NCBI GenBank assembly: GCA_964644695.1
Contig: CAZXWN010000001.1
Coordinates: 62,001-118,868 of the forward strand
Direction of reading: 5' to 3'
Source: an uncultured bacterium
GTDB taxonomy: Bacteria; UBP4; UBA4092
DNA length: 56,868 nt
The translations under genes and the position numbers were made by a program. The first letter of the stretch is position 1, and every line of letters starts with the position of its first letter. Of the stretch, positions 1-56,868 are shown in pieces. The notes under the pieces were generated by a model. It saw only the letters and a program-made list of their open reading frames with translations. It was not told where the DNA came from and did no database searches.

Positions 1-2453
1 TCCAGGACGTCCTTCGTGATAATCAAAAGAAACTGGAGATATTACTGGATAATCTGCCGGGGATGGTATATCGATGTGCAAACGACGAGTGCTGGACCGT
101 TGAATATATCAGTGATGCAGTGAATTCCATCGTTGGGTATTCTCCGGATGCTTTGATTCATAACAAAACTATTTCATTAGGGGATTTGATTCATCCTGAT
201 GACCGTTCACTTGTTTGGAAAACAATTCAAGAATCAATAAAACTGAAGAAATCTTTTGAAATAGAACATCGGTTACACCGTAAAGATGGCGCGGATATTC
301 ATGTGAGAAATTGGGGACACGTGATTAACACAGAAACGTCCACTGAACTGGTTTTCATTGAAGGATTTATTCAGAATATCGAACCAGAGATCCAAAAAGA
401 ATCTAAAATACGGGGATCAGAAAACCTCTATCGAAATTTGGTTGAGAATGTAAAAGAGTGGATATGGGAAATAGATCAGGCAGATAAATATATCTATGTG
501 AGTCCTCAGGTGAAAAATTATCTGGGTTATGAACCGGATGATTTGATCAATAAAACTCCGTTTGATTTGATTAAGCCAGAACAATATGATCAAATCAAGG
601 GAGTTTTTTATCGCTATCGACTGAGTCTTGAACCTTTCAATTTCCTTGAATACCCAATGATTCATAAGGATGGGCACATAGTATATATGGAGACCAGTGG
701 CTCTCCTGTCTTTGATGCTTCTGGGCAATATAAAGGATATCGAGGGGTTGTCCGAGATATTACGGAGAAACAACGTACTGAAAATCAATTAAGGGCAAAT
801 GATGTTCGTCAGACTCAGCAACGTGAAGTGTTGATGCAATTGGCAACACTTCATCTGGTTGGGGATGTGAATCTGAATCAAGTCTACAATCTTGTGACCG
901 AACTGAGTTGCTCCGCGCTCCAGGTCGATTGGGTCAGTTTGTGGGAATTCGATGAGGAGAATGATGTGTTAGTTCTTCAGGACCGATTTGATATGAAGAC
1001 GACCATTCATTATGAAATGGATAAACTCTTGAAGAACGAATTCCCTGTTATGTGGGGAGCGCTTTATAATAACCGTTCTCTTGTCGTATCTAATGTTTTT
1101 AACAGTGATTACACTGTTCCCTTTGTGGACTCTTACTATCGTAAATACAATGTATCATCAATTATGATCGCTCCTATCAGGGTCGGCGGCGGTCTAAAAG
1201 GTGTTTTGTGCTTTGAACAGAAGGAGACGCATCGCCGATGGGAATTAGATGAAGAGGCTTTTGCTGCTTCTATCTCCGATATGATTGCCTTGGCGATTGA
1301 CCAACATATCCAGCAGGAAAACCAACGCCGGTTGGAAGAGTTAACTATCCAAATTGAGGCACAAGCCAAGCAATTAGATGAAATATTGTCTGCTTCCCCT
1401 GACATGCTGGCGTTGTTCAATGAAGACGGACAGATCAAATACGTAAATAAAGTTGCGACGGCTATCATTGGTGTAGAAAAGGAACATGCTACCGGGAAGA
1501 ATTTATTTGAATTACAGTTTAGTGAAGATGTATATCAAAAACATCAAAATCAGGTTAAACAGGTATTCAAGACAAGCCTTCCATTACAAGATGTTATGTT
1601 GTTACCGACGGTAACGGGAGGACGTTGGTTTGAATATATCTTAAGTCCGATTCGTGATCTTAATGGCGTTGTTCAATCGGTGGTTATGAGTGCAAGAGAT
1701 ATAACTCATCGGCTAAATATTGAAAATGAATTGAGACGTTCATTAGATGAATTAAATGCTGCAAATAAGGAATTGGAAGCTTTTAATTATTCGGTTTCCC
1801 ATGATTTAAGAGTTCCATTACAGGTTATTTCAGGATTTTCAAATCTTATGTTGAATCATGAGAATCGTCTATCAGTTGATGACAAAGAAGCTGTCCATGC
1901 CATTGATCGCAATGCAAAAAGAATGAGTCAACTTATTACCGATTTATTGTCTTTCTCTCGATTAGGTCGGCAAGAGATGAAATGTGAAGTGATAAACATG
2001 CAGGAATTAGTTGACTCTATCGTTCAGGTTCATTATGAGGCAAATCCTGATCGTAAAATTGAATTCATATCCCATGGTTTGCCTATGGCTTACGGGGATA
2101 AAATTATGATTACCAGAGTATTAGATAATCTCTTGGGTAACTCATTTAAATATAGTCGTTTTAAGGAACAGGCATTAATTGAAGTGGGTGGTTGGGAAGA
2201 AGCGGGCAGGTGTGTTTTCTATGTCAAAGATAATGGAATTGGTTTTGACATGCAGAATGCAGAAAATCTATTTAATCCATTCCAACGACTCACTAATTCA
2301 AGTGGATTTGAAGGTACTGGGGTGGGTTTAGCGATAGTTGCGCGTGTAATGGACAGACATCATGGCTCCGTATGGTGTGATTCAAAACCAGATCAGGGTT
2401 CTGTTTTCTATTTTGCATTACCAAATCAGAGCAATGAAATCCCCCAGGTATGA
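1..2453 (+). CDS. Multi-PAS/GAF sensor histidine kinase, 5'-truncated by the window edge
   Basis: Frame is open from position 3 (QDVLRDNQKKLEILLDNLPG-MVYRC). Three PAS/PAC repeats, a GAF-like segment, H-box SVSHDLRVPL, N-box NLLGNSFKY, G1 DNGIGF, G2 GTGVGL. Confidence 0.93.
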   Translation, partial: QDVLRDNQKKLEILLDNLPGMVYRCANDECWTVEYISDAVNSIVGYSPDALIHNKTISLGDLIHPDDRSLVWKTIQESIKLKKSFEIEHRLHRKDGADIHVRNWGHVINTETSTELVFIEGFIQNIEPEIQKESKIRGSENLYRNLVENVKEWIWEIDQADKYIYVSPQVKNYLGYEPDDLINKTPFDLIKPEQYDQIKGVFYRYRLSLEPFNFLEYPMIHKDGHIVYMETSGSPVFDASGQYKGYRGVVRDITEKQRTENQLRANDVRQTQQREVLMQLATLHLVGDVNLNQVYNLVTELSCSALQVDWVSLWEFDEENDVLVLQDRFDMKTTIHYEMDKLLKNEFPVMWGALYNNRSLVVSNVFNSDYTVPFVDSYYRKYNVSSIMIAPIRVGGGLKGVLCFEQKETHRRWELDEEAFAASISDMIALAIDQHIQQENQRRLEELTIQIEAQAKQLDEILSASPDMLALFNEDGQIKYVNKVATAIIGVEKEHATGKNLFELQFSEDVYQKHQNQVKQVFKTSLPLQDVMLLPTVTGGRWFEYILSPIRDLNGVVQSVVMSARDITHRLNIENELRRSLDELNAANKELEAFNYSVSHDLRVPLQVISGFSNLMLNHENRLSVDDKEAVHAIDRNAKRMSQLITDLLSFSRLGRQEMKCEVINMQELVDSIVQVHYEANPDRKIEFISHGLPMAYGDKIMITRVLDNLLGNSFKYSRFKEQALIEVGGWEEAGRCVFYVKDNGIGFDMQNAENLFNPFQRLTNSSGFEGTGVGLAIVARVMDRHHGSVWCDSKPDQGSVFYFALPNQSNEIPQV

Positions 2454-2478
2454 GCTGCTTGAATGGAAAGAGAATATT

Positions 2479-3666
2479 ATGAGTGTTAAATTTATACTTT
2501 TAAATTGTAATGAATCAGAAACGCTTCCCATTATAAATTCACTGGATAGAAATGACTATGAAATTGAAATGTTTAGTAGCATTTCGGAGATAGTCTCAGT
2601 ATATGACAGTAGTTTAACGGGAATAATTCTCTTTAAAAGTACACAGTTTAGTTTTGATGAGTTGGTTAAATCTTTTCCACACTGTTTATTTCTTATCCAG
2701 GAAAGTGGTGGAGATACTTTTAATTATCCGGGGATTCCAATAGACAAAGAGTTATGGGAAGAGAAACACTCTGAAATATTCTCTCAACTGATAAACAACT
2801 TATGGATGTCGCATCAGCTATATGTTCAATCTACCCGTCAACGTGATGATATTCTAAATTCGCTGCCTGAAGGTACTTGTTTACTTGACTTGCAGGGAAG
2901 AATTCAAGTTATTAACCAGATTTTGGCTGAACGAATGGGGAAGTCAGTCAATGCTCTGGTAGGTGTTAATTTTTATAATACAATGAATCCAGAGACGGCA
3001 AGCAAATTCAAAACAATGGTTATGAAATGTCACCAAACAAAAGAATGTGTGCATTTTAATGATGTGTTTGGCGGAAAAAAATGGACGGTATATTTACAAC
3101 CCCTCTTTAATTCTAGTGGCGTGATTGATAAAACGTGCGTTATTTATCGTGATATTACGGAAATTCACAAAACGGAAGAAAAACTGAAGACAATGAGTTT
3201 AGTAGATGAGGAAACGGGTTTGTGTAATAAAAGAGGTTTTTTGGCTGTTTCTGAGCCGTTCATTAAAGTGGCAAATCGCCGGAAAAAGCGGATTATTATT
3301 TTCATGATGAAGATTCCCAATATTTCCTGGATTAAAGAGGTGCATGGGGAGGAAATGGGAAAAAAATCAATAAACGTAGTTGCTAAATCATTGCGGAAAA
3401 GTTTTCGTGACTCAGATATTATTGCTCGCTGGAATGATGAGGTTTTTATTGTATTTGCTTTTGACACCCAGAATACTACATCTGAGCAATTGTTGAATCG
3501 ATTTAATGTAAACCTTGAAGCAGAACAATATCGTGACCCAGCAGGATTGAATTTTGCTCTGGATTATGGTTGTGCAGATTACGACCCCGATTTTCCAGAA
3601 ACCCTGAGTGAATTAGTAAATAATGCTGAAGCCGCGTTAAATGAATATAAGCACCACAAACGGTAA
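2479..3666 (+). CDS. PAS + degenerate GGDEF-domain protein
   Basis: PAS segment (ILNSLPEG...RDITE), then DEETGLCNKRGF and RDSDIIARWNDEVF. The GGDEF position reads NDEVF. ATG 2479 chosen to avoid overlap with the kinase. Confidence 0.8.
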   Translation: MSVKFILLNCNESETLPIINSLDRNDYEIEMFSSISEIVSVYDSSLTGIILFKSTQFSFDELVKSFPHCLFLIQESGGDTFNYPGIPIDKELWEEKHSEIFSQLINNLWMSHQLYVQSTRQRDDILNSLPEGTCLLDLQGRIQVINQILAERMGKSVNALVGVNFYNTMNPETASKFKTMVMKCHQTKECVHFNDVFGGKKWTVYLQPLFNSSGVIDKTCVIYRDITEIHKTEEKLKTMSLVDEETGLCNKRGFLAVSEPFIKVANRRKKRIIIFMMKIPNISWIKEVHGEEMGKKSINVVAKSLRKSFRDSDIIARWNDEVFIVFAFDTQNTTSEQLLNRFNVNLEAEQYRDPAGLNFALDYGCADYDPDFPETLSELVNNAEAALNEYKHHKR

Positions 3667-3679
3667 CAGGGTGTTTCTG

Positions 3680-4615
3680 ATGGGAAAACCAGAGTTTTGG
3701 GCATTAGTGGGACCTACAGGAATTGGTAAGACTTCTATTTCGATGGAGGTTGCAGATTACTTTAAGACACCCATATTGTCTGTGGATTCCATGCAAATAT
3801 ATCGTTACATGGATATTGGAACGGCTAAACCTTCTTTGGTGGAGCAAAAGAGAGTCCCTCATTTGTTGATTGATATCGTAAATCCTGATGAGCAATTTGA
3901 TGCCAATTCATTTCAAACTCTTGCATGGGAAATAATCAAAGACTTAAAAATAAAGAATCAAATCCCATGGCTGACAGGTGGCACTGGGTTTTATCTGAAA
4001 GCATTAACTGAAGGTCTTTTTCAGGGTGTGAAAATACCTGTTGAATTTAGAAATAGTTTATTACAGGAAACGAAGGATTGGAGTAATACTCAACTTTACG
4101 AGAGATTGGGTAAACTTGATTCTGTTGCCGCAAAAAAATTGCATTTCAATGATAGAAAACGGGTCCTGAGAGCTATTGAAGTGGCCGAATATACTGGCAA
4201 GCCATTGTCCCAGTGGCATATTGAACACCAGCAAACTAAAACGAAGGTGAATTCAATTGTTTATGGACTTCACCAGGAATTGCCCAACTTATATGAAAAA
4301 ATTAATAAGCGTGTATTATTAATGATGGATTCAGGTTGGATCGATGAAGTTTGTTCTCTTCGAGAACGTGGTTATTCTCAAGAACTGCAATCTATGCAAG
4401 GGTTAGGATATAAACGAATCAATCAATATTTAGATGGTTTGATAAAAAAAGATGAATTGGTGGGGTTGATATCTCAAGATACCCGGAATTATGCCAGGCG
4501 ACAGATGGTCTGGTTTCGAAGTGTCAAGAATATTCAATGGTTTGATGTTGATAAATATGACAAAACCTACATAATAGAGTCAATTATTAAGGACATTCAA
4601 AAAATAAATAATTAA
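3680..4615 (+). CDS. miaA: tRNA dimethylallyltransferase
   Basis: GPTGIGKT P-loop, DSMQIY, DIGTAKP, GGTGFY, TRNYARRQ; lies upstream of hfq. Confidence 0.97.
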   Translation: MGKPEFWALVGPTGIGKTSISMEVADYFKTPILSVDSMQIYRYMDIGTAKPSLVEQKRVPHLLIDIVNPDEQFDANSFQTLAWEIIKDLKIKNQIPWLTGGTGFYLKALTEGLFQGVKIPVEFRNSLLQETKDWSNTQLYERLGKLDSVAAKKLHFNDRKRVLRAIEVAEYTGKPLSQWHIEHQQTKTKVNSIVYGLHQELPNLYEKINKRVLLMMDSGWIDEVCSLRERGYSQELQSMQGLGYKRINQYLDGLIKKDELVGLISQDTRNYARRQMVWFRSVKNIQWFDVDKYDKTYIIESIIKDIQKINN

Positions 4616-4756
4616 ATCATTCATGGAAAAGGTTTGAACGAATATAGTTTATGTTATAAAAGGAATGGTTCTTTTTTGATATAATACGAAAACTGATTAT
4701 TGTTTTATATAATTCCCTTTTTTAGAGGGAATCCTAGTTTATTGTGGAGGTCTATA

Positions 4757-5068
4757 ATGATGGGCAAAGTACAAATGAATTTGCAGGACAGTTTTTTGAA
4801 TGCGGCAAGACGTCAGAATGTTCCGGTTACTGTGAAATTAACAGATGGAACAGAAGTTAAGGGAAAAGTGAATGGGTTTGATAATTTCACTGTTATTTTG
4901 GATGTAAATAAGATTCAATACCTCATTTACAAACATGCTATAGCGACATTGTACCCAGATCGTCCCCTGGAAAAACATCAAACGACCTTTCATTCAAACG
5001 ATCGTGAACGCAGTAATGTTTCTTCCAATGATTTAGAAAAATTCAAAACCAATATGGATACTAAATAA
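4757..5068 (+). CDS. hfq: RNA chaperone Hfq
   Basis: [30 protein letters not shown] at 4746-4750; miaA-hfq-hflX synteny. Confidence 0.97.
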
Positions 5069-5104
5069 AGTATCTATAGATATTGACCTTGGAGGCTATA
5101 AGCC

Positions 5105-6385
5105 ATCCGCGAAAAACTTATAACAATTAAAGATAATCGCCCCGAGCAAGCTGTATTAGTAGGTGTTCAATTACAGGGCATGAGTGCTGTTGATGCAGCC
5201 GAAACCCTGGATGAATTGGCCCAACTGACAGAAAGCGCCGGGGCTATTGTTTTAAATACGATTCAACAACGTAAATTCCGTCCTGATTCTGCTACTTTTG
5301 TTGGTAAAGGTAAGGTGGAAGAAATAAAGGCTTTGGTTGATATGACCGAAGCTGATGCTGTTATTTTTGATGAAGAATTAACTCCCGTCCAGCAACGAAA
5401 TCTTGAGACAGCGTTGGAAGTCAAAATCATTGATCGTGCGGAATTGATTCTGGATATATTTGCCCAAAGAGCAAAGACTCGAGAAGGACAAATGCAAGTG
5501 GAATTGGCCCAATTGCATTATCTATTACCAAGGCTTAGCGGTAAAGGGATTCTCTTATCCCGTCTTGGGGGTGGAATAGGGACTCGAGGTCCGGGTGAAA
5601 CAAAACTGGAAGTCGATCGCCGGCGGATACGTGACAAGATATCTACCTTAGAAAAAGCCATTGAAGAAATAAAAGAAAATCGGAAACAACAAAGATCACT
5701 TCGGAAACATACTGGGATACCTGTCATTGCTCTTGTGGGATATACGAATGCAGGTAAATCTACTCTTTTGAACCATATCTCTCACTCTGATGTCTTTGTC
5801 GAGGATCGTCTGTTTGCCACCCTAGACCCGACGACTCGGAAAGTAACACTACCCAATGGACAGGAAGCCCTCTTCACTGATACGGTTGGTTTTATCAGAA
5901 AACTCCCTCATCAATTAATTGCTGCTTTCAGGGCTACCCTTGAAGAAGTCGTTCAATCTGATTTATTGATTCATGTGGTGGATGTGTCGCATCCTCAGTG
6001 GGAAAAACAAATGGATTCAGTTGCTGAGGTTCTGAAGGAAATCAAGATTGGTGATAAATCCATTTTAACCGTATTTAATAAAATCGATGCTCTGACGGAC
6101 CTGTCTTCCATAGACCGATTAATCCATACTTACGATCCGGCGGTAGCCGTTTCCGCTTTAAACGGGAAGGGTATTGATGATTTTCTTGCATCAGTGGCTC
6201 GATATTTTGACCAGCGCTGGGTTCGTTTGACTCTATTGATTCCCCACGATAAATCCAATGTGTTGGCCGCTCTCCATGCGAATGAGAGAGTTCAGTCTAT
6301 CAAACATACTGATTCTGGAACTCAGGTAAATGTATTTATTCTTCGAGAGAGGGTAAAAAAATATAAACTCTTTGAGATATCATAG
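5105..6385 (+). CDS. hflX: Ribosome-splitting GTPase HflX; start probably ATC 5105, first ATG is 5180
   Basis: GGIGTRGPGETKLE, GYTNAGKS, LFATLD, DTVGFI, NKID. The HflX-like N-terminal strand EQAVLVGV is encoded upstream of the first ATG. Confidence 0.95.
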   Translation: MREKLITIKDNRPEQAVLVGVQLQGMSAVDAAETLDELAQLTESAGAIVLNTIQQRKFRPDSATFVGKGKVEEIKALVDMTEADAVIFDEELTPVQQRNLETALEVKIIDRAELILDIFAQRAKTREGQMQVELAQLHYLLPRLSGKGILLSRLGGGIGTRGPGETKLEVDRRRIRDKISTLEKAIEEIKENRKQQRSLRKHTGIPVIALVGYTNAGKSTLLNHISHSDVFVEDRLFATLDPTTRKVTLPNGQEALFTDTVGFIRKLPHQLIAAFRATLEEVVQSDLLIHVVDVSHPQWEKQMDSVAEVLKEIKIGDKSILTVFNKIDALTDLSSIDRLIHTYDPAVAVSALNGKGIDDFLASVARYFDQRWVRLTLLIPHDKSNVLAALHANERVQSIKHTDSGTQVNVFILRERVKKYKLFEIS

Positions 6386-6390
6386 TACAT

Positions 6391-6840
6391 ATGAAACCAC
6401 AGAATAATATTCGTATCAGAGTCGCTGTTGTAATTGTTGAAAAGGATAAAATCCTTTTAGTGAGACATCGTAAGAATGGGAGACAATACTGGTTACTACC
6501 CGGGGGTGGGCTTGAATATGGGGAAACCATTGAAGAGTGTGCACAACGGGAATTATTTGAAGAGGGCCATATTGATATTGAAGTAGGTGACCTTTTATTT
6601 GTCAGTGAAAGCATACCCCATGACAAGCATCGGCATGTCGTAAATATGTATTATGAAGCCGTTTGGCTGGGTGGCGAGTTAATGTTGGGGCAGGATAAAG
6701 TCTTGGATGATATTAAAATGGTTGATATTTCTGAGGTTCCAGATTTGATGTTTTTCCCGAATATAAAAAAAGAGTTGCTGGATTACCTCAATAACGGACG
6801 AACTATAAAGAAAAGATCACTGGGGAATCGATGGGAGTAA
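6391..6840 (+). CDS. Nudix hydrolase
   Basis: Nudix box GGLEYGETIEECAQRELFEEGHI. Confidence 0.92.
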   Translation: MKPQNNIRIRVAVVIVEKDKILLVRHRKNGRQYWLLPGGGLEYGETIEECAQRELFEEGHIDIEVGDLLFVSESIPHDKHRHVVNMYYEAVWLGGELMLGQDKVLDDIKMVDISEVPDLMFFPNIKKELLDYLNNGRTIKKRSLGNRWE

Positions 6841-7388
6841 ATTTAGCAACACAAATCACTTTGATCAGGATATTTTTAACACCGCTTTTCCTTATCTTTT
6901 TTATTCGTGGAGAAGTCGGTTGGGCTGTGGGTATCTTTTCCATCGCCGCCTTCACAGATGCACTGGATGGTTATATCGCTCGTCATCATAACCAGAAAAC
7001 TTCTCTTGGCAGTGTACTGGACCCCTTGGCTGATAAACTACTGATTATGACCGCATTTATTGGTATGTTGTTCCGGTATCCGCACTTATTGATATTCCTG
7101 ATTCCCGTTATCAGCCGAGATATGATTTTAGTGGTTGGATCCTTGTTAATATTTCTTTTTGGGGGGAAAGTTGAGATAGAGCCTTCAATCAGCGGGAAAA
7201 TAACTACCTTTTTCCAATTGATGATGGTGATTGTGACCTTGGGAGCCGAAGTATTTAAGCAGACTTTATTTATATATTCAAACTTCTATCTTGTTTGGGT
7301 TGTCTTAACCATGGGATTAACAGTTGTTTCAGGCGTTGGATATTTAGCAAAGGGAATAGCATGGCTACAAGCCCAGACTACGAAATAG
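6831..7388 (+). CDS. pgsA: CDP-alcohol phosphatidyltransferase (PgsA-like)
   Basis: TDALDGYIAR...LGSVLDPLADK motif; hydrophobic. Confidence 0.85.
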   Translation: MGVNLATQITLIRIFLTPLFLIFFIRGEVGWAVGIFSIAAFTDALDGYIARHHNQKTSLGSVLDPLADKLLIMTAFIGMLFRYPHLLIFLIPVISRDMILVVGSLLIFLFGGKVEIEPSISGKITTFFQLMMVIVTLGAEVFKQTLFIYSNFYLVWVVLTMGLTVVSGVGYLAKGIAWLQAQTTK

Positions 7389-8731
7389 TGATAGAAAAAG
7401 GGTTGGATATCCAGTCTGAATCGGGTGTCAAAATAATCAAGATTGAACCGGGAAGTCTTTTGTCTGATTCCAGTCTTGAACCCGGTGATTCCATTATTCG
7501 AATCAATGGCCGTCCTGTCAGGGATTTAATAGATTTTCACTTCGCTGTGGGTGGGGAATCTGAATTAGTACTATCCATTGTGAAAAAAGATGGTACCCGT
7601 CAACGATGGACGATTAATAAAAATGAAGATGAATCCCTAGGTTTGGAGTTTGAAACATTCAAATATCAACATTGTGGGAATAATTGTATCTTCTGTTTTG
7701 TGAATCAGAATCCCTCTGGAATGAGGCGAGCTCTGTATTTTAAGGATGAAGATTATAGATTATCTTTTCTCTGGGGAAACTTCACAACCCTGACCAATAC
7801 TTCTCAAAAAGACCTCCATCGAATAGTTGAACAACGACTGGCGCCATTGTATGTCTCTGTTCATGCTACAGAACCGACCTTGAGGCAGAAATTACTCGGG
7901 ATACGCCGGGATGACAAACTCATGGAAAAGTTGGAGTATTTGTCCTCCCATCATATTGAAATGCATGGACAAATTGTGTTGTGTCCAGGTATCAATGATG
8001 GTCGTCATCTTAAAAAGACATGTTTGGATTTGTTGCGATTTTATCCCTCATTTAATACTCTTGCAGTCGTTCCATTAGGTTTGACCCGGTATCGTGAAAA
8101 CCTCCCGGTATTAACTCCGGTAACACCTGAATATGCACGGGAATTTATTCAATTCATTGAAACAATCCAGAATGAATTAGCTGAAAAAGGATATGAAGAC
8201 TTTTTATATCTGGCGGATGAATGGTACTTGCGTGCAGGCAAGGTATTGCCGCCCTATAAATATTATGGCCGGTTTCCTCAGATTGAAAATGGAGTAGGGA
8301 TTGTTCGGAGGTTTCTGAAGGAATTCACCCTGCATAAAAAACGGCTGCCCTCCCGAATGAAACGAAAAAAGAAAATACATCTGATGACTTCTGTGTCTGC
8401 TGCAAAATACTTGCAGAAAGTTGCTAAAGATTGTGAGAAACAGACGAAAGGACTGGAAGTCGTCGTTCACCCAACAATTAATCATTTTTATGGCGAGATG
8501 ATTACTGTCAGTGGGCTTCTAACGGGACAGGATTTCCTCGCAGAATTAAAAGGAAAAGAATTGGGTGATTTAGTCTTATTACCCCCCGATTGTGTCAAAC
8601 AGGATGAAGACATATTTTTAGATGATATGACCGTAAAACATCTCAGTAAAAAACTGAATCGGCCCGTGATCGCATGCAGAAATGGTGCGGAACAGATGAT
8701 TGATGAAATCATCTCCTTGAATCAATTATAG
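7361..8731 (+). CDS. PDZ + DUF512 putative radical SAM Fe-S protein
   Basis: N-terminal PDZ-like segment, CGNNCIFC, LYFKDEDYRLSFL, QIENGVG, VSGLLTGQD. Confidence 0.88.
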   Translation: MATSPDYEIVIEKGLDIQSESGVKIIKIEPGSLLSDSSLEPGDSIIRINGRPVRDLIDFHFAVGGESELVLSIVKKDGTRQRWTINKNEDESLGLEFETFKYQHCGNNCIFCFVNQNPSGMRRALYFKDEDYRLSFLWGNFTTLTNTSQKDLHRIVEQRLAPLYVSVHATEPTLRQKLLGIRRDDKLMEKLEYLSSHHIEMHGQIVLCPGINDGRHLKKTCLDLLRFYPSFNTLAVVPLGLTRYRENLPVLTPVTPEYAREFIQFIETIQNELAEKGYEDFLYLADEWYLRAGKVLPPYKYYGRFPQIENGVGIVRRFLKEFTLHKKRLPSRMKRKKKIHLMTSVSAAKYLQKVAKDCEKQTKGLEVVVHPTINHFYGEMITVSGLLTGQDFLAELKGKELGDLVLLPPDCVKQDEDIFLDDMTVKHLSKKLNRPVIACRNGAEQMIDEIISLNQL

Positions 8732-8745
8732 AGATATTATTGGTA

Positions 8746-9390
8746 TCATTGACGATACATAACCGGATCTTGTAAATTCAATTCTTTAAAAGTTTTTAAT
8801 CTATCCATACAACTGGAACATTTTCCGCAGGCAGGTTCCTGACTTTCCATACAGCTCCAGGTAAGTTCCAGGGGTACATTCAAAGCAAGTGCCATCTGTA
8901 ATGTTTCCTTCTGTGATTTATCAATCAATGGCGTTACGATTTGAATAGGCTCTCCAACCTGTGCAGTGTAAGTTCCCAGTTTTAGAACTTTATTCATGGC
9001 CCGGTAAAACTCTTTTCTGGCATCGGGAAGATGGGATCCATCCTCCAGACGGGAACCGGATATCAATATATTAGCTCCTGTTGATTCAGCATATCCTGCG
9101 GCTATTGAATAGAATATGGCGTTTCTGACTGGGAGGTAGTATTCTGCAGGATGTGTCTTGTGACTGGATATCCACTGTGGATTTACCTGAAAATTATCAT
9201 AAAAATTCAAAGGGATAATGCTCTGGGATACCCCCGCTTTATTTGAAATAATCGTTGAGTAGTGTAAATCCATTCTGCTGGCTTGCTTGATGTCAAAAGT
9301 TAATGTCTGAACCTCCCACCCTTGATGGATTGCCCAATATAAAGCAACGGTTGAATCGAGCCCGCCGGAAAACAATACAATAGCTTTCAT
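8746..9390 (-). CDS. queC: QueC-family 7-cyano-7-deazaguanine synthase
   Basis: PP-loop SGGLDS, RNAIF, C-terminal zinc site TWSC...CGKCSSC; RBS AAGGAGG. Confidence 0.88.
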   Translation of the reverse strand: MKAIVLFSGGLDSTVALYWAIHQGWEVQTLTFDIKQASRMDLHYSTIISNKAGVSQSIIPLNFYDNFQVNPQWISSHKTHPAEYYLPVRNAIFYSIAAGYAESTGANILISGSRLEDGSHLPDARKEFYRAMNKVLKLGTYTAQVGEPIQIVTPLIDKSQKETLQMALALNVPLELTWSCMESQEPACGKCSSCMDRLKTFKELNLQDPVMYRQ

Positions 9391-9481
9391 GGTTAACCTC
9401 CTTTCCTATGTTTAATGAGATTACTTATTTTTGTCAAACGGAAGATTCATCCTGTTTACCTTATTTTTGACTGGAGAACTT

Positions 9482-9507
9482 ACGGAGCCGCTCGGAACAG
9501 CTCCGTG
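9482..9507. repeat. REP-like palindrome, copy 1
   Basis: ACGGAGC-CGCTCGGAACA-GCTCCGT; near-identical to the copies at 24894 and 38939. Confidence 0.75.
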
Positions 9508-9695
9508 GATGGAACGAAGCAGAAACGAAGGGGGTTCGAGATGATGAATAAGGCGATATTGAGTAATAATGTTGATATGATTTAAGATAGACTGTTTAGG
9601 TTAATGTATGGAATAACACTTTGAGTTGGAGCTTCAATGTTTTTCCTTTAGAATTGAAAACTGAAACCATTCCGAGTTTTGAGAAGGAATTATAT

Positions 9696-10412
9696 ATGGC
9701 GACTAAAAATCATAGACCTGGTAAACCTTATACCAATGGATTGTTATCTAAAACGGATTTTACTACTCAAGACACCTGGCGTATCTTTCGTATCATGGCA
9801 GAATTTGTTGAAGGTTTTGAGTTGTTATCCAATGTGGGGCCTGCTGTTTCCATATTCGGATCCGCTCGGGTAAAACCCGGTGAACAGGATTATGAGACGA
9901 CTGTTAAAATCGCCTATGGGTTGGCAAAAAAAGGTTTTACCATTATTACTGGGGGTGGGCCTGGAATCATGGAAGCTGGGAATAAGGGTGCCCATGATGC
10001 GGGTGGCGAGTCGATAGGATTGAATATTGAATTACCCCATGAACAATACCCCAATCCATACACAACCTTGGAAATGGATTTCCATTATTTCTTTTGCCGA
10101 AAAGTCATGTTTGTAAAATATGCAGATGCTTTTGTGATTATGCCGGGTGGTTTTGGAACCCTGGATGAACTTAGTGAAGCCGTTACCTTAATACAAACGA
10201 ATAAAATAAAGAAGTTTCCCGTTATTTTATTCGGTGTTGACTATTGGAAGCCTTTGGTAAACTGGATTCGGGAAACACTATTGGGTCAAGGTAAAATAAC
10301 CGAAGATGATTTTAATCTGATTTGTATGACTGATGACCCTCAGGAAGTTATTGATATCATTGTCAAAGATTATGCAAAAAACGGTAATAAGGGGACTTTT
10401 AATGCACAGTGA
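9696..10412 (+). CDS. LOG-family nucleotide phosphoribohydrolase (TIGR00730-type)
   Basis: IFGSAR, TGGGPGIMEA, RKVMFVK, PGGFGTLDEL; RBS AAGGA before ATG 9696. Confidence 0.92.
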   Translation: MATKNHRPGKPYTNGLLSKTDFTTQDTWRIFRIMAEFVEGFELLSNVGPAVSIFGSARVKPGEQDYETTVKIAYGLAKKGFTIITGGGPGIMEAGNKGAHDAGGESIGLNIELPHEQYPNPYTTLEMDFHYFFCRKVMFVKYADAFVIMPGGFGTLDELSEAVTLIQTNKIKKFPVILFGVDYWKPLVNWIRETLLGQGKITEDDFNLICMTDDPQEVIDIIVKDYAKNGNKGTFNAQ

Positions 10413-11247
10413 GTTGACGACAAAACAGGACATTATCCTGCATGGATGGGGTGGTGCTGGTTTATTGATTGTGACATTGATTCTGTCTGGTATGGGGATT
10501 CCCTTTTTTACGGGATTTTTTTATCCACTGGCACTAACGGCCATTATCCTCATTTTGGATGGAATAGTCCTGCAATATTCCGGTAAATCCTTGATAGGTG
10601 ACAGAATCCATGAATTGATATTAATGGCACCGTTGTCTGTCATGGCATGGTCATTATTGGAAATATACAACTTGTTTACTGCGAACTGGAATTATCAGGG
10701 CTTGAATGCTGAGTCATGGCTTCAGTTTGTATATTTTGGATGGTTATTTGCATTGTTTCTTCCGTTGACAGTGATTATTGCGGAAGGAATACAGGCGATT
10801 AGTTCCGAGGATTTGAAACCCAGACGGGCTGATTTCCTGAATGGAATGCCGTTGTTTTGGGCAATGATTTTCGGGGGATTGTGTGTTACCCTGCCGGTCA
10901 TATTCCCGGGAAAACTGGGTGTCCTGCTGTTCTCTGCAGGAGGAATTGTTGTTCTGGAATGTATTAATCTGACGGCAGGCCGTCCTTCTTTTACCTCCAT
11001 GTATATGGAAGGTCGAATTAAGTTGGCGGGTTATTTCTATCTGGCAGGACTTTTCGTATTTGGTCTTTTACTTCCTTCAATGGGTATCTTTTCTGGACTG
11101 AAAATCGTTTATCAATTCGATTCCCCCTATGCATATAAAATCGTCGGGTTATTGTTAAAAGGTCTGTGGGGTCTCTACCTGATAGAATTTTATTGGCTGA
11201 TGACGGGATTCAAGGGATTCATCGGTTCAGCGGAAGCCGCTGATTAA
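10402..11247 (+). CDS. Uncharacterised multi-pass membrane protein
   Basis: About 8 hydrophobic segments. Start overlaps the end of the LOG gene; stop overlaps the convergent GH57 stop. Confidence 0.7.
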   Translation: MHSELTTKQDIILHGWGGAGLLIVTLILSGMGIPFFTGFFYPLALTAIILILDGIVLQYSGKSLIGDRIHELILMAPLSVMAWSLLEIYNLFTANWNYQGLNAESWLQFVYFGWLFALFLPLTVIIAEGIQAISSEDLKPRRADFLNGMPLFWAMIFGGLCVTLPVIFPGKLGVLLFSAGGIVVLECINLTAGRPSFTSMYMEGRIKLAGYFYLAGLFVFGLLLPSMGIFSGLKIVYQFDSPYAYKIVGLLLKGLWGLYLIEFYWLMTGFKGFIGSAEAAD

Positions 11248-13409
11248 ATAAAATCAATCTTCCGTTTTATCGATACTTCCCAATGTTCTCCTGGTGATAA
11301 AGTGATATCCCAGGTGGGAAGTAAAACAGTGCTTTGATATATTTTCTCAAAGCCTGATTCAGATAAGGAAATTGTTTCAACCGGATATCTCCATAAATCA
11401 CAGGGGATGCTGAATTCCATATTACAATCTATTTTCTGCCAGTCATCTTTTATCCCAACTTTTAGTACTTCTGGATGGGCCTCTTTGTGAGCTAGTTTGG
11501 TATCTCCAATCTGCCGGTCGGGAATGTAAACAATACGATCATGGGCATAACCCGCTTGTAAAGCATAATTGAATTCAACCCCAAATTTGAAAGAGACCGT
11601 TTCACTTCCCAGATTTGTCAGAGTGTATTTGACTGGAGTATTGTTGCTGTTGGGAGAGAATTGAATTTCTTTTATGATTCGAAAGGGTATTTCTTTCTCT
11701 GCAAGATGGATGTTTTGGTGATTACGGAGATAGAGAGTGATATTTTCACCCTCCTGCTTCCAAACCGATTCGTAAGCCGTCTTGTAAAAGTCCCCCAGCT
11801 CTTGATAATGAACCTGATACACATCATCCAACTGGGTATGCAGTGGCATAATGTGATCAATATATGAATGTCTTGGATGGATATCGATATACAGCTTCTT
11901 TTCCAAATCAGGTTCTTTGGCTAACACCAGGTCATGAATAGAGGGCGAAGAACCATCAGGATTCTTTTGAACAGGCCCAATATGGATGGTGCCTTTCTTT
12001 AGTTTTTCATGGTAGGCTTCAGGTTTCCGGGAAAGAGTATCTAATAAATTCAATGAGAGTTTTCGGATATCTTCTTCAAACAGGGCTCCCCCTCTTGCCG
12101 GAGAAAAATACCAGCTCATTTGGTCTGAATCCAGGAGTAATTCAGTATTTCCATCACAATCTATATCTGTTTCCTCAATAGTTAAAAAGGGTTTTGATTT
12201 GTGTCGGAACGCATCGGTCAGTGTCTCCGCTTTGATTAAATTCTGGTATAAAGCGGACCTCAGATGAGGCAGGTAAAGTCCTCCAAATATCCCATGCCAA
12301 TATCCGCAATTGGTTTGACCCGCATATAAATAGTCTTTAATTAAATCCAGTTGAGACGTGGAAATTGCAGACTCCGTTAATTGAGATACTTTATGGCTTA
12401 CCCGGAGCATCTTTTTGTGCAGTTGATTACTTTCTGGATACTTTGCCAGGAAGTTTCGCCAAAAACCACCCCGGATAAAGGATTTATTCTTACGGTAAAT
12501 ATCTTTTTGTTTCAGATCCTCGACCAGTGAATCATATTGCAAAATTGCCTGTACAGGCATGGCCCATTCCATCATTTCAGTGTAGGATGCTGTTGGAAGA
12601 TATATTTTGCCCAGAGGTTTAACCATCTTCAGACATTCCTGAAAAGTAATTAAATGGATCCAGTCCGCATTCTTTTCTAAAGCTGTAAAGAAGTTTTCTA
12701 ACCAGCCATCTGTATAGCAATGGTCATAAGTTCCGGGCCATCCCCCAAACTTCTCGCCATCATCTGCCATTACAACGACTGGAATCCCCTGGTGATTATT
12801 TCGGACATAGTTTAGATAATCGAGAGTATCTTCCACTTTCTGAAAAGGAATTGTGTAGCGGAGTTTCTCACTGATGGGGAAGACGGCTAGTGTTTTTCCC
12901 TGATCCTCAGTCAAATAATATCCCCATGTCTCATTTTCCTGTAATCCAGCAGAACGAAAATGAGAGTCATCTGTGACGGTGTAGGCTATCCCGGCATCCA
13001 CCAGATAACTGGCTAATTGGGGTTCCCAGACCCTTTCTGCCAGCCAGAATCCTTTTGGATGAGTTCCGGTATGGTGATAGATAAATTCGGTTTGTTTTCT
13101 GATTTGCCCCTGTTTATCGTTATCGGGTATCACCGATAAAATGGGTTCATAAAATCCCCCCGTCATCATTTCAACCTGATTACGATTCACCAGTTCTTGA
13201 ATAATAGGGGATATCTCAGGGTGGTGATTCTTTAGCCATTGATGCAGGATTCCGGTATAGTGCAGGGATACCCGAATCTTGGGATGGTTTTGCAACGCAA
13301 GGAGAAGGGGAAGATAAGCTTTCTGGGTCGTTTCTTCAAAAACAAAGTCAAAGTTACCCACGGGTTGATGTGAATGAAAACCAAGAATCAAATAAACTGG
13401 GACTGTCAT
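11244..13409 (-). CDS. GH57 alpha-amylase / 4-alpha-glucanotransferase
   Basis: HSHQPVGN, WLAERVW (nucleophile Glu), DDGEKFG, YWHGIFGGLYLPHLR. Confidence 0.93.
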   Translation of the reverse strand: MTVPVYLILGFHSHQPVGNFDFVFEETTQKAYLPLLLALQNHPKIRVSLHYTGILHQWLKNHHPEISPIIQELVNRNQVEMMTGGFYEPILSVIPDNDKQGQIRKQTEFIYHHTGTHPKGFWLAERVWEPQLASYLVDAGIAYTVTDDSHFRSAGLQENETWGYYLTEDQGKTLAVFPISEKLRYTIPFQKVEDTLDYLNYVRNNHQGIPVVVMADDGEKFGGWPGTYDHCYTDGWLENFFTALEKNADWIHLITFQECLKMVKPLGKIYLPTASYTEMMEWAMPVQAILQYDSLVEDLKQKDIYRKNKSFIRGGFWRNFLAKYPESNQLHKKMLRVSHKVSQLTESAISTSQLDLIKDYLYAGQTNCGYWHGIFGGLYLPHLRSALYQNLIKAETLTDAFRHKSKPFLTIEETDIDCDGNTELLLDSDQMSWYFSPARGGALFEEDIRKLSLNLLDTLSRKPEAYHEKLKKGTIHIGPVQKNPDGSSPSIHDLVLAKEPDLEKKLYIDIHPRHSYIDHIMPLHTQLDDVYQVHYQELGDFYKTAYESVWKQEGENITLYLRNHQNIHLAEKEIPFRIIKEIQFSPNSNNTPVKYTLTNLGSETVSFKFGVEFNYALQAGYAHDRIVYIPDRQIGDTKLAHKEAHPEVLKVGIKDDWQKIDCNMEFSIPCDLWRYPVETISLSESGFEKIYQSTVLLPTWDITLSPGEHWEVSIKRKIDFI

Positions 13410-13453
13410 AGATCCCTCCTGACTTTCTATAAGCGTATCCTTATTACATCAAA

Positions 13454-13927
13454 TCAAAGAAATGGCTTAATGTCCAGTTCTGGGTCTGTGGGAACAGCAC
13501 GGCCCTCTATTTTAATTCCTTTTGACAGTAATGTTCTCAATGCTGTTTTGTCTTCGTCACTGATTGATATGGAGGGTGATATTTGGGTTTTGCCTGGTTC
13601 ATACCGCATCCCACCAATATTGAGGCTGGTGATGGTCACTCCTGACTCAACAAAACTTAATACATCACTGGGCCGTGAAAAGAGAATGATAGTTCGGTTG
13701 TCAGTATCCGCATTACTTTGGAAAAACTCGACCGCTTTATTTAGGGTAAGAATTGAAGATTTTATTTCCAGGGGGACTGCCATTTCATAAAGCAAACACT
13801 GGGTAGGGTCTTCAGCAACCTGATTATCAATAATCATAATGTGATTGGCTTTTAAAACGGGAGCCCACCCTACAACGACTTGCCCATGGATTAATCGGTC
13901 ATCAACCCGAGCTAATACGATTGACAT
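13454..13927 (-). CDS. PTS mannose/fructose/sorbose-family EIIB
   Basis: RVDDRLIHGQV, LNIGGM. Confidence 0.93.
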   Translation of the reverse strand: MSIVLARVDDRLIHGQVVVGWAPVLKANHIMIIDNQVAEDPTQCLLYEMAVPLEIKSSILTLNKAVEFFQSNADTDNRTIILFSRPSDVLSFVESGVTITSLNIGGMRYEPGKTQISPSISISDEDKTALRTLLSKGIKIEGRAVPTDPELDIKPFL

Positions 13928-14361
13928 CAGGACACCCCTTCATCTGTTTTTTGTTTATTCAGTTTCTCTCGATATATCTCGCTGATAAAGACTATTCCCC
14001 GTTTTCCACCACTTTCGGTTTTTAGGGCTAAATCTTTCAGGTTAAGTCTTGATTGATAACAGAGGGCTTCCATTAACATATTCAGATTGACGCCAGTCAC
14101 TATCTCGCAATTTATCTTTGACATTACAGAAAGGCTGATATTTGCCGGACTCCCCCCAAATCCATCTGCCAGAATTAATACTCCATCTCCAGTGTCGAGC
14201 CGTTGAGCCGCTTCTAATATCCTGGCTCGTACTTCCTCTGTATTATCTTGAGGTTGAATGGAAATGGATTCTGTTTGCTGGATTTGGCCGTATATTTTGC
14301 GGCAAGCATTTAATAACTCTTCGCCTAGACTGCAATGGGTAATGATGATAATTCCAACCAT
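13927..14361 (-). CDS. PTS mannose/fructose-family EIIA
   Basis: IIIITH, DGFGGSPAN, GVNLNML. Confidence 0.92.
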   Translation of the reverse strand: MVGIIIITHCSLGEELLNACRKIYGQIQQTESISIQPQDNTEEVRARILEAAQRLDTGDGVLILADGFGGSPANISLSVMSKINCEIVTGVNLNMLMEALCYQSRLNLKDLALKTESGGKRGIVFISEIYREKLNKQKTDEGVS

Positions 14362-14596
14362 GGTATCCCTCGATGGATGTCGCTGTTTGAAAAGAAAATC
14401 CTAACAATTAAAGCAATTTTGGGCAAGTGTGGGATTAAAGTATAAATAATGTGTGAATTTAACTGACGTGTGCTATTCTTACACCGTAAATATAAATATT
14501 TGAATTAGTATTGTTGAAATGTTCATTGATCATTGAAATCGGTTGAAAAAGAAGGGCTTTTTTGTGCCACTTTGAAAATATTTAATATAAAAGTGC

Positions 14597-14625
14597 TTGA
14601 CAGTCCTTGGACCATGATATATATT
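14597..14625 (+). promoter_or_regulatory. Sigma70-type promoter P1 of the surface-protein gene
   Basis: TTGACA (14597-14602), 17 bp spacer, TATATT (14620-14625). Confidence 0.65.
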
Positions 14626-14679
14626 TGAAACAACGAAAGGGAACCCCCCTTTTGGAATCTAAAACGAGGTTAAGAACCG

Positions 14680-14809
14680 GCAAAAAAACCATAGTGTAGC
14701 AGTCAAAAACATAAATAAGTGTTTATGATTGCAACAAGTGCTTAAAAGTTATCGCACTGAACAAATTGATTTGGTTTTATAATCTAGATCAAAAGGATGG
14801 TTTTTTTGT
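14680..14809 (+). ncRNA. Candidate structured leader RNA (four-way junction)
   Basis: CAAAAAAACCAT (14681-92) pairs with ATGGTTTTTTTG (14797-808) and encloses three hairpins. Folded by eye; no known family recognised. Confidence 0.4.
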
Positions 14810-14831
14810 GAAGAATTTTGCCCCCAAGGAC

Positions 14832-14860
14832 TTGACACAGTCCGCCGTCTTCTCTAAACT
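14832..14860 (+). promoter_or_regulatory. Sigma70-type promoter P2 of the surface-protein gene
   Basis: TTGACA (14832-37), 17 bp spacer, TAAACT (14855-60). The -10 is flanked by the inverted repeat CGTCTTC/GAAGACG. Confidence 0.65.
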
Positions 14861-14915
14861 GAAGACGTCAAAAAATATTTCAAACAATTTTACTAGAGAA
14901 AGGAGGGATATTATT

Positions 14916-16562
14916 ATGAAAAAATGCTTATCGCTTATTGCGATTCTCGGCCTTATTGCTTCCACTTCCTTTGCGGCGGCTCCGAATTTTCCGGAAGTTC
15001 CGTCCGTTAAGATCGCTACCGGTCAGGGCTTAACCCCTGCATTCGATTTAGCGGCTTATAACACCGGTGATGCGGCGACTACTGCTTCCGTGGTGACTAA
15101 CCCATCTAATCTTTCTGCTCTCTCTACTACTTTTGCGAGCGGCGTGATTACTGTGGCTAATGTCAATTATGGAACGTATTCTCTGTCTTCCGCCTTCAGC
15201 TTCACTTATCGTTTTGCCAATGAAGGTGGTTCCGCCAATGCTTCCAACAAAGCCAAATATTCAAATAACCGTATGAAGAAATTACCTGTCGTCGGTTTGA
15301 ATGTTGGTAGTTCTGTTGACATTCCTGTTGGTAACTATGTCGTAGGTACCTATCCGGCTTCCTTCGGCAACACTGGTGCTTTAGCATTTGACACCACCAA
15401 GGTCTCCGCTAGCTGGTATGGTAATGCTACCGTTCGCGTGACTCTGTTAACTGCGATTTCCGCCCCTGTTAAAGTCGGCGTGATTGCTTCTCAGGCAGCA
15501 ACTCAGTTCTATGGTGATGTTGATAAGGAAGAAATTACCGTTGCTCAGAATCTGTTAACTGGTTACACCTTTGATACCAATGAAGTAGCCTCTGCTTTCG
15601 GCTATGAACAGGATATCTATACGGTGAAAGCCACTGAGACATATGACTCTGCTGAAAAAGCTCTGAAGCTCGCTTTAGTTGCTAATTCCGGTGTCAAGAT
15701 GACTCAGTCTCTCGCTAACTGGGTTAACGTTCAACAGGGTAACTGGTACATTGCACGCGCTCGCGTAAAAGCCAGTGCTGCTGGTACCCAGACCAAGTTG
15801 TTCGTCTACAATGGTAACCCCGGTGTTGATGCGACTATTGACCTTATGGCCAATATTCCACTTAGCACTGGTACCAGCTATGAATGGGTTGAAGCTCCTT
15901 TCTATGTGTATTCAAACTACACAATTAAGAATGCTTTCCTCCAGATTCATGTTGAGGGTTCTTCCGGAAGCTGGTGGCTCGATGAACTTCAGTTGATCAA
16001 AGCCACTCCGAACCTGATGAATACTCGTGCAATCAGCAATCTGAAAGTTGCTGCTGGTACATTCAGTACCTCCAGTCTCGCAGGTTGGGGTGCCGTTGAA
16101 TCTTATGATGGTTCTGTAGGTTATCAGGTTCCTGCTAACAGCATAGTCTCCGGTAAATACACCGTTGATTTTGCTGGCGCAGGTGCTGGTACAGCTGCTA
16201 AGGGTCTGAAATTGACCTTTGCTTCAGCTCCTGGCGTTCCTCAGGCTTTCGCTTCTGATAGCAATGAAATCGGTATGTCTATGAACGTAACCAAGGTTAG
16301 TGGTGCCTTTAGCAATCTTGACTCTGTCATCTTGATGGCAATGTTAGGTTATAATGGTGCTTCACTCAACCAGGTTTCCGCCATGGCTCAGTTAGGTGCA
16401 TTGACTTTCGGTGACTATTATTTAGCCTCTGATGGTCGTAGTGCTACTTACAATTCTCAGTTCATGACTAAGAATGGTGCCGCTGGTGTCCAGACTATCG
16501 ACAACGTTGATATGATGAAGGACTTAGACGGTTACGTCTTCGGTGATGCTAACCTCTTTTAA
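14916..16562 (+). CDS. Abundant secreted surface protein, S-layer-like
   Basis: Sec signal MKKCLSLIAILGLIASTSFA; Ala/Ser/Thr/Val/Gly/Asn-rich; strong GCT/GGT/ACT/TCT/AAC/TTC codon bias as in rpsI; RBS AAGGAGG; own terminator. The S-layer role is inferred. Confidence 0.6.
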   Translation: MKKCLSLIAILGLIASTSFAAAPNFPEVPSVKIATGQGLTPAFDLAAYNTGDAATTASVVTNPSNLSALSTTFASGVITVANVNYGTYSLSSAFSFTYRFANEGGSANASNKAKYSNNRMKKLPVVGLNVGSSVDIPVGNYVVGTYPASFGNTGALAFDTTKVSASWYGNATVRVTLLTAISAPVKVGVIASQAATQFYGDVDKEEITVAQNLLTGYTFDTNEVASAFGYEQDIYTVKATETYDSAEKALKLALVANSGVKMTQSLANWVNVQQGNWYIARARVKASAAGTQTKLFVYNGNPGVDATIDLMANIPLSTGTSYEWVEAPFYVYSNYTIKNAFLQIHVEGSSGSWWLDELQLIKATPNLMNTRAISNLKVAAGTFSTSSLAGWGAVESYDGSVGYQVPANSIVSGKYTVDFAGAGAGTAAKGLKLTFASAPGVPQAFASDSNEIGMSMNVTKVSGAFSNLDSVILMAMLGYNGASLNQVSAMAQLGALTFGDYYLASDGRSATYNSQFMTKNGAAGVQTIDNVDMMKDLDGYVFGDANLF

Positions 16563-16580
16563 TTGAAAAGTTAAAAGAAT

Positions 16581-16612
16581 AAACCCGCAGAGGAAACTCT
16601 GCGGGTTTTTTT
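16581..16612 (+). terminator. Intrinsic terminator, probably bidirectional
   Basis: AAACCCGCAGAG-GAAA-CTCTGCGGGTTT followed by a T run. Confidence 0.92.
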
Positions 16613-16640
16613 ATTCATTATTTTATTGAGTTACAGGTTG

Positions 16641-17510
16641 TTATTTCCTTGCGTATAGGGTGAATTCGCCGGTTGGGAAGGGAAAACTTTTATATTTAAC
16701 AGGACTATTCCCAATGATTGATTGCAGTACTTTAGGAATAAATGAATTGTAATGGAATATTCTGTTTATCAATACATCAAGATTAAGGATTTTGTGGCAT
16801 CTCTTGATTGCTATAGGAGTACAATGGATCTTATTTAGAAATCCAGATAAAGATTGCTTATCAAAGAAATAGCTATGCTCAAAAGGCTTATAATGGAACC
16901 AGAACCTTCTCATAATAAACTGCGAAAAACTACCGTTATCTGGAGTGTTAATAACAATTAATCCATTGGGTTTCAATATTCGGCCTATCTCCGTGAAAGC
17001 TTTATTGACATCCTGAACATGTTCTATAACATCAAAAAGTGTGATAACATCATATGAATTATTGGGTATAGTATTTAGTTCAATTGTGCCTTTGTGGATA
17101 GTGTGACCGAACTGTTTAATCCCATAGTCACGCGCAAAATCAGAGCGTTCTAACCCTTCTGCATGAAGGTTATGTTCTTTACAAACATTCAGAAAAAAGC
17201 CCACAGCACACCCAACATCCAGAATGTTTTGAGGCGAGGGATTTATTACCAGTATCTCATCCAAAATGGTTTTGAACCAGGCTTCATTGATTTCTTGTGT
17301 GGAAATATAGTCTCCATAACCAAATTTCTGAACAAACTGGGTATTAAAGTATTCCGAAGAGTTATATCTTTGGTTGCTGCACTCCGCCGGTTCTTGTGGA
17401 AAAACAAAGTAAAAATTGCACTGACAGCATTTATTGATCCAGAAACCATCCTTTTTATACATCTTTTTTATTGCGGATGATCCACATAATTCACATATTG
17501 GAGTATTCAT
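16641..17510 (-). CDS. Class I SAM-dependent methyltransferase with N-terminal Cys cluster
   Basis: CELCG...CCQC, ILDVGCAVG, DVIEH, ILKPNG. Confidence 0.9.
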   Translation of the reverse strand: MNTPICELCGSSAIKKMYKKDGFWINKCCQCNFYFVFPQEPAECSNQRYNSSEYFNTQFVQKFGYGDYISTQEINEAWFKTILDEILVINPSPQNILDVGCAVGFFLNVCKEHNLHAEGLERSDFARDYGIKQFGHTIHKGTIELNTIPNNSYDVITLFDVIEHVQDVNKAFTEIGRILKPNGLIVINTPDNGSFSQFIMRRFWFHYKPFEHSYFFDKQSLSGFLNKIHCTPIAIKRCHKILNLDVLINRIFHYNSFIPKVLQSIIGNSPVKYKSFPFPTGEFTLYARK

Positions 17511-17511
17511 T

Positions 17512-19857
17512 TTATTTAGAGGTTCTCTTTGTATAAAGGATAGACAATATTGTGAGGATAAAGAAGCTAATTAATGTAATTCCTACACCTAAGTATAGTT
17601 TAACTGGGTAATATTTAAAAACAATAGTTGATGGAGTGTCAGGGACAATCACTCCTCTGAAAAGTTGATTTACAGTATAAATGGGAACAGGTTTACCATT
17701 TACAAAGGCTTTCCATCCAGGATAATTGTAATCATTCAAAACTAAAAGACCAGAGTTATTATTGTTTTTAGTAATAGTGACTTGTTGGTATTTGTACTTT
17801 GCGAAAGACAAACCATTGCTTGTAGTTTGATATGTATCCGAATTTGAGATGGCCGGTACATTATTACTTGATTCTAGAATAGGTATGTTTTTGTATTTTT
17901 GTGAAAGCAATAAATCAATTCCTTCATTCTGGTTGTTCACTTTTACCCATTGATTTGAAATATAAAGTCGAGGCCACCAGAAATTAATGAGATATACATT
18001 TGTGTGTGTTCCGCTATCAGAAAATACAAGTTTAAGATTCACATTATTCAGCGTTTGCTTAGTTATGATGTACTTTACGTTAGATTTTGCCAGGATATGG
18101 AGTCTCTCATCCAATGCTTTTTGTTGGGATGCTTCATCAATATTCCAATAGGCATTTTCCAATGGACCCAGCATCTGATAAAAACGCCAAATCCCACCTG
18201 TGTTTCCACAATGAAAACTCTCGATTCCATAGTATTCACTGATATTTCGGTAAAAGGTGTCATATTGATCTTGGACTTCTTTATTCGTACTCCACATTTG
18301 ATTTGTGAGAGTGTAAATACGAAATACAGATTTATCTTTGTGGATGAAATCCGCTATAGATGAGTTTTGTATAAGTATTTGAGGGGGGAACAATGCATTA
18401 AAATCAACCCTTAGAACTCTTGCAAAGAAAAAATAATCAAGAACCAGTACACATAAAATAACGGGAATGAATATCTTTGTTTTTAACTTATTATTAAAGT
18501 AAAGAGAAAATAAAAGAAGGGAAGCAATAATGAAAAATACTCTTTTAATGTTATCTCTACCGGAAATGGTGTCTCGGCTAATCATGTCTGGATGCCAGAA
18601 AAACAAGATAGCAATTCCAACAAAGGCTAAAAAGGAAAGTATATATATTGTAATTTTTAAATTTCCATTTATCAGTGTTTTTGTATTGTATTTGTCTATC
18701 AGGTGATTCAAAGTAAATCCAGTGATCATTGATATCCCTGCCAAGCTAAGGATAAGGAATCGCCCTGGACATCTTCCAAAATGTAAGATGGGTATGAATT
18801 TGTGAAGAGCAAATACAGGGTTGTACTTGCCAAGAGCCAGAAATAATCCAAATAGGAAAAATAACGAAAAGAACAGATTCCTTCTGGTCTTGGGTACAAG
18901 AAATAAGTATGTAATAAAAAATAATAATGGGATAATGCCCCAGTAAGCAGTAGTCTCTACAAAATTAGTATCGGAATGATGCTGATCAAATGCCTCAGGC
19001 TGTCCATAAAATAATGGAAATAAAAGCCTGATGAAATGGGCGGGTGAAACTGAGGCGTAGGTAACATTAACCCATGGATTATCAATAGCCCTGTATGATT
19101 GCCCTACTAATTCTTGCAATGTTAGCCCATATAGACAGCTTGCGGAGAGGAAGAATAAATTATATGAAATCAATATGTAAAACAATGTTTTCAATGAAGT
19201 ATCTTTTGTCTTAAAAAGACAGGCAAGTATATAGATATTAACAAGGACAAAGATATAGGTCATAATCTGTGGCTGTAACCATGAAAACATGAGCCCACCC
19301 AGAAGCCCAGTCCACCCAGCCCAAATCCAACTTCTCTTGCGAACAGTGGTCTCTGCCATTATCAATAACCAGGGTAGCCATGCCGGTATGTCTATGATCG
19401 TTGGGTGGTTAATTCTTACCAGCATGAAACCGCTGAAGGCTGCCGTTACTGCTGTTCCAAATGCCGCGATAGGCTGCATATCCAGATAACGGGCGTACAG
19501 ATAGAAACCGATTCCACAGAATAAAAATAAGAAAGTAATGTAGTAATTTATTGAAGCTACAAATGGAAAAAAGACAAAGAAGATATAAGTGAGTGGATAA
19601 AAGAAAGATGTTCCATAATCCGCATATATTGGATATCCTGCCAGCTGATAGGGACTCCATAAGGGAATTTGTCCTGAAAAGATACTTTCCCGAATAAAAT
19701 GCCTGAATGGAAGAATAATAGTACGGATGTCTCCTGAGAAATATATCCCCTTCATTCGGATGGCTTCATCAAAAAATAAACAAACCATTAAAAAGATTAG
19801 TCCCAGGTAGAAAAGGTCTTTTCGATGATTTGTACAAAATGTTTTAATTGAAGTCAT
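17512..19857 (-). CDS. YfhO-family membrane protein (GT-C-like glycosyltransferase)
   Basis: PLWSPYQLAGYP, multiple TM segments, C-terminal YPGWKAFVNGK...FRGV. ORF extends to 19896; start uncertain. Confidence 0.85.
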   Translation of the reverse strand: MTSIKTFCTNHRKDLFYLGLIFLMVCLFFDEAIRMKGIYFSGDIRTIILPFRHFIRESIFSGQIPLWSPYQLAGYPIYADYGTSFFYPLTYIFFVFFPFVASINYYITFLFLFCGIGFYLYARYLDMQPIAAFGTAVTAAFSGFMLVRINHPTIIDIPAWLPWLLIMAETTVRKRSWIWAGWTGLLGGLMFSWLQPQIMTYIFVLVNIYILACLFKTKDTSLKTLFYILISYNLFFLSASCLYGLTLQELVGQSYRAIDNPWVNVTYASVSPAHFIRLLFPLFYGQPEAFDQHHSDTNFVETTAYWGIIPLLFFITYLFLVPKTRRNLFFSLFFLFGLFLALGKYNPVFALHKFIPILHFGRCPGRFLILSLAGISMITGFTLNHLIDKYNTKTLINGNLKITIYILSFLAFVGIAILFFWHPDMISRDTISGRDNIKRVFFIIASLLLFSLYFNNKLKTKIFIPVILCVLVLDYFFFARVLRVDFNALFPPQILIQNSSIADFIHKDKSVFRIYTLTNQMWSTNKEVQDQYDTFYRNISEYYGIESFHCGNTGGIWRFYQMLGPLENAYWNIDEASQQKALDERLHILAKSNVKYIITKQTLNNVNLKLVFSDSGTHTNVYLINFWWPRLYISNQWVKVNNQNEGIDLLLSQKYKNIPILESSNNVPAISNSDTYQTTSNGLSFAKYKYQQVTITKNNNNSGLLVLNDYNYPGWKAFVNGKPVPIYTVNQLFRGVIVPDTPSTIVFKYYPVKLYLGVGITLISFFILTILSILYTKRTSK

Positions 19858-19926
19858 AGAGATTGCATCAAAAATAAAGATTAATTTGTTGAACAAACAT
19901 TGTCATACAATAGTATAACTATAAAT

Positions 19927-20922
19927 ATGAAAAAAATATCAGTAATTATCCCTTGCTATAACGCCAAAGATACTTTGGATGTTTGTCTGAAATCTATTAT
20001 GAACTGTAATGACCCGAATTATGAGGTGATCGTGGTTGATGACAGTTCTACGGACAATTCGCCAGATATAGTCTTAAGTTATCCCGATGTACGTTTGATA
20101 CAACCTGGGGAACGGCTTGGAGCCGGAGGTGCACGGGAGCGGGGGATACGTGATGCGCAGGGTGAAATTATTGTCTATACTGATTCTGACTGTGTTGTCC
20201 CTGTAGACTGGTTGAAGAAAGTAAGAATATATCTGACTCCCGATTTGGGCGGAATAGGTGGATTCTATGATGTCTGGCCAGAACAGAGTTTTATGGGACG
20301 ATTTGTAACTTATGATTACCGCAACTTCTGGTTTCGTTTTATCCCTGAATATCCGGATCATGTGGCTACGGGAAATTGTGCTTTTTGGAAGTCAGTTCTC
20401 CTCAATATTAATCAAAAACAAATTACTGAGACTTTCAAGGGCATGGCAGCCGCAGAAGATACCCTGTTGGGATTAGAGGTTTCAAAGACTCATAAATTAA
20501 GATATTATCCCGACTGGTATATTCGTCACATCTCACCTGAGAGTTTGAAAAATTACTGGGGAAAACAAAAAACTCGTGGATATAGCCGCATTATCATTTC
20601 ACAACTGCATTTTCATACCAAAGTACTGAAGACGCGTGATATATCTATGGGCCATGTTTTATGGCAGCTCCTGTCCTGTGCTGGAGTATGGTTATCGCCC
20701 ATCTTAATGATTATTAACTTTTATCTAGGTTTGATGAGTCTGTTGTTGATGGGATTATGGTTTATATTATTGCAGTGGAATCCATTGATATACATGTACC
20801 AACGGGAAAAAAGTATTGTATTTGTTGCCAAAAGCATACCGTTAATGTTTATTCGTAATACTGGATGGTGGGTTGGAGCAGTAAAGGCTGGTTGGCAGAT
20901 TATTCTATCTGTGTTGAAATAA
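19927..20922 (+). CDS. GT2-family glycosyltransferase with C-terminal TM helices
   Basis: ISVIIPCYN, VDDSSTD, TDSD (DxD), AEDT. Confidence 0.92.
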   Translation: MKKISVIIPCYNAKDTLDVCLKSIMNCNDPNYEVIVVDDSSTDNSPDIVLSYPDVRLIQPGERLGAGGARERGIRDAQGEIIVYTDSDCVVPVDWLKKVRIYLTPDLGGIGGFYDVWPEQSFMGRFVTYDYRNFWFRFIPEYPDHVATGNCAFWKSVLLNINQKQITETFKGMAAAEDTLLGLEVSKTHKLRYYPDWYIRHISPESLKNYWGKQKTRGYSRIIISQLHFHTKVLKTRDISMGHVLWQLLSCAGVWLSPILMIINFYLGLMSLLLMGLWFILLQWNPLIYMYQREKSIVFVAKSIPLMFIRNTGWWVGAVKAGWQIILSVLK

Positions 20923-20926
20923 GTAT

Positions 20927-22000
20927 ATGGACTTAGACCCTCGTACGATAAAAAATCTTCTTAATCCTCGAAAACCCTCCTATCTGGTGTTTTTCATCAC
21001 CAATAAGTGTAATGCCAGTTGTTTTCATTGTTTCTACTGGGAAAAAATAAAAGGCGGAGCCGGATCTCATCTCAATATAGATGAAATTCGGGATATTGCC
21101 CGACATCTGAAGGTTCTTCCTTATTTATTGTTATCAGGGGGAGAACCCTTTCTTCGAAAAGATATTCTCGATATCTGCAAGACATTCATTGAAGAATGTC
21201 ATACACGATTTATTACGATTCCCACGAATGCAATCCTGACTAAGGACATTGTACGATTCTCTGATGAGCTGACAAAGCAATATCCAGAAGTCAGTCTCAG
21301 AATCCAATTGTCTCTTGATGGGATTGGTGAAAAACATGATGAATTCAGGGGGCATAAGGGTAATTTCGCAAAACTGATGGAAACTCATGACCAGTTGGTT
21401 GAGCTACAAAAGCGGCGTGAAAATTTAAGCGTAGGTGTTGTAACCATATTGTGCAGGAAAAATTACCCCTGGTTGGATGAATTACTAGACTTTGTACATC
21501 ATAAAATGAAGGTCAACCAACATCATGTTGGATATCTTAGAGGGCAGGGACGGGCTGTCGGTGCTGAAGCCATCAGTGCGGATGAATTCAAAACAGCTCA
21601 GGAAAAATTATTGCAATATGGAGTCAAGGCTGACAATCGCCCTTTATGGACAGTTCTCCGGGCTGCCGCTCGACGAAATTCCAAAATACTGCATGAAACG
21701 ATACGGGATAACCATTTTGTTGTAGGGTGTAGAGCATTAGATAAATTCCTTGTACTTAATGAGGATGGTTATTTATATCCCTGCGAAATACTGGATAAAC
21801 CCTTAGGGAATGTTCGAGAGTATGCCTATAACATCCCTGAATTATTATCAACACCTCAAGCCTTGGAATTAAAGAAATGGATAAAGGATTCTCAGTGTTT
21901 CTGTACCTGGGAATGTGCTTTACACAATAATGTCATTTTTAATCCCAGCCAGGCTCCAAATCTGATTCGTGAATGGATTGGAGTTATGTCGGGTTTATAA
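20927..22000 (+). CDS. Radical SAM protein with C-terminal SPASM/twitch-like Cys region
   Basis: CNASCFHC, SGGEPF, SLDG, GC...YPCE...CFCTWEC. Confidence 0.9.
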   Translation: MDLDPRTIKNLLNPRKPSYLVFFITNKCNASCFHCFYWEKIKGGAGSHLNIDEIRDIARHLKVLPYLLLSGGEPFLRKDILDICKTFIEECHTRFITIPTNAILTKDIVRFSDELTKQYPEVSLRIQLSLDGIGEKHDEFRGHKGNFAKLMETHDQLVELQKRRENLSVGVVTILCRKNYPWLDELLDFVHHKMKVNQHHVGYLRGQGRAVGAEAISADEFKTAQEKLLQYGVKADNRPLWTVLRAAARRNSKILHETIRDNHFVVGCRALDKFLVLNEDGYLYPCEILDKPLGNVREYAYNIPELLSTPQALELKKWIKDSQCFCTWECALHNNVIFNPSQAPNLIREWIGVMSGL

Positions 22001-22015
22001 TAACTTCATCACGCT

Positions 22016-22984
22016 ATGGGAACAAACCAAAATCCACAACATAAAATTCTGGATGCCGGTACTGAACATTGTCGGTTGGTTTCTGATAAGGACAAAGTTC
22101 GTCAAGTTTGTTGGTTACAACATCCTCGACTGGCCCAATATATAAATCTCCAAATATCTGGGAATCCTCAAAAAGACTGGTTGGATTGGTTTAAAAGTGA
22201 GTATGCCTCCGTACCATTCAAAAACGGGCTTTCGATTGGGTGTGGAACCGGTCAGGTTGAGCGTGAGATGGTCATTAAGAAGATAGGCTTAACCTTTGAG
22301 GGGATTGATATCAATCCTGAATCGATTCAGACGGCCAGAACTGAAGCTCATAAAAATGGGATGTCTGATGTCTTGTCTTACCGTGTGGAAAATGTGGACC
22401 AACTTAAACTCCCTGCAAATAAATATGACATTATTTTCTGTTCACATTCTCTTCATCATGTATCAAAACTTGAGCGGGTCTTGAAACAAATCCGGCATAG
22501 TTTGAAACCAGGTGGAGTTTTTTTTATTAATGAGTATGTAGGGCCCTCCCAGTTCATTTTTACGGATGCACAATTATCTGCCATGAATGACTATTTAGCG
22601 GAGTTGCCTCCTTCCTATGTAAATAGCCTGAAAGAACCCGGTGTTCAAAAGAGGGAAGTGATTCGTCCGACCCGTGAATTCATGAACTCTGTGGACCCTT
22701 CTGAAGCAGTCCGTTCCGATGAGATCGTTCCTCTCATGAACAAATATTTCAAGATAGAACAACAAAAAAACTATGGAGGGACTCTTCTTCAGTTTGGTGT
22801 TGCGGATATCGTGGGTAATTTTGATCCGGACAAAATTGAAGACCAAATCTGGCTTGATCGGCTTTATGAAAAAGAGCAGTCTCTAATGAGGGCGGGAAAG
22901 ATTGGGTCTGATTTTACGGTGATAGTGGCCAGAATTCCAGATGATTATTCTTCAATTCAAAGATTCTGGGATGGTCTTTTTTAA
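22016..22984 (+). CDS. Class I SAM-dependent methyltransferase
   Basis: LSIGCGTG, GIDIN, SLHH, LKPGG, NEYVGP. Confidence 0.9.
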   Translation: MGTNQNPQHKILDAGTEHCRLVSDKDKVRQVCWLQHPRLAQYINLQISGNPQKDWLDWFKSEYASVPFKNGLSIGCGTGQVEREMVIKKIGLTFEGIDINPESIQTARTEAHKNGMSDVLSYRVENVDQLKLPANKYDIIFCSHSLHHVSKLERVLKQIRHSLKPGGVFFINEYVGPSQFIFTDAQLSAMNDYLAELPPSYVNSLKEPGVQKREVIRPTREFMNSVDPSEAVRSDEIVPLMNKYFKIEQQKNYGGTLLQFGVADIVGNFDPDKIEDQIWLDRLYEKEQSLMRAGKIGSDFTVIVARIPDDYSSIQRFWDGLF

Positions 22985-22993
22985 GAAGAGGAT

Positions 22994-24892
22994 ATGAGAA
23001 TGTCCCAGAAAACATGGTCTTTGGGTGTAAATCTTCTCTTCTTATTTTTGTTGATTCATCTTTTAATATTTACAGTATCCAGTGAATATCACTTTTATCG
23101 AATGGGACCGGATGGTTTAGAACATGCCCGAAGAATAGAACCTTTATCCCCGCTTATTGTTGTTTCCTCAAACTATTCCCTTTCTCAGAAGAAGATATCA
23201 GTGTATCACCAGGAAATGAATCGAAATTATGATTTTCCGGTAATAACTTCAACTCAAGGTATTCGTTATCTATACCCTGGGGGGCCATTAGGTCACTGGA
23301 TAGTTCCTGGAAGACCTCATAAAATCCAACTGGCTGCTCACACCAATATAAATACGAATGATGATATGTGGAGTCAGTTTTACCCTTTGACGAAAGGGAT
23401 TATGCAGAAGGCTCATCGGGTTTTCGTATATAACGGCAAACGCGCCGCAGGATATGGTGCCCCAGATACGATGCCCATCTTTTTAAGAGACAATGTCTAT
23501 CAATTATCGGGAAGCCGCTTTTTTGAGAAAGATTTGAAAAGTGCTCTTGAAGTTTTACTGGACAACCAACGCCCGAATGGTTCTTTCCCGGAATTTATCT
23601 GGAATAACCCCCAAACAGGTTTGGGGGAACTATATGATAACCTGGCGGAAGCAGATAATGAGTATTTGGCTGTTTGGGGAGTGTATCGAGTATGGCAGGC
23701 TACTGGGGATGACCAGTGGGTTATGAAATACCTTCCTAGCTTGGAAAAAGGACTACGGTACAGTATGACGGATCCATTCCGATGGTCTCCCGAATATGAA
23801 TTAGTAAAACGGCCATTTACCATTGATACCTGGGATTTCGAGTATCAGAATCCCGGTTACCCTTATAATCCTGAGAAGGCGAAACTCGGTATATTCCATG
23901 GAGACAATACCGGGATGTATCTTGCCTGTCATATCATGTCTGGATTTTACCGGGATATTGTGATGGATACCCAAAAATCGGCGCTATGGGAAACTCAGGC
24001 TGATAAATTCAAAAATAGAGTGAATCAGTATTTATGGAATGGCAGATTTTATCGACATCGATTGCCATTGACTCCGGTGGATGTTCCCGGTGTGAATCAG
24101 GATGAAATATTAAGTTTGAGTAATCCGATGGCTATAACTCGGGGAGTGGCTTCTCATCAACAGTCTGTACAGATTATCAAAGAATATCAATCCCGTAAGA
24201 ATCGAGCCTTTATAGAATGGTTTAGTATAGATCCTTATTTCCCTACGGGTAGTTTTGGTACGACAGGTGATTGGGCCCAATATGCCGGACAATATCTGAA
24301 TGGTGCCGTTATGCCGATAGTAGGAGGAGAGTTGTCCCGTGCATCCTTTGACCATGGATTTGAGTCCTATGGTGTCTCTAACCTGAAACGGTATTACTCT
24401 CTCATGACTGCCAATGATAAAGCCTGGCTTTGGTTTTGGAGAGATGGTAAACCCGGAGTGAACGACGCGAAAACCTTTACTGCAGATGGGTGGGGTGCTT
24501 CTTTAATGATGAATGCCTTCATGGAAGGATTGGTTGGCGTTCAGGATAAGGGTGGTCAATTCAAGAGGGTTCGATTTACCCCCCGTTGGTCTGGGGCAGG
24601 GGTTCATTCGGCTCGAGCTGTCCTCCGATATGAAGCCTCAACTCATTATCTTGCATACACATATAACGAGGATATGAGTAATCAGATTACGCAGATTCAA
24701 ATCACAGGTTCTGGTTCTATAGCCGATTTCTCTTTAATGATTCCCGATGGAATGACTGTCCAGAAAATCATTTTTAATGGGGAAAGCCAATTGTTTGACT
24801 TTACTTCGGTAGAATCGACTCGTTATGTCCATATCACTCCCACCGATTCTGGATTCGGCACTTGGACTTTTATCTGGGAAAAGACGAACTAA
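22994..24892 (+). CDS. Membrane-anchored or secreted six-hairpin glycosidase-like protein
   Basis: N-terminal TM/signal; FLRD, EADNE, LWNGRFY, YLNGAV, EGLVGV pattern typical of (alpha/alpha)6 glycosidases. Family not determined. Confidence 0.65.
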   Translation: MRMSQKTWSLGVNLLFLFLLIHLLIFTVSSEYHFYRMGPDGLEHARRIEPLSPLIVVSSNYSLSQKKISVYHQEMNRNYDFPVITSTQGIRYLYPGGPLGHWIVPGRPHKIQLAAHTNINTNDDMWSQFYPLTKGIMQKAHRVFVYNGKRAAGYGAPDTMPIFLRDNVYQLSGSRFFEKDLKSALEVLLDNQRPNGSFPEFIWNNPQTGLGELYDNLAEADNEYLAVWGVYRVWQATGDDQWVMKYLPSLEKGLRYSMTDPFRWSPEYELVKRPFTIDTWDFEYQNPGYPYNPEKAKLGIFHGDNTGMYLACHIMSGFYRDIVMDTQKSALWETQADKFKNRVNQYLWNGRFYRHRLPLTPVDVPGVNQDEILSLSNPMAITRGVASHQQSVQIIKEYQSRKNRAFIEWFSIDPYFPTGSFGTTGDWAQYAGQYLNGAVMPIVGGELSRASFDHGFESYGVSNLKRYYSLMTANDKAWLWFWRDGKPGVNDAKTFTADGWGASLMMNAFMEGLVGVQDKGGQFKRVRFTPRWSGAGVHSARAVLRYEASTHYLAYTYNEDMSNQITQIQITGSGSIADFSLMIPDGMTVQKIIFNGESQLFDFTSVESTRYVHITPTDSGFGTWTFIWEKTN

Positions 24893-24893
24893 C

Positions 24894-24920
24894 CACGGAG
24901 TTGCTCGGACCAGCTCCGTG
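24894..24920. repeat. REP-like palindrome, copy 2, between convergent genes
   Basis: CACGGAGTTG-CTCGGAC-CAGCTCCGTG. Confidence 0.75.
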
Positions 24921-24928
24921 AATTGTTC

Positions 24929-26929
24929 CTACTTAACAGGATCACTTAATGGAAAGAATGGGGCAGGGACTCGGGGAGAATTCTTTTTTACACTATAGAT
25001 GATTTGATTTCCATCCTGGCGGTATACTTCCTGAACCAAATCTGAATCAAATATCATTCCGTAGGGTTTACCCATCCAGTCGGGGTTAATTCGGACAATG
25101 TAATCAATCTTCATTTCTTTTAATAATTCCCAGGCTGTATCTCGGGATGTGGTGGTCATTAATTGTTCAGCTTTTGATAATCGGGCGGGTTGGCTATCAT
25201 CCATTGGCCCATGGAAAGGAATCATATTGACATAGACTTGTCTTCCAGATAATCCTGCCAGATAATACCAGGATTCCCAGGGACCACTCAAAAATACTGA
25301 TTTTTGAGTGGTGTTCGTTCTAATCCACCGAGCTAATGTCATTTCATTGTCGTTAAATTTGGGATGGCTGGACATAGAGAGAACACTCAATTCCATGACA
25401 TATCCATCTGAATCATCTTCCGCTCTGGTTTTGGGCTCCGGGTCTCCCGAATAGGGTGGAGGGAATAGAATTTGCTTTGCAAAGTGGACATATCGATTAG
25501 TCCCCGGTATCAATATGAGAGATAACCCTATTGTTATTATCATTCCATACCAATATACAGATTGGGGGAAACGGCGGAGAGGTTTTAGTTTTTCATAAGC
25601 CAGGACTACTCCATAATATAAACCCGTGGTAAATAATACCCCCTGGCCAATACCGTTGTATCTTTCGAAACGGTCAGGCTGGACGGAGAAATGTAATAAC
25701 GGCTCTGAAATTACATGGTGCCACCGTAAAAGATAATATGAAAGATAGGTACCCACTACTACCCAAACAAACCATTTATCTTTTGCTTTCCCTTTTCCAA
25801 GCACCCATCCCAATATGAGAATAAATACCAGGTCCACCAGATAAGGCATGCACATAAAGGTCCATACATCCCTTATGGAGTGTATGGGGGTTTCTATTTT
25901 ATAAACAGATCGTAACCAACTCCCCATGGGTGGAGAGAAGCCGTATTTCATGAAAAAAGGTACCCAATAGAGAGAGGATATGAGTCCAACTAAAACCAGG
26001 GATATTGTTATATGGGATATTTTTTGGATTGAATTCTTACCCATACAGAGATGGAGAAGCAGTACGACGAGATAGACAACGGTGGTGATATATCCTCCAT
26101 GAGGATATATCAATAAGGATAACCCAACTCCTATACCTGCAAATATTACACTTTTCGAATCCTCATTCAACCATAATAAAATCAATATTACAGATAGTAA
26201 AATTAAATAACTGAAGCCCTGGGGAGTGGATAGGGCGGGAAGGTCTATATACCATTTCATCAATAAACCAATACTGATGAATAAGAACAACGTTCCGCCA
26301 CCCTTTTCGGCAATTTTGTCCCCGATTTGCTTGATAAGGATTAATCCATATATCGTCCATAAAATGCCTGATGCAGACATGACTGTCGATATTTCCATTC
26401 CCATTATGAAATGGGCCATTCCCATTAAGACAGTCCAGACAGGTGGGTACCATGTGAAATGTCCTGGAATGATGTCGGTCATATAATTGAATCCGTTGAC
26501 CAGTAATTGAACCCGACCCATTCGGTCTATGGGATCTCCAGGCCATACCCCTTCCATCACATATATCCATCTTAGGTGTGGAATAAAGACAAAAAACAGG
26601 GCGGATAGAATAAATAGGAGGTCCCATCGAAGGGGTTTCTTGAACGCCAGGTACCCTCCAATGTAATCCTGCCGTAGATATTTCAAGGTATAAAGAAGAA
26701 TAATGAAATATACGGGAATGATAAACCAGACTTTGAAAAGTCCCGTCAAACTTAGGGAACATCCAAGAAGAGTATTAAACAATAAACTGGTGAGAAGCAG
26801 AATTACCCAGGATGCTTTTTTATTTTGAATATGAAAATATACATACCCTGGTGCCAGAGTAATCATTAAAAGGGCTGAATTTGCCCATAATAATTCTGCA
26901 ATACGAGTAATTAACTCCATCATTACCAA
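24929..26929 (-). CDS. Polytopic membrane protein, probable GT-C fold glycosyltransferase
   Basis: More than 12 TM segments, GD...YPP loop, C-terminal soluble domain (WIRTNT...IDYIV). Start uncertain (26920-26929). Confidence 0.6.
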   Translation of the reverse strand: MVMMELITRIAELLWANSALLMITLAPGYVYFHIQNKKASWVILLLTSLLFNTLLGCSLSLTGLFKVWFIIPVYFIILLYTLKYLRQDYIGGYLAFKKPLRWDLLFILSALFFVFIPHLRWIYVMEGVWPGDPIDRMGRVQLLVNGFNYMTDIIPGHFTWYPPVWTVLMGMAHFIMGMEISTVMSASGILWTIYGLILIKQIGDKIAEKGGGTLFLFISIGLLMKWYIDLPALSTPQGFSYLILLSVILILLWLNEDSKSVIFAGIGVGLSLLIYPHGGYITTVVYLVVLLLHLCMGKNSIQKISHITISLVLVGLISSLYWVPFFMKYGFSPPMGSWLRSVYKIETPIHSIRDVWTFMCMPYLVDLVFILILGWVLGKGKAKDKWFVWVVVGTYLSYYLLRWHHVISEPLLHFSVQPDRFERYNGIGQGVLFTTGLYYGVVLAYEKLKPLRRFPQSVYWYGMIITIGLSLILIPGTNRYVHFAKQILFPPPYSGDPEPKTRAEDDSDGYVMELSVLSMSSHPKFNDNEMTLARWIRTNTTQKSVFLSGPWESWYYLAGLSGRQVYVNMIPFHGPMDDSQPARLSKAEQLMTTTSRDTAWELLKEMKIDYIVRINPDWMGKPYGMIFDSDLVQEVYRQDGNQIIYSVKKNSPRVPAPFFPLSDPVK

Positions 26930-27039
26930 CCATTAGGAGTGATATTAAAGTGCTCGTTTATACGGTAGCAAAGCCATAGAATCTGGTCAAATTGTGAATT
27001 CCTACCGTGTCATAATGGCGTGTTTATGGGGTTTTAAAT

Positions 27040-27068
27040 TTGACAACAGGAGAAGCCGTCGGTACCAT
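27040..27068 (+). promoter_or_regulatory. Sigma70-type promoter, probably leaderless transcript
   Basis: TTGACA-17-TACCAT, 8 nt before ATG 27077; no SD sequence. Confidence 0.6.
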
Positions 27069-27076
27069 ATTAAAAT

Positions 27077-28810
27077 ATGCTTAGAAAAATTTACTATATA
27101 AAACTATGCCTGCTGTTCGGGATGTTTTGGACCTTCTTAGGTTTCTTTGCTTCCACAAATGTACTGGCTGCGGATGAACAGCCCATTGTCATTCCAGTTG
27201 GATATCAACAAAAAGCTTCTGTTATTGCCAAGGAAGAAGAGCAACCTATATGGGATGATCGTTTCAATGATGGTCTCTTGTTGACGATGGATGGGAACTA
27301 TGCTGCTGCAGAGTCCACCTATAACGATATTATTAAATCAACTAATTCCAGTAAGTTACAGGCAAGAGCTCAACTGTCTATCGGTGAATTGTATCAATAC
27401 TATGTTGAGAATTATGAAAAATCTCGGACAATATATCAAAGTATTTTAGATAAATATCCAGACACTCCTTTTGCGGAGTCGGCCTTGTTCAATTTGGGAT
27501 TAGCTTCTTTTCATGATAAGAAATATTCTGAAGCCTATTCATCCTTTACAACATATGCAGGCAAGTATCCTGATGGTCGGTACAAGGATAATGTTAAGTT
27601 CATGACTCGGGAAACCGGTATTCGGTTAGGGATTACATTACCCCGAGAGCCGGGAATTGTGATTGCTGGTTCTACCGACACAACTGATAATTCAGATGAT
27701 GAAACAGGATTCATCCTTCCTTCCCGGATGGATGATGTCCAGATTCGGGTTGTTCTGTCTCAGAGACAAAGCAGCATTTATGCTACTTCTGCCGAGGAAT
27801 TTCAGGTTTTCAGAAATGATGAACCTCAAAGAGTGTTTACTACCGGGTCAGGTACCAGTGTGTCGGTCCGATATAACAGGGGAACATGGTCTGTAGACGG
27901 TCGTACTGTCTCTGCTGACAAGATAATTCTGGTCCCAATTAATGGCAGTCCATTTAGATTCAACAACCGACTTTATCGCGGATCCTTACAGTTATCTTCT
28001 GATGGAGGTCGTATTACAGCTATTAATATGGTTTCCTTGGAGCAATATTTGTACAGTGTCGTTCCTAAGGAAGTGGGTAATGAATGGCCGATGGAAGCAC
28101 TTAAAGCTCAGGCTGTGGCGGCTCGTACCTATGCGGTGGCTCGAATGGCTTCCAGAATCAATGCTGATTGGGATGTAATGCCTGGACAATCGGACCAGGT
28201 ATATGGTGGTTATGAATCGGAACGTGAAAGAACTACCCGCGCCGTTGAAGAAACCAGGGGACAAATCTTAGTTTATAATGGGCGACCTATAACCAGCTAT
28301 TTCTGCTCTAACAGCGGTGGTATGACAGAAGCTGGGCGGTATCCTTATCTTCGCAGCTTCCCTGATCCGTATAGCAAGAACAGTCCTGGTTATCGATGGA
28401 CATTGCGGATATCTGCCTCAGAATTAGCCCAGCGTTTAAAAAGCAAGGGATATAATGTGGGGACCGTTAATAGCGTTATCGCATCTGATAGAAGTTCGTC
28501 AGGCCGTGTTCGGAGTATCAGGATTGCTCATTCGAAGGGCATGACATATATCCCCGGTGATGATTTTCGTTGGAAAGTTGATTCCACCTATCTTCGGAGC
28601 ACTCTTTTCACTGTCTCCAAATCAGGACAAACCTTCACCTTTGAAGGTTATGGTTATGGTCATGGTTACGGACTCAGTCAATGGGGTTGTTATCAACAAG
28701 CTAAGTTAGGTCGGGATTATCGGGAAATACTAAGTTTCTATTATCCTGGGACGACCTTTGATGAGTTGGCAGACCATACTGCCAAGTTTGCGAAAATTTC
28801 GCTCCGGTAA
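27077..28810 (+). CDS. TPR-containing SpoIID/LytB-domain lytic transglycosylase
   Basis: Signal peptide, TPR-like repeats (KYPDTPFA, KYPDG), EALKAQAVAARTY, DQVYGG, GYGHGYGLSQWG. Confidence 0.92.
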   Translation: MLRKIYYIKLCLLFGMFWTFLGFFASTNVLAADEQPIVIPVGYQQKASVIAKEEEQPIWDDRFNDGLLLTMDGNYAAAESTYNDIIKSTNSSKLQARAQLSIGELYQYYVENYEKSRTIYQSILDKYPDTPFAESALFNLGLASFHDKKYSEAYSSFTTYAGKYPDGRYKDNVKFMTRETGIRLGITLPREPGIVIAGSTDTTDNSDDETGFILPSRMDDVQIRVVLSQRQSSIYATSAEEFQVFRNDEPQRVFTTGSGTSVSVRYNRGTWSVDGRTVSADKIILVPINGSPFRFNNRLYRGSLQLSSDGGRITAINMVSLEQYLYSVVPKEVGNEWPMEALKAQAVAARTYAVARMASRINADWDVMPGQSDQVYGGYESERERTTRAVEETRGQILVYNGRPITSYFCSNSGGMTEAGRYPYLRSFPDPYSKNSPGYRWTLRISASELAQRLKSKGYNVGTVNSVIASDRSSSGRVRSIRIAHSKGMTYIPGDDFRWKVDSTYLRSTLFTVSKSGQTFTFEGYGYGHGYGLSQWGCYQQAKLGRDYREILSFYYPGTTFDELADHTAKFAKISLR

Positions 28811-28828
28811 GCACTTAAAAGGTTATTC

Positions 28829-28857
28829 TTGACGCTCTTATCGTTTCCCTGTAAAAT
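28829..28857 (+). promoter_or_regulatory. tRNA-Gln promoter
   Basis: TTGACG-17-TAAAAT with TG just upstream of the -10. Confidence 0.6.
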
Positions 28858-28891
28858 TTTATATATTGTGTTCTTAATGAGTTATCGCAAT

Positions 28892-28965
28892 TGCCCTGTA
28901 GTGTAACGGTAGCACGGCAGATTCTGGATCTGCTTGTCTGGGTTCGAATCCTAGCGGGGCAACCA
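28892..28965 (+). tRNA. tRNA-Gln (CTG)
   Basis: Acceptor TGCCCTG/CGGGGCA, anticodon arm GCAGA-TTCTGGA-TCTGC, T loop TTCGAAT, encoded CCA. Confidence 0.97.
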
Positions 28966-29002
28966 TCTATCAAACACCCTCAACCCCTTATTTCCTCAAT
29001 AA

Positions 29003-30172
29003 TTACTTCTTTTTTGTTGCTGTTAGAGCATTTTTCAGGACTTCACTTATATATTTAATGCTTTCTTTGTCAAGTTCAGGATAGATAGGTAAGGAAATAA
29101 TCCGGTGGTAAACTGATTCTGTAACTGGTAACTCATGCGATAGATTTCCAAACCGGTTGCGATAGTATGGGTGCAGATGTGTAGGAATAAAGTGAACACT
29201 GGCTCCAATATTCCAATCTTTCAGGTATTGGATAATCTTATTTCTTTGTGAAAAGGTCCATGTTTTACCTGTGATTGTATATAAGTGTCCATTTCGGGTA
29301 GCATACGGATGTGTTTGAGGTGTTTGTATCTCTTCAATATCACTCAGGTATTTATCATAGAGTGAGGCGATATGACACCTTTCCTTATTCATTCTGTTTA
29401 ATTTTTGTAACTGTACTCGGCCTAAAGCGGATTGAATGTCCGATAAATTCGACTTATAACCTGGTTCTACAACTTCATAAAACCAGTTTCCGGCATCACT
29501 ATATCGTTTCCAAGCATCTTTTTTAATTCCATGAAGACTTAAAATCCTTACTTTCTTCTCAGTGGATTTTGACTGTGTTGTGAGCATGCCACCCTCAGCT
29601 GTTGTGATGTTTTTTGTGGCATAGAAACTGTAGCAAGCTGCAAAGGTTTTACTGGACCCAATTGGTTTCCCCTCATAAAGGGATCCAAGTGCGTGTGCGG
29701 CGTCTTCGATGATTAATAGGTGATTCTTATTGGCAAGTCTAATAAGTGGTCTTAAATCGCAAGGATGGCCGCCAAAATGTGTTGGAATAATGGCTTTAGT
29801 ACGTGAAGTAATCTTCTTTTGAATACTTTCAGAAGTAACATTAAAAACTTTGGGATCAATATCAGCAAAAACAGGTACAGCTCCAAGATGGATTATTTCA
29901 GCTGCTGTGGCTGGAAATGTGAAAGAAGGGAGGACTACTTCATCTCCCTGTTTGATTCCGGCTGCTGCCAGGCTCAATCCTAAAGCTGCTGTACACGAAT
30001 TGAGTGCTACCGAATATTTTGATTGAGTGTACTGAATGAATTCCTTTTCAAATGCGACAGTTTGGGGACCGGTAGTAAGCCAGCCACTTTCTAAAACTTT
30101 TCGGAGAGCTTTAATTTCTTCCTGGCCAATTGTTGGCTTATGAAATGGTATATATGTTTTAGATTTTTTCAT
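29003..30172 (-). CDS. DegT/DnrJ/EryC1/StrS sugar aminotransferase
   Basis: SGWLTTGP, EDAAHA, SFYATKNITTAEGG (PLP Lys). Confidence 0.95.
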   Translation of the reverse strand: MKKSKTYIPFHKPTIGQEEIKALRKVLESGWLTTGPQTVAFEKEFIQYTQSKYSVALNSCTAALGLSLAAAGIKQGDEVVLPSFTFPATAAEIIHLGAVPVFADIDPKVFNVTSESIQKKITSRTKAIIPTHFGGHPCDLRPLIRLANKNHLLIIEDAAHALGSLYEGKPIGSSKTFAACYSFYATKNITTAEGGMLTTQSKSTEKKVRILSLHGIKKDAWKRYSDAGNWFYEVVEPGYKSNLSDIQSALGRVQLQKLNRMNKERCHIASLYDKYLSDIEEIQTPQTHPYATRNGHLYTITGKTWTFSQRNKIIQYLKDWNIGASVHFIPTHLHPYYRNRFGNLSHELPVTESVYHRIISLPIYPELDKESIKYISEVLKNALTATKKK

Positions 30173-30182
30173 ATAAGTCTCA

Positions 30183-32264
30183 TTATTGTTTAATTTTATA
30201 AAGTCGATATCCTTTATAATCTAGCAACAGTTCTGTTTGTTGTGTAAAGAATTGATTCATTCGATCTACAACAAATTGAGGGTTTGCTGGATTGTAATAG
30301 GGTCCATAAAAAGATTCTAGCCGTTTCAATTCATGCGGATTATAGAATATGTAAGTGATGTTATTCTTGATTAGTTCATCGGCCATTTGTTTTGGATTTG
30401 ATGATGTCTTTGCCAATGCCTCAAAATAATCCACATCAAAAACAGTATTCATTTCTATATCCCGAGAAAAATAAGTTCTTCGTGCTTCAGCTATAGCCAG
30501 AATTCTCTCATTAGGTCCCAGATGATGATTAACTGTCTCGATAACAGGCAGGGTTGATAAATTCTGAGCAAGGAAGTTTATCTGCAATGGTGAATTCAAT
30601 CCAGCAATATAATTTGTTTTATTTTGATATAGGTGTGACATCCTGTTGATTTCAGAGTACAAGGCGTAGTTTAAATTTCCGAGATTAAAGAGATTGCATC
30701 CAATCAAGATAATCATTAAAACTCCAGCGATACTGTGCCAGGAACGCTCGGAATCTTTCCTTGTAATTGACAGAAATCCATCAATAAATGAAACGGATAT
30801 AATGAGGCATATTATCGCCATAACAGGGATCAAAAAACGGTCAACCTGATTAGTAAATAACCATCCAATAAAACCGAAAAGAGAAATGAACCAGAGAGGT
30901 GTTACTTTTTCTTTCATTGGATTTGGGAAAAGGGACAGAGGTATTAAAAGGGTTGGTATTAGTGCATAGGATGCTGCTGTTCCAATAAAGTGGAATTCTT
31001 TAGTCATCCCTTTAATATTATTTATCAAGTATGACAAGCTAAAATTAAAAGCATGGGCTTGTTTGAATTTCTCTGCTACATAGGGATCCCATCCTACATT
31101 ATTTAAAATAGAGTACAGAAGTGGAGCTACGGGATTCCCTGTAAATATATAGTTTTTTATAAGCCAGGGAAAAAGCGGAATGAAAGCAATACAAAGAAAT
31201 AAAAATACTCTTTTTAGTCCTTCTGTCCAACAAGTACTGGAGAAAACAACAAATAATGAAAGTGGAATACATACAGTAACTAATGCAATGTATTTAGTAC
31301 TCAAAGCAAATCCTGCCATCAGTCCCGCAAGTATGAGGAAACCTCGTTGATTGGTAGTGTCTTGGTACTTAAGAATCAGACCCAGAGAAAGTAATCCATA
31401 TACTGCAACAATGTGATCGATGTTTCCCTGAAGTAATAATTTTCCACAGATAGGTAATGCCCAAAACATAGCCGCAGCAACGATTCCAGCCATTTTTGAA
31501 TGATAACGATTACCAAGTTTATGGAGGGCCAGTCCACCCAATATCATGTAAACAAAAAGGAATAATTTCCCACTGATTACTCCTTCACAAGTCATTCCAC
31601 CATAAATAAGCATTTCGGTTAATTGTGGAAAATTCGCATAACAATTACCCGAAATATAAGTAATGAGTTGCTTGTTCAGATAGTAAGAAGGCGAGCCAAA
31701 GTGATACTCAAGAGCATCATAACCAACTGGAGGTAGCAGACTGAAAAAGAAAAGATAGAGTCCGGCGAGTATTGCCATCGCTAATATTAGTTTATAGATT
31801 AGAGATTCAACGTACGGTGCTGTATTCTCTTGCCCTAGTGGTTTTGAAGATAATGGTTTTGCTAATCTTAATGGCTGAATACCTGTCCATGTAAAACCAG
31901 AAGTGAAACTAAACATTAATATAATAAGCAGACTGCCTGGAATTAAAATCCCAACTACTCCCAATCCGAATATTGTAAACGACAATAATCCGAGTCCCGT
32001 ACCCATAGAATAGATAATCAATTCCAATTTATCAGTTTCATGAATCCCCAATAGGCGAAGCAATACCCAGCCATAAAATGTAGCAAAGAAACAACATAAT
32101 ACAATAACGACTAAAGGGATGATATTGGTGGCGATTAAATTTATGCCCAACAAAATCATGGGTTGATTATAAGCGGGTAGTGATATCCCCAGAATAATGA
32201 ATAAAATAAAAAAACAAAACACCAGTTTTGGATTGAGTCGAGTTTGTAAGTAATTTTCAACCAT
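30183..32264 (-). CDS. ArnT/PMT-like GT-C membrane glycosyltransferase
   Basis: YDALEYH, NFP, ALSTKY, PWLIKNYIFTGNP; many TM segments. Confidence 0.72.
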   Translation of the reverse strand: MVENYLQTRLNPKLVFCFFILFIILGISLPAYNQPMILLGINLIATNIIPLVVIVLCCFFATFYGWVLLRLLGIHETDKLELIIYSMGTGLGLLSFTIFGLGVVGILIPGSLLIILMFSFTSGFTWTGIQPLRLAKPLSSKPLGQENTAPYVESLIYKLILAMAILAGLYLFFFSLLPPVGYDALEYHFGSPSYYLNKQLITYISGNCYANFPQLTEMLIYGGMTCEGVISGKLFLFVYMILGGLALHKLGNRYHSKMAGIVAAAMFWALPICGKLLLQGNIDHIVAVYGLLSLGLILKYQDTTNQRGFLILAGLMAGFALSTKYIALVTVCIPLSLFVVFSSTCWTEGLKRVFLFLCIAFIPLFPWLIKNYIFTGNPVAPLLYSILNNVGWDPYVAEKFKQAHAFNFSLSYLINNIKGMTKEFHFIGTAASYALIPTLLIPLSLFPNPMKEKVTPLWFISLFGFIGWLFTNQVDRFLIPVMAIICLIISVSFIDGFLSITRKDSERSWHSIAGVLMIILIGCNLFNLGNLNYALYSEINRMSHLYQNKTNYIAGLNSPLQINFLAQNLSTLPVIETVNHHLGPNERILAIAEARRTYFSRDIEMNTVFDVDYFEALAKTSSNPKQMADELIKNNITYIFYNPHELKRLESFYGPYYNPANPQFVVDRMNQFFTQQTELLLDYKGYRLYKIKQ

Positions 32265-32344
32265 ATCTTAAAAAGAATATAGATAGAACCCTTCAGTGTC
32301 AAATGTTATAATCCCTTTAATACAATTAAACAGAGGGTATGACT

Positions 32345-33535
32345 ATGTCAATGGAAATATTGACTCCTAAAATTCGTGGTTTTATCTGTACTAATTCACA
32401 TTCAGAGGGATGTGCGGTGAATGTGAAAAAACAATATGAATATGCAGAATCCCAAGGGGCAAAATTGGATAAACCCCTGAAAGCTTTAATTATTGGAGCT
32501 TCAACCGGGTATGGATTGTCCAGTCGAATTGCCTTGGCTGGTGGATATGGTGCGGACACATTAGGTGTTTTCTATGAAAGACAACCTGATGGAGCTAAAA
32601 CTGGAACTGCTGGATTTTATAATTCGGCTGCATTTCATAAAATAGCGAAAGAAAAAGGTCTATGGGCTAAATCAATTAATGGTGATGCCTTTTCCAACGA
32701 GATAAAGTCACAGGCTATTGAAATGATTAAAGCTGAAATGGGAAAAATAGATTATGTAATCTACAGTTTGGCTTCTCCCCGACGAATTCATCCCACTACG
32801 GGTGTGATACATTCTTCAGTTCTAAAACCTGTGGGTGAACCGTATTCCAGTAAAAGTATTGAACTTAATTCGGAGAAAGTGATTGATGTAACCATTCAGC
32901 CAGCGACAGAAGAAGAAGTGTCTAATACTGTCACTGTGATGGGGGGAGATGACTGGAAGTTATGGTTAGAATGTCTCTTGGAAGCTGGAGTCTTAAATGA
33001 AGGAGTGAGAACTCTAGCTTATTCTTATATTGGGCCGGAAGTAACATGGCCCATTTATCGTTATGGAACGATTGGTAAAGCAAAAGAGGACTTGGAAGAC
33101 GTTGCACAATATCTTGAAAGCAAGCTTATGCAGAATCTCGGTGGGCATGCGTGGGTTTCAGTCAATAAAGCTGTTGTTACACAAGCCTCGGCGGCTATTC
33201 CAGTAGTTCCTCTTTATTTGAGTATTTTGATTAAAGTTATGAAAGAAAAAAATGTTCATGAAGGTTGTATTGAACAAATTGTTCGTCTCTTTAAAACGCA
33301 GTTGATAAATAATAAACCTCAATTAGATGAGTCCCGACGAATCAGAATGGATGACTGGGAAATGCGTGAGGAAATTCAGAAGGCTATAGCTGACACATGG
33401 ATTCAAATTAATACGGATAATTTACGGGATCTATCTGCATATGATGAATATAAAAAAGAATTCCGAAATTTGTTTGGATTTGAAGTAGAGGGTGTGGATT
33501 ATAGTCAGCCTGTTGAAATTAATGTAAGTTTATAA
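32345..33535 (+). CDS. fabV: Enoyl-ACP / trans-2-enoyl-CoA reductase FabV
   Basis: GASTGYGL, YSLASP, YSYIG, GTIGKAK, KAVVTQAS, FGF. ATG 32339 is an alternative start. Confidence 0.95.
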   Translation: MSMEILTPKIRGFICTNSHSEGCAVNVKKQYEYAESQGAKLDKPLKALIIGASTGYGLSSRIALAGGYGADTLGVFYERQPDGAKTGTAGFYNSAAFHKIAKEKGLWAKSINGDAFSNEIKSQAIEMIKAEMGKIDYVIYSLASPRRIHPTTGVIHSSVLKPVGEPYSSKSIELNSEKVIDVTIQPATEEEVSNTVTVMGGDDWKLWLECLLEAGVLNEGVRTLAYSYIGPEVTWPIYRYGTIGKAKEDLEDVAQYLESKLMQNLGGHAWVSVNKAVVTQASAAIPVVPLYLSILIKVMKEKNVHEGCIEQIVRLFKTQLINNKPQLDESRRIRMDDWEMREEIQKAIADTWIQINTDNLRDLSAYDEYKKEFRNLFGFEVEGVDYSQPVEINVSL

Positions 33536-33572
33536 ACATAAGAAGATAAAAAGCATGGAAGTCGGAAAGAAA

Positions 33573-35114
33573 TTATATTCTTTCTGACTTCTTTTTGTTT
33601 ACATGAAAAGTGAGTGCCAGGAATAGGGCTGTCAGAATCCCACAAAGTAACGGTAGGATATCCCCTGTTTTCGAATACAGAGTCTTTATCTTATATAACG
33701 GAATATCATCAACCAGAATCCCCTCCCTGTAAATATCTAATCCGCTTAATTCTTTGCCTTTTGGGTCAATAAAACATGAATAACCAGTATTCGCGGCGCG
33801 AATAACAGGGAGCCCTGATTCTATGGCTCGGATTCTGGCAATATCACGATGTTCATAAGGGGCCGATGTTTTACCAAACCAGGAATCGTTGGTTGTGATT
33901 GTTAGAATATCCGCGTTTTTATTTGCTAAAGAAATAGCTAATCGGGGTAAGGTGGACTCAAAACAAATCAATGTCCCAAGGTTTATTTCATGTGCTGACG
34001 TAGTGGAAAAATGAATCAAGTTCTGAATTGTCCCAGATGAAAAATGATTTGGCGCCATGGGAAGCTTTTTGAAAAATGGGAACAATCCTTCCAAGGGTAA
34101 ATATTCTCCGAAAGGTAAGAGGTTTCCTTTGTGATAAATTTGTTTGAACTGCCCATTTGGCTCAATCAATAACATTGAATTGTAATAAGACTTTTCATCT
34201 CCCCAAATTGTACCGGCGTAAATAGGGACTTTATTTTTTATTGCTAAATTCTTTACACCTTGCTGATAGTCATCTCTAAAAAGGAAAAAATCAGCCATGG
34301 CTGTTTCCGGCCATACAACCAGTTGGGCTCCTTGATCAATTGCCTGCTGGCTCAGCCTAAGGTATTTATCAAAGTTGGCTTTATCTTTTGTTTCATCCCA
34401 TTTGGTTTCTTGTGGAATATTCCCTTGTACAATTCCCACTCGGAGGGAAGAGTGGGATGGTGTCACAGAAAGTCGGTTATAACCTAAATAGAGAGTCACT
34501 GCGAGCAAAAACAGGGTGAAGTAGGTAGGATATAGTATTCCGATTTTAAGTGGCTGTTTTTGTATCCATTGCCGAATTATCCAATAAAGCGATATGTTCA
34601 CTAAGGCGATTAAGAAGGATAGCCCCAGAATACCTGTATAAGCCGATAGCTGAAGCAATGGACTCACAGCCATTTGTGTATATCCCAGCCATCCCCAGGG
34701 GAAGGCGAGAATTCCTAAGCCACGGACATATTCCATACTGACCCATACCATTGGAAAAATGATCCATGATAATTTGGGGTAATGAACAGTTATTCTCCGG
34801 TAAACAACCATAGCCCCACCGTAAAATAATCCGCAATAAGCGGCTAAAAGAGGCGTGCAGAGGATAATCCCCTGATTAAACTTAAATAGTTGATGGAGGA
34901 AATAAATCAGGGTATAGATGAATGTGAATCCGGTCAGCCAACCTAATCTAAATGACATCTTCAAGGATGTATTTTCATTGGCCCACAAAAGGGGAATCAA
35001 CGCTATCCAAACTAACCCGTATAAAGATACATTAGGAAAAGCCGCTGTTAATAAAAGGCCACTGATGATGGAAGCAATATATTCTTTCTTGAACAGGTTT
35101 TCCCAGTGAATCAT
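33573..35114 (-). CDS. lnt: Apolipoprotein N-acyltransferase
   Basis: FPWGWLG, VQGNI, WPET, LPFGEY, ICFES, TNDSWF, RAANTG. Start at MIHW (35114), because the longer ORF overlaps rpsI. Confidence 0.95.
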   Translation of the reverse strand: MIHWENLFKKEYIASIISGLLLTAAFPNVSLYGLVWIALIPLLWANENTSLKMSFRLGWLTGFTFIYTLIYFLHQLFKFNQGIILCTPLLAAYCGLFYGGAMVVYRRITVHYPKLSWIIFPMVWVSMEYVRGLGILAFPWGWLGYTQMAVSPLLQLSAYTGILGLSFLIALVNISLYWIIRQWIQKQPLKIGILYPTYFTLFLLAVTLYLGYNRLSVTPSHSSLRVGIVQGNIPQETKWDETKDKANFDKYLRLSQQAIDQGAQLVVWPETAMADFFLFRDDYQQGVKNLAIKNKVPIYAGTIWGDEKSYYNSMLLIEPNGQFKQIYHKGNLLPFGEYLPLEGLFPFFKKLPMAPNHFSSGTIQNLIHFSTTSAHEINLGTLICFESTLPRLAISLANKNADILTITTNDSWFGKTSAPYEHRDIARIRAIESGLPVIRAANTGYSCFIDPKGKELSGLDIYREGILVDDIPLYKIKTLYSKTGDILPLLCGILTALFLALTFHVNKKKSERI

Positions 35115-35132
35115 GCTTGATGTCCTTAAAAT

Positions 35133-35168
35133 AAAAACAGGGTGTTCCCTTAGCCGGGAACACCCTGT
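35133..35168 (-). terminator. Intrinsic terminator after rpsI
   Basis: 13 bp stem ACAGGGTGTTCCC/GGGAACACCCTGT with a T run on the minus strand. Confidence 0.88.
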
Positions 35169-35199
35169 GAGATTTCCAATTGAAAAGGTAAAGAGATTT

Positions 35200-35655
35200 T
35201 TAACGCTTGGAGAATTGGAAGCGTTTGCGGGCACCGGCCTGACCGAATTTCTTTCTTTCGACCATCCGGGGGTCACGAGTCAGAAGACCAGCATCCCGTA
35301 ATTGTTTTTTGTATGCTTCGTCATAAGACAACAGTGCACGAGCAACACCGTGACGTACGGCTTCGGCCTGACCACTGATGCCACCACCTTCAACACGAAC
35401 TTTGACATCAAATTTGGCTTCCATTTGAACCAGTTTAAGGGGTTCCCAGACAACCGGTTCTAACCGTTTGTGTTTGAAATAGTCGGGCATAGCGATGCCG
35501 TTAACCACAAAGTTACCGGTACCGTGAACTAAACGAACACGGGCGGTTGAGGTTTTACGACGGCCTGTACCAATAAATCCATTCGCAGCTTTTGCGCTGG
35601 ATTTGGCGGCTGCTTTTGCTACTTTATAAACAGGGGTCTTAGTTTCTTCTGCCAT
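35200..35655 (-). CDS. rpsI: 30S ribosomal protein S9
   Basis: GTGRRK, GGGISGQ, LTRDPRMVERKK, FQFSKR. Confidence 0.98.
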   Translation of the reverse strand: MAEETKTPVYKVAKAAAKSSAKAANGFIGTGRRKTSTARVRLVHGTGNFVVNGIAMPDYFKHKRLEPVVWEPLKLVQMEAKFDVKVRVEGGGISGQAEAVRHGVARALLSYDEAYKKQLRDAGLLTRDPRMVERKKFGQAGARKRFQFSKR

Positions 35656-35684
35656 GATATGTTTCCTTTATGTTTCCAGGTAAG

Positions 35685-36119
35685 TTATGCTTCAAATTTC
35701 AAGACTTCAGGATTTTGTGCGGTATGCGGATGTTCAGCATTCTTAAAAATCCGAAGCCGGGTCATACTGGCTTTGCCTAAACGATTTTTAGGTACCATAC
35801 CCTTGACGGCTTCATAAATAACTTTGTCAGATTTAGTGGCCATCATATCTTTTAAAGGGGTAACCTTCAGGTTTCCGGTGTAACCAGAGTGCCGGAAATA
35901 AAGCTTATTGTTCATTTTGTTACCGGTTACTTTGATTTTGTCGGAGTTAATAACAACGACATGATCCCGATTGGAAATATTCGGGGTGTAGGTTGGCAGG
36001 TGTTTTCCCTGCAAAACCCGTGCGACAGCAGTCGCCAGCCGGCCAAGGGTTAACCCTTCGGCATCTACAATGTACCACTTGGGCTGTATAGTCTCATTTT
36101 TCAAGATAAAAGTTTTCAT
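35685..36119 (-). CDS. rplM: 50S ribosomal protein L13
   Basis: WYIVDA, LGRLA, HSGY, KGMVPK, HPHTAQ. Confidence 0.98.
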   Translation of the reverse strand: MKTFILKNETIQPKWYIVDAEGLTLGRLATAVARVLQGKHLPTYTPNISNRDHVVVINSDKIKVTGNKMNNKLYFRHSGYTGNLKVTPLKDMMATKSDKVIYEAVKGMVPKNRLGKASMTRLRIFKNAEHPHTAQNPEVLKFEA

Positions 36120-36200
36120 CTAAATAACCTCTCTTAAGGAAACAGAAATACTATTTTATACTGTTTGCCTAATTTCGTCAATCGTGATAACTTAAAAATT

Positions 36201-37028
36201 ATGCTGCAAACCATTCAAACACGAACTATTTGCGTAGTATTTATTCTGATTTTGTTTTGTACCGCCGGTTGTGACCGAGTCCGTTATACTCGTGTCGAGG
36301 GTCATATCAGCCAAAATACCCGCTGGGTCAATGACCAGTCTCCCTATCTGTTAGAGAATGGAGATGTAACCGTAGACCCTGGAATTACTTTGACCATTGA
36401 GCCCGGTGTGACTGTTTATTTTATGGGCAACAACTGGCTGTTGGTACAAGGCCGACTTCTAGCCCAGGGAGAATCGGGGCGTCCTATCCAGTTCCTTCCT
36501 TTCAATCGCAGTATTGCTCTTTACAAAGGTTTGAAACTTGGCGGAGGAACCCAGCCAGACATGGCGCACCAAATCAATTATCTTGTTGTGCAGGATGCCG
36601 ATTTCGGAATGTACCTGGATGGAAGCCTTGCTGATATTAATTTTAGCGTGTTTTCAAGTAATAAGGAAGGGATTCATTTATGGAATTCTAATGCTTCAAT
36701 AAAAAATTCACTAATTGAATCGAATCAGACGGTAGGAATATCTGTAAGTGGAGGCACTCCGACTCTTATGAATAATCAAATAAATAAAAATGGTCAGGCC
36801 CTCAGTTTTGATTATTCAACACGCCCGGTATTTAAGCAAAACCAAATTGGAGCTGAACAAAGCCTTTTTGCCACAATAGCTCGCTGTTCGTATCCGTTGG
36901 ATCTGACTGGTAACAATTGGGGAACCGGTGACAGTCGTTCTGTTTATTCAAAAATTCAAGTACTGGACGGCATCCCCGTCGATAAGATGGTTTATCTTGA
37001 ACCCATGTCCGGTCCAGTTGGACAATAA
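36201..37028 (+). CDS. Putative lipoprotein with parallel beta-helix repeats
   Basis: Lipobox TAG-C, SPY...TLTIEPGV, Asn-rich beta-helix repeats, NNWG. Confidence 0.75.
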   Translation: MLQTIQTRTICVVFILILFCTAGCDRVRYTRVEGHISQNTRWVNDQSPYLLENGDVTVDPGITLTIEPGVTVYFMGNNWLLVQGRLLAQGESGRPIQFLPFNRSIALYKGLKLGGGTQPDMAHQINYLVVQDADFGMYLDGSLADINFSVFSSNKEGIHLWNSNASIKNSLIESNQTVGISVSGGTPTLMNNQINKNGQALSFDYSTRPVFKQNQIGAEQSLFATIARCSYPLDLTGNNWGTGDSRSVYSKIQVLDGIPVDKMVYLEPMSGPVGQ

Positions 37029-37060
37029 AAAAAACCGGTTTTTGACGACCGGCTTTTTTT
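37027..37060. terminator. Bidirectional terminator between convergent genes
   Basis: A8-CCGGTT...GACCGG-C-T7. Confidence 0.75.
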
Positions 37061-37076
37061 ATTGCTTGGTTTAAAT

Positions 37077-38564
37077 TTAGGATTGATTGGGTTTCTCTGA
37101 GGTTCGTGTACCCTGGAAGTCAAACAAGTGACCAAACAGGGCGCGGGCACTCCGATACAGATAGGCAATATCATCAACAGATTTAATATCTCGGAGTACT
37201 TTTAACATAAATTTCGGATGTAATACTCCTGAATAAATTCCACGAGCCATCTTCATTACTTCATCGGGTGTCATATCTGAGACTTTCAATACGGGTTCTG
37301 TCATACCATATCGTTCCCATTCACCCGGTGGAACTGTCAGCCAGTTATTTTCTACAGCCTGGTCATATAAAGGTGTTCCAGGATATGGAATGACGACGGT
37401 TCCCTGTAAGGTATCGGCCAGTCCTTCACGCATTAAGTATTTTGCAAGATTAACGGTGTTCAAGGCATCCTGCTTGGTTTCCCAGGGATATCCGACCATG
37501 ATAGTTAAGTGAACATCCAGACCGGCCTGTTTGGCAATACGGCATTTTTCAGCAACCAGGCTGATTTCACTTTTCTTCTTTAAACGATTTACTGTTTCCT
37601 GGTTAGCAGATTCCAACCCCATCTTCATCCACCGGAAACCAGCAGACTTCATCATCTTGGCCAGTTTCGGATTGAAATAATCAAAACGGAAGTTGATGTC
37701 AAAATAAATCTTTTTGTTGTATCCCCGTTCAATCATACCTTCACAAAATTCCTGCATGTAGCCACCGATAGGAAATGTTCCGGTATCATCGAAGATTTCA
37801 CGGACACCATACCGTTCAATCAGCATTCCTATTTCATCTAAAAGGTTTTTAGCAGAACGGACTTTGAATCGGGGCGCAATCGTCGTCCAGGAACAAAAAG
37901 TACATTTTCCATAAGGACAATCCCGTCCTGCCAGGGTGTACATAAAGGGGGTTCGCTTGTAAAGAAATTCACCATAGTTCCACCACTTGGTTAAATCACG
38001 GTCGATCCATGGCAAATCATCCAGTTTGTCTGCTAAATCAAACTTTCCGGTACTCTGTACAATACCTGTGTTATCTCTGAGATAAATACCCGCTTTCAGT
38101 TCAGCACCATCTCGAAGATGCTTGGCGATGGATAACCCTAAAAAGTCATAATCTCCGCCGGTAATAATATAATCAACAACGGAATTTTTCATAGACTCGA
38201 CCGGAAACGCTGTGACATGGTCTCCGTACAGAGCAAACTTACAATTAGGATAACGGTCTTTCATTTGACCGATGATTTTCCAATACTGTTTAACGGTTGG
38301 AGTTTTCGTTTCAATCAAACAAAGGTCGGGCTGGAATTTATCCATAACCTTTAGGTATTGGTCCCATTTCAATTCTTCCGCAAACGCATCACACCACAGA
38401 GTATCAAAACCATCCTGTTTTAATATGGTCGCTAATGATGCAGGGATCATGGGATATATATATGAGGGATTATGGAACCACTGAAATTGTCGGTTTTGTC
38501 CCAAGGTGGCCTGTGAGATTCCATCGGGGGCTACCAGGGGAGGATATGTGACTGCTACTCTCAT
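37077..38564 (-). CDS. B12-binding-domain radical SAM protein
   Basis: N-terminal cobalamin-binding-like domain, CPYGKCTFC, FDD, GLES, PYPGTPLY. Confidence 0.88.
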   Translation of the reverse strand: MRVAVTYPPLVAPDGISQATLGQNRQFQWFHNPSYIYPMIPASLATILKQDGFDTLWCDAFAEELKWDQYLKVMDKFQPDLCLIETKTPTVKQYWKIIGQMKDRYPNCKFALYGDHVTAFPVESMKNSVVDYIITGGDYDFLGLSIAKHLRDGAELKAGIYLRDNTGIVQSTGKFDLADKLDDLPWIDRDLTKWWNYGEFLYKRTPFMYTLAGRDCPYGKCTFCSWTTIAPRFKVRSAKNLLDEIGMLIERYGVREIFDDTGTFPIGGYMQEFCEGMIERGYNKKIYFDINFRFDYFNPKLAKMMKSAGFRWMKMGLESANQETVNRLKKKSEISLVAEKCRIAKQAGLDVHLTIMVGYPWETKQDALNTVNLAKYLMREGLADTLQGTVVIPYPGTPLYDQAVENNWLTVPPGEWERYGMTEPVLKVSDMTPDEVMKMARGIYSGVLHPKFMLKVLRDIKSVDDIAYLYRSARALFGHLFDFQGTRTSEKPNQS

Positions 38565-38741
38565 CTTCCTTTACTCCTTCATCCATTCTGGATGTTCTTC
38601 CTTTATCTCAATCTATGTAATCCTGGAATAATTGTCAAGTAAATTTGTCAACTATTAAGGATATTCCGAGATGAGTAATATCAGAACAATCAGGAAATAT
38701 TTATGATGATAATCATACACCGAAGAGGGAAAAGAAAGAAA

Positions 38742-38816
38742 TGGAGCGGGAGACGAGATTTGAACTCGCAACAGCCACCTTGGAAGGGTGGAGTTCTACC
38801 ATTGAACTACTCCCGC
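38742..38816 (-). tRNA. tRNA-Gly (TCC)
   Basis: Minus strand GCGGGAG...CCACC-CTTCCAA-GGTGG...TTCAAAT...CTCCCGC-T-CCA. Confidence 0.97.
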
Positions 38817-38938
38817 TCAACACTTTAGAGGAAAATTCGTTCAAGTCTGTATAAAAATGGTACGGTATCGGGGTTATTCCTGTCAAGAGAATGACACTTG
38901 AAAAATCAAAAAGTTGAATAATATCAAACGAAGAAGAT

Positions 38939-38964
38939 ACGGAGTGGGTGCGAGCAGCTCCGTG
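38939..38964. repeat. REP-like palindrome, copy 3, inverted
   Basis: Reverse complement CACGGAGCTGCTCGCACCCACTCCGT matches copy 2 at 22/26 by manual alignment. Confidence 0.7.
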
Positions 38965-39110
38965 AATGATTTGTTTAAGTTGCTGATAATCAGAAGGTGG
39001 TCTCTGGGAGTATTCCCTGTTAAAATGGTTCGGGATATGAAGTTTAGATATACCGGAATCTGAGAAAGGTCAAACTTCAAAAGTATTTGAAGGATATATA
39101 TATAACTCTA

Positions 39111-40028
39111 ATGTTAACAGTAAAAGACATTATGGTGATAAGTCGTCTTCCTCGGTTTGGACGGGAGACGGTTTTCCAATGTGTTCAACACACCCTTCAG
39201 AGTGATTATCATTCTTCCGATGCCAGTGATTTGATGGAGTACCTGAAGGAGATAAAACAGTCTTTGGATTTTCGGTTACCGACTTTCTCAGAACTGGAAC
39301 TTGCCTGGAAAGAAAATAATCGGACTTTGGAAATAATGGAAAAAATCGAAGTTAAGCCGGTTAGTTTTTCTGAGAGTTTGTATCCTCAGTCCTTATTTGA
39401 TTTGGAAGATTATCCTCTCGTGCTTTTTTATCAAGGTAATATGGGTACTTTACATCAATTAAATGGCATTGGAGTTGTTGGTACCAGAATACCCAGCCCG
39501 GAAGGGATAAAATTGGCTGCAATTACGGGCAGTTATCTGGCCAGAAGGGGGTATTCTGTTATCAGTGGTTTGGCGGCGGGATGTGATTCCCTGGCACACC
39601 GCGGTTGCCTGGATGAAGGAGGGTATACCGTAGCCTGTCTTCCTTTTGGTCATGACCAACTTTTACAGGGAAGTGGAAAATATCTGGGTCGGGAAATTGT
39701 TGAACAAGGTGGTTTACTTTTATCGGAATATTCCCCGGGGGGTGAGGTTCATAAAAGACAGTTTATTGAAAGAAACCGGCTTATCAGTGGCCTCTCTCGT
39801 AAAATCATTGTTATTGAAACTGGAAAAACCGGGGGGACTCTTCATACGGTCCGTTTTGCCCACCAACAGGGAAAACCTGTTGGGTGCTGGCATCCTGTTG
39901 ATGCAATGGAAAAGAATATATTTCTACCGGGCAATAGAGATCTTGTAAAAAATCCCCGAAATATTCCTATCCAATCTATTACTGATTTAGATAGATTTAT
40001 TTTCCCATCGGACCATCATCACCATTAA
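39111..40028 (+). CDS. dprA: DprA/Smf-family DNA-processing protein
   Basis: VVGTR, SGLAAGCDSLAH, LLSEY, FIERNRLISGLS, GGTLHT. Confidence 0.88.
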   Translation: MLTVKDIMVISRLPRFGRETVFQCVQHTLQSDYHSSDASDLMEYLKEIKQSLDFRLPTFSELELAWKENNRTLEIMEKIEVKPVSFSESLYPQSLFDLEDYPLVLFYQGNMGTLHQLNGIGVVGTRIPSPEGIKLAAITGSYLARRGYSVISGLAAGCDSLAHRGCLDEGGYTVACLPFGHDQLLQGSGKYLGREIVEQGGLLLSEYSPGGEVHKRQFIERNRLISGLSRKIIVIETGKTGGTLHTVRFAHQQGKPVGCWHPVDAMEKNIFLPGNRDLVKNPRNIPIQSITDLDRFIFPSDHHHH

Positions 40029-40031
40029 TAC

Positions 40032-42491
40032 TTATTCCTTCATATTAAGTTGGACTTGAATAGGGGTATTCTCTATGACGGGGGTCTCCTGTATTATCTT
40101 CCCATTCAATGAAACCCGGGCGATGATAGATTTTCCTTTTTTGATGATTTCTATATCAAAGTTTTTACCAAAAGCTCTGATATGTTTCAGACTCATATGA
40201 TTCCAGTCTTGGGGAAGTCTGGGTGTCATTTCAAAGGAATGTAAGCCGGTGGGTCGTATCCCAAACAATCCTTCGGTGATGACTCTGCAATAAAGGGCGC
40301 TTTCTGCAGATAGATGCCGTTGATTTCCTTCGGGCCAGGCCTCTACCGGGTAGGGAACATGGTCTCCTAATAATCGTCTGTTTGAGTAGGACTGAAAATA
40401 GGGAAGAGCTTTTTGGATATCTCCAGCCGCAAACACTCCTCTGAACCCATATAAGGTAGAACGGTCCCAGAAAGTTTCTTTTCCAGCTTCTGTTGCCAGT
40501 CCATCCTGTGTCCATAATTTGGGTGAGAACAGGGCGTTGATAGTTCCTTCTTTTCGTTCATAAATTCCCATGGTCAATGGGATACAAATCCATGCTCGTA
40601 AAGTCGTGTTTCCCTCGTAATATCGATAGGTATCAAAACCAGAAATATTTGTTCCAAAGTGTTTGTTCAAAGCACCTTTTAAATTGTCGGCACGTTGTTG
40701 CAGTTCTTGAATGGTTGAATTGTCCACACCTAAGTCTTTGCCTAATGCAATGGAAGAAATGAGAGCATCATAAGTGAGTGAGGAGGTGCATAGATTGGCA
40801 TCTCCAGCTGGGAATCTTCCTTCCAGTTCATCTTTGTCTGATGCAATGACACCCTGTTTTGTTGTCTTTCGATGGCAATACTCCAGGCACCACATGATTC
40901 GTGGCCATAATTCCTGAGCTGTTGTTTCATCCCCTAATGCCAGCGCATAGCGTGCGGCGCCATAAGCGACCATTGCCGCATCGCCGCGATCTCCGGCTCC
41001 ATTCCAAATGTCTTTGCCCTCTGCAATGATAGAGCTTGGTATAGGTTTGTAATCTTCTTTCATGAAACGAGCGAAATGCCGGAAAGAATTTAATGCTGAA
41101 TCGTTACCTGCCGCATCTCCTAAATAAGGGAAAAAAGGATTTGCATACTCAGCCTGATCGTTTGCCCAGATTGCTGCATAATATGCTCCCCCTCCGGGGC
41201 CATGCATTAATCCTCCCTGAGTTTTGAAAATGCTCTCCGCCGTCCGTATTTTCGCGAAAGCAAACTCCTTGGACAGTACGGGGTCTGGACATTCAAACTG
41301 CAGATTATCGTAAAGAGTCTGGACATAAGAACGCCGTAAATTTTCTTCTTTCATCGGGTCCAATTCATTAAGTGTTTCGTCTTTTTTTTGTCCTGAAAAA
41401 CAAAGGCTAAACTTGCAGGTTTCTCCGGGTTTAAGTTGATAACTGCCATCTCCAATTACTCTGCTGATTAAGGTATAAGAACCGTCAACGCCTTTTTCAG
41501 CCGGGGTATGAATTTCTTTTTTATAGGGAGGAATAACAACTTGAATATCTTTTTTCTGTGTATTTTTCAAGGTGTAATTTTCACAGATGACAGGCTCGTA
41601 CCGAGAGGGAAATATGACTTGTTGTAACTCAATCCCTTGATGTGTTTTAGTATGAATAGTGACCAATCCATTCAAATCAACCCTGGTAGGTTTGAGGTCT
41701 TTCAGCTCTTGGCTGTTTATCTGGATTTTCGGAAAATAATCTTCATTGAAATCAAAAGAAAGGCTTGCATGTGTATTATTGGGGATGGTTCGGAGCATCG
41801 GCCAAACAATATGCCGTTTTAGTATTGATTCACCTGACGGTCCCACTCCATACCTTAAAATAACTGAAACTTTCTGACCGCTCATTTCAATATGGTCTTC
41901 ATGGGGAAGTAAGGAATCTTTTAGAATGTCCCAGGTAATACCTTCATGATTATTTAGTTTCCATCGTGTATTATTTGTCATCGGTTCCGGTACCTTTCCT
42001 TTGTAAATGAATCGGGCATCACCCCAGTCAGCATGATCACAATTATTTCCATCCCCACCATCAAGTACCTGCAGTTGTAATTGGGTGATATTTTTCAGTC
42101 TTACTTTACATTCTTTGAATTGACCATATTTGATAATTCCACTATCCCATAATAGTCGGTTGTTGCCAGTCAGTAGATATCGAACAGATCCCCCTGAACA
42201 AGTTTCATCATCAACCCCGACAGTAGCCATAAACCACTCAATCTTGCCATCCAATGAAAGGTTCATTTTGCTGGGTGCATGAGTGCCAACCCCTTTTGAG
42301 TATGATTTCCCGGCGATACTTATAGGATTGCCCTCGACGGATTGATTGATTCTCGGAGATTTATATCCGGATGTCATGGATTTTAGATTTATTTCGTGGA
42401 GATATATAGTTTTAGGTGGGGACGCAAATGAAATACCAACCAGAAGAAGAATCAATAAAGATGAAATAATTCTGAGATGCTTTAGAAACAT
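40032..42491 (-). CDS. Secreted NPCBM/NEW2-domain six-hairpin glycosidase-like protein
   Basis: Signal peptide; NPCBM motifs GVGTHA, VGVDD, DHADW; YYAAIWANDQAEY, DELEGR, EGLFGI. Confidence 0.82.
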   Translation of the reverse strand: MFLKHLRIISSLLILLLVGISFASPPKTIYLHEINLKSMTSGYKSPRINQSVEGNPISIAGKSYSKGVGTHAPSKMNLSLDGKIEWFMATVGVDDETCSGGSVRYLLTGNNRLLWDSGIIKYGQFKECKVRLKNITQLQLQVLDGGDGNNCDHADWGDARFIYKGKVPEPMTNNTRWKLNNHEGITWDILKDSLLPHEDHIEMSGQKVSVILRYGVGPSGESILKRHIVWPMLRTIPNNTHASLSFDFNEDYFPKIQINSQELKDLKPTRVDLNGLVTIHTKTHQGIELQQVIFPSRYEPVICENYTLKNTQKKDIQVVIPPYKKEIHTPAEKGVDGSYTLISRVIGDGSYQLKPGETCKFSLCFSGQKKDETLNELDPMKEENLRRSYVQTLYDNLQFECPDPVLSKEFAFAKIRTAESIFKTQGGLMHGPGGGAYYAAIWANDQAEYANPFFPYLGDAAGNDSALNSFRHFARFMKEDYKPIPSSIIAEGKDIWNGAGDRGDAAMVAYGAARYALALGDETTAQELWPRIMWCLEYCHRKTTKQGVIASDKDELEGRFPAGDANLCTSSLTYDALISSIALGKDLGVDNSTIQELQQRADNLKGALNKHFGTNISGFDTYRYYEGNTTLRAWICIPLTMGIYERKEGTINALFSPKLWTQDGLATEAGKETFWDRSTLYGFRGVFAAGDIQKALPYFQSYSNRRLLGDHVPYPVEAWPEGNQRHLSAESALYCRVITEGLFGIRPTGLHSFEMTPRLPQDWNHMSLKHIRAFGKNFDIEIIKKGKSIIARVSLNGKIIQETPVIENTPIQVQLNMKE

Positions 42492-42542
42492 ATAAAGTCC
42501 TATATTCCAACATTAAATAACTGCATATATTATATTAAAAAG

Positions 42543-42570
42543 AAAAAGCCGGAGGATAACTCCGGCTTTT
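42543..42570 (-). terminator. Intrinsic terminator after the aldo/keto reductase
   Basis: AAAAAGCCGGAG-GATAA-CTCCGGCTTTT. Confidence 0.88.
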
Positions 42571-42585
42571 ATTGTAAATCTATTC

Positions 42586-43728
42586 CTACTTGTCTAAGGC
42601 TTCTCTTACTGTCTCCAGAAGTGTTGGAATTTCTAATCTCTGGGGGCATAGTTGTTCACAGGCATGACAATAGACACAAGCATCAACGCCTTTGCCCCTT
42701 TTCTTCAACCCGGCATATCGTTTTTGCTGCTCTTCCCAGTTTCCAAACATTGAGGCTTCATTGAGTGCTTCAAACAGGGTGTTAATTTCAACACCTTCCG
42801 GGCAAGGCATACAATAACGACAGGAAGTACACTGTACTTTGATGGCTTCAGAATAAGTGTCTCTGGCTTTTTCAATCAATGATAATTCTCCGATTGACAG
42901 CATGCCTGACTGAGCAACATCTGCATAGTGCAGATTTGATTCCAATTGTTCAGGGGTACTCATTCCACTTAAGACAACTGAAATATCAGATTGATTCCAT
43001 AACCAGCTTAATGCCCATTCGACAGGATCTCGTGACACTGGTGCATTTTCCCATATGTTTTTCACATTAGGAGTAGGGGAGGCCAGTTTTCCTCCTCGAA
43101 GCGGTTCCATAATGACTACACCCAGTCCTTTTTCTGCGGCATATTGAATGCCTTTGATGCCTGCCTGATTATTCTCATCCAGATAACTGGAAATAACCTG
43201 GCAAAATTCCCAATCTGGATAAGCATCAACTATTTCCTTGAATACGTCAAAAGAATCATGAAAAGAGAATCCAAGGTGTTTAATCTTGCCATCGGCTAAT
43301 TGTCTCTCCGCCCAATCAAGGGCTTTAAAATCTTTCATTTTTTTCCAATTATCGCGACTTAGAGCATGAAGCAAATATAAATCAACACAGGGCATATCCA
43401 GTCGTTCTAATTGAGTGTTTAATACCCGGTCCATGTCAGCAGGTTCTTTCAATTCCCAGGGGGGGAGTTTGGTTGCAACTTTAACTTTCTCTCTGTATGG
43501 GCTTTTCAGAGCTTTTCCAACCAATGATTCACTATGACCTGAATGATAAATAAATGCTGTATCAATATAGTTAATGCCAGCATCTATTCCTTTATGTATC
43601 ATCTCAATTGCCAGAGGTTCATTGATTTGAGCCGGGTCGTTATTGAATACCGGGAGCCTCATAGTGCCAAAACCAAGCACTGAACATTGCCAGTCAATCT
43701 TTTTTCCAAAGGGTCGATATTGCATCAT
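42586..43728 (-). CDS. Aldo/keto reductase with C-terminal 4Fe-4S dicluster
   Basis: LGFGTMRLP, YIDTA, MEPLRGG, CTSCRYCMPCP, CVYCHACEQLCP. Confidence 0.93.
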   Translation of the reverse strand: MMQYRPFGKKIDWQCSVLGFGTMRLPVFNNDPAQINEPLAIEMIHKGIDAGINYIDTAFIYHSGHSESLVGKALKSPYREKVKVATKLPPWELKEPADMDRVLNTQLERLDMPCVDLYLLHALSRDNWKKMKDFKALDWAERQLADGKIKHLGFSFHDSFDVFKEIVDAYPDWEFCQVISSYLDENNQAGIKGIQYAAEKGLGVVIMEPLRGGKLASPTPNVKNIWENAPVSRDPVEWALSWLWNQSDISVVLSGMSTPEQLESNLHYADVAQSGMLSIGELSLIEKARDTYSEAIKVQCTSCRYCMPCPEGVEINTLFEALNEASMFGNWEEQQKRYAGLKKRGKGVDACVYCHACEQLCPQRLEIPTLLETVREALDK

Positions 43729-43854
43729 CTTATCTCCTGAATGAGTCTGTTTCTTGACTATATCATTAACTTGATTGCTGTCAAAATGTTGAATAGTCGG
43801 GTTCTTTCCTTATGGTAGAATAGCCCAATACTACACATTGGTAAGGAGTATTTT

Positions 43855-44589
43855 GTGATAAGAATTGACGGTCGCCGTGAAGATCAACTCCGGCCTGTAA
43901 AAATACATCGACATTACTTGAAACATGCGGAAGGCTCAGTACTGATTGAACTGGGTGATACAAAAGTTATTTGTTCGGCATCCTTTGAAGACAGAGTCCC
44001 CCCTCATCTGGTAAACACTAATACCGGATGGATTACAGCCGAATATGGTATGCTTCCCAAGTCCGCTCAACAACGGATTCAGCGAGATTCCAGTCGAGGC
44101 AAAATTAATGGCCGTACTCATGAAATTCAAAGGCTGATTGGTCGGTCTCTTCGGACAGTCACAGATTTAACAAAAATTGGTCAACGTACTATTTGGATAG
44201 ATTGCGATGTTATACAAGCTGATGGTGGTACACGAACTGCGGCTATCACTGGCGCATTTGTGGCTTTAGTGGATGCAGTCGCAGCCATGATGGTGGATGG
44301 AAAGATTGCAACTAATCCAATATCTGATTTTGTTGCAGCAACTTCTGTAGGTATCCTTAAAGGTGTCCCTGTCCTTGATTTGAAATATGAAGAAGATTCG
44401 ACAGCCGATGTGGATATGAACCTTGTTATGACATCTTCCGGTAAATTTATTGAAGTTCAGGGGACCGGAGAACGAATTCCTTTCAGTAAGGCAGATATGG
44501 ATCAATTACTGAATCTGGGAATGGCCGGAATACTTGAGTTGATTGAATTACAGAAAGCTGTTTTAGATATACAGGGTTTTGCTGGATGA
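43855..44589 (+). CDS. rph: Ribonuclease PH
   Basis: [35 protein letters not shown] start with AAGGAG. Confidence 0.97.
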
Positions 44590-45191
44590 GTTCCTTACCT
44601 AAACTGGTTCTAGCCTCTGGGAATCGGCATAAAATCATGGAATTGAAGGAATTACTTCAAGGAATTCCTTTTGATTTAGTGGGATTAGATGTTTTCCCCA
44701 ATGTGATTCCTGCTGAAGAAAATGGAAAGACTTTCGTTGAAAATGCAATTATAAAAGCGCGTGCTGTCATGGAACAGACAGGGTATTGGGCTTTTGCAGA
44801 TGATTCCGGGTTGGTTATTGATGCCTTGGGCGGCAATCCAGGTATTTATTCGGCTCGGTATGCAGACACAGATTCTGCCTGCATTGATCGAGTCTTGTTG
44901 GAAATGGAACAAGTTCCTGATGACCAGCGGACAGCTCGGTTTGTTTGTTGCATTGCCATTGTTTCTCCTACCGGCGAATGTTGGGTAGATGAAGGTAAAG
45001 CTGAAGGTTTTATTCTAAGAGAAAGACATGGCATGGCAGGATTTGGGTATGACCCGATATTTTACTATCCAGAACTGAAACAAACTTTTGCTGAAGTGTC
45101 CCCGGACATTAAGAATTCTGTAAGCCATCGTGCCAGGGCTGTTGAATTAGCAAAACAAAGATTATTTGATTTAGGTCATAAAAGTATCTAA
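44586..45191 (+). CDS. rdgB: Non-canonical purine NTP pyrophosphatase (RdgB/HAM1)
   Basis: [24 protein letters not shown]; follows rph. Confidence 0.96.
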
Positions 45192-45234
45192 TTATCCGCT
45201 AAAATGGTAGTAGTAAATCGGGAGGTGATAAGTA

Positions 45235-45444
45235 ATGGGACTACCACAAGGTTTTGAATGGATTATAGTACTGATATTAGCTCTGATTATTTTTGGACCT
45301 AAAAATTTGCCCAAAATTGGTCGTGCAATTGGACAAAGTATCCGTGGCTTTAAAGATGAGATGAAAGGTATCTCTACCGATGAAGATGAAGATAAATCGG
45401 TGAAAAAAGAATCTGAAAAATCTTCCAATGATGATAAACCCTGA
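45235..45444 (+). CDS. tatA: Tat translocase TatA/E
   Basis: TM segment followed by FGPKNLP and an amphipathic helix; RBS GGAGG. Confidence 0.95.
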   Translation: MGLPQGFEWIIVLILALIIFGPKNLPKIGRAIGQSIRGFKDEMKGISTDEDEDKSVKKESEKSSNDDKP

Positions 45445-46192
45445 TGAAGATGATATTGCGTTGGACGATGGACCTCGTTTAACACTGATTGAGCATCTTG
45501 ATGAATTCCGAACACGGATTATTAAATCCTTAGCATCCTTAGTGTTGGGGATGGTTATTGCTTTTATATTTTCAGCCACTTTATTGGATTGGTTGATTAA
45601 GCCGTGTTTGCCCTTTATTAAAGAAACATATTTTACCTCCCCTCTGCAACCCTTTAATATCAGACTAAAAGTGTCTTTTTTTGCAGGGATCATTCTTGCC
45701 AGCCCTGTTATCCTCTATCAGGTGTGGAGATTTATTAAACCTGCTCTTACATTAAAGGAGCGGCGAGTTATTAGGGGATTGTTTGCTTTTGCATTAATAC
45801 TATTTTTGTCAGGTGTGGCGTTAGCGTATTATTTTATTGTGCCTATTGGCGTGGATGTTTTGCTGCACTATGCAACCCCTTCTATGAAACCACTGATTAG
45901 TACAGCTGAAATGGTGGATTTTGTTGTGTTATTCCTGCTGGCGATGGGAATTGTTTTTGAGGTTCCAATAATTATGATGGGATTGGCTAAAGTAGGATTA
46001 ATAGATTACAGGATGTTAAATCAGAATAGAAAATATGCAGTTTTTGGTGTGGTTGTTATCGCAACAGCCGTCACTCCTGGAAGTGAAGTCCTTACATCAT
46101 TAATACTGGCAGTTCCGCTATATTTCCTGTTTGAATTGTCGGTGGTTATTGTACGTTTCATGGAACGCAGGAAGCCTGCAAATTATGACTAA
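45428..46192 (+). CDS. tatC: Tat translocase TatC
   Basis: HLDEFRTR, YQVWRFIKPAL, FEVP; 6 TM segments. Confidence 0.96.
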   Translation: MMINPDEDDIALDDGPRLTLIEHLDEFRTRIIKSLASLVLGMVIAFIFSATLLDWLIKPCLPFIKETYFTSPLQPFNIRLKVSFFAGIILASPVILYQVWRFIKPALTLKERRVIRGLFAFALILFLSGVALAYYFIVPIGVDVLLHYATPSMKPLISTAEMVDFVVLFLLAMGIVFEVPIIMMGLAKVGLIDYRMLNQNRKYAVFGVVVIATAVTPGSEVLTSLILAVPLYFLFELSVVIVRFMERRKPANYD

Positions 46193-46201
46193 ATGAAATA
46201 A

Positions 46202-46831
46202 TCAGGCAAGACTTTGTTTTAAGATTAGTTCGATTTGATTCCAAACCTGCGCAGGATTCTGACTTGCATCAATTATCTTAATTCGGTCTTTTTCCATCTC
46301 AGCTAATTTAAGGTAACCTTCTCTGACCTTTTGATGAAATATCAACGATTCTGATTCTAATCGGTCCATATTCCCTTTTGATGCAAGATTCTTCCTTTTT
46401 AAACCAATAATAGGATCTAAATCGAAATAGAATGTAATATCTGGTTTTCTTCCACGAGTGGCAATCTGATTCAATTGATTAACCAGTTCAAAACCTAACC
46501 CTCTTGCGTAACCCTGGTATGCCATAGATGAATCAATATGTCTGTCTAGCAAAACAGCTTCACCCTTTGCCAGAGCAGGTTGAATCATTTCTTTTGTGAG
46601 TTGAGCTCGGGCTGCCATATAAAGGAAAACCTCACTAACTATGTCCATCTCAGTATTCTTTTTAGAGAGGACTAATTCCCTGATTACTTCTCCAATGGCA
46701 GTTTCTCCTGGTTCTATGGCGAACAAGACTGGATACCCATGAGACATTAGCCAATTCTTAATATTCACTGCTTGTGTGGATTTTCCGCAGCCTTCGCCGC
46801 CTTCCAAAGTAATTAAAAGTCCTTTTTCCAT
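46202..46831 (-). CDS. tmk: Thymidylate kinase
   Basis: EGGEGCGKSTQ, DR, SSMAYQG. Confidence 0.96.
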   Translation of the reverse strand: MEKGLLITLEGGEGCGKSTQAVNIKNWLMSHGYPVLFAIEPGETAIGEVIRELVLSKKNTEMDIVSEVFLYMAARAQLTKEMIQPALAKGEAVLLDRHIDSSMAYQGYARGLGFELVNQLNQIATRGRKPDITFYFDLDPIIGLKRKNLASKGNMDRLESESLIFHQKVREGYLKLAEMEKDRIKIIDASQNPAQVWNQIELILKQSLA

Positions 46832-46912
46832 CTGATAACTTTAGCAATTTACAATAAAAGTGGTCAAGAGGAGCAAGTCTGATTTTATTGTATTTAAGTT
46901 ATAATGAACACT

Positions 46913-47701
46913 ATGTGGAACCAACCTGTGAATCAATGGCGACTCGTTTTAGATGTGGGAAATACTGAAACAGATTTCGCTCTTTTTAATGGAAATGCTA
47001 TGCGACGGCAGGGTGCCATTTCCAATGCCTTGTTTAAAAACGAGAAAGATGTCCTACCCATATTCCCCCATTCTCCAGATCAGATTTGGGTTGGTTCAGT
47101 TCATCCAAAGTTATCAAATATGATCTTAAAAGAGTGTCACTCCCAATATGGTAAATCTTGTCATCGGATAAATCATCCACTTCCTGCATCTATTCGAAAA
47201 CGAATCCAGTACTATCCTGTAGAGTCCCTGGGTATTGATCGTATTGCAGATGTGGTAGGTGGGTATTCTCTCTATGGTGGACCTCTTCTGATAATTGATT
47301 GTGGAACGGCTACAACTCTAAACATGGTTGATAATCATGGTTGTTTTATGGGGGGGCTGATTACACTGGGTTTGGAATCCTGGGCTCATGCGATGAAAGA
47401 GAGACTTTCCCATTTGTGGCAAGGTATGGAGGAAATTCCTTCCCGTTCCAAACAGGTCCTCGCAAAATCAACATCTAATGCTTTACGAGCAGGGTTATGG
47501 GACGCCTATGCTTCTATGATTGAAGGTTTAGTTGCGCGTATTGAACATGAGACGAATTGTAGAGATTATCGTTTAGTGGTCACCGGTGGATGGGGACTCA
47601 AGAGTATGAAAAATTCCCGATTACAAATAACATTTAACCCTTCTTTAACACTTCGCGGGTATTTTGAAATTGCAAAGGAAATGGAGAAATTTCATGAATA
47701 A
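46913..47701 (+). CDS. coaX: Type III pantothenate kinase
   Basis: DVGNT, LGIDR, IDCGTATT, VTGG. ATG 46904 is an alternative start. Confidence 0.93.
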   Translation: MWNQPVNQWRLVLDVGNTETDFALFNGNAMRRQGAISNALFKNEKDVLPIFPHSPDQIWVGSVHPKLSNMILKECHSQYGKSCHRINHPLPASIRKRIQYYPVESLGIDRIADVVGGYSLYGGPLLIIDCGTATTLNMVDNHGCFMGGLITLGLESWAHAMKERLSHLWQGMEEIPSRSKQVLAKSTSNALRAGLWDAYASMIEGLVARIEHETNCRDYRLVVTGGWGLKSMKNSRLQITFNPSLTLRGYFEIAKEMEKFHE

Positions 47702-48584
47702 AAAATCCATTAGTTTTGAACAGTATTTTAATGCCGATGAAAAAAAATATATTAAAGCACTTATGGAAACATCCTTGGATGAGGATATTGGATCAGGAGA
47801 TGTGACAACTCAAGCAACAATTCCAAGTAAAACAGTTGCTACGGGTCGTTTATTGGCAAAACAAGAAGGTGTTGTCTGTGGACTGTCTCTCATATCTATT
47901 ATTTTTAAATTACGGACACGGAAAGCCCAAATTAAGTTATTGGCCAAAGATGGAGATTTCATTAAGCCTGGAATGGTTTTGGCTGAGATTACTTCACCAG
48001 CAGTTGCTTTGCTAGAAGTAGAAAGAGTTGTTCTTAACTATATCCAGAGGCTATCAGGGATTGCCACATTGACCCGACAATATGTGGATCTGGTAAAAGA
48101 TACACACGCAGCAATTTTAGATACGCGAAAAACCACTCCTTTATTACGTTTTTTGGAAAAATATGCAGTTGCTTGTGGTGGGGGAATAAATCATCGTTTT
48201 GGGTTGTATGATCAGGTTCTAATCAAAGATAATCACATTGATGTCGCAGGGGGCATTGAAGAGGCTATAAGAAGAGTCCGAAATAAGAGCCCAGAAATGA
48301 TGATTGAAGTGGAAGCCAGAACTTTTGATGAAGTAAAACGAGCTGTTCAAATGTTGCCCGATATTATTCTTCTGGACAATATGACAACTTCTGAAATGAA
48401 GAAATGTGTTCAATATGTCGATGGAAGATGTCAGTTAGAAGCCTCGGGCGGAGTAAATTTAAAAACGGTCTATAAAATTGCTTTAACGGGTGTAAACAGG
48501 ATATCAATAGGTGCTTTGACTCATTCAGCACCGTCCGTTGATCTTTCGTTAAAAGTTGTTATGAAACCTGTAAAAAATGGCTGA
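47694..48584 (+). CDS. nadC: Quinolinate phosphoribosyltransferase
   Basis: DTRKTTP, HRFGLYD, IKDNH, EVE, LLDN, EASGG. Confidence 0.97.
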   Translation: MNKKSISFEQYFNADEKKYIKALMETSLDEDIGSGDVTTQATIPSKTVATGRLLAKQEGVVCGLSLISIIFKLRTRKAQIKLLAKDGDFIKPGMVLAEITSPAVALLEVERVVLNYIQRLSGIATLTRQYVDLVKDTHAAILDTRKTTPLLRFLEKYAVACGGGINHRFGLYDQVLIKDNHIDVAGGIEEAIRRVRNKSPEMMIEVEARTFDEVKRAVQMLPDIILLDNMTTSEMKKCVQYVDGRCQLEASGGVNLKTVYKIALTGVNRISIGALTHSAPSVDLSLKVVMKPVKNG

Positions 48585-49371
48585 AGCATTAAATATCCAA
48601 TATGTTGCCAATGCTGTTGATACCAAGCGAATCGGATGCCGTTTTTATTATTATCCAGAAATAGACTCAACTAATAACCAGGCGCTTTTATTAGGACAAC
48701 AGGGTGCATCAGATGGTACTGTCATCATTGCTGATTATCAGCTTGTTGGCAGAGGAAGAGCCAATCGACAATGGGTATCTTCCGCAAAGACTAATTTATT
48801 ATTTTCTGTAATTTTGAAACCTGCCAATAATAATCCTCATGAAATGACCATGTTGGCTGCTGTTGCGGTCTATGAAGTTTTATCTTCAATGTTGACTTCG
48901 TCAGAGGTTGTTATTAAGTGGCCGAATGATATTTTGGTAGATAACCAAAAGATATGTGGAATACTTGCGGAAACTCAAACAAAAGGTGAACAATCATCTT
49001 TCATTGTGGTTGGTATCGGATTGAATATTAATATGTCTTCAGAAGATATCCCTGAAAATATCAACAGAAAAATTACTTCGTTATCAATTTGTATGGGGGG
49101 GAGACATGTTAATCGTGAAGAAGTGTTAGTCAAAGTGCTCTATTCTTTGGATAAATGGTATGACAAGATTCTCACCGGTAGCGGCACAGACTTGGCTTCA
49201 CAATACATCCAAAACTCAAATTTACATGGGCGGTTAGTCTCTCTTCAGTGTGGAAATGAAATAATTAAGGGATTTGTTACTCATCTGGATGAACAAGGGA
49301 AACTTTGGATTCGAGATGAGTATGGAAGAACGAATGGTTTTGTTGGAGGGGAAATTCTGAAGATATTCTAG
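48577..49371 (+). CDS. birA: Biotin protein ligase without N-terminal HTH
   Basis: DSTN, GRGR, KWPND, KICGIL, GIGLN. Confidence 0.95.
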   Translation: MAEALNIQYVANAVDTKRIGCRFYYYPEIDSTNNQALLLGQQGASDGTVIIADYQLVGRGRANRQWVSSAKTNLLFSVILKPANNNPHEMTMLAAVAVYEVLSSMLTSSEVVIKWPNDILVDNQKICGILAETQTKGEQSSFIVVGIGLNINMSSEDIPENINRKITSLSICMGGRHVNREEVLVKVLYSLDKWYDKILTGSGTDLASQYIQNSNLHGRLVSLQCGNEIIKGFVTHLDEQGKLWIRDEYGRTNGFVGGEILKIF

Positions 49372-49461
49372 TTATTTGAGTTGGATGAATAAAAAAATTC
49401 CTTTACCCACTTCACAGATGAGGGTCTAATCGTGTAAAATAAAAATCCTGAAGTTAATAAT

Positions 49462-49536
49462 TCCCCGGTAGCTCAATGGTGGAGCGAGCGGCTGTTAACC
49501 GCTAGGTTGTATGTTCGAGTCATACCCGGGGAGCCA
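49462..49536 (+). tRNA. tRNA-Asn (GTT)
   Basis: Acceptor TCCCCGG/CCGGGGA, anticodon arm AGCGG-CTGTTAA-CCGCT, T loop TTCGAGT, encoded CCA. Confidence 0.97.
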
Positions 49537-49571
49537 GAATTTAACCATCTAAAAGATGGAAAATATAAAAT

Positions 49572-49609
49572 AAAAACCTCTGAGAGAACAGTCTCTTAGA
49601 GGTTTTTTT
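49572..49609. terminator. Bidirectional terminator between tRNA-Asn and the diguanylate cyclase
   Basis: AAAAACCTCTGAGAGA-ACAG-TCTCTTAGAGGTTTTTTT. Confidence 0.88.
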
Positions 49610-49632
49610 GTTATGTGTGAATTTATTAGATT

Positions 49633-50817
49633 TTATGTGGCGGGATACTCCAGGCATCCAACCTTATTTCTTCCTGTTTGCTTGGCATGATACAGGGATT
49701 CATCGGCACGTTTAACTAATTGTTGTAAATCGGTGCAAGATTCCTGGGCCTCTGCTACCCCAAGACTGATGGTAAGTGATATAGGGTTATTGCTGTCAGA
49801 AAATACCTTTGCTTCTATGATTTTTCGTAGCCGTTCTGAAAAGGCAATTGCTTCATGTAATGAAGTATGCGGAAGTAAAATGCCAAACTCTTCTCCACCC
49901 AATCGAGCAAATAAGTCAATCGTTCGAATGGCTTTTTCGATTTCTGATGCTATCTGAATCAACACTTTATCGCCTGTGGCATGACCGTAGGTATCATTAA
50001 TGACTTTGAAATGGTCAATATCAATCATTACAAATGATAATGGATAGGTATATCGAATGTGTCGCTCCCATTCGCTTTGCCCTAATTCTAAGAAAATTCT
50101 CCGGTTATTTATTCCTGTCAGGGGGTCCTTCATGGCTAATTCTTTTAACTGTTCCTGGGCCGTGATTAGTTCACCAGACAATCTTTCCTGATTCATGAGC
50201 AAAAAAATGAAAGTCAAGCTGATATCACAAACAATAAGTAGATAAAAAGATATTTGGTTTAATATGTGATTGGATAATAAACTATTAATTTCAGGAACAA
50301 GAATCCAGCTCAAACATCGAAATAACAATACAATTGCAAAGCAATAAAATACCAGAGCCATGGATTTATACAAGATTGTATGGGGCTGTCGCTTACTTTT
50401 TTTCATGTAATACCCCATATAGACGGATATAAAAAATAAAACACTCGTAATATAAATTGTTCTAATGGCAATATTGTCTTTGATTAATAGAAAATATGCG
50501 AGAAAAGGCAATAAGAACAGTGGGATTATGTAATTTATATAATTGGGTTTAGTTTCACCCAGGAATCGTCTTAAGCTTTCTAATCGGATGAATCCTACAT
50601 AAAATAGAAAAAGATTTCCGAACAATATTGAGAACGTATCTGAAAAATATCCCCTACCGGCTAATAAAATATACCCAGTGAATCCAGAGATATTGCATAA
50701 TATCCATTCCCCAAACCCTGAATAACTTTTTTGGGTTCGCCAATAAATCAACATCACCAGAGTAAGTGCGATATTTATCGTTGCTAAATTTAGCAAAAGT
50801 GTTCGTATCTCAATCAT
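49633..50817 (-). CDS. Membrane-bound diguanylate cyclase
   Basis: About 7 TM segments; DPLTG, DIDHFK, RTID (I-site) and GGEEF. Confidence 0.94.
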   Translation of the reverse strand: MIEIRTLLLNLATINIALTLVMLIYWRTQKSYSGFGEWILCNISGFTGYILLAGRGYFSDTFSILFGNLFLFYVGFIRLESLRRFLGETKPNYINYIIPLFLLPFLAYFLLIKDNIAIRTIYITSVLFFISVYMGYYMKKSKRQPHTILYKSMALVFYCFAIVLLFRCLSWILVPEINSLLSNHILNQISFYLLIVCDISLTFIFLLMNQERLSGELITAQEQLKELAMKDPLTGINNRRIFLELGQSEWERHIRYTYPLSFVMIDIDHFKVINDTYGHATGDKVLIQIASEIEKAIRTIDLFARLGGEEFGILLPHTSLHEAIAFSERLRKIIEAKVFSDSNNPISLTISLGVAEAQESCTDLQQLVKRADESLYHAKQTGRNKVGCLEYPAT

Positions 50818-51187
50818 GCAGATTGTACCTTCTAAAATGACCCCTGAATATATATAAATTAAATATATATCATTGAGGGCAATTGAGATAGTTTATTTAT
50901 TGGTGAGTTTTTTAGAAAAAAAATGAAAGGTCAAACTAGCATCGAACGAGATCAATCTTGTTCGATGTCTCTTCGGATGCCATATTTTTGCCCATAATGT
51001 TGATAAAATTAGGGTTAGCATAAATTACCTAACCATAAAGATGACTTTTCACTGTGATAAAATTATAAGAATTAATCAGAGTGATAAATCCCAAAATATC
51101 AACCAGTCTATAGCCATCCTCGAAATAAAGAATGGATACTGAAAGACTTCAGGTGAAAACATTATGTCTGATAAAAAAGAATGTGCC

Positions 51188-51430
51188 ATGGATAACCTTT
51201 CCAAACCACATCCCATCATAAATGAAGATGAATGCAAAGGTTGTGGACGTTGTGTGGCTGCTTGCCCCAAACAGGCCTTAAGCTTTAGTGATCATTTAAA
51301 TCGGAGAGGTTGTCGTTTTGTGCTGTATTCAAAAGACAACTGTACTGGATGTGGAATCTGCTTCTACAATTGCCCAGAACCATTTGGTATAGAGATCTTT
51401 GTGCCGGCAAAAGGGGAGTCTGTTAAATGA
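51188..51430 (+). CDS. 2x[4Fe-4S] ferredoxin subunit of the oxidoreductase (VorC/delta-like)
   Basis: CKGCGRCVAACP and CTGCGICFYNCP. ATG 51164 is an alternative start. Confidence 0.9.
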   Translation: MDNLSKPHPIINEDECKGCGRCVAACPKQALSFSDHLNRRGCRFVLYSKDNCTGCGICFYNCPEPFGIEIFVPAKGESVK

Positions 51431-52491
51431 TCAAATTTGTTAAAGGAAATGAAGCCGTTGTCATTGGTGCTTTATATGCAGGTTGCGATGCTTATTTTGG
51501 ATATCCCATCACTCCTGCCAGTGAAATTGCCCATTTAGCCTCTGAGTATTTTCCTGCCTTAGGTAAAGAATTTCTTCAGGCGGAATGTGAGACCGGTTCC
51601 ATTTATATGCTTTTTGGAGCCGCCTCTGCTGGCAAATTAGCCATGACAGCATCATCTGGTCCGGGAATCAGCCTGATGCAGGAAGGTGTTTCCTATCTTG
51701 CGGGTGCGGAATTGCCTGGTGTCATCGTAAATATTATGAGAACAGGTCCTGGGTTGGGAAATGTAGGCCCTGAACAAGGTGATTATAATCAAGCCGTTAA
51801 AAGCGGTGGTCACGGAAATTACCGATCTATTGTGTTGGCTCCCGGCTCCGTTCAGGAAATGTGTGATTTGACGATTAAAGCCTTTGCCTTATCCTTTAAA
51901 TATCGAAACCCCGCTTATGTGATTGCCGATGCTGTTTTAGGGCAAACAATGGAAACTCTGGTGCTTCCAACGAATCCGATGCCACGTCCAGAGGTCAAAG
52001 ACTGGGCTGTTCAGGGAACAGCAGAAACACGGCCCAATTTAATCACATCGATTATTTTGGAACCGAAAGGACAGGAACAACATAATATCAAGTTACAAGA
52101 GAAGTATGAAAAAATGAAGGTTGAGGCTTCAGCTGAATTATATAAAACTGAAGATGCAGATTTAATCCTGGTAGCGTATGGAACTCCCAGCCGATTGTCA
52201 AGAAGCGCTGTGGATGAACTGAGAAAACGCGGACTGAAAGTTGGATTATTCCGTCCTATTACCCTATATCCTTTCCCAGCTGAACAGCTTCAATCGGTAG
52301 CAAAAGGAAAACAGATTCTTGTTGTTGAACTTTCAAATGGTCAGCTTCGTGACGATGTGATTCTCCATTTGGGTATGAATCAGGTCCCCGTTTGCTTGTT
52401 GAATCACATGGGTGGAATATTGATCCGGGTAGAAGAAATAATAGAAAAAGTTGAAACTTTACTTACTGTAAAAGCAGTGAATGGTGAATAA
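51427..52491 (+). CDS. vorB: 2-oxoacid:ferredoxin oxidoreductase subunit, 2-oxoisovalerate (VorB) type
   Basis: GYPITP, SSGPGISL, GPGLG, GGHG, FRPITLYPFP. Confidence 0.85.
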   Translation: MIKFVKGNEAVVIGALYAGCDAYFGYPITPASEIAHLASEYFPALGKEFLQAECETGSIYMLFGAASAGKLAMTASSGPGISLMQEGVSYLAGAELPGVIVNIMRTGPGLGNVGPEQGDYNQAVKSGGHGNYRSIVLAPGSVQEMCDLTIKAFALSFKYRNPAYVIADAVLGQTMETLVLPTNPMPRPEVKDWAVQGTAETRPNLITSIILEPKGQEQHNIKLQEKYEKMKVEASAELYKTEDADLILVAYGTPSRLSRSAVDELRKRGLKVGLFRPITLYPFPAEQLQSVAKGKQILVVELSNGQLRDDVILHLGMNQVPVCLLNHMGGILIRVEEIIEKVETLLTVKAVNGE

Positions 52492-53914
52492 TATGCCAGC
52501 ATCCATAAAGAAATCCCAAGGTTTTTATCAGGAATTTGTTCGTAAAGGTGGGGCCGCTCCAAGAGCTACCCATTATTGCGCAGGTTGTGGACATGGAATA
52601 CTCCATAAATTGATTGCCGAAGCCATGGCCGAATTGAATATCCAGGACAAGACTATTTTTGTTACTCCTGTTGGATGTGGCGCCTTTTGTTACTACTATT
52701 TTGATTGTGGCAATGTTGCCGCTGCTCATGGTCGTGCTGCCGCCGTTGCAACAGGTATTAGCCGGACAGTTCGGGATTCTGTTGTTATCGCTTATCAGGG
52801 TGATGGAGATTTAGGTGCTATTGGTTTTAATAATGCTTTTCAGGCGGCCAATAGAGGTGATCATTTTGCACACTTCTTTGTCAATAATGCCATTTACGGT
52901 ATGACGGGTGGACAGATGGCACCCACTTCTTTGTTGGGTATGAAAACTACAACTTCACCTTATGGTCGGGATGCGTTTTCGATGGGTTATCCACTTCATG
53001 TATCGGAAGTGTTTAATCAATTAAAGGCTCCAGTTTTTATTGAACGTTGTTCATTAGCGGACACGCCTCGAATTATGAAAGCAAAACGAGCTGTCCGGAA
53101 GGCTCTTGAAATACAGCGTGATGGTAAAGGTTATGCGTTTGTTGAAATCTTAAGCCCATGTCCTACCAATATGCATACAGATGCTCTGGGAGCTGCTAAA
53201 TGGGTTATTGATGTCATGGAAAAAGAATATCCATTAGGATGTCTTCGTGACCGGAGTGCAGAGGCGGGACTTGAACGTCCGCACTTTGAAATTCCATCTA
53301 TTGAAAAACTATTAGGAGTAGATCAGGGTGGTGGTTTGGAAGAACCCATCAATGATGATACTTTTACAGAGAAGAGATTGAAATTCTCTGGTTTTGGCGG
53401 GCAGGGTGTACTTCGTTTAGGATTAACGATTGCTGAGGCTGCCCAACACGCGCGACGTCATGTTTCCTGGTTCCCCAGTTATGGACCTGAACAACGGGGT
53501 GGTTCTGCCTCATGTGCGGTAGTTGTTAGTGGTAAGAAAATTGGTTCTCCAGTGGTAGAGGAAATTGATACCCTGGTAGCCATGAATCAAGTCGCCCTTG
53601 AACGCTTTATGCAGGATGTCCGTTCTGGTGGAGTCCTGATATATGATAATGCCATTCCGGTTGAAGTTCCCGTTAAACCAGGTGTTAAATTGATTGGTGT
53701 TCCAGCCTCTGGAATAGCCAATGAAAATGGTGTTCCAATGGCAGCCAATACGGTTATGTTGGCTGCGTTGGCCGCTACCGGTAGTGCAGGACTTCCCAAA
53801 GAGATGTTGTTGAAAGCTCTTGAGGAAGGGTTCCGAAATAAACCCGCTGTCCTGCAGAAAAATCGTCATATCTTTGAAATTGCATTGCAATGGTGCCAAA
53901 CTAACATAAAATAA
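52481..53914 (+). CDS. 2-oxoacid:ferredoxin oxidoreductase, fused TPP-binding (beta) and gamma subunit
   Basis: YCAGCGHG, QGDGD, YGMTGGQ, SPCP; then GFGGQG and PSYGPEQRGG. Confidence 0.9.
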   Translation: MVNNMPASIKKSQGFYQEFVRKGGAAPRATHYCAGCGHGILHKLIAEAMAELNIQDKTIFVTPVGCGAFCYYYFDCGNVAAAHGRAAAVATGISRTVRDSVVIAYQGDGDLGAIGFNNAFQAANRGDHFAHFFVNNAIYGMTGGQMAPTSLLGMKTTTSPYGRDAFSMGYPLHVSEVFNQLKAPVFIERCSLADTPRIMKAKRAVRKALEIQRDGKGYAFVEILSPCPTNMHTDALGAAKWVIDVMEKEYPLGCLRDRSAEAGLERPHFEIPSIEKLLGVDQGGGLEEPINDDTFTEKRLKFSGFGGQGVLRLGLTIAEAAQHARRHVSWFPSYGPEQRGGSASCAVVVSGKKIGSPVVEEIDTLVAMNQVALERFMQDVRSGGVLIYDNAIPVEVPVKPGVKLIGVPASGIANENGVPMAANTVMLAALAATGSAGLPKEMLLKALEEGFRNKPAVLQKNRHIFEIALQWCQTNIK

Positions 53915-53980
53915 TACTTTAACCCGTAGAGTCGGGGATAAGACGTTTTTAATTGTCTTACGATATTAATCATTGGGAGT

Positions 53981-54556
53981 ATGAATATGTCATCATCCAA
54001 AGTAGGGAGCCGGATTAGAACTTTTAGAGAACGGTTGAATTTAACTCTTGTTGATTTAGCTGAGCGATCGGGTGTCGATGTGGATCAGTTAAATGCCATT
54101 GAAGAGAATGAACTTTATCCTTCATTAGGTCCATTGGTTAAGATCTCTCGTGCATTGGGGCAGAGATTGGGTACCTTTTTGGATGATCAAATACAAAGTG
54201 ATCCCCTCATTATCAAGAAGGATCAACAGGACTCCGAATTTGTCATGCACAAATCCCGGGATCATGCTGCAACCTACCAGTATCATTCACTGGGCAAGGG
54301 AAAAAATGACCGGCATATGGAGCCCTTCTTTATTGAGATATATCCCGAAGACGGTAATGAAAATGAGCTTTCAACCCATGAAGGTGAAGAGTTTATCGTT
54401 GTTGTGTCTGGGCAGGTACAATTAAAGTATGGTACAGAAACGTATACATTGAATCCTGGCGATTCTATGTATTACAACTCAGTTATCCCTCATCATGTGG
54501 GAGCTGTTGGTGGTAAAGCCGAAGTGTATGCTGTTGTTTATCTCCCCATGGAATAA
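53981..54556 (+). CDS. XRE-family HTH regulator with cupin domain
   Basis: N-terminal HTH; HEGEEF...GDSMYY...PH cupin. Confidence 0.92.
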   Translation: MNMSSSKVGSRIRTFRERLNLTLVDLAERSGVDVDQLNAIEENELYPSLGPLVKISRALGQRLGTFLDDQIQSDPLIIKKDQQDSEFVMHKSRDHAATYQYHSLGKGKNDRHMEPFFIEIYPEDGNENELSTHEGEEFIVVVSGQVQLKYGTETYTLNPGDSMYYNSVIPHHVGAVGGKAEVYAVVYLPME

Positions 54557-54567
54557 TTGAGGACATT

Positions 54568-56217
54568 ATGACTGAGCAACTAATATTTGAAAAAACTCTG
54601 GGACAGATTCTGGATGAAACAATAGAAAAGAATCCACATAATCCTGCTGTTATATATGTAGATCGGGGATATCGCCAATCATGGCAGGAATTTGGTGATA
54701 CTGTTGACCAATTAGCCAAAGGGCTAATGGCTTTGGGTGTTCAAAAAGGTGAAAAAGTTGCGGTCTGGGCAACCAACGTTCCTTATTGGGTTGCCTTACA
54801 GTTCGCCACAGCAAAAATAGGTGCCATCCTTGTAACGGTCAACATTAACTATAAATTATCTGAAATTGAGTATTTGATGAGTCAATCGGAGTCCGAAAAC
54901 CTGTTTATCATAAATGGTTATCGTGATACTGATTATATCAGCACGATATATGAGCTGGTTCCTGAATTAAAAACTCAACAACGTGGTTATTTGAAAGCTG
55001 CCAGATTCCCGCACCTGAAAAGAGTATTCTTTTTGGGTCACGAAAAACACCGTGGAATGTATTCTCTTCCAGAAGTATTTGCTCTGGGTAACCAAATCAA
55101 TAAGCAGGAATACAAATCCAGACAGGATTCTTTAAACTGTCACGATGTGGTAAATATGCAATATACCTCAGGGACAACGGGTTTTCCAAAAGGCGTTATG
55201 TTGACCCATTATAATGTTGGAAATAATGGATATTGGATTGGAAAAAATCAGAATTTAGGCCCCAATGATAAAATCTGCATACCAGTCCCTCTATTTCATT
55301 GCTTTGGTTGTGTCTTAGGTGTTCTTGCTTGTGTTAATCATGGCTCAGCAATGGTATTCCTCGAGCGATATGAGCCCGTTACGGCAATGATGTCTATTGA
55401 AAGAGAACGATGTACAGGTTTATATGGTGTTCCAACAATGTTTATTGCAATTTTGGAACATCCCTTATTTGAAAAATTTAATTTCAGTTCCCTTCGGACT
55501 GGTATTATGGCTGGGTCTCCCTGTCCGATAAAAACAATGCGTCAGGTTATGGAACTGATGAATATGAAAGAAATTACTATCTGTTATGGATTGACTGAAT
55601 CTTCGCCCGTTATGGCTCAAACCCGTTATGATGAGCCGGATATTCGTGCTAAAACTGAAACTGTTGGCAAGACAATGCCTGGTGTTGAAATCATTATTAT
55701 TGACCCCAATACGGGTAAAGAATGTAATCCAGGAGAACCGGGTGAGGTTTGCTGCAGAGGCTATTTAAAAATGAAGGGTTATTACAATATGCCTGAAGAA
55801 ACAGCCAAAACTATTGATAAAGAGGGTTGGTTACATTCAGGTGATATCGGTATTATGAGTGAAGATGGATACCTTTCTATAACAGGCCGTTTGAAAGATA
55901 TGATTATTCGTGGTGGGGAGAATATTTATCCCAAAGAAATTGAAGAGTTTATCTATCATATGGATGGTGTCTCTGATGTCCAGGTCGTTGGTGCTGCCAG
56001 TAAAAGATATGGTGAGCAACCAGCAGCTTTTATTATCTTGAAGCCTGGTGTTGAAATGACGCCGGAAGATGTTATGGATTATTGCCGCGGTAAGATTGCC
56101 TGGCACAAAATACCCAAATATGTTCATTTTGTGACAGAGTATCCATTAACGGCAAGTGGTAAGATTCAAAAGTATATATTACGGGAGTTGGCTGCAAAAC
56201 TTTGGCCGGATGCCTAA
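54568..56217 (+). CDS. AMP-dependent acyl-CoA synthetase
   Basis: YTSGTTGFPKG, YGLTE, LHSGD, GGENIYP, SGKIQK. Confidence 0.95.
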   Translation: MTEQLIFEKTLGQILDETIEKNPHNPAVIYVDRGYRQSWQEFGDTVDQLAKGLMALGVQKGEKVAVWATNVPYWVALQFATAKIGAILVTVNINYKLSEIEYLMSQSESENLFIINGYRDTDYISTIYELVPELKTQQRGYLKAARFPHLKRVFFLGHEKHRGMYSLPEVFALGNQINKQEYKSRQDSLNCHDVVNMQYTSGTTGFPKGVMLTHYNVGNNGYWIGKNQNLGPNDKICIPVPLFHCFGCVLGVLACVNHGSAMVFLERYEPVTAMMSIERERCTGLYGVPTMFIAILEHPLFEKFNFSSLRTGIMAGSPCPIKTMRQVMELMNMKEITICYGLTESSPVMAQTRYDEPDIRAKTETVGKTMPGVEIIIIDPNTGKECNPGEPGEVCCRGYLKMKGYYNMPEETAKTIDKEGWLHSGDIGIMSEDGYLSITGRLKDMIIRGGENIYPKEIEEFIYHMDGVSDVQVVGAASKRYGEQPAAFIILKPGVEMTPEDVMDYCRGKIAWHKIPKYVHFVTEYPLTASGKIQKYILRELAAKLWPDA

Positions 56218-56218
56218 A

Positions 56219-56868
56219 ATGCGAATTGACTGTCATACACATGCTTTTGCGGATAAAATCGCCGACAAAGCTGTTAGTTTTATGAGTGAATATTACCAGA
56301 TTTCTGTTCCACATCAAGGCCGAATTAATGAATTGATTAAATTGTCAGAAGAAGCTCATTTGGATGCAGCTATATTATTAGTTGCAGCAACAAATGCAGA
56401 ACAAGTTAATCCAGCAAATAACTGGATGTTGAACCTGAAACAAACTCAAACTGACAGCCAAACGGTTCGGTTAATAAAGTTTGGCGCTTATCATGTTGAT
56501 GACCAGAATTGGCTTACTGAAATAAATAGATTGCGTGAATATAAAATCCCTGGGATAAAAATTCATCCGGAATTCCAGCAAATTGATTTAGCTGATGATC
56601 GTTTACTGCCATTTTTTGAAGAAGTACAAAAAGATTTTATTTTAATGATTCATGTGGGTGATCCTGAACCTTCCCCGAATAATTACAGTACTCCAGCAAA
56701 AATTCGGCGCATAATGACATTATTCCCACACTTGAGAATAATTGCCGCCCATATGGGTGGATATAAGTATTGGGAAGAAAGTCTGGATATATTGGCCGGT
56801 CACAATTTATATTTGGATACATCAAGTGCTTTAGCTTTCATGCCAGATTCCTTAATCAAAAAGATAGT
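56219..56868 (+). CDS. Amidohydrolase_2-family metallohydrolase, 3'-truncated and absent from the ORF track
   Basis: Read from the sequence: MRIDCHTH...GIKIHP...IHVG...AAHMGG...LDTSS, open to the window end. In-frame ATG 56210 is also possible. Confidence 0.88.
   Translation, partial: MRIDCHTHAFADKIADKAVSFMSEYYQISVPHQGRINELIKLSEEAHLDAAILLVAATNAEQVNPANNWMLNLKQTQTDSQTVRLIKFGAYHVDDQNWLTEINRLREYKIPGIKIHPEFQQIDLADDRLLPFFEEVQKDFILMIHVGDPEPSPNNYSTPAKIRRIMTLFPHLRIIAAHMGGYKYWEESLDILAGHNLYLDTSSALAFMPDSLIKKI

Follow-up and report, generated by a model that had tools for sequence, protein, structure and literature searches.

Initiator tRNA can read AUC with a mismatch at the third position, and near-cognate start codons of this kind are a known feature of bacterial genes, with infC, pcnB, ccpN, cvfC1 and citZ among the examples. 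In S. aureus, where the infC start is AUA, non-canonical starts limit protein yield and are directed by extended Shine-Dalgarno (SD) motifs, and near-cognate codons placed behind such motifs give about 10% of the output of AUG in reporters, according to the accessible part of that study (PMC13009471). The accessible part of a preprint (10.1101/063800) puts AUA, AUC, AUU and CUG starts at 1-2% of AUG in E. coli reporters, which are the one setting to which its figure for AUC applies. Near-cognate start codons are discriminated against by initiation factor IF3, as stated in the accessible portions of two papers (PMC13009471; PMC9723500). A search by title and abstract found no paper on a near-cognate start of hflX; 'hflX' has no occurrence in the accessible text of PMC13009471, and in that of PMC7157823 start codons appear only as coordinates for ChIP peaks. 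The hflX case described here, concerning the gene for the ribosome-splitting GTPase of a sludge bacterium, is real and conserved.

The window, that is, the whole stretch of DNA that was analysed, is 56,868 nucleotides long, and all of the features discussed lie on its + strand. It carries the gene row miaA-hfq-hflX, in an order identical to that of E. coli K-12. The first gene, miaA (tRNA dimethylallyltransferase; 3641..4615), is an open reading frame with a match to Pfam IPPT (E 3e-77), and hfq (4757..5068) is one with a match to Pfam Hfq (E 3.2e-25). The coding sequence of hflX, as proposed here, occupies 5105..6385 (426 codons plus TAA) and is identified by its matches to TIGR03156, Pfam and PDB entries. 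hfq starts at ATG 4757 behind a GGAGG at 4746-4750 (6 nt spacer) and stops at TAA 5066-5068, from where it is 36 nt to the hflX start; its reading frame differs from that of hflX. No promoter-like or terminator-like site was found between 5068 and 5105, which makes co-transcription of the two genes likely, so that hfq and hflX probably share one transcript.

The hflX frame is shut on its 5' side by TAA 5099..5101, with TGA 5084-5086 as a second in-frame stop further upstream. After the TAA it reads GCC ATC CGC GAA AAA CTT ATA ACA ATT AAA GAT AAT CGC and continues CCC GAG CAA GCT GTA TTA GTA GGT GTT CAA TTA CAG GGC to an ATG at 5180. The letters and the translation agree that no ATG, GTG or TTG occurs in this frame over 5102-5179, as the original prediction had it, and the first canonical start is therefore ATG 5180..5182, which is the one used in public protein collections. 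The candidate start codon is ATC 5105..5107, a near-cognate codon that would be read as fMet. The SD sequence GGAGG attributed to it can be read in the sequence at 5091..5095, 9 nt upstream, and its computed duplex with the anti-SD (-9.3 kcal/mol) is the best among the candidate starts of the region. The SD-like site of ATG 5180, AGGTG at 5161-5165 with a spacer of 14 nt, is indeed the weaker of the two (-6.2 kcal/mol), and ATA 5120 and ATT 5126 reach 0.1 kcal/mol each. hflX thus most likely initiates at ATC 5105 to give the full-length HflX of 426 residues, a reading in which we have good confidence and which draws further support from family models, solved structures, an AlphaFold2 model and the codons aligned to ATC within the phylum.

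Comparison with HflX supports the reading that the stretch upstream of ATG 5180 encodes protein. The stop-to-stop translation (P0001) has 427 residues and scores 480.5 bits with TIGR03156 (GTPase HflX equivalog; cut-off 216.75), its residues 16-367 covering model positions 1-349 of 351. The Pfam domains are found in the order PF13167 (GTP-bdg_N, residues 34-121), PF16360 (GTP-bdg_M, 123-201), PF01926 (MMR_HSR1, the G domain, 209-327) and PF19275 (HflX_C, 345-407). The translation also contains GYTNAGKST, DTVGF and NKID, which fall in invariant columns of a 13-sequence alignment and which we take to be the G-domain motifs P-loop GxxxxGKS/T, DxxG and NKxD. HflX chains in the PDB match at E 4e-104, and a role in ribosome rescue is assigned from the family name 'ribosome rescue GTPase HflX' and from the titles of PDB entries.

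Several of these matches begin ahead of the first canonical start. Position 1 of TIGR03156 corresponds to residue 16, 11 residues ahead of Met27, and NF008280 matches from residue 14. The mycobacterial HflX structures 8vio and 8vkw align from residues 10-13, and in the E. coli HflX structure 5ady it is residue 8 that aligns to residue 14 here. An AlphaFold2 model built from the 13-sequence alignment (mean pLDDT 82.7) forms an extended segment over residues 16-23, in a block with pLDDT 84-89, as the first strand of the N-domain sheet. This first beta-strand, QAVLVGVQ (5147..5170), is placed upstream of ATG 5180 by AlphaFold2, TIGR03156 and the alignment to E. coli HflX. Initiation at ATG 5180 would consequently mean the loss of strand 1, and the claim that such a start removes a conserved strand is borne out by HflX models, solved structures and AlphaFold2, all of which locate the strand upstream. 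The codons tell the same story of coding sequence: in the 25 codon columns that begin with the proposed start and end just ahead of 5180, compared across three related genomes (this one, G001 and G002), nine specify the same residue by different codons and none keeps an identical codon. Such retention of residues with synonymous turnover is a signature of selection on the protein.

The phylum sample from which these relatives come consists of five species genomes that are mutually kin, of which G000 (this window), G001 and G002 belong to one family. A weak codon occupies the aligned position before a conserved arginine in 5/5 genomes of the phylum: ATC in G000 (Arg codon CGC), ATT in G001 (CGA), TTG in G002 (CGT), ATC in G004 (CGA) and ATT in G003 (CGT). 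The codon aligned to 5105 is accordingly not ATG in any orthologue of the phylum, an outcome that agrees with the original prediction. Three of the five (G000, G001 and G003) lack a canonical start throughout the interval from the upstream stop to the strand. Within the family an SD-like element lies 9 nt upstream of the codon (GGAGG in G000, GAGGT in G001 and AGGGT in G002), and in G001, as in G000, the best anti-SD duplex of the region falls on the proposed codon (-7.0 in G001). The start element is not uniform in the phylum, since G003 has no SD before the aligned codon and G004 has a TTG two codons 5' of its ATC that could be the real start. The expectation that related genomes would conserve an SD together with ATC, ATT or ATA was therefore partly realised: ATC or ATT is present in 4/5, but G002 has TTG and G003 lacks the SD.

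Taken together, the explanations that compete with initiation at ATC 5105 hold a small but real share of the probability. The one that survives best, though improbable in itself, is initiation at ATG 5180, which would leave 5102-5179 as an untranslated leader and give an HflX of 401 residues that lacks strand 1; it is also conceivable that a shorter isoform is made alongside the longer one. In its favour, ATG 5180 comes first among the canonical starts, it has an SD-like AGGTG, and its column is ATG in G002 as well. An exact look-up of the public record returns the hflX product in its 401-aa form only, and 7/7 members of its 90% cluster have 401 aa, a uniformity that reflects gene callers' practice only. 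Against this start, the same column is GTA in G001, and in G003 the first 45 codons past the start of the strand, like the stretch that leads up to it from the upstream stop, contain no canonical start. The 14 nt that separate AGGTG from ATG 5180 are a long distance. The stretch over 5102-5179 is conserved at the level of protein with synonymous turnover, has the codon usage of coding sequence, matches HflX models and structures and makes the first strand of the N-domain.

The codons ATA 5120 and ATT 5126 are both in frame and lie 5' of the strand, and either could be proposed as the start in place of ATC 5105. This we consider quite improbable, because neither has an SD, and their columns are not kept in the relatives, where G001 has TTA...CTT GTT and G002 has TAT...CTG GTA.

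Less probable still is a recoding event, by which ribosomes that start at TTG 5089 (or arrive from hfq) would enter the hflX frame through a +1 shift or through readthrough of a stop. The out-of-frame TTG mini-ORF that the original prediction had described as overlapping the site is present at 5089..5130 (13 codons plus TAA), in a frame from which hflX is +1, and an ATG ORF equally long and likewise out of frame is present in G001. However, TTG 5089 overlaps the SD and so leaves the mini-ORF without one of its own; no slippery motif common to G000 and G001 was seen; and in G002, where the hflX frame has the canonical TTG, the mini-ORF frame by eye closes ahead of the start codon and never reaches the start site. 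Readthrough or continuation from hfq is opposed by the different frame of hfq and by the stops TGA 5084 and TAA 5099 that precede ATC. A programmed +1 frameshift of the prfB type was rejected on the grounds that TTG 5089 has no SD, that no shift motif is shared and that the frame is shut early in G002. The TTG mini-ORF is probably irrelevant and non-functional.

Finally, an error of sequence or assembly that hides a true ATG at 5105 has nothing but the prior plausibility of errors in a metagenome-type assembly to recommend it and can be set aside, given that independent contigs of three studies read both ATC and the upstream TAA and that the codon aligned to it in relatives is ATT or ATC. The contigs in question are Logan contigs of runs X3, X5 and X8, from three other studies. 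They span 5062-5250 and agree with the window at every letter of 5099-5107; X3 and X8 share the one variant found close by, 5117 C>T, and run X6 has no coverage of 5062-5271. As this is a check on contigs, in which rare variants are invisible, rather than on raw reads, the identical letters exclude an assembly error, and a miscall at position 5107, as far as contigs show.

RNA structure was also considered. In the minimum free energy fold of 5060-5150 a hairpin pairing GGAGGCU with AGCC-A-UCC is predicted over the SD and start codon (5091..5108). It is small and the case for it weak: no equivalent was seen by eye in G001, and the 5060-5150 segment has z = -1.65 against shuffles, with 12/200 shuffles folding equally well. 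RNA structure as a control element was dropped, the segment folding no better than shuffles. Leader-peptide attenuation of the hflXr type was likewise rejected on the basis of this z value and of the finding that no terminator-like site is present at 5068-5300.

The layout proposed for hflX has a counterpart elsewhere in the same genome. The infC gene of G000 has AAGGAGG, a spacer of 8 nt and ATC, and the organism therefore demonstrably uses the hflX-type layout on the classic IF3-controlled gene. In G001 the corresponding arrangement is AGGAGG, 9 nt and ATT, in G002 it is AGGAGG, 9 nt and ATC, and in G004 and G003 the infC start codon is ATA. No canonical start precedes the IF3_N domain of infC in any of the five phylum genomes, this domain starting 22 residues ahead of the first canonical start of infC.

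A screen of the genome places both genes near the top. It took in 2518 putative genes, of which 607 have an open stretch of 12 codons or more ahead of their first canonical start, and scored the stretch upstream of that start by codon-usage log-odds. hflX ranked 4th among the 607 and infC, the positive control, 5th; the rank of hflX indicates that the feature is more than chance. Among the 40 best other candidates, 21 have a match to NCBIfam or Pfam and 19 have none, and the 21 include no clear case of a family model that begins upstream of the first canonical start, L071 and L076 being marginal. Four top-ranked candidates were compared with relatives. One of them, L044, aligns from residue 1. 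The other three were rejected as near-cognate starts: L043 has a canonical start, L041 finds matches only in frames that hold stops, and L042 has the look of a gene that has been interrupted. Within what this screen covers, then, the genome does not make rampant use of near-cognate starts.

How often hflX lacks a canonical start elsewhere was surveyed in two samples. HflX is present in 273/301 sampled genomes. The first sample comprises the 5' ends of 152 genome loci (30 + 22 + 100, in rank order) among the matches listed, together with three metagenome loci; 135 further genome matches fall outside it. The strand could be mapped in 142/155 loci, the other 13 being dropped with the strand outside the alignment. 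Outside the phylum, 13/134 genome loci in this sample lack any ATG, GTG or TTG in the stretch from the upstream stop to the strand. A metagenome search with a single HflX protein returned no close relatives, its five loci being distant (44-55% identity); one metagenome locus, L035, likewise has no canonical start before the strand. The second sample, of named organisms without overlap with the first, was mapped in 77/80 loci (three dropped), and in 4/77 the strand is preceded by no canonical start. Two of these are the hflX genes of a Chloroflexota MAG (AGGAGG, 9 nt, ATA) and a Gemmatimonadetes MAG (GCGGAGG, 5 nt, ATA), the other two being those of Ca. Heteroscilispira lomanii and a Syntrophomonadaceae MAG (ambiguous). 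With both samples pooled, 17/211 hflX genes of other lineages, or about 8%, are without a canonical start.

At most such loci the best SD belongs to an ATT, ATC, ATA or CTG located 5-19 codons upstream of the strand. Examples are L099 (AGGAGGGGAGG, 7 nt, ATC, -11.3) and L103 (GGGGAGG, 5 nt, ATC, -11.7), and at L133, which has an ATC start, the next canonical codon comes 32 codons beyond the start of the strand. Four loci are ambiguous (L118, L349, L179 and L005): L118 has an ATG with a good SD 18 codons beyond the strand start, and L349 has no ATY or CTG. Ambiguity also arises at L093, L002 and L179, where a GTG or TTG lies inside the strand.

Control GTPase genes taken through the same pipeline behave differently from hflX, none being without a canonical start among 70 der and 30 obg genes. 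The comparison of 17/211 with 0/100 gives a Fisher p of 0.002, which is optimistic in that the genomes are kin, and suggests gene-specific selection for weak starts as opposed to lineage-wide sloppiness. The choice among canonical codons differs as well. Where hflX has a canonical codon no more than 35 codons from the strand (n=179), the one with the best SD is ATG in 86, TTG in 47 and GTG in 46, whereas in the controls it is ATG in 63/70 der and 27/30 obg genes. At 23 further hflX loci the SD of a near-cognate codon is far superior to that of every canonical one, compared with 0/70 for der; these flagged loci were kept out of the counts and are suggestive, the 35-codon search span used for hflX being longer than that of the control. 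The recurrence of weak starts specifically on hflX deserves a proper phylogenetic test.

One consequence concerns annotation. Gene finders miss the ATC start, and public copies of this HflX are without the first strand. The same truncation is likely in other lineages that have no canonical start, so that HflX N-termini enter structural and phylogenetic studies as truncated models.

Initiation at ATC 5105 can be envisaged as follows. The 30S subunit would be positioned on the hflX mRNA by GGAGG 5091-5095 across the 9-nt spacer, and initiator tRNA would pair with AUC despite the single, third-position mismatch, fMet presumably being the residue used. The product would then begin fMet-Arg-Glu-Lys and include strand 1. 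Inefficient initiation is to be expected, since ATC is a near-cognate start, and by analogy with infC it may be restrained through IF3 proofreading. In that case HflX would be scarce, and its synthesis would rise alongside that of IF3 whenever there is too little IF3 for the ribosomes present. The notion that hflX translation is sensitive to IF3, and tuned by it, is drawn from this analogy and is strengthened by the identical layout of infC in G000. That a splitting factor and an anti-association factor might share one sensor is attractive, though it is speculation. An IF3-discriminated start codon would tie the level of HflX to the state of the initiation machinery.

We would go further only tentatively, and with rather less than even confidence, to suggest that hflX is the second translation-factor gene, after infC, with repeatedly selected weak starts, and that the two make up a small start-codon-fidelity regulon. 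This suggestion builds on the presence of TTG or GTG in about half of sampled bacterial hflX genes, in addition to the roughly 8% with a near-cognate codon and no canonical alternative. Were it true, HflX splitting capacity and IF3 level would be set by one IF3-sensed signal.

Among described systems, the hflXr genes of Listeria, which we take to exemplify leader-peptide/attenuator control of hflX-type resistance genes, resemble the present locus in having a short ORF that adjoins the hflX start. They differ from it in that the mini-ORF here has no SD and is not kept in G002, and that the gap from hfq to hflX contains no terminator-like hairpin. The hflX gene of E. coli K-12 (b4173) is closer, as it stands in the same gene row and combines GAGGG and an 8 nt spacer with a weak start codon, annotated as TTG, 9 codons upstream of E-Q-A-V-L-V. 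TTG is nevertheless canonical and accepted by gene finders, whereas the ATC described here is one step weaker. Conserved non-canonical starts are likewise found on E. coli pcnB (AUU) and on cvfC1 (AUU), ccpN (AUA) and citZ (AUA) of S. aureus, as far as the accessible portions of the sources go, but these are other genes, none of which encodes a ribosome-splitting factor. The closest parallel remains infC, which is autoregulated by IF3 from an AUU, AUC or AUA start. HflX is not IF3, so that hflX has no direct autoregulatory loop and any control would be exerted in trans by IF3, and a near-cognate start is far from universal on hflX, with only about 8% of sampled lineages having no canonical one. 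What infC and the hflX of this bacterium have in common is a near-cognate AUY codon behind a strong SD, a spacer of 8-9 nt, and a product that is a translation factor.

The share of hflX genes that begin at a near-cognate codon may lie above the 8% of surveyed loci counted as having no canonical start (ATG, GTG or TTG), given a further set of loci in which a canonical codon lies nearby and an ATT, ATC or ATA codon has a far stronger Shine-Dalgarno (SD) sequence (L324, L088, L323, L350, L114, L125, L276, L296, L322 and 14 more). These near-cognate codons stand 12-17 codons ahead of the first HflX beta-strand, with SD energies down to -13.5 kcal/mol. In 15 other cases, the nearest canonical start is more than 40 codons ahead of that strand (L010, L026, L029, L083, L123, L145, L156, L158, L167, L175, L178, L197, L200, L319 and L330), and these loci would have either N-terminal extensions or further missed starts.

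Within the window, a C>T change at 5117 in contigs of X3 and X8, sequencing runs of two other studies, is a strain polymorphism. It turns the fifth codon of HflX as proposed from CTT (Leu) into TTT (Phe) and is the sole difference across 5062-5250 in the contig comparison. The stretch between miaA and hfq contains a promoter-like site at 4676-4703 and, at 4712-4732, a terminator-like hairpin (ATTCCCTTT...AGAGGGAAT followed by a T-rich tail); the promoter count of the region is not above that of shuffled sequence.

In the screen of the window's own genome (G000) for long open stretches ahead of the first canonical start, the stretch ranked first as coding-like was L041:1-306 (G000:C11:63580-63885). 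Its relatives, found only in the phylum genome G001, are broken at two places by TAA stops in frame; the stretch probably represents a repeat or pseudogene family and not a gene start. For a 120-codon minus-strand frame (L074:1-360; G000:C3:196504-196863), the match to Pfam DUF507 is confined to the C-terminal half of the profile (positions 95-177 of 182), and the frame is probably a split or half-size gene. At L042:1-144 (G000:C10:58492-58635), the 48 codons ahead of the first canonical start of a 393-aa ORF are homologous to a gene of G002, another genome of the phylum, which is a single open frame of 652 aa. An in-frame TAA lies just upstream in G000, beyond which the frame is open again; this would reflect a gene interruption, a misassembly or read-through of the stop. 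The 31 codons ahead of the first canonical start at L044:1-93 (G000:C19:6328-6420) align with a 234-aa G001 frame from its residue 1, and the G002 match contains three TAA; this could be a further non-canonical start or a decaying gene.

The infC gene of G000 (contig C1, outside the window) has no canonical start ahead of IF3_N. Its start is most likely the ATC at L040:1480-1482, which is preceded by AAGGAGG at a spacing of 8 nt; in the other four phylum genomes (L036-L039) the infC start codons are ATC, ATT, ATA and ATA.
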